A DNA stretch of 24,086 nucleotides. It comes from Bugula neritina (Eukaryota > Animalia > Bryozoa). Position numbers and translations under genes: made by a program. The notes under the pieces were generated by a model. The model was given only the letters and a program-made list of their open reading frames with translations. It was not told the origin of the DNA and did not search any database. The DNA lies in assembly GCA_964035545.1 (NCBI GenBank), contig CAXIUT010000036.1:1-24086 (forward strand), read 5' to 3'. Positions within the stretch are counted from its first letter, which is position 1, and the number at the start of each line of letters is the position of its first letter. Below, piece by piece: positions 1 through 24,086 of the stretch.

Positions 1-123
1 CCCAACCCCAACCCCAACCCCAACCCCAACCCCAACCCCAACCCCAACCCCAACCCCAACCCCAACCCCAACCCCAACCCCAACCCCAACCCCAACCCCA
101 ACCCCAACCCCAACCCCAACCCC
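1..123 (+). repeat. Left telomere, (CCCCAA)n
   Basis: Perfect C4A2 repeats from base 1 to 123, the telomere unit of Tetrahymena-type ciliates. Confidence 0.99.
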
Positions 124-427
124 TATGGTAAATAAGATATTTTTAGTATTAGTATTAAATTAAATGATTATAAAGTTATGATAAATTCTATAAAATATAT
201 GAAAATCAGATTAATATAAAAGGAAATATTAAAAGAAAAGATTTATACGTTTTTTTTCTTTCCTATTGATAGATAAAAGCTATTATAAAAAAAATATCAA
301 ACAATATATTTTATGTTTAATCTTACAAAATCTAATTTCAAAGCATTATTTTTTTTTGTATTTGCTTAATTTCTAATAGATTATGAAATTTATCTTATTT
401 ATATAGTAATTTATCTTTTCAACAATA

Positions 428-3400
428 ATGGGGAAAAAAATAGTTCAAGAAGAATAATAGTAAATCTAAGAAGAATAATAACTCTAAGAAGATCAACTAT
501 AAAAACTCTTCAAAAAAACAACTTCTAAAATGATATCTAGTTAGCAAGGATATCCCCAAAAAAACAAAAGTGCATGTAAAAAAAACAAAAATTCATTTAT
601 ACTTGACCAAATTAAATCGCATTAACAGAACTAAAAATTAACAAGTATTTTTTCTGATTGTATTGATATTTAAAGAAAATAAAATTTTCTATTAGATTTA
701 GATAAGAAGAACAATCAAGAATAAAGTTTGAAGTTTTCATAAAAAGAATAATTAATGTAGAAAGCTATTTATTTTTTAAATGAAAATAGTTTAAAAAATT
801 CTATCAATTGTTTAGAAGAAATTATTCTTTTTAAACTTTCCTGATACTAAATAAATGATCTAAAAAAATAAAATTGAAACGAAATGTTTTTAGAGAGAGA
901 TAATAAAAAATATATAAGCTATTGAAATAAATCCGAGTAATATAGAAGCTTATCATAAATTAGGAGATATATTTGGGGATATAAATAAACCATAATAAGC
1001 GATAAAATGTTTTCAAAAAGTAATCAAAATAAATAAAAATGACTCCAATGCTTTCTATAAGTTAGGCTGTACTTTTAAAGAAATTAATAAAGACTAATAA
1101 GCTATTTAATCTTATAAAAATGCTATTGATATTAATCCTAATGATTAAGACGCTTTGAATAACTTAGGGATTATCTTAAGTCATTTAAATAAACCTTAAT
1201 AAGCAATAAAATGTTATAAATAGGCAATCAAAATAAATCCGAAATCAACCTAAGCTTTTTTTAATCTAGCACTAGAATAAAATAAATTGTAATAAAATTA
1301 GAAATAAATTGAATGCTATAAAAAATTTATTGAATTCAATTCTAATGATTCAGAGGTTTTTTATAATTTAGGAAATATATATTATTAAAAAAACAAAATA
1401 TAATGTGCAATTGAATATTATCGAAAAGCTGTTTAAATAAATCCAAAAATGTCATAAGCTCTTTTTAATTTAGCAATAGCACTTAGTGATATAAATAAAG
1501 ATCAATAAGCTATTATTTATTATGAAAAAGCTCTTTAAATCAATCCTAATGATTGCTAGATTTATTACAATTATGGAATGGCTTTAAAATAGATAAATAA
1601 AGTTAATTAAGCTATAGAATGTTATAAAAAAGCTATAAAAATCAATCCTGATTATTTCTAGGTTTATTATAATTTAGGAGTATTACTTCAAGAAACTAAC
1701 TAAATAGAATACGCAATAAAATGTTATAGAAAAGCTATTGAACTAGATCCGAATGATTCATAATCATTTATTAAATTAGGAAATATTTATGATTAAATAA
1801 CTTAAAATAATAAGCAATCCAATCCTATGAAAAAGCTATTTAGGTAAATCCTTAGTGTATTAATGCTTATTTTAACTTAGGTATATTATTGCAGGATTAA
1901 AATCAAACTTAGAAAGCAATATAATATTTTATAAAAGTTCTTTAAATAGACCCTTATTATTAAAATGTTTTTCATACTTTGGGAGTTGCACTTCAATAAA
2001 TAGGTAAAAATTAACAAGCTATTCAATGTTATCGAAAAGCAATCGAATGTAATAATAATTTTGTAGGTGCCTATAATAATTTAGGATCAGTATTTTTTCA
2101 AATCAATAAACCTAATTAAGCCATAAAATGTTATAAAAAATCTATTTAAATAGATTCTAGTGATTCAGAAAACATATTATAATTTAGGAGTTATATATTA
2201 TGAAATAAATGATCCCAAAAAAGCAATAAAATATTTGAAAAAAGCTATTAAAATAGATTCTAATTAAATAGATGCCTATATTAACTTAGGGGCAGTATTT
2301 AACTAAATAGATAAACCTCAATAAGCAATAAAATATTTAAAAAAAGCTATTTAAATAGATTCTAATGAGTCAAATGCATATTTTAATTTAGGATCAAGTT
2401 TTAGTAAATTAGATAAGCCAAAATAATCAATAAAATATTTTAAAAGGCTATTTAGATAAATTCTGATGATTCAAGTGCATATTTTTAATTGGGAAAGAAC
2501 TATAGAAAAATAGATAAACATTAATTAGCAATAAAATGTTACAAAAAGGCCATTTAGATATAACCTAACGACTCAAATGCATATTGTAATTTAGGAATTA
2601 TTTTCAAATAGAAAGGTTAATAAAAAAAAGCTGTTTAATTTTTGAAAAAATCTATTAAAATAGATCCATAAAATTTAGATGCCCATATAAATTTAGGAAG
2701 TTTATTTGAAGATATGGATAAAATTGCTTTAGCAACAAAATGTTATCAAAAAGCTATTGAAATCGACCCTTATAATTCAGCTAACTTAAATAATTTAGGA
2801 ACACTATTTGAAGATCAAGGAAAAATAGCAGCAGCAATTAAATTCTATGAAAAAGCTGTTTAATTTGATTAAAATAATTAGATAGCAAAAAATAATTTAA
2901 AAAATATTTTAATTATGGATAGATTATTGTCATTAAAATAATAATAATAAGAATAATAATATTAAAAATAAATAATAAATAGTAATGATGATTAATAATT
3001 ATTTAAATTAGGAAATGCATTTGAAAAAAACAAACAAATAAAATATGCTATTGAATGTTATGATAAATCTCTTTAGATAAATCTATAGAATTAAAAAGTT
3101 CTTTAACAATTAATTTTTATTCTTGATTAAAGCAGATAAGAATTGATAATCAAATATTATTAAAAAGTCTTTTAGATTATGTCCAATAATTAGCGAATAT
3201 ATTTTAATTTAGGAGTTATCCTTGAAAAGATTAATAAAGAATAATAGGCAATTAAATGTTATAAAAAATCAATTTAACTCGATCCACAGAATGAAGAAGC
3301 TTACTTTTACTTAGGATCTTTATTTGAAGATAATAATTTATAATAAGCTCTTTCTTACTATAAGAAAGCTATTGAAATTAATCCAGATAATGATCAAGTT

Positions 3401-6400
3401 CTTTTTAAGATTGGCTATGTATTTGAATAATTAAACAAAAAGAATAAGCAATAAAATACTATCAAAAATCACTTTATATTAATTCTGGTAACTCTGATCC
3501 ATTTGATAATTTAGGATTGATATTTCGTTAATTAAACTAAACACAATAAAAAATTAAAGCTTATAAACAAAAGATTAAAATTAATCCTCATAATAGAGAA
3601 GCTTTGTAATTTCTAGAAATATCTTGCCTGCAGAACGATAAATATTTCTAATTAATAGAATGCTATGACTATAATAATTTTAATACTCCTGGTTTAAAAG
3701 AAGAATATTAAATATTTCAGATGTATATTTTTAATAGTCTAAGTTTGAGAGAATTTTGTTAAAAATCTAAAATATAATAGAATTAAACAAAAAAAAAAAT
3801 CGAATCTTTTATCGTAAAAATTATCAAATAAAACTGTATTATTGAAGCAATCTAATTCATTCCTAAAATAATTTCAACAGACTATAACTCAATTTAGTAC
3901 TTTATCATTTTAAAATAATCTTTGCTTTCAACCAAGTACTTATTATCAGAATAAGTTATTTTCAAATTAAAAAAATTGGCTTTGAGTTGGTATAAAATTC
4001 TCTTAACTTATCACTTCTATTCAATTATACCTTATTTTTTAATACATAAAAATTTGAATAAATTTCTACAATACTTCTTAAGAAATATTGTAAATTATTA
4101 GTTCTAAATAATAAAGAAAAAAGAGATAAGTAGATTTAAACTATAGTTAAATCTAGTTTTTTGAATCAATACTCAATAATTCATTTCTATAAAAGAGATA
4201 ATGATCTTATAAAAGCAATTCTTCAAGATATATTGGAAGAATCAAATGTAAATGTTCAAATTTTTATAAAGGATGATTTAAAAATCAATAAAAATAAATA
4301 TTAAAAAAAGATATATTTATGGTTAAAAATTTTAGATTTCAATAAAGAAAGTAAAAATAAAAAAAAAGCTATGCTCTAGTTTGTCTATACTTTTAGATAC
4401 TTATTAATATAATTTAATCAAAATAAGAAAGTAATTAATTTAATGTTCATGATTTTCAAGTAATTATAAAAAAGAGAATTTATTGATAAAATTTATATAA
4501 ATAGAATAACTTAAGATTTTACAAAAATATCAATTGAAAAATATTTTTTTATTTTGAAAAGTATTTTCAAAGGGATGATTCTCAAAGTTATAACTTTAGA
4601 AAGAAAATTATATCGATCAAATAAAAAGTTAAAATAAATAAAAAGAAAAACATATTTTAATATTTTGATTTTAAAGGGCAAGAATTATTTTTCTGTTAAT
4701 TTTCTGTTAATTAACTTGAAATAGCTGCTTTATAGATAGAATAATTATATTAAAAGAACAAAATTTATTTATAAGTTATTTCTAAAGAAATAAATAATTG
4801 CAAAAATACAAAATATAATAAAAAATTGCAAAAGATCAATATGAAACTAATCAAAAATATAATCAAAAGAAAATAATTTACCACATCTGTTAAAAATATG
4901 ATTTATCTTTTTCAAGAAGATAGAGATAAATATCAATTGAATTTTTTTCAATGTTTAATTAAATCTATCTTTCTTAAATAAAATAATCAAATAAATAATC
5001 TTAAGAAAAGGGTTATAAATAATAACAAAGATTAAATAAATACTTTCTCAGTTTAATAAAGTTACTTTTTCTTAATAATATAAAATAATCAAGCTTTTTA
5101 CCTTTTAATAAAGAAGATAAATATAAATAAAAACTAGAAATAAACTAAAGTCAATAACCTCAAACTTCAAAGTAAAACATAAAATATTAAAGTGAAAAGA
5201 TTCAATAAGAAAAATAATACAAAAGTAGATAATTTTAAAGATATTTTGAAAAATTAAAGGAAGTAGTTGACCTTTTCGATCATCCTCGTTCTTAGTATTA
5301 CCGACTTTTAATAGATAGATAACTTAGTTAGGATGAAAATTAAAGTAAAATCAATTTAATTATAGATTTTTCAAGAGAATATTCATAGAAGTTAGATAAT
5401 AGATAATCATTTTTCTAAATTTTCAAACAATAATTAATTCATATAAATAAATAAAACTTGGAGTAAAAATAATCTTTTGATAATTCTAGAATGAAAAGAT
5501 TCCAAAAGTAATAAATGTTTAATATAGTTAGATAAAATAAAATAATAATTCTTCTTATTTTAATTTGATTTATCCTTATCTGTTATATTTGATTGAAAAA
5601 GAAAGAAGTGAATCTTAAATTAAATATATAGAAAATAAAATAAAATCTATTATTTTGGATTTTAAAAATGAATTTATACCTTTTAAAATTTCTAAAAATA
5701 TTTATAATTTCTCTTAGGAAACATCAAAACTGAAGTATTAAAAATAATAATTATAAATTTTAGAATTCGATATTTGGCCTAATAAATCTATAAATCAGAT
5801 TAAGTTAAAGAACCATTCTTCTAGAATTACAAAAAAACTCAGTTAATAACAAATATAACAAAAATACAATTTTTAATATTAAACATATTTAATGAAACTA
5901 AAACCTATAATAACTATTTTAGAGAATCCTTAATCAAATAAATATTTATAGTTAATTAATAACTAAAATAAATAACATTCTATAAATGAAGATCCTCAAT
6001 AAATAGAAATATATTAGTAAAGTGAATCCTATATAAGAAGTAGTTTTGATAAAAGTGCTTATCTTTCAAAAAGTGAAATAAAAGGTTCATATTAAAAAAA
6101 TAGCTAAAGATATCAATAAGAAAAAACTATTAATAGTATTGTTAAAATTCCAAATGTAAAATAAGAATAGAAATAAATATTAAAACCATTCAATAAATAT
6201 CTTTTTAAAAACTACATTAATCTAATTCAATATCTTTCATCTCAAAAAGTTAACTTTCGATATATAGCTCCTCATTTCTATAATTAAGATATTATTGTAA
6301 AAGCCAATGGAAATATTTAATGGTTTTTGCTTTAAACAGAAAAAGGTTAATCTTCATTTCAATTTTCATCAACTCTTTTGATAAAACATAGTAAAAAACA

Positions 6401-6983
6401 TGATATTTTACAATGGATTAAATGTTTTTCAAAAGGTATTATTTAGTTACAAAGTGCATGTATTCTTCATTATGATCTAAATTTTAGAAATACTATTAAA
6501 TTCTAGAACAAATAATAGTAAATTGGATACATATATAAAATTATAGACTTTGATTGGGCATTTATTGTATAAAATAATAAATAGACTTAAAAATGTTTTA
6601 AATACTTAAAAGAACTAATAAAATAATGGCTAAGTATATAATAGATAAAATTATCATAAAAAGTTGTCAGTCATTTGTTTAAACATATAAATATTTATCC
6701 AGTTAGATTAAAGTTATTAAATGAAATTAAACAGAAAAATATCAAAACAGAATAAAAAGTAAATAAAATTATCTAATAACTTAAACAGTATATGTATTTT
6801 TATAATAAAGAACAATTATTACAAGATTTAAAGGATCTACTAAATAATTAATAATGTTCTTTTCTTGTTAATATTTTAAAAGCTGCAGAAAAGATTTAGA
6901 TCTCAAATGGATGCAATAACAAATAATATTATAAATTTATTTAAGTTGTCAACAAATAAATTCATATTCTCAAGCAGCAATGA
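428..6983 (+). CDS. Large TPR-repeat protein with C-terminal divergent protein-kinase-like domain (~2180 codons; several frameshifts)
   Basis: ATG at 428 begins MGKKIVQEEEEEIEEEEELEEDQLEKLF (TAR=E). It is followed by ~26 TPRs, a long K/N/I-rich middle region, kinase motifs, and TGA at 6981-6983. Frame changes are needed near 830, 1805, 2170, 2445, 3445, 4110-4160, 4780-4840 and 5480. Those within the TPRs are +/-1 A in A-runs. The middle region could contain short introns or a gene boundary. Confidence 0.75.
900..3660 (+). repeat. Tetratricopeptide repeat array, ~26 x 102 nt
   Basis: 34-aa periodicity with consensus EAYYNLG...EEAIKCYKKAIEINP (e.g. EAYHKLG ~948, EVFYNLG ~1356, NAYFNLG ~1865, EAYFYLG ~3299). 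An acidic linker at ~2936-2997 splits the array. Confidence 0.95.
6130..6570 (+). other. Protein-kinase-like domain (atypical, C-lobe motifs not recognisable)
   Basis: SIVKIP (VAIK-like, ~6135), WIKCFSKGIIELQSACILHYDLNFRN (HRDLKxxN-like; HYD at 6468-6476) and YKIIDFDWAF (DFG-like; DFD at 6546-6554). No APE or DxWSxG motif was seen downstream. Confidence 0.75.
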
Positions 6984-7287
6984 ACATAGACAATAATGAT
7001 CTTTATTTTAATTAATTAAAAGATATTTAAACTATGAAGGAATCAATAATATGTATAAAATAAAATCATTATTATATTTTATAAAAATTTGATAAATATA
7101 ATAAATGACTCAATAATATCATAATAATTAATATCTTTTACTACCATCCTAACTTCTTTTAAGTTAAATTATTTTATTTATTTTAAAGTTAAGTCTATCT
7201 TTTTGATGCTATATCAGAATTAGAAAGATAGCTTATCATTATCAAGTATAAATCACATTCATTCAGTTAAGTTCTATAAACAATTAA

Positions 7288-8518
7288 ATGGAACCAGTCA
7301 AAGACTAGTAAATCCAAGCTCTTCTCAACCAAAGCTACCTCAAAGAATCTATCAACCTCAAGTGTCCTTAAGGAAATAAAATAGAAAGAATGTGCACTGA
7401 TCCAGCTTGTCCTAACTCTTTGATCTGCACTAACCCTACTTGCAGTGCATGTTCAGAATATTCTCAAGAAGCTGAGTCAAGTCCTTTGGTTGGTCTTACT
7501 AAAAACCTGAATCGGATGATCGATAACAACAAAGATCTAATGTATGGAGTTTTAAAAATCGATAACAACTTCGTATAAACTTTCAAAGAAAACTAGCAAA
7601 AGTTTATCAAAGGATCACCTTTCAGAAATCTTGATGTTAAAAACCAAAAACTAGTCCAAGAGATTCATAATCACATCAATGGAAAATGTCTTAATGGAAA
7701 AGAAGCAAAAGAATTGTTAAATAAAGTTTTAACTCTCAGTAAAAGTAATAAAAACTAAGAAGTAATAAGAAAGCTAGAAGATTACTAAAAACAAATGAAA
7801 AAATTCAATGAAGCCATATAATAGTTCAGGTAAAATATATTTAATAAACTACATAACGATTTTGATCCAGCTATCTTAAAGAAAGGAGATAAAAATAAAG
7901 ATATTAATAATAATTGTAATTCAGTTATCTTGAAAAAAGGAAATTAAAATGCCTCGAATGAATTTGATTCAGTTATTTTGAAAAAAGGAGATAAAGATTT
8001 TGAACAACAAAAGTTATTTTTGATGGAGGCTTTAAAAAAACCAAAAAGGTTATAACTACTTTATAGAGGATCAGAAAATGATTTTATTGGATTTACTTTC
8101 CATAAAAAATGTGATAACATCTAGCATACTCTTACTTTAGTGAGAACTGAGTTTGGTAAAACTATTGGAGGATATACTAAATACAAGTGGAACCAAGTGA
8201 GTGGTTATCTAAAAGATGTAGGGAAGGAAGTTTTTCTGCTGTCTTTGGACTTAAAGTAAAAAATGATTTGTCAAGATCAAAATTATATAATATACTGTAG
8301 CCATATCTATGGTCCAATATTTGGAGGTAATGATCTCTACATATCTGATCAATGCAATAATAATAACGATTCTAAAGCAAACTTAGGTCATTCCTATAAT
8401 TCTGAAGATAAAAAAATACATTTATGACAATAAGTAGACCTGGAAAGCATTTTCTGGAGCAACCTAAAATCAATATTTTAAAGTGGTTGAATACTAAGTA
8501 TTCAGAGTGATTTGGTGA
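7288..8518 (+). CDS. Cys-rich finger + coiled-coil + TLDc domain protein, paralog 1 (one frameshift)
   Basis: MEPVKDEEIQ...CPEGNKIERMCTDPACPNSLICTNPTCSAC..., then TLDc motifs LLYRGSE, FHKKCDN, TLVRTEFGKTIGGY, GPIFGG.DL.ISD.CN and FKVVEYEVFRVIW-TGA. The A-run at 8410-8416 has 7 A against 6 in paralogs 2 and 4, which breaks the frame. Confidence 0.88.
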
Positions 8519-10249
8519 TCGTCATTCATTTGTTATTTGTAATCAATAAATAATATATATCAAAGTAAATAAGTATAAATATGATCTATCATTACTGTTT
8601 TAAAAAATTGTTTGAATAATATAACAATAAATCAATATAATGTACTGGTAGTTTCAATGATTAAGATCGAATATCAACAAATAGGTTGTGCAGATCTAAC
8701 AGTGAAATATTATTGAAGATTTTGTTGATTTTTAGATATATAAAGAAGGATGTATAAGATCAATAATTTATTAGAACAAAATAAACCAGTTATTGCCAAT
8801 ATAGCTAGATAAATAATTAACAAATCAAATTAAAATAGCAAATCAACTATTAGTCAATAACTAAATAAACAATAATATAATTCAACAGATTAAAATAAGT
8901 AATATTATCTAGAGAATAATCAGCTTTTGATAGCAGTAAAGATAATAAGAAAAAGAAAGAAGGAGAACGAATAGAGAAGCAAACTGGATATCGAAAGTAA
9001 AAATTATCAACTAATGAAGAAGTCTATCTCATGGAAAGAGTGCAAAGAGGACAAATAAAAAAGTTAAAAGAGTTTAAGACATAAGATTTAAAGAGAAATA
9101 AATAATAGTCAACAACAAACAAAAAAGAAGAGAAGAAAACAGACTTTTCAAAAAGACAAGGGGAAAGAGTTAGATTCAAGTTTATCAAGCAGAAAGGGAA
9201 GCAAGTCTTATCATAATAGAAGATAACTTCAATCAAGATAATGAATAGTATCAAAGGTCAAGTAATCAGTAACAAATACGTCTAAATCTAAAGATGAAAA
9301 AGGGAGAGGTATATTCAAAAGAATTTATTAAAGAGAAGTATTATGAAATCAATAATGTCCATTGAAAATAAATACTTTTAGGAGAAGGGTTAATCATTGA
9401 ATAAAAGTGGAATAGTCGTAAGATAATGAGATAAAAGATCACTATTTAGATTTTGTTGATAAAAAGTGAAAATGGATAAGGTATTCGATAATAGTAGAAG
9501 AGTAAGAATGACATAATTCAGATTATTATCCTCAAAATCAAGATAAATGATCAATAATTTGTTCTCTATTTCAATGATTTATCTATTTGTCCAATGTTAT
9601 CATCGAGAAAGGGTTTTGGTATAATATTATTCATAGCTAGTAATTTAATATGATAGATCATAATTAAAAATCATGATAAACATACTCGAATACTTCATTC
9701 CTCCTTACTTCTCATTGCTAGTAGATCGATCAAACCATTTTAGGTATTGAGATTGGTTTTAACAGACAAATAAGCAGGTCCGAGTTCAAAAGTAAACAAG
9801 CAAATGTTAAAAATATTATTTCAATAGAGCTGCATGTCACCTGAAGGACCATGCTTTATCAAGAATGTTAAAGAAATTTATGACTAGCAGAAGAGAAACC
9901 TGTAAGATAAGATTGTACAATTCTAAAAATAATTCATGATTCTTTGTGATTAGGAACGTCTCTTTGATTCACATCGCGACGAATAATTTTATTACAGAAG
10001 TGAAGATCTTATAGAAATAGTATCTGTAATCAACTCTGTCTAGTTATCAATAAAAAATAGAAATCTCAATCTTCACATCCCCTCAAAGAATAAAATAACA
10101 ACTAAACTGGCTACAAAATTATCAATCCCATCAAAATAATAATAAATAGTAAATAAATAACAAACATGTTCGAAGTAAAATAATAATAACCCTCATTTCT
10201 CACTCTTGAACAAACAAATAATAAACGAACAAATCAATTAGAGGATTAT

Positions 10250-11320
10250 TCATTTGATCGAGTTATTATTGGAGATATCCGTGTCAAGTAGTTAATTAGC
10301 TGTATCCATAGTCTCGAGATTGCAATTGTTTGGAGCAATGAACTTCATTAAAGATAAATCAGCATTAGCTATTCTACTGCTGGTTATTAAGACAACAAAT
10401 CCAACTTACCTTTAGAACTGCTTATGCCTGAAGACAGTATCTACTTTCAAGTTAATTTTTTCGATGTAGTTGATATCATCCACTTGATTGTTATGTTGGC
10501 TTAGCATTCTAACGACTTACTCGAACTATTCTTCTTGTTAAGCATCTAGACAAGAAAAGTGATTATCAAATATGTTCAATATTCGATGTCTGTGGTGATT
10601 CTATCTTAATGTGTATGTGATTTCATTCTTTAGTGCTACTGTTACTCTTTAAACTTTTGCTTTTCCTTTGTCAACTACTCAATATATATTGTTTATCATT
10701 GCGAATAAATGAAATTTATCGAATAACAACTTATGTCTTAATCCTGATAAATTTGAATTGATTGGCAACCCGGATAAATGACTGCATCTCGTATTTTACA
10801 AGACCTTTAGTTATCTTAGGATTTATTCTAAATAATAACTATGATAAAAACTAGGAAGGTTGCTAATGCTATTCTGTTTTGAATCTGAATGGAAAAAAGT
10901 ATTGTCCTGGTGGTGTAAATGATCCATCAAAGCTAAGAGAAGAAGATGTTAGAATCTGGCAATGATTCTACCTACTGAATATCTTTTTTATCTATATGAT
11001 ATCACTTCCTCTTTCGATATAGTTAAATTTCATAGACTAGTCATTGACCTATTCATCTTATGAGTCAGAACTTTACATGTGGACTCAGTAGGCGTTAAGC
11101 CATATAATGTTAGTTTGTACTCTATTTCTTTAATTTTACATAAGAACTCTTTTTTTGATTTATCAAGATGACTACCTTTGAACTTGACTGTGATGTCGTT
11201 AGCGTTGACTGGTTATACTACATAGAGATAGACGTAGCCTTCGAGCCTTTACCCTGCAAAATCAAATGGTTTGTTGAATTAAATAAATGCTGATGAGATC
11301 TAGATATGTTGTGATGAATA
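10250..11320 (-). pseudogene. Arrestin-domain (alpha-arrestin-like) pseudogene, copy A
   Basis: Paralogous to 19170-20330. It keeps the LEGYVYLY and PPGQYFFPFRFK motifs, lacks the segment corresponding to ~19602-19710 (CCCCDQG), and has multiple frameshifts. Confidence 0.75.
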
Positions 11321-11555
11321 TTATTTTGATTATATTTCTAACAAAGTCATAAGTATCTCTTGTATCTTGCTACAACTTAATAAATGATAGTACTAGATAG
11401 CATAGTTATCATTTTTAGGATAGAAATAAAATATGACTTACCTAGATTTATTGTTATCTGATAAATAACTATATTATTATTTGATAAAGAACTATATTAT
11501 CATCTGAAAAACAACTTTATTACTGAAGTAAGTCAAGAGTAATATCAACATCTCT

Positions 11556-11636
11556 CCCAACCCCAACCCCAACCCCAACCCCAACCCCAACCCCAACCCC
11601 AACCCCAACCCCAACCCCAACCCCAACCCCAACCCC
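11556..11636 (+). repeat. Internal telomere tract CCCAA(CCCCAA)12CCCC, 81 nt
   Basis: Perfect C4A2 repeats in left-telomere orientation. Confidence 0.99.
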
Positions 11637-12852
11637 TAAGTTAGTCATTGATCATAATTGTATATGATAACCTATAATTTATAAATCATGATAAATATCC
11701 AAAAATAGTACATTCTTTCTACTTACATCCCTTAATACCCAGTTAGTCAAATCACTTGAAGTTGTAAGATAGAGTTAGAACTAACAAATAAGCAATATCT
11801 GAGTCAAAAATAAGTAGGTGAGTAAAAACTTAATCAACATCTATTTACACATAGGTCACTGACATCAATGAAAATGAACCTTTTAACAGGTTGTAGAAGA
11901 AAGTATTGAGGACTATTGATCAAATGCAACTGAATTGCAATGGATTGATAACCAATTTACTTTCTGATATTCGAGAAAATTGTCACATAGAACACATATA
12001 GAAATACTAGCAACTTAGCAACCAGGTTTATTATTTAGAAATAGTTACAAAAAGATGAAATAAAAATAAAGTAATCAAAAACAACTTGACACAAACAAGT
12101 TAACAATGATTAACTATAGATGAAAGGAGTAAGATATATTCTAAGGTTGAAGAAGTAAATATATTAAGGATAGTCAGATAGTTATCCTTGACTTAATCTC
12201 TGATGTAATAAAACTATCTAAAATTATTGCATAAAGAACAAATCAGTTTTTGAAGTTGGAGACCTATTCTTCAAACTGCAACAAATAAGATAAAAAGATA
12301 GTTATTGATAAAAAGGATGTTAATAAACAGACAAATAAACAGCTAGTCAACAGATAATATATAATACCGAATAGATGTCACAAATGGAACCTATGGATGA
12401 CAACTATAATAAAATATATTTGATCGTAAGTGTAAAGAACCAAATAGTGATTGTTGTTGACTATTTCGGGTCAAATGTTGAAATAAGGGAAGGATCAAAG
12501 TTAATAATCTCAGAGTACTTTTATATAAAGAAAAGACTTAGTTGAGTCTATTTAATATTCTTATTGGATATATTAGTAGAGTAGATAAATATTGAAGACA
12601 AGTCCAGTTCATTGATATTAAATAACTTTGAAGCACAATGGATTAGTTAGAAATAGATACAACTGAAAATCATAGCTTTGTTCTAAAATACAATCATTAT
12701 TTAATACCAATAAGATAACAATCGGTATAACTTTTCAATATATTTTTGAATGAAAGAACTTTCTTCAACTTTATTTTCTATATAAAAATAAATTCATCCT
12801 TTTTAATATGATTTTATTAATATTTTTAATTTGCAAGTATAAATCATTAAAA

Positions 12853-14109
12853 ATGAAAGAAGAAGCAGCTAATGATTTCTAGACCATTTTCAACAACCTT
12901 AGAGTCAAGTAGCCCTAAAACTACCTCTGTCCAAAAGGAAATAAAATCGAAAAGTTATGCATCAATCCAGTATGTGTCAAATCAATTGGATGCAATAAAT
13001 CATCATGTTAAAGTTGTGGAATCAAAAATCACTAGCTATGTTACAGTGCTTCACTTGAATCTATCACTAACTTCATAAACAAGCGAGTAGACAACTACAA
13101 AAGCTTTACACTAAACACCTTTGAGATCGAGGACACCTTTATTAATAAAATTAACTAGAGTCGAAAAGAACTAACCCAAAAATATCAACTAAACGATTTT
13201 AGTCTTGAGGAACAAAATATAATTGAAGAAATATATAAAAATAAAAACAGTTAGTTTTTGGATGGGTAAAAAGCTAAAAAGTTTACTTAAAATTTGAAAT
13301 AATGCAACAATAAGATAAATAATGCTAGTGGATAAGTGCTAAAGAGATATAAAATCGAAATGGATCAACTGGTTTCAAAAGTTATTGAAGTCAAATAAAA
13401 ATACTATCAAGAATTCATTGAATAGATTAGTAAATAAAAGTAAGTAAAAAAAGAGGAATAACCAGCTAGTTAAAATAGTTCAATACTTTTAATACTTTTC
13501 TTCATTTTCTTTCTTTTAACCTTCTCCAATCTTATTATAGCAGGATATCAAATGCCTAATTTAAATTCAAAAATAGCTGTTCAACTCGAATAGAGTCAAA
13601 TTAACTTTCTAATGGAAGCTTTGTATCAACCAAAAAAGCTAGAATTGCTATATCGTGCATCAGAAAATAGTTTTAGTGCAAAAGCTTTTCATAAAAAATG
13701 TGATAACATCTAGCATACTTTTACTTTAGTGAGAACTGAGTTTGGTAAAACTATTGGAGGGTACAATAAATACAAGTGGAACCAAGTGAATAATGGTTTT
13801 GTAAGTGATGCAGGAAAGGAAGCTTTTCTGCTGTCGTTGGACTTAAAGTAAAAAATGATTTGTCAAGATCAAAATTATATAATAGGCTGTTACAATAACT
13901 ATGGTCCAGTATTTGGAATTTCTGATCTCTCCATATCTGACTAATGCAATAATAATAACAATTCCTATGCAAACTTAGGTAGTTCCTATAATTCTGAAGA
14001 TAAAAAATACATTTATGGCAATAAGTAGACCTGGAAAGCATTTTCTGGAGCAACCGAAAATAAATATTTTAAAGTGGTTGAATACTAGGTATTCAGAGTG
14101 ATTTGGTGA
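12853..14109 (+). CDS. Cys-rich finger + coiled-coil + TLDc domain protein, paralog 2 (418 aa, intact)
   Basis: Uninterrupted 1257-nt frame from ATG to TGA with TAR=E: MKEEAANDFETIFNNLRVKEPENYLCPKGNKIEKLCINPVCVKSIGCNKSSCESCGIKNHELC...LELLYRASEN...FHKKCDN...VVEYEVFRVIW. It contains a hydrophobic segment or in-frame intron at 13469-13540. Confidence 0.92.
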
Positions 14110-14793
14110 TTGTCATTCATTTATTATTTGTAAATTATCAATAAACATTATCAAAGTCAATAAGTTTGAATATAATTTATCAAGTAATAGCTATCATAAA
14201 AAGCTATTCAAGATATTATATCGTAAATCAATTAAGTGATATATTGATAGTTGTAGTTATGAAGATGAATATTAACAAATAAGCTGTACGTTTCTAATCG
14301 TAAAATATTGATGAAGATTAGGTTGATTTAAGATAGTGCTAGAGGGATGAGATCAATAATATTGGAATAAAATAAATCAGTTACTACCTATATTGCTAAA
14401 TACACCAGTTAGCATAATATCAAATAAAAGTAATAAAGTAACTAGTAGCAAGCCATAAGAAAATAAAATAGATTGACATAAGTTAAACTACAAGGAGAAA
14501 GAATCTAATTAATAGAGGAGTAAAGAAAGCAAGAAGAATAGGAAAATAGGAGGACCAATATCAGACTAAATATAAGTAAAAATGTAAAAATTTAAGTTAA
14601 AAGTATCAACCAAGAGATCTGTTTCAATGAAAGATGATTAAGAGGACAAACAAACATGTTAAAAAGTTGAAAAAGGAATGTAAAGATAGAAAAAGATAGT
14701 TAATAACAAAAAAAAGGAAGAAGAGAGGAAGATCTTTCAAAAAACCAAAAGGAAAGGAGTCGAATTCAAGTTTATCATTAGAAAGAAAAACAA
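13635..14793 (+). repeat. Third, partial copy of the duplicated TLDc + 3' flank unit
   Basis: The TLDc half and ~680 nt downstream align with 8050-9200 and 17810-18935. Confidence 0.88.
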
Positions 14794-14845
14794 CTGTTGC
14801 AACACTTCCTTCATTAAAAAGACAATCACAACTGCTTTGTCTTTA

Positions 14846-16028
14846 CTTCAAACTCACTCGAAATACTTAGTACTTGACTAATTCTATTAGTTAATCCTGA
14901 AAAGAGGCTGAATAGCTCTGCTGGGTTGTTAACATATTTATTGTAGCCGTCCTAGTTGTATGCGTAAGGAAGTTAGTCCAGAAATTATTGTTGTTGTTGC
15001 ACTGATCTCTAATACCAATATCACTATTTTCAAATAGAGGATCATAACTACTGAAACAGTCAATTAATTTTTTATCCATTTTAGTTTTGACATTTTATTT
15101 TTTATTTTAAATTCAATGACAAAAACAAGGCTTCCTTCTTGGCATCCTTTACCAACTATTATTAATTAGAAAGTCGATTCCATTTGTATTTGAAATAGCA
15201 ATTGATTGTTTTTCCGAACTCTGTCTTCACTAAAGTCAATGTTATAATTTTTAATTAAAGGCTTTTTGCTCTAAAGCTATAATTCTGATCCTCTGAAGAA
15301 TAAATCTAAATATTTATGCTGATTGAGTCCATTTATTAAAAAATCAATTTGCTATAGTTGTAGATGTAAAGATGTAACACTCATTTAAAGCTAAAAGTTA
15401 GCATTTATCTATCAGCATCTAAGTATAGAATACTTGCTTTGATTCCATATTACTTCTAACAAAAGTTATTGGTAAATTTTATTTCAGTAATAATAATCCA
15501 TCCATCAACTTATCTATTTCAACTTGATATTTCTTAATAGTTTCTCTGCTTTTATATTGATACTTGGATCAAAATCTTTCAGTTTGTATAAAATTTCTTT
15601 GCTTATTATTAACCACTAAGAAAAGAACAGTTGTTATTTTTGTATATTTATTTAGGATTTTCTTTTCCTCTATTTTTAATCAACAAACCTATATTTTTAA
15701 GAAATTTTCTTTCTGCTAGAGGTAAATTTATCAACTAATGCATCTTCAATCTCCAAACTATTAACAACAAAATCAGAATAAAAACCATTTTTTTACAGAT
15801 AAGACAAGTAATAGCTTGAAGAGAAGCAAAGGGAGAATATTAATGAACATTTAAGCCACAACTTTAACACTCCATGTCACTGCATTCAATCGACTTACTA
15901 CAGTATTTGTCGATACATGGTTTAGATATCTTATTACCTTGTTCACAGACACAGTTAGGTAATTCTTTCAGAGTTGAACTATTGAATATTGTCTAAAAGT
16001 TACTGTTGAGATGATATTCTTCTTTCAC
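14846..16028 (-). pseudogene. Inverted TLDc-family pseudogene, paralog 3
   Basis: The minus strand begins GTG AAA GAA GAA (paralog 2 has ATG AAA GAA GAA). Recognisable segments are CEQGNKISKPCIDKYCSKSIECSDMECESC, FRGSE, TLTLVKTEFGKTI..YFKYKWN, DQCNNNNN and YEVFRV. There are several frameshifts and the FHKKCDN block is lost. Confidence 0.88.
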
Positions 16029-17099
16029 TACTTTATTTATATTTTATGATATTAGATATCGAACTATTTATACTAACATTCCAAAATAGAATAAGTCTTA
16101 AATAATCTTAATATAATTTTACTTGATAGAATTTCAATAACTAGTAGAGAATGTTTTCTCATTAATACATATGTTTCTCTTCTACTTGAAGTCAAACAAT
16201 CTCACCACTCAAAAAATAATAATTAAAAACAAAAGATCGATGAAACATCTTAAAAGTGATGGGGAAGGTAGTTGAGTGAAACACTTAGATAAAAATCTTC
16301 ATCTATAGAATAAAATATAGCGATTGTTTTAGCTCAAAAGGATTCTTAGCTTTGTGTCTTAGTCAATACATATAAAAAAATGCAGTCAACAAGTAAAATA
16401 TCCGATCAATTATCAACTAGTTCATATCTAACTACAAAAGATAAATAGACATTAATCGTATGTTAATGAAATGATTATGTTTTAAATACTAAAGACTTAT
16501 CACAATTGATATAACTCATAAATACTTATGACTTATGATTTACAAAATATAATTATCAAAGTAGAAGAGAAGGATATCAAGACAAAGATTCTTAAATAAT
16601 AGCAGTCTATCAATGCAAAAGATATTAAACTACATTTTAAATACAAAAAGAACTAAAATAAAATAAATGAATAATAATCCTGAATGTAGTAAATCATTCA
16701 TAGATTGTATTAGTCGTCTAATAGAAGTACATCCATAGATTTTTTGCTACTTTTCATAATTTTCTTCAGTTTAAATATTTATGATAAATTTTCATGGATA
16801 CTAGATAGAGTTAAAAGAGCAACTATATTCAATTAAAAACTATTCCAAAATAAAGAACTAATAAAGATAAAGTCTCTATCATTGACATTTGGAAAATCTA
16901 ACTAAGAGGTTTTGTATTTTGAAGTTGAAAAAATGAGGTTGATTTTGAAGGACATCACTTGCTCTTTTGAATCTATCGAAAGAAGTAGTGGAATTATCTA
17001 AGCATAATTTTATCATGTAAATAAAATAAATTTATTTTTTTAATATGATAGTAATAATACTTTTAATTTGTAAGTATAAATTATAAAATTATCATTAAA

Positions 17100-18281
17100 A
17101 TGCAAGAAGAAGCACCAAGAAACGACTTTTAAACTATGGTTAATAACCTAAGAGTTAAATAACCATAGAACTACCTTTGCTAGAAAGGAAGCAAGATTGA
17201 AAAACTCTGCATCAATCCTTAATGCAAGAGATCGATTGGATGTTCTAACATTGATTGCAAAAGTTGTGGTTATTAAAATCATCAATAATGCAATCATGTT
17301 CCTCTTAAAGTTGTTACTGGTCTACTTAACAAAAGAATCGATCACTACAGTAACTTCACTACGAATACTTTTGAGATCTAAGATGTCTTCATAAACAAAA
17401 TCAAATAGAGTAGACATGATCTCACTCAAAAATACAAACTGATGGATCTGACTGTCAAATAGCAATAGATAGTCAAAAATATATACAAAGATAATAACTG
17501 TTCTTTCCTTGATGGTAAAAATGCAAAAGAGTTTTATAAAAAGTTGAAAACTATTGGTCAAAACATTACAGAATCAGCTGGATAACTGCTAAATCAGTAT
17601 CGAATTTAGATGGATAAACTAGTCGAACAGCTACTTCTTCTAAAATAAAAGTTCTATCATTAATTTATTCTATAAATTAATAAGTAATATGCAAAGTACA
17701 TGTAGATAAGAAAGTCAATTAAATAAATATCAAAAAGTAAAATATGTTAGTCCCTAAAGTAGTAACAACTCTCATTTTTGAATTATGTTCTCAACTATCC
17801 AAAACAGTTATAACTACTCTACAGAGGATCAGAAAATGGTTTTAGTGTATCTGCTTTTCATTAAAAATGTGATAACATCTAGCATACTTTTACTTTAGTG
17901 AGAACTGAGTTTAATAAAACTATTGGAGGCTATACTAAATACAAGTGGAACCAAGTGAATGATAATTATGTAAAAGATGCAGGAAAGGAAGCTTTTCTGC
18001 TGTCTTTGGACTTAAAGTAAAAAATGATTTGTAAAGATAAAAATAAAATAATCTACTGTAACAATAACTATGGTCCAACATTTGGAGGTGGACATGATCT
18101 CAAAATATCTGACCAATGCAATATTTACAATTCCTGGGCAAACTTAGGTTATTCCTATAATTCTGAATATAAAAAATACATTTGGGACAATAAGTATACC
18201 TGGAAAGCATTTTCTGGAGCAACCGTAAATTGTAATTTTAAAGTGGTGGAATACTAAGTATTCAGAGTGATTTGGAAGTGA
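17100..18281 (+). CDS. Cys-rich finger + coiled-coil + TLDc domain protein, paralog 4 (393 aa, intact)
   Basis: Uninterrupted 1182-nt frame: MQEEAPRNDFETMVNNLRVKEPENYLCEKGSKIEKLCINPECKRSIGCSNIDCKSCGYENHQEC...LELLYRGSENGF...GPTFGGGHDLKISDQCN...VVEYEVFRVIWK-TGA. Confidence 0.92.
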
Positions 18282-19169
18282 TCGTCATTCATTTGTTATT
18301 TCTAAATAATCAATAAATAAGTATCAAAGTTAATAAGTTTATATATGATCGATCATAACTATCTTTTAATATAGTTTTAAATCCTATCAATTATCGTATT
18401 ATCATGATGTACTACTGATAGTTGTAGTTATTAAGATCGAATATCAACAAATAGGTGATGCATTTCTAACAGTAAAATATTGATGAAAATTCAGTTGGTT
18501 TTAGATAGTATTAGAAGGCTCAGATCAATAATATTAGAATAAAATAAATCAGCTACTACATATATTGTTAAATAAATCAGTTCGCATATCAAATAAAGAT
18601 AATAAATCAACTAGTAACAAGCCATTAAATCAAAATTAAAAGAGAAGAATATAAAATAGATTGATATAAGTTATATTACAAAGAGAAAAAATCTAATTAA
18701 TATAGGAGTAAAGAAAGTAAGAAGAAAAGGAAAGTAGAGGAAGACCAAAGTCAGATCAAATAGAAGTACAAATGTTAGCATTTTAAGTTAAAGTATCAAC
18801 CAAGAGATCTATTTCAGGGAAGGGTGACAAAGAGGACAAATAAATATGTTAAAAGAGATGAAAAAGGAATGTAAAGATAGATAAAAGATAGTTAATAGCA
18901 AAAAAGGAAGAAGAGAGGAAAACCTTCTAAAAAACAACTAAGTATTATCATAGTAGCAGATAACTTCAATCAAGATAAACACTTAATATCGAAAGTCAAC
19001 AAGTTATCATCAAATACATCTAATCAAAAGAGGACAAACCATCAGAATGATAGCAAATAAATAAGTAAACAAAATAACAAACCTATTCAAAGGCCAGAAT
19101 AACCCTTATTCCCTCATTCTTGAACAAACATTAATCATAAACTAACAGATCAGTTCTAAGGACTATTAT

Positions 19170-20330
19170 TCATTTGATTGATGTTATTGTTGGAAACATT
19201 CAAGTTGATTTGTAAACTAACCATTAGGATTTCAATTGTGTAGAACCTGGAATAAACTATTAACTGGAATCGATTTATCAGTATTGGCTGTTTTACCACT
19301 TGATAACTAAGAGAACAAGTACAACTTGCATATAAAACAGCTTACACCTGAAGACAGCATCTACTTTTAGATCGATTCCTTTAGATGTAGTTGACATGCA
19401 TTGGATTGTTATGTTGGTGCAATGTTCTAACTCCTTGCTGGCACTATCATTCTTGCCCAGCATCTAAACCAGAAAAGTGATTGTCGAATATATTTAATGT
19501 CCGATGTCTGTGATGATTCTATCTTGATATAAAAGTTATTTCGTTCTTTAGGGCTACTGTTACTCTTTAGACCTTTGTTTTCCTTATTTTTTGTTAACTA
19601 CAAAGTACATTTTGGCATCTTATCCTGGTGCATCTCCATTTTCTAGAAAAAACATTGAACTCTGGTTACGCCTTGATCACAGCAGCAACAACTCTTAACA
19701 TTTGCTTATAACTATTGTTTATCATTGCGAAGAGGTGCAATTTATCGAAATACAACTTATCTTAGTCATGATAGCTCTGAATCGATTAGCAACCTGGATA
19801 AATGTCTGCATCTAGTATTTGATACGACCTTTATTTATCATGGGATATATCCTAAAAATAATTATGAAGCATACTAGGAAGGTTGCTAGTGTTGTCTGTT
19901 TTGAATCTGAATGGAAAAAAGTACTGTCCTGGTGGTTTAAATGATTCATCAAAGCTAAGAGAAGAAGATGTTAGAACCTGGCAATGATTCTACCTCCTAA
20001 ATATCTTTCTATCTATATGATATCACTACCTCTCTTGATAAAGTTAAATTTTATAGACTAGTCATTGACTTATCCATCTCATGAGTCAGAACTTTACATG
20101 TGGCCTCAGTAGGCGTTATGCCAGATCATGTTGGCTTGTACTCTGTTTCTTTAACTTTTCATTAGAACTTTTTATTCTATCCATTTATTATGACTACTAT
20201 TAAACTTGATTGTGATGTCATTGGCGTTGACTGGTTATACTAGATAGAGATAGACGTGGCCTTCGAGCATTTATCCTACAAAGTCAAATGATTTGTTGAA
20301 TTGGGTGAATGGAGATCTATATATGTTGTG
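19170..20330 (-). pseudogene. Arrestin-domain (alpha-arrestin-like) pseudogene, copy B
   Basis: Minus-strand fragments in different frames read FVGEMLEGHVYLYLVEPVNANDITIKF, FKPPGQYFFPFRFKT, KGRIKYEMQTFI, VKSCCCCDQGVTRVQCFFEK and PGEDAKMYFVVN. These match arrestin N/C domain patterns. There are many frameshifts and the start is uncertain. Confidence 0.8.
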
Positions 20331-21596
20331 ACTAATATTATTTTGATTTTATTTCTAACAAAGTCATAAATATCTCTTCTATCTTGCTACAACTTAATAA
20401 AAGATAGTACTAGATAGCATAATTATTATTTTGGGAGAGAGATAAAATATGACTTAGATAGATATATTATTATCTGATAAATAGCTATATTATTATTTGA
20501 TAAAAAACTATATTATCATCTGATAAACAACTGAAGTAAGTCAAGAGTAATATCAACATCTCTGATTATCTCCTCATCCATTTGAAAACCAGAAGTCTGT
20601 TATTAATTTATAAAAAATATGGCGCCATAAATTATACTTTATCATAAGTTAGTCATTGATCATAATTGTATATGATAACCGTTAATTTATAAATCATAAT
20701 AAATATCCAAAGATAGTACATCCTTTCTACTTACATCCCTTAATATCCAGTCAGTCAAATCACTTTAAGTTGTAAGATATAGTTAGAACTAACAAATAAA
20801 CAATGTCCGAGTGAAAAATAAGTAGATTAATAAAAACTTAATCAACATCTATTTACACATAGGTCACTAACATCAATACAAACGAACCTTTTGACAAGTT
20901 GTAGAAGAAAGTATTGAAGACTATTGATCAGATGCAACTGAATTACAATGTTTTGCAACCAATTTACTTTCTGATATTCAAGAAAATGGTCACATAGAAG
21001 AAATAAAATAAACACTAGCAACCAAGCAAACAGGTTTATTATTCAAATATAGTTAAGAAAAGATGAAATAAAAATAAAGTAGTAAAAAACAACTTGACAC
21101 AAATAAGTTAACAATGATTAACTATAGATAAAAGGAGTAAGATATATTCTAAGGTTGAAGAAGTAAAATATTAAGGATAGTCAGATAGTTATCCTTGACT
21201 TAATCTCTGATGTATTAAAACTATCTAAAATTACTTCATAAATAACAAATCAATTTTTGAAGTTGGAGACCTATTCTTCCAACTGCAACAAATAAAACAA
21301 TAAGATAGTTATGGATATAAAGGATGTTAATAACAGACAACTAAACAGCTAGTCAACAAATTATATATAAAACGAATAGATATCACAAATAGAACCCATG
21401 GATGACTACTACCAATAAAATATAGTAAATCACAAGTGTAAAAAACCAAATAGTGATTGTTGAATATTCGGGTCAAAGGTTGAAATAAGGGAAAGATAAA
21501 AGTTAGTTATCTCAGAGTACATTTATATAAAGAAAAAGACTAGTAGAGTCTATTTGATATCTTATTGGATATGATAGTAAAGTAGATAAAAATATA

Positions 21597-21617
21597 GAAG
21601 AAGAAGAAGAAGAAGAA
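21597..21617 (+). repeat. (GAA)7 microsatellite
   Basis: Seen directly. The paralogous site (~12594) has a single GAA. Confidence 0.9.
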
Positions 21618-22765
21618 GATAAGTTCAGTTCATCTATCTATGTTAAATCATTATGAAATACTATGTATCAGTTCAGATTACAGAGCCATAGCTTTGTTCT
21701 AAAACACAAAATTATTTACTAACTTAATTATACTCAAATTGCTTCTAAAAAGATAATAAATCATTAACAAATCTTAGGTCAACTATTTTATTCAACGAAA
21801 TTGGAAAAGATCAGTGAAATACATCAGTATGAAAACTAGAAATGGAAGAGGTTATCTAACTACCTATAGAAATTAGTATTACTTGTTTTAATAGAGTGTG
21901 TCTTATCAAGAAATAGAGAAGAGAGATTGGTTGTTTTAAGTTATGTTTGTTTATGTGGAAGTCATGAGTGAACTTTATAGAAGACTAGACTTAGTATTCA
22001 CGACATTTGATAAATAGATATTATATATATGGATAAAATAACAATCAAATAAGGTAAAAAAATCGAATCATTTATTTTTTTATCTTCAAATTTTTGTTTC
22101 TTGCTTAACTATGTCATTTATTATATTATCACTAATCCATCTTAAATTAAAAATTCTTATTTATTACTTTTCTTTGAGGTTGATATTATATATTTTTAAA
22201 GTAAAAAGTTTTTCTTATTTTGACTAGTATTCACTTCAATGTTATGAATAAAAAATAAGCATATTTTCATCGTTAAATACTTAATTAATTCATAGCTGAA
22301 CATTAAAAAATAAAAAAGAATTTGATTATTAAATTTTATATGAGTAAAAACAAAAAATACTAACTAAATTGATAATAATTCGTTAGGATTGTTATCCGGC
22401 CGTTGTAGCCGTAATAGACAACTAGACACCGGGAAAGACTGGACGTTAAAAATGTAATTATAATTATTATCAATACTATCACTACTATTACTACTTTTCT
22501 TGTGGGTTTCTGGGTCCGTTCCTGAAAAACGGACATCCAACAGACATATGAAGAGAAGAAAAAAGGAAGGAGAAAGGAGAAAAACACTGGAGAAGAAGCT
22601 AGGAGAGATGTTGAGGTAGGAGAGGAAGAGATAGAAGGATAAAGGAGGAGTTGAGGGGTCAGAGGATGAAGGATGGATGCAAGGAAAAACAAATAAAAAA
22701 ACAAATTAACTTAATTAAATAAAGATAATCCCATAGTCCAAAACAAAAATGGACACATGATTCAT

Positions 22766-22766
<1 letters not shown>

Positions 22767-22809
<43 letters not shown>

Positions 22810-22810
22810 T
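22767..22810 (+). repeat. (TTAT)11 microsatellite
   Basis: Seen directly. It abuts the end of recognisable MULE homology. Confidence 0.92.
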
Positions 22811-23742
22811 CATAGGAGCTTGTTGGCCAGTTATGATTGTAGAAGGAAATTTATTTATAGAACGATGTTATAAAGTAAATAGATTTTTAAATTTTAGCTT
22901 GCTTAGTTTCATGCAAAATAAAGCATATTCCAGCAATTACAGGCCTGCAATCTTAAATTAAGGCAGAAAAGACACCAAGATTCCAATATTTATGAGTCTA
23001 TTAAATATTTTATTGAGTAACTATAGTTTCAAACTGATTGCATATCTTATATGTAATATCGAAACTAAGACAATCCCCAAACATATTTCAATATTTCATC
23101 ATTTTTTGAGTACTTATAAATAGAACATTAGGCAAGACACGACCTTTATCCCAACTTATAATCAACAATAGCACTCCTTATTTTAACTACCTTAAAAAAA
23201 GAAAAAAAGTTGCTTATTGAGTATGTTTTGTCTCAAATAATAAAATCTTTTCTTATGAAGCTTAAATTTATTGCAAATAATTATTGATGCAGAAGGCATA
23301 TCTCAAGTAAGGTTGTTTTTGATTCATGTAGTTGATGAAATTATTATTCCTCTCCATGCTTTTCATATTTTGGATGATAACTATGAATATTATGAAATTT
23401 TTTGTTTCTAAGAACTTTTTAAATTTCACGATCATTTTGAGTTTCAATGATTAAGTAACTTAAAACAGCTTTGCAGTTTAGAATAGTACATTTAATAGAT
23501 GCATATTTTTTGTTGGTATTACAATGAAATCGTGCTCTTTAACAACCGATTCCTTCTTTAATGGTTGTCTTTAGATCAGATGAACTCTGAAATAATCTTT
23601 CTTTGAACTAAATATTTGGAAATTCAAAGAGAACTTAATCTTAATTTTTTTGAAACACCTTCAAACTACTCTTATCCAGAAAAAAGATCTAATTTTAATC
23701 TATTTCATTTGCTCTTGGCAATCCCTAATATTATCTCCTCAT
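22810..23742 (-). mobile_element. Degenerate Mutator-like (MULE/FAR1-type) transposase fragment
   Basis: The ORF 23742-23233 encodes a MuDR/WRKY-like finger (LFQSSSDLKTTIK...IKCTILNCKAVL...HNIHSYH). It is followed by FGDCLSFDITYK (23081-23046; FGDVxxFDTTY-like, first catalytic D at 23060-23058), YWNLGVFSAL...IAGICFILHET and FPSTIITGQQAPM (PxxIITDQDxAM-like, D>G at 22828-22826). There is an in-frame TGA at 23090-23088 plus frameshifts. No TIRs were identified. Confidence 0.82.
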
Positions 23743-24005
23743 TTATAGTTCTACTATGTTTATGTTAGATTATTGTCGAATAATAGTGATAAATGAAAAT
23801 GATCAAAGACGAGAGCATTCAAAAATAAAAGCTAGAAAATATTATTACTATTTTTAATTAATAAAAATATTTTACCAATCAATCTATCATTACTATTAGT
23901 ATCATTTAGCAGTATTATTTAAATTATTATATTTATCATATTCTTTTAATTTATCATTCTTTCGATTTGATAATCGTGATTTAGAATTTGATATTAGTTT
24001 ATACC

Positions 24006-24086
24006 GGGGTTGGGGTTGGGGTTGGGGTTGGGGTTGGGGTTGGGGTTGGGGTTGGGGTTGGGGTTGGGGTTGGGGTTGGGGTTGGG
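24006..24086 (-). repeat. Right telomere, (GGGGTT)n, 81 nt
   Basis: Perfect G4T2 repeats to the end of the window. Confidence 0.99.

Follow-up and report, generated by a model that had tools for sequence, protein, structure and literature searches.

Diversifying selection and cassette exchange as the likely source of clustered hypervariable codons in a TLDc gene family

An important feature of the gene family described here is the concentration of its variability in a small part of one domain: about 20 codons of the C-terminal TLDc domain have probably been driven apart by diversifying selection, in combination with the exchange of a TLDc cassette among paralogs. We consider this, taken as a whole, to be the best explanation of the data. 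These codons would have been pushed apart in seven patches by positive selection acting on a near-identical framework, and the cassette itself would have been transferred between, or homogenised across, genes with far older N-terminal halves. No dedicated mutator would be needed for this, nor is one indicated. The window, by which we mean the whole stretch of DNA that was analysed (24,086 nucleotides of contig CAXIUT010000036.1 in the Bugula neritina assembly GCA_964035545.1), is read here as a somatic chromosome, capped by telomeres, from a ciliate in which UAA and UAG code for glutamate; it was co-assembled with a larger standard-code genome.

The 75.8-kb scaffold carries eight near-intact paralogs, three of which lie inside the window (P1, P2 and P4), together with two frame-broken copies, one in the window (P3) and a second at scaffold positions 41858-43074. 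The paralogs share a layout in which a Cys-rich module is followed by a helical region and then by the TLDc domain. In seven of the eight copies an open frame of 400-460 codons runs to a common TGA end, and the ORFs start 20-30 residues upstream of the single Cys-rich module. The frame of P1 is broken by one extra A within the A-run at 8410-8416, which may reflect either a pseudogene or a homopolymer error. The genes, cassettes and flanks of the window are as follows.

7288-8518, forward strand: P1, with Cys-rich module, helical region and TLDc domain, its cassette starting at about 8047 (from translation and alignment)
8519-9187, forward strand: 3' flank of P1, duplicated along with the cassette (self-BLAST)
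12853-14109, forward strand: P2, an intact ORF with TGA end, homologous to all other copies from 13606
13636-14109, forward strand: TLDc cassette of P2, codon alignment columns 287-445 plus the stop codon
14110-14777, forward strand: 3' flank of P2, duplicated along with the cassette
14627-16133, reverse strand: P3, a decayed P2/P4-type copy, broken up over several reading frames
17100-18281, forward strand: P4, intact, with its cassette at 17805-18281, homologous to all other copies from 17799
18282-22003, forward strand: 3' flank of P4, within 17799-22003, which matches scaffold positions 33597-37801 at 88.6% identity

Self-BLAST aligns 8017-9187 with 13606-14777, and 8041-9154 with 17799-18934, while the stretch 15031-15344 of P3 matches 18084-17774 at 65.7% on the DNA level. 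The family would have grown by segmental duplication of units made up of a gene and 1-4 kb of its 3' flank. It would be a young family, its products cytosolic proteins with a possibly zinc-binding Cys-rich module at the N-terminus; the N-terminal half of P2 belongs to a different subfamily. Among public sequencing runs, the locus was found in none of the RNA runs, and its only matches were Logan contigs from two runs of one study.

All three near-intact copies of the window match PF07534 above its cut-off of 24.5 bits in a six-frame read-through profile search, with 61.1 bits for P1 (7993-8406), 61.7 for P2 (13564-13998) and 65.9 for P4 (17733-18134). When stop-free pieces were compared with Pfam, the TLDc matches remained below threshold at 16-18 bits because the pieces are short. 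Structural work was carried out on P0125, the closest full-domain relative (51% identical to P2), standing in for the window proteins. Its model (pLDDT 95) matches the TLDc structures of NCOA7, OXR2 and mEAK-7 (7obp, 4acj and 7u8o; TM 0.65-0.79, E 5e-9 to 7e-8), and on the strength of this modelled relative the family is predicted to have the beta-sandwich TLDc fold. A search of solved structures with a 78-aa piece from the window returned chance matches only. In the architecture that we propose, the helical region is probably a coiled coil and the C-terminal TLDc domain would form the beta-sandwich.

A first-pass annotation of this DNA had described, in P1, P2 and P4, a constant framework interrupted by variable codons, and had supported this with three shared strings and twelve codon triplets. 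The strings occur once each per window paralog (8107/13696/17865, 8247/13839/18008 and 8438/14029/18198) and recur in further copies on the scaffold, and all twelve triplets are found in the codon alignment (columns 298, 371, 373, 374, 375, 379, 384, 387, 399, 404, 416 and 431). The pattern is in fact sharper with eight paralogs than with three. Across the eight copies, 100 of the 157 cassette codons encode one amino acid, 40 encode two or three and 17 encode four to six; about 20 codons, with three to six amino acids each, gather in seven patches, given here by their positions in P2 together with NEB values for P(omega>1).

13678-13683, forward strand: patch V1, columns 301-302; NEB 0.93 and 0.999
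13789-13800, forward strand: patch V2, columns 338-342, with four to six amino acids per column; NEB 0.99 at column 340
13876-13893, forward strand: patch V3, columns 368-373; NEB 0.95 at column 373
13918-13932, forward strand: patch V4, columns 383-387; NEB 0.98, 0.94 and 0.99
13960-13983, forward strand: patch V5, columns 397-404; NEB 0.997, 0.996 and 0.997
14014-14019, forward strand: patch V6, columns 415-416; NEB 0.999 and 0.99
14056-14067, forward strand: patch V7, columns 429-432; NEB 0.96, 0.997 and 0.999

The V2 loop is also variable in length, and loop-length indels occur at columns 339, 341, 381 and 393. Residues at the hypervariable sites are rich in Tyr, Asn, Gly, Ser, Asp and His, with Tyr alone accounting for 21% of them versus 5.6% elsewhere. 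In the wider subfamily the same columns are both more variable and more polar (p ~0.05 each). Judged by secondary structure alone, an enrichment of hypervariable sites in loops was not significant (11 loop, 6 strand and 2 helix versus a background of 73, 62 and 20). In a contig from run X2, differences at 14064-14067 and 18228-18236 fall in V7; they may belong to an allele or to another paralog. Paralogs cross-map in these contigs.

The most direct evidence for diversifying selection comes from codon site models of the TLDc domain. Across eight copies from one scaffold, M2a was favoured over M1a (LRT = 50.3, p = 1e-11), with the caveat that recombination can inflate such LRTs and that the paralogs here have clearly recombined. 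The result was robust to the use of table 6 (52.5) and of the N-terminal topology (54.2), and in a control on six of the same genes the N-terminal half gave an LRT of 0.0 versus 38.7 for the TLDc domain. Under M2a, 13% of sites fall into a class with omega ~5.9 and 56% have omega 0.02, the M0 estimate for the whole domain being 0.77. The per-site check proposed in the first-pass annotation, now made with more paralogs, thus bears out a positively selected class on a strongly conserved TLDc framework. Simple counts point the same way: mean pN reaches 0.49 at the hypervariable codons versus a pS of 0.126 in the other 139 codons, and any given pair differs in amino acid at 9 to 20 of the 20 hypervariable codons. 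P4 and P6, the youngest pair, have a whole-domain dN (0.142) above the divergence of their 3' flank (0.069). Amino-acid change that so far outpaces silent change is the signature that natural selection for diversity leaves on a putative binding surface, as opposed to that of a retroelement-type mutator.

The evidence for exchange lies in the different ages of the parts of each gene. Cassette dS is 0.07-0.25 across all 28 pairs (about 0.15), versus N-terminal values that run from 0.2 up to saturation and a 3' flank divergence of 0.07-0.72 with a mean of 0.40. On TLDc data the AU test rejected the N-terminal topology (p = 0.016), as it did in the reverse comparison (p ~1e-38). Taken together, the low and uniform cassette dS, the diverged N-terminus and flank, and the conflicting trees indicate that genes exchanged the cassette or that it became homogenised between them. 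In P2 and P4, homology to the other copies sets in at 13606 and 17799, respectively, which is the boundary of the domain. GC-biased conversion was also considered and rejected, GC3 being equal in the two halves (0.30 versus 0.29).

The first-pass annotation had also entertained a mutator resembling diversity-generating retroelements (DGRs), which would rewrite the variable codons from an AAY-rich template by adenine-directed mutagenesis, and had proposed that the idea be dropped if variation proved equally frequent at non-A columns. Several observations are in keeping with it, namely the star-like cassette tree, the occurrence of AAY in one or more copies at 10 of the 20 hypervariable columns, and some enrichment of NNY at hypervariable codons (70% versus 53% elsewhere). 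This last figure is what is left of the earlier remark that third-position C/T is kept: it stands as a weak tendency but fails as a general rule, since NNY is found in all copies at only 4 of the 20 hypervariable columns, and position 3, where variation proceeds at the rate that selection alone predicts, takes 25% of the minimum changes in hypervariable codons. Variation is no commoner at adenines than at other bases, so that the DGR reading is refuted on its own terms. The variable fraction is 22% for A, 40% for G, 38% for C and 28% for T at position 1, and 28%, 38% and 27% for A, G and C at position 2; A-consensus columns are variable in 22-29% of cases versus 27-40% for G and C. Furthermore, 130 A columns and eight codon columns with AAY throughout all copies remain invariant between the hypervariable codons, silent third-position A's show no excess (13 of 44 variable versus 33 of 105 other silent sites), and 38 variable columns are without any A. 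The template search suggested at the same time, run over the whole assembly with the best candidates scored, gave ten matches to cassette-like DNA, all of them in full or decayed gene copies, and no orphan template repeat among the matches scored. A PF00078 search for reverse transcriptase, in which the best 150 of 2192 candidates were scored, gave only retrotransposon-type matches on Mb-scale standard-code contigs and is uninformative for ciliate contigs; on the 75.8-kb scaffold, no RT-like ORF was noticed when the ORFs were inspected. We regard a templated mutator as extremely improbable, which removes the false lead of a eukaryotic DGR at this locus.

Three further explanations deserve consideration. 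The differences at the hypervariable codons could be of the same age as the N-terminal halves and have been kept by selection as repeated short gene conversions removed everything else, without any acceleration. It is true that the cassette is a homogenised stretch with divergence on either side, in the 5' half and in the 3' flank, and that JC-corrected hypervariable divergence (0.80) is not above the saturated N-terminal dS. This account nevertheless seems unlikely to us: the invariant stretches between hypervariable codons shrink to 1-4 codons (397/399/404 and 383/384/387), which would demand conversion tracts of implausible shortness and precision; the pairs P1/P5 and P7/P8, with an N-terminal dS of ~0.21, still reach a hypervariable pN of 0.39 and 0.50; and the N-terminal tree signal is absent from the hypervariable codons. 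Relaxed constraint, with redundant or dying copies gathering neutral changes, is more improbable again. The rejection of the nearly neutral M1a, the conservation of more than half of the codons, the open frames in seven of eight copies and the fact that changes gather, whichever the copy, in one small set of codons all speak against it, even if the P1 frameshift, the broken frames of P3 and of the copy at 41858-43074, and the intermediate whole-domain omega would suit it. Finally, the locus is repetitive, short-read contigs break inside the cassettes and the assembly has odd internal telomere tracts, all of which could suggest mis-assembled or collapsed paralogs, or sequencing errors at the variable codons. 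We find such an artefact scarcely credible, given that independent short-read contigs from run X1 show 0 differences over pieces of 1.0-1.9 kb (covering part of P2 and all of P3), that the differences are codon-structured multi-base substitutions unlike homopolymer errors, and that the eight copies each have distinct flanks.

Diversifying selection with cassette exchange also invites a view on function. Work on TLDc proteins has treated them as conserved proteins that regulate the V-ATPase and resistance to oxidative stress, and to our knowledge the TLDc domain is a conserved V-ATPase regulator in every studied case. An immune-like receptor function for the present family is plausible: the patches would form a binding face with which each paralog recognises a different partner, and oligomerisation, on the model of TRIM-type receptors, would be the role of the helical region. 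In mEAK-7, residues G276/H277 and P316/Q317 contact the V-ATPase (PMC9263379). They align with columns 298/299 and 338/340, in an alignment of 15-20% identity over the first half of the domain, and by this remote alignment three patches would lie on or beside the V-ATPase-touching loops. If the variable face is the V-ATPase-binding face, its targets may be diversified host partners or pathogen factors at the phagosome or lysosome, which would offer an entry into innate-immunity-like systems of ciliates. A frozen TLDc framework with a few loop codons at omega ~6 suggests that the domain can act as an adaptable recognition scaffold. More speculatively, and with considerable doubt on our part, ciliates might possess a TRIM-like intracellular recognition family with TLDc as its variable, CDR-like module, its repertoire renewed as paralogs on small telomere-capped somatic chromosomes exchange cassettes. 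This would be driven by an arms race whose opponents would be intracellular bacteria, viruses or effectors directed at the V-ATPase or phagosome.

Several known systems help to place the family. In DGRs, too, a small number of hypervariable codons, NNY in part, are set in a conserved scaffold, whereas the cassette here shows no adenine specificity and no template repeat among the matches scored. The domain itself is held in common with OXR1, NCOA7, mEAK-7/TLDC1, TBC1D24 and yeast Oxr1p and Rtc5p, and the stator-contacting loops of mEAK-7 align, remotely, with patches V1-V2. Those proteins are conserved V-ATPase regulators in one or few copies; the present family, in contrast, is a tandem or segmental array that places TLDc behind a Cys-rich module and a helical region and bears positively selected hypervariable patches. 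Lineage-specific multiplication of TLDc genes has been reported in oligohymenophorean ciliates, Paramecium bursaria (PMC7702705) and Tetrahymena utriculariae (PMC11834939). The passages of both papers on these expansions give copy number, read as protection against oxidative stress, and contain nothing on the site-specific hypervariability and cassette exchange seen here. Ciliate TLDc expansions have so far been read only as copy number for reactive-oxygen tolerance. In our literature search, no paper turned up that dealt with this family or with TLDc arrays that are hypervariable or positively selected; a TLDC2 match was an unrelated branch test in Symbiodinium.

The closest parallel in design is with TRIM-family receptors that carry a variable C-terminal beta-sandwich, such as the SPRY domain of TRIM5alpha and the B30.2 domain of fish finTRIMs. 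The resemblance is one of analogy and not of membership, as far as the comparison of layouts goes. The family here lacks a RING, there being no second Cys/His cluster in the ORF translations, and its variable domain is TLDc instead of SPRY. The B-box profile PF00643 matched neither the N-terminal pieces nor the full-length relative P0135, and a six-frame B-box search, in which the best 150 of 312 candidates were scored, listed no match on the scaffold. An AF2 model of a 94-aa Cys-rich piece was unreliable (pLDDT 45), with a long helix predicted at low confidence from residue 58. What the two groups would have in common is a layout in which a zinc-finger-like module comes first, followed by a coiled coil and then by a beta-sandwich at the C-terminus, together with a clustered arrangement of paralogs and positive selection limited to a few loops of the C-terminal domain.

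A genome-wide DNA search with the TLDc-encoding 3' half of these paralogs, which we call the cassette, located eight copies with 85-88% identity, every one of them on scaffold C45, and two more matches with 67% identity, one on C45 and one on C180. Each of the eight close copies is an ORF of 400-460 codons, and all copies match PF07534 above its cut-off.

Copies of the gene family on scaffold C45
7288-8518, plus strand: P1, ORF with cassette DNA match
12853-14109, plus strand: P2, ORF with cassette DNA match
17100-18281, plus strand: P4, ORF with cassette DNA match
Farther along scaffold C45: P5 to P9, ORFs with cassette DNA match
14627-16133, minus strand: P3, split over several frames
C45 41858-43074: decayed copy, split over several frames

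In P1 the A-run at 8410-8416 is one base too long, which breaks the frame 36 codons short of the common stop. P9 lacks the shared stop, its final codons being TAT GAG where P1 and P2 have TGG and TGA, and reads on for 37 Lys/Glu-rich codons (C45 75514-75633), ending some 80 bp short of the right telomere. Immediately 5' of the cassette boundary, P2 alone carries a hydrophobic, T-rich insertion of about 25 codons ('...ILLILFFIFFLLTF...', about 13540-13630); this may be a small intron left unspliced, an intron cluster or the remnant of a recombination junction.

With a GC content of 16-33%, the 24,086-bp window is AT-rich. It begins with (CCCCAA)n, finishes with (TTGGGG)n and contains long ORFs only if TAA and TAG are sense codons and TGA is the stop; it forms the first contig of the 75,803-bp scaffold C45 and is followed directly by a 200-N gap (24087-24286). 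Within the 216-Mb assembly, the Mb-scale contigs C1-C9 use the standard code and carry, among the matches listed, hundreds of LINE-type reverse transcriptases (RTs) and, on C6 and C8, large tandem B-box arrays, while many small contigs have in-frame TAA/TAG as sense codons and small contigs are telomere-capped. This mixture of codes indicates that the assembly is mixed and that the window belongs to a ciliate co-assembled with another organism. Code 30 (UAR = Glu) fits the window best: the relatives P0125, P0002 and P0031 have Glu opposite window TAA (motifs '..LD.KEK..' and '..VEYEV..'), and GAA is swapped with TAA or TAG among copies at the conserved columns 289 and 296. Beside the left telomere, a long plus-strand array of diverged repeats of about 102 bp (34 codons; 732-4161), with TPR-like units 'AYxxLGxxY...', is probably one or two TPR-repeat genes. 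A (CCCCAA)13.5 tract lies internally at 11556-11636, with others of its kind at C45 30364-30417 and 60118-60171. In the paralogous unit, the place of the 11556-11636 tract is taken (at 20564-20644) by exactly 81 bp of unique sequence, and the flanks of the two ('...AACATCTCT' on one side, 'TAAGTTAGTC...' on the other) are identical. The tract at 11556-11636 looks like telomere repeat written over sequence; the simplest reading is that 11637 once served as an alternative chromosome end and left this trace.

The first-pass annotation had described a constant framework interrupted by hypervariable codons, and this description holds across all eight copies: among 157 analysable codons, 100 encode a single amino acid, 40 two or three, and 17 four to six. 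The three conserved strings it quoted each occur once per plus-strand paralog of the window (n=3) as well as in other C45 copies, and its variable codon triplets are all present in the codon alignment. Taking the most variable codons together with sites of posterior > 0.9 gave a hypervariable set of 20 codons, at which any two copies differ in 9-20 of 20 amino acids (median 15). These codons fall in seven patches, V1 to V7, at columns 301-302, 338-342, 368-373, 383-387, 397-404, 415-416 and 429-432. Assembled contigs of two sequencing runs from one study contain the locus. Those of run X1 are identical to the window over pieces of 1.0-1.9 kb (0 differences), which argues against an assembly artefact. 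Contigs of the second sample, run X2, differ by 3-4 bases at 14064-14067 (P2) and 18228-18236 (P4), both in patch V7, with codon combinations that match none of the eight copies; these may be either strain alleles or further paralogs.

Selection on these codons is supported. Pairwise Nei-Gojobori estimates for the TLDc half gave dS of 0.07-0.25 (mean 0.15) and dN of 0.08-0.16 (mean 0.12), with omega reaching 1.8 in the youngest pairs, against 0.1-0.5 for the N-terminal half. In a custom codon-model likelihood (F3x4 frequencies, 63 sense codons, 8-taxon IQ-TREE tree), omega for the cassette was 0.77 under M0, and M2a (lnL -1610.20) was preferred to M1a (lnL -1635.37) with LRT = 50.3 (p = 1e-11), a statistic that recombination, present here, can inflate. 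Under M2a, omega was 0.02 for 56% of sites, 1 for 31% and 5.9 for 13%. The outcome was unchanged under code 6 instead of code 30 (LRT 52.5), and imposing the conflicting N-terminal topology gave LRT 54.2. As a control on both method and biology, six of the genes yielded LRT 0.0 for the N-terminal half and 38.7 for TLDc. Mean pN at the 20 hypervariable codons was 0.49, compared with a silent divergence of 0.126 in the other 139 codons.

The cassette also has a history of its own. N-terminal halves form three well-supported groups (P2+P4, P1+P5 and P6-P9) with saturated dS between groups, the cassette tree is star-like (bootstraps 26-56), and AU tests rejected the topology of each half with the data of the other (p = 0.016 and p ~1e-38). 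Starting at the domain boundary (13606 and 17799), P2 and P4 are homologous to all the other copies, and this similarity extends 1-4 kb into the 3' flank, as in 17799-22003 against 33597-37801 (88.6%). Over its first 600 nt this flank has diverged by 0.07-0.72 (mean 0.40). Flank divergence surpasses cassette dS for most pairs but, for P4/P6, the youngest of them, it is below cassette dN (0.069 vs 0.142). Taken together, the tree conflict, the onset of homology at the domain boundary and the diverged flanks point to a cassette that was exchanged or homogenised among genes as an island and then driven apart anew at few codons. GC3 gave no sign of biased conversion.

The proposed alternative to selection, a templated mutator resembling diversity-generating retroelements (DGRs), was refuted. 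DGRs restrict change to template adenines. Here, variation was no more frequent at A-consensus columns than at those of G, C or T; A is invariant in 130 columns and absent from 38 variable ones. AAY is kept in all copies at eight codon columns interleaved with the hypervariable codons (297, 310, 335, 393, 394, 401, 407 and 417), and silent third-position A beside hypervariable codons is unchanged (e.g., GCA at 400, ATA at 388). The reported retention of third-position C/T survives as a mild NNY excess (70% vs 53% elsewhere), but only 4 of the 20 hypervariable columns are NNY in all copies, and the excess arises because the favoured amino acids are Tyr, Asn, Ser, His, Asp, Cys and Gly. Minimum changes at the 17 most variable codons numbered 32, 26 and 19 at positions 1, 2 and 3; the 25% at position 3 is the same proportion as an AAT-type codon has there among its non-synonymous one-step neighbours. 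Among the matches listed, the genome-wide DNA search found no orphan template copy of the cassette. The RT profile search (best 150 of 2192 candidates) gave LINE-type matches on Mb-scale standard-code contigs and speaks for those contigs rather than for the ciliate's. Of the two suggested sources of diversity, selection stands and the mutator falls.

A 78-aa stop-free piece of P4, searched against 1.84 billion representative proteins, recovered 394 relatives (E <= 0.001). None exceeded about 60% identity, and many were short fragments of the sort that gene calling under the wrong code should yield from a ciliate. P0125, the best relative to span the full domain (187 aa, 51% identity with P2), has a model of pLDDT 95 that matches the TLDc structures of NCOA7, OXR2, Skywalker, mEAK-7 and Oxr1p. 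Placed on the secondary structure of P0125, the hypervariable sites are only weakly loop-enriched (loop 11, strand 6, helix 2). Their Tyr content (21% vs 5.6% elsewhere), the greater variability and polarity of the same columns in the wider subfamily (p ~0.05 each) and loop-length indels in V2, V4 and V5 indirectly suggest a surface location. In mEAK-7, G276/H277 contact subunit B1, P316/Q317 subunit A and Y341 subunit E1 (PMC9263379). Profile alignment places these residues at columns 298/299, at 338/340 and near 366, so that V1-V3 may lie on or beside the partner-binding face of a known TLDc protein; given the remote alignment, this is a lead rather than a result.

A receptor function for the family is plausible but inferred. 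All copies share the motif C-x8-C-x4-C-x5-C-x4-C-x2-C followed by a predicted helical region; Pfam recognised no B-box in this Cys-rich part or in the full-length relative P0135, and the AF2 model of a 94-aa N-terminal piece is unreliable (pLDDT 45), so the likeness to TRIM proteins is one of layout only. No account of TLDc arrays that are hypervariable or positively selected turned up in our literature search. TLDc expansions reported in Paramecium bursaria (PMC7702705) and Tetrahymena utriculariae (PMC11834939) are interpreted in those papers as protection against oxidative stress. Overall, multigene families that combine diversifying selection with concerted evolution are a known kind, and what sets this one apart is that its variable module is a TLDc domain.
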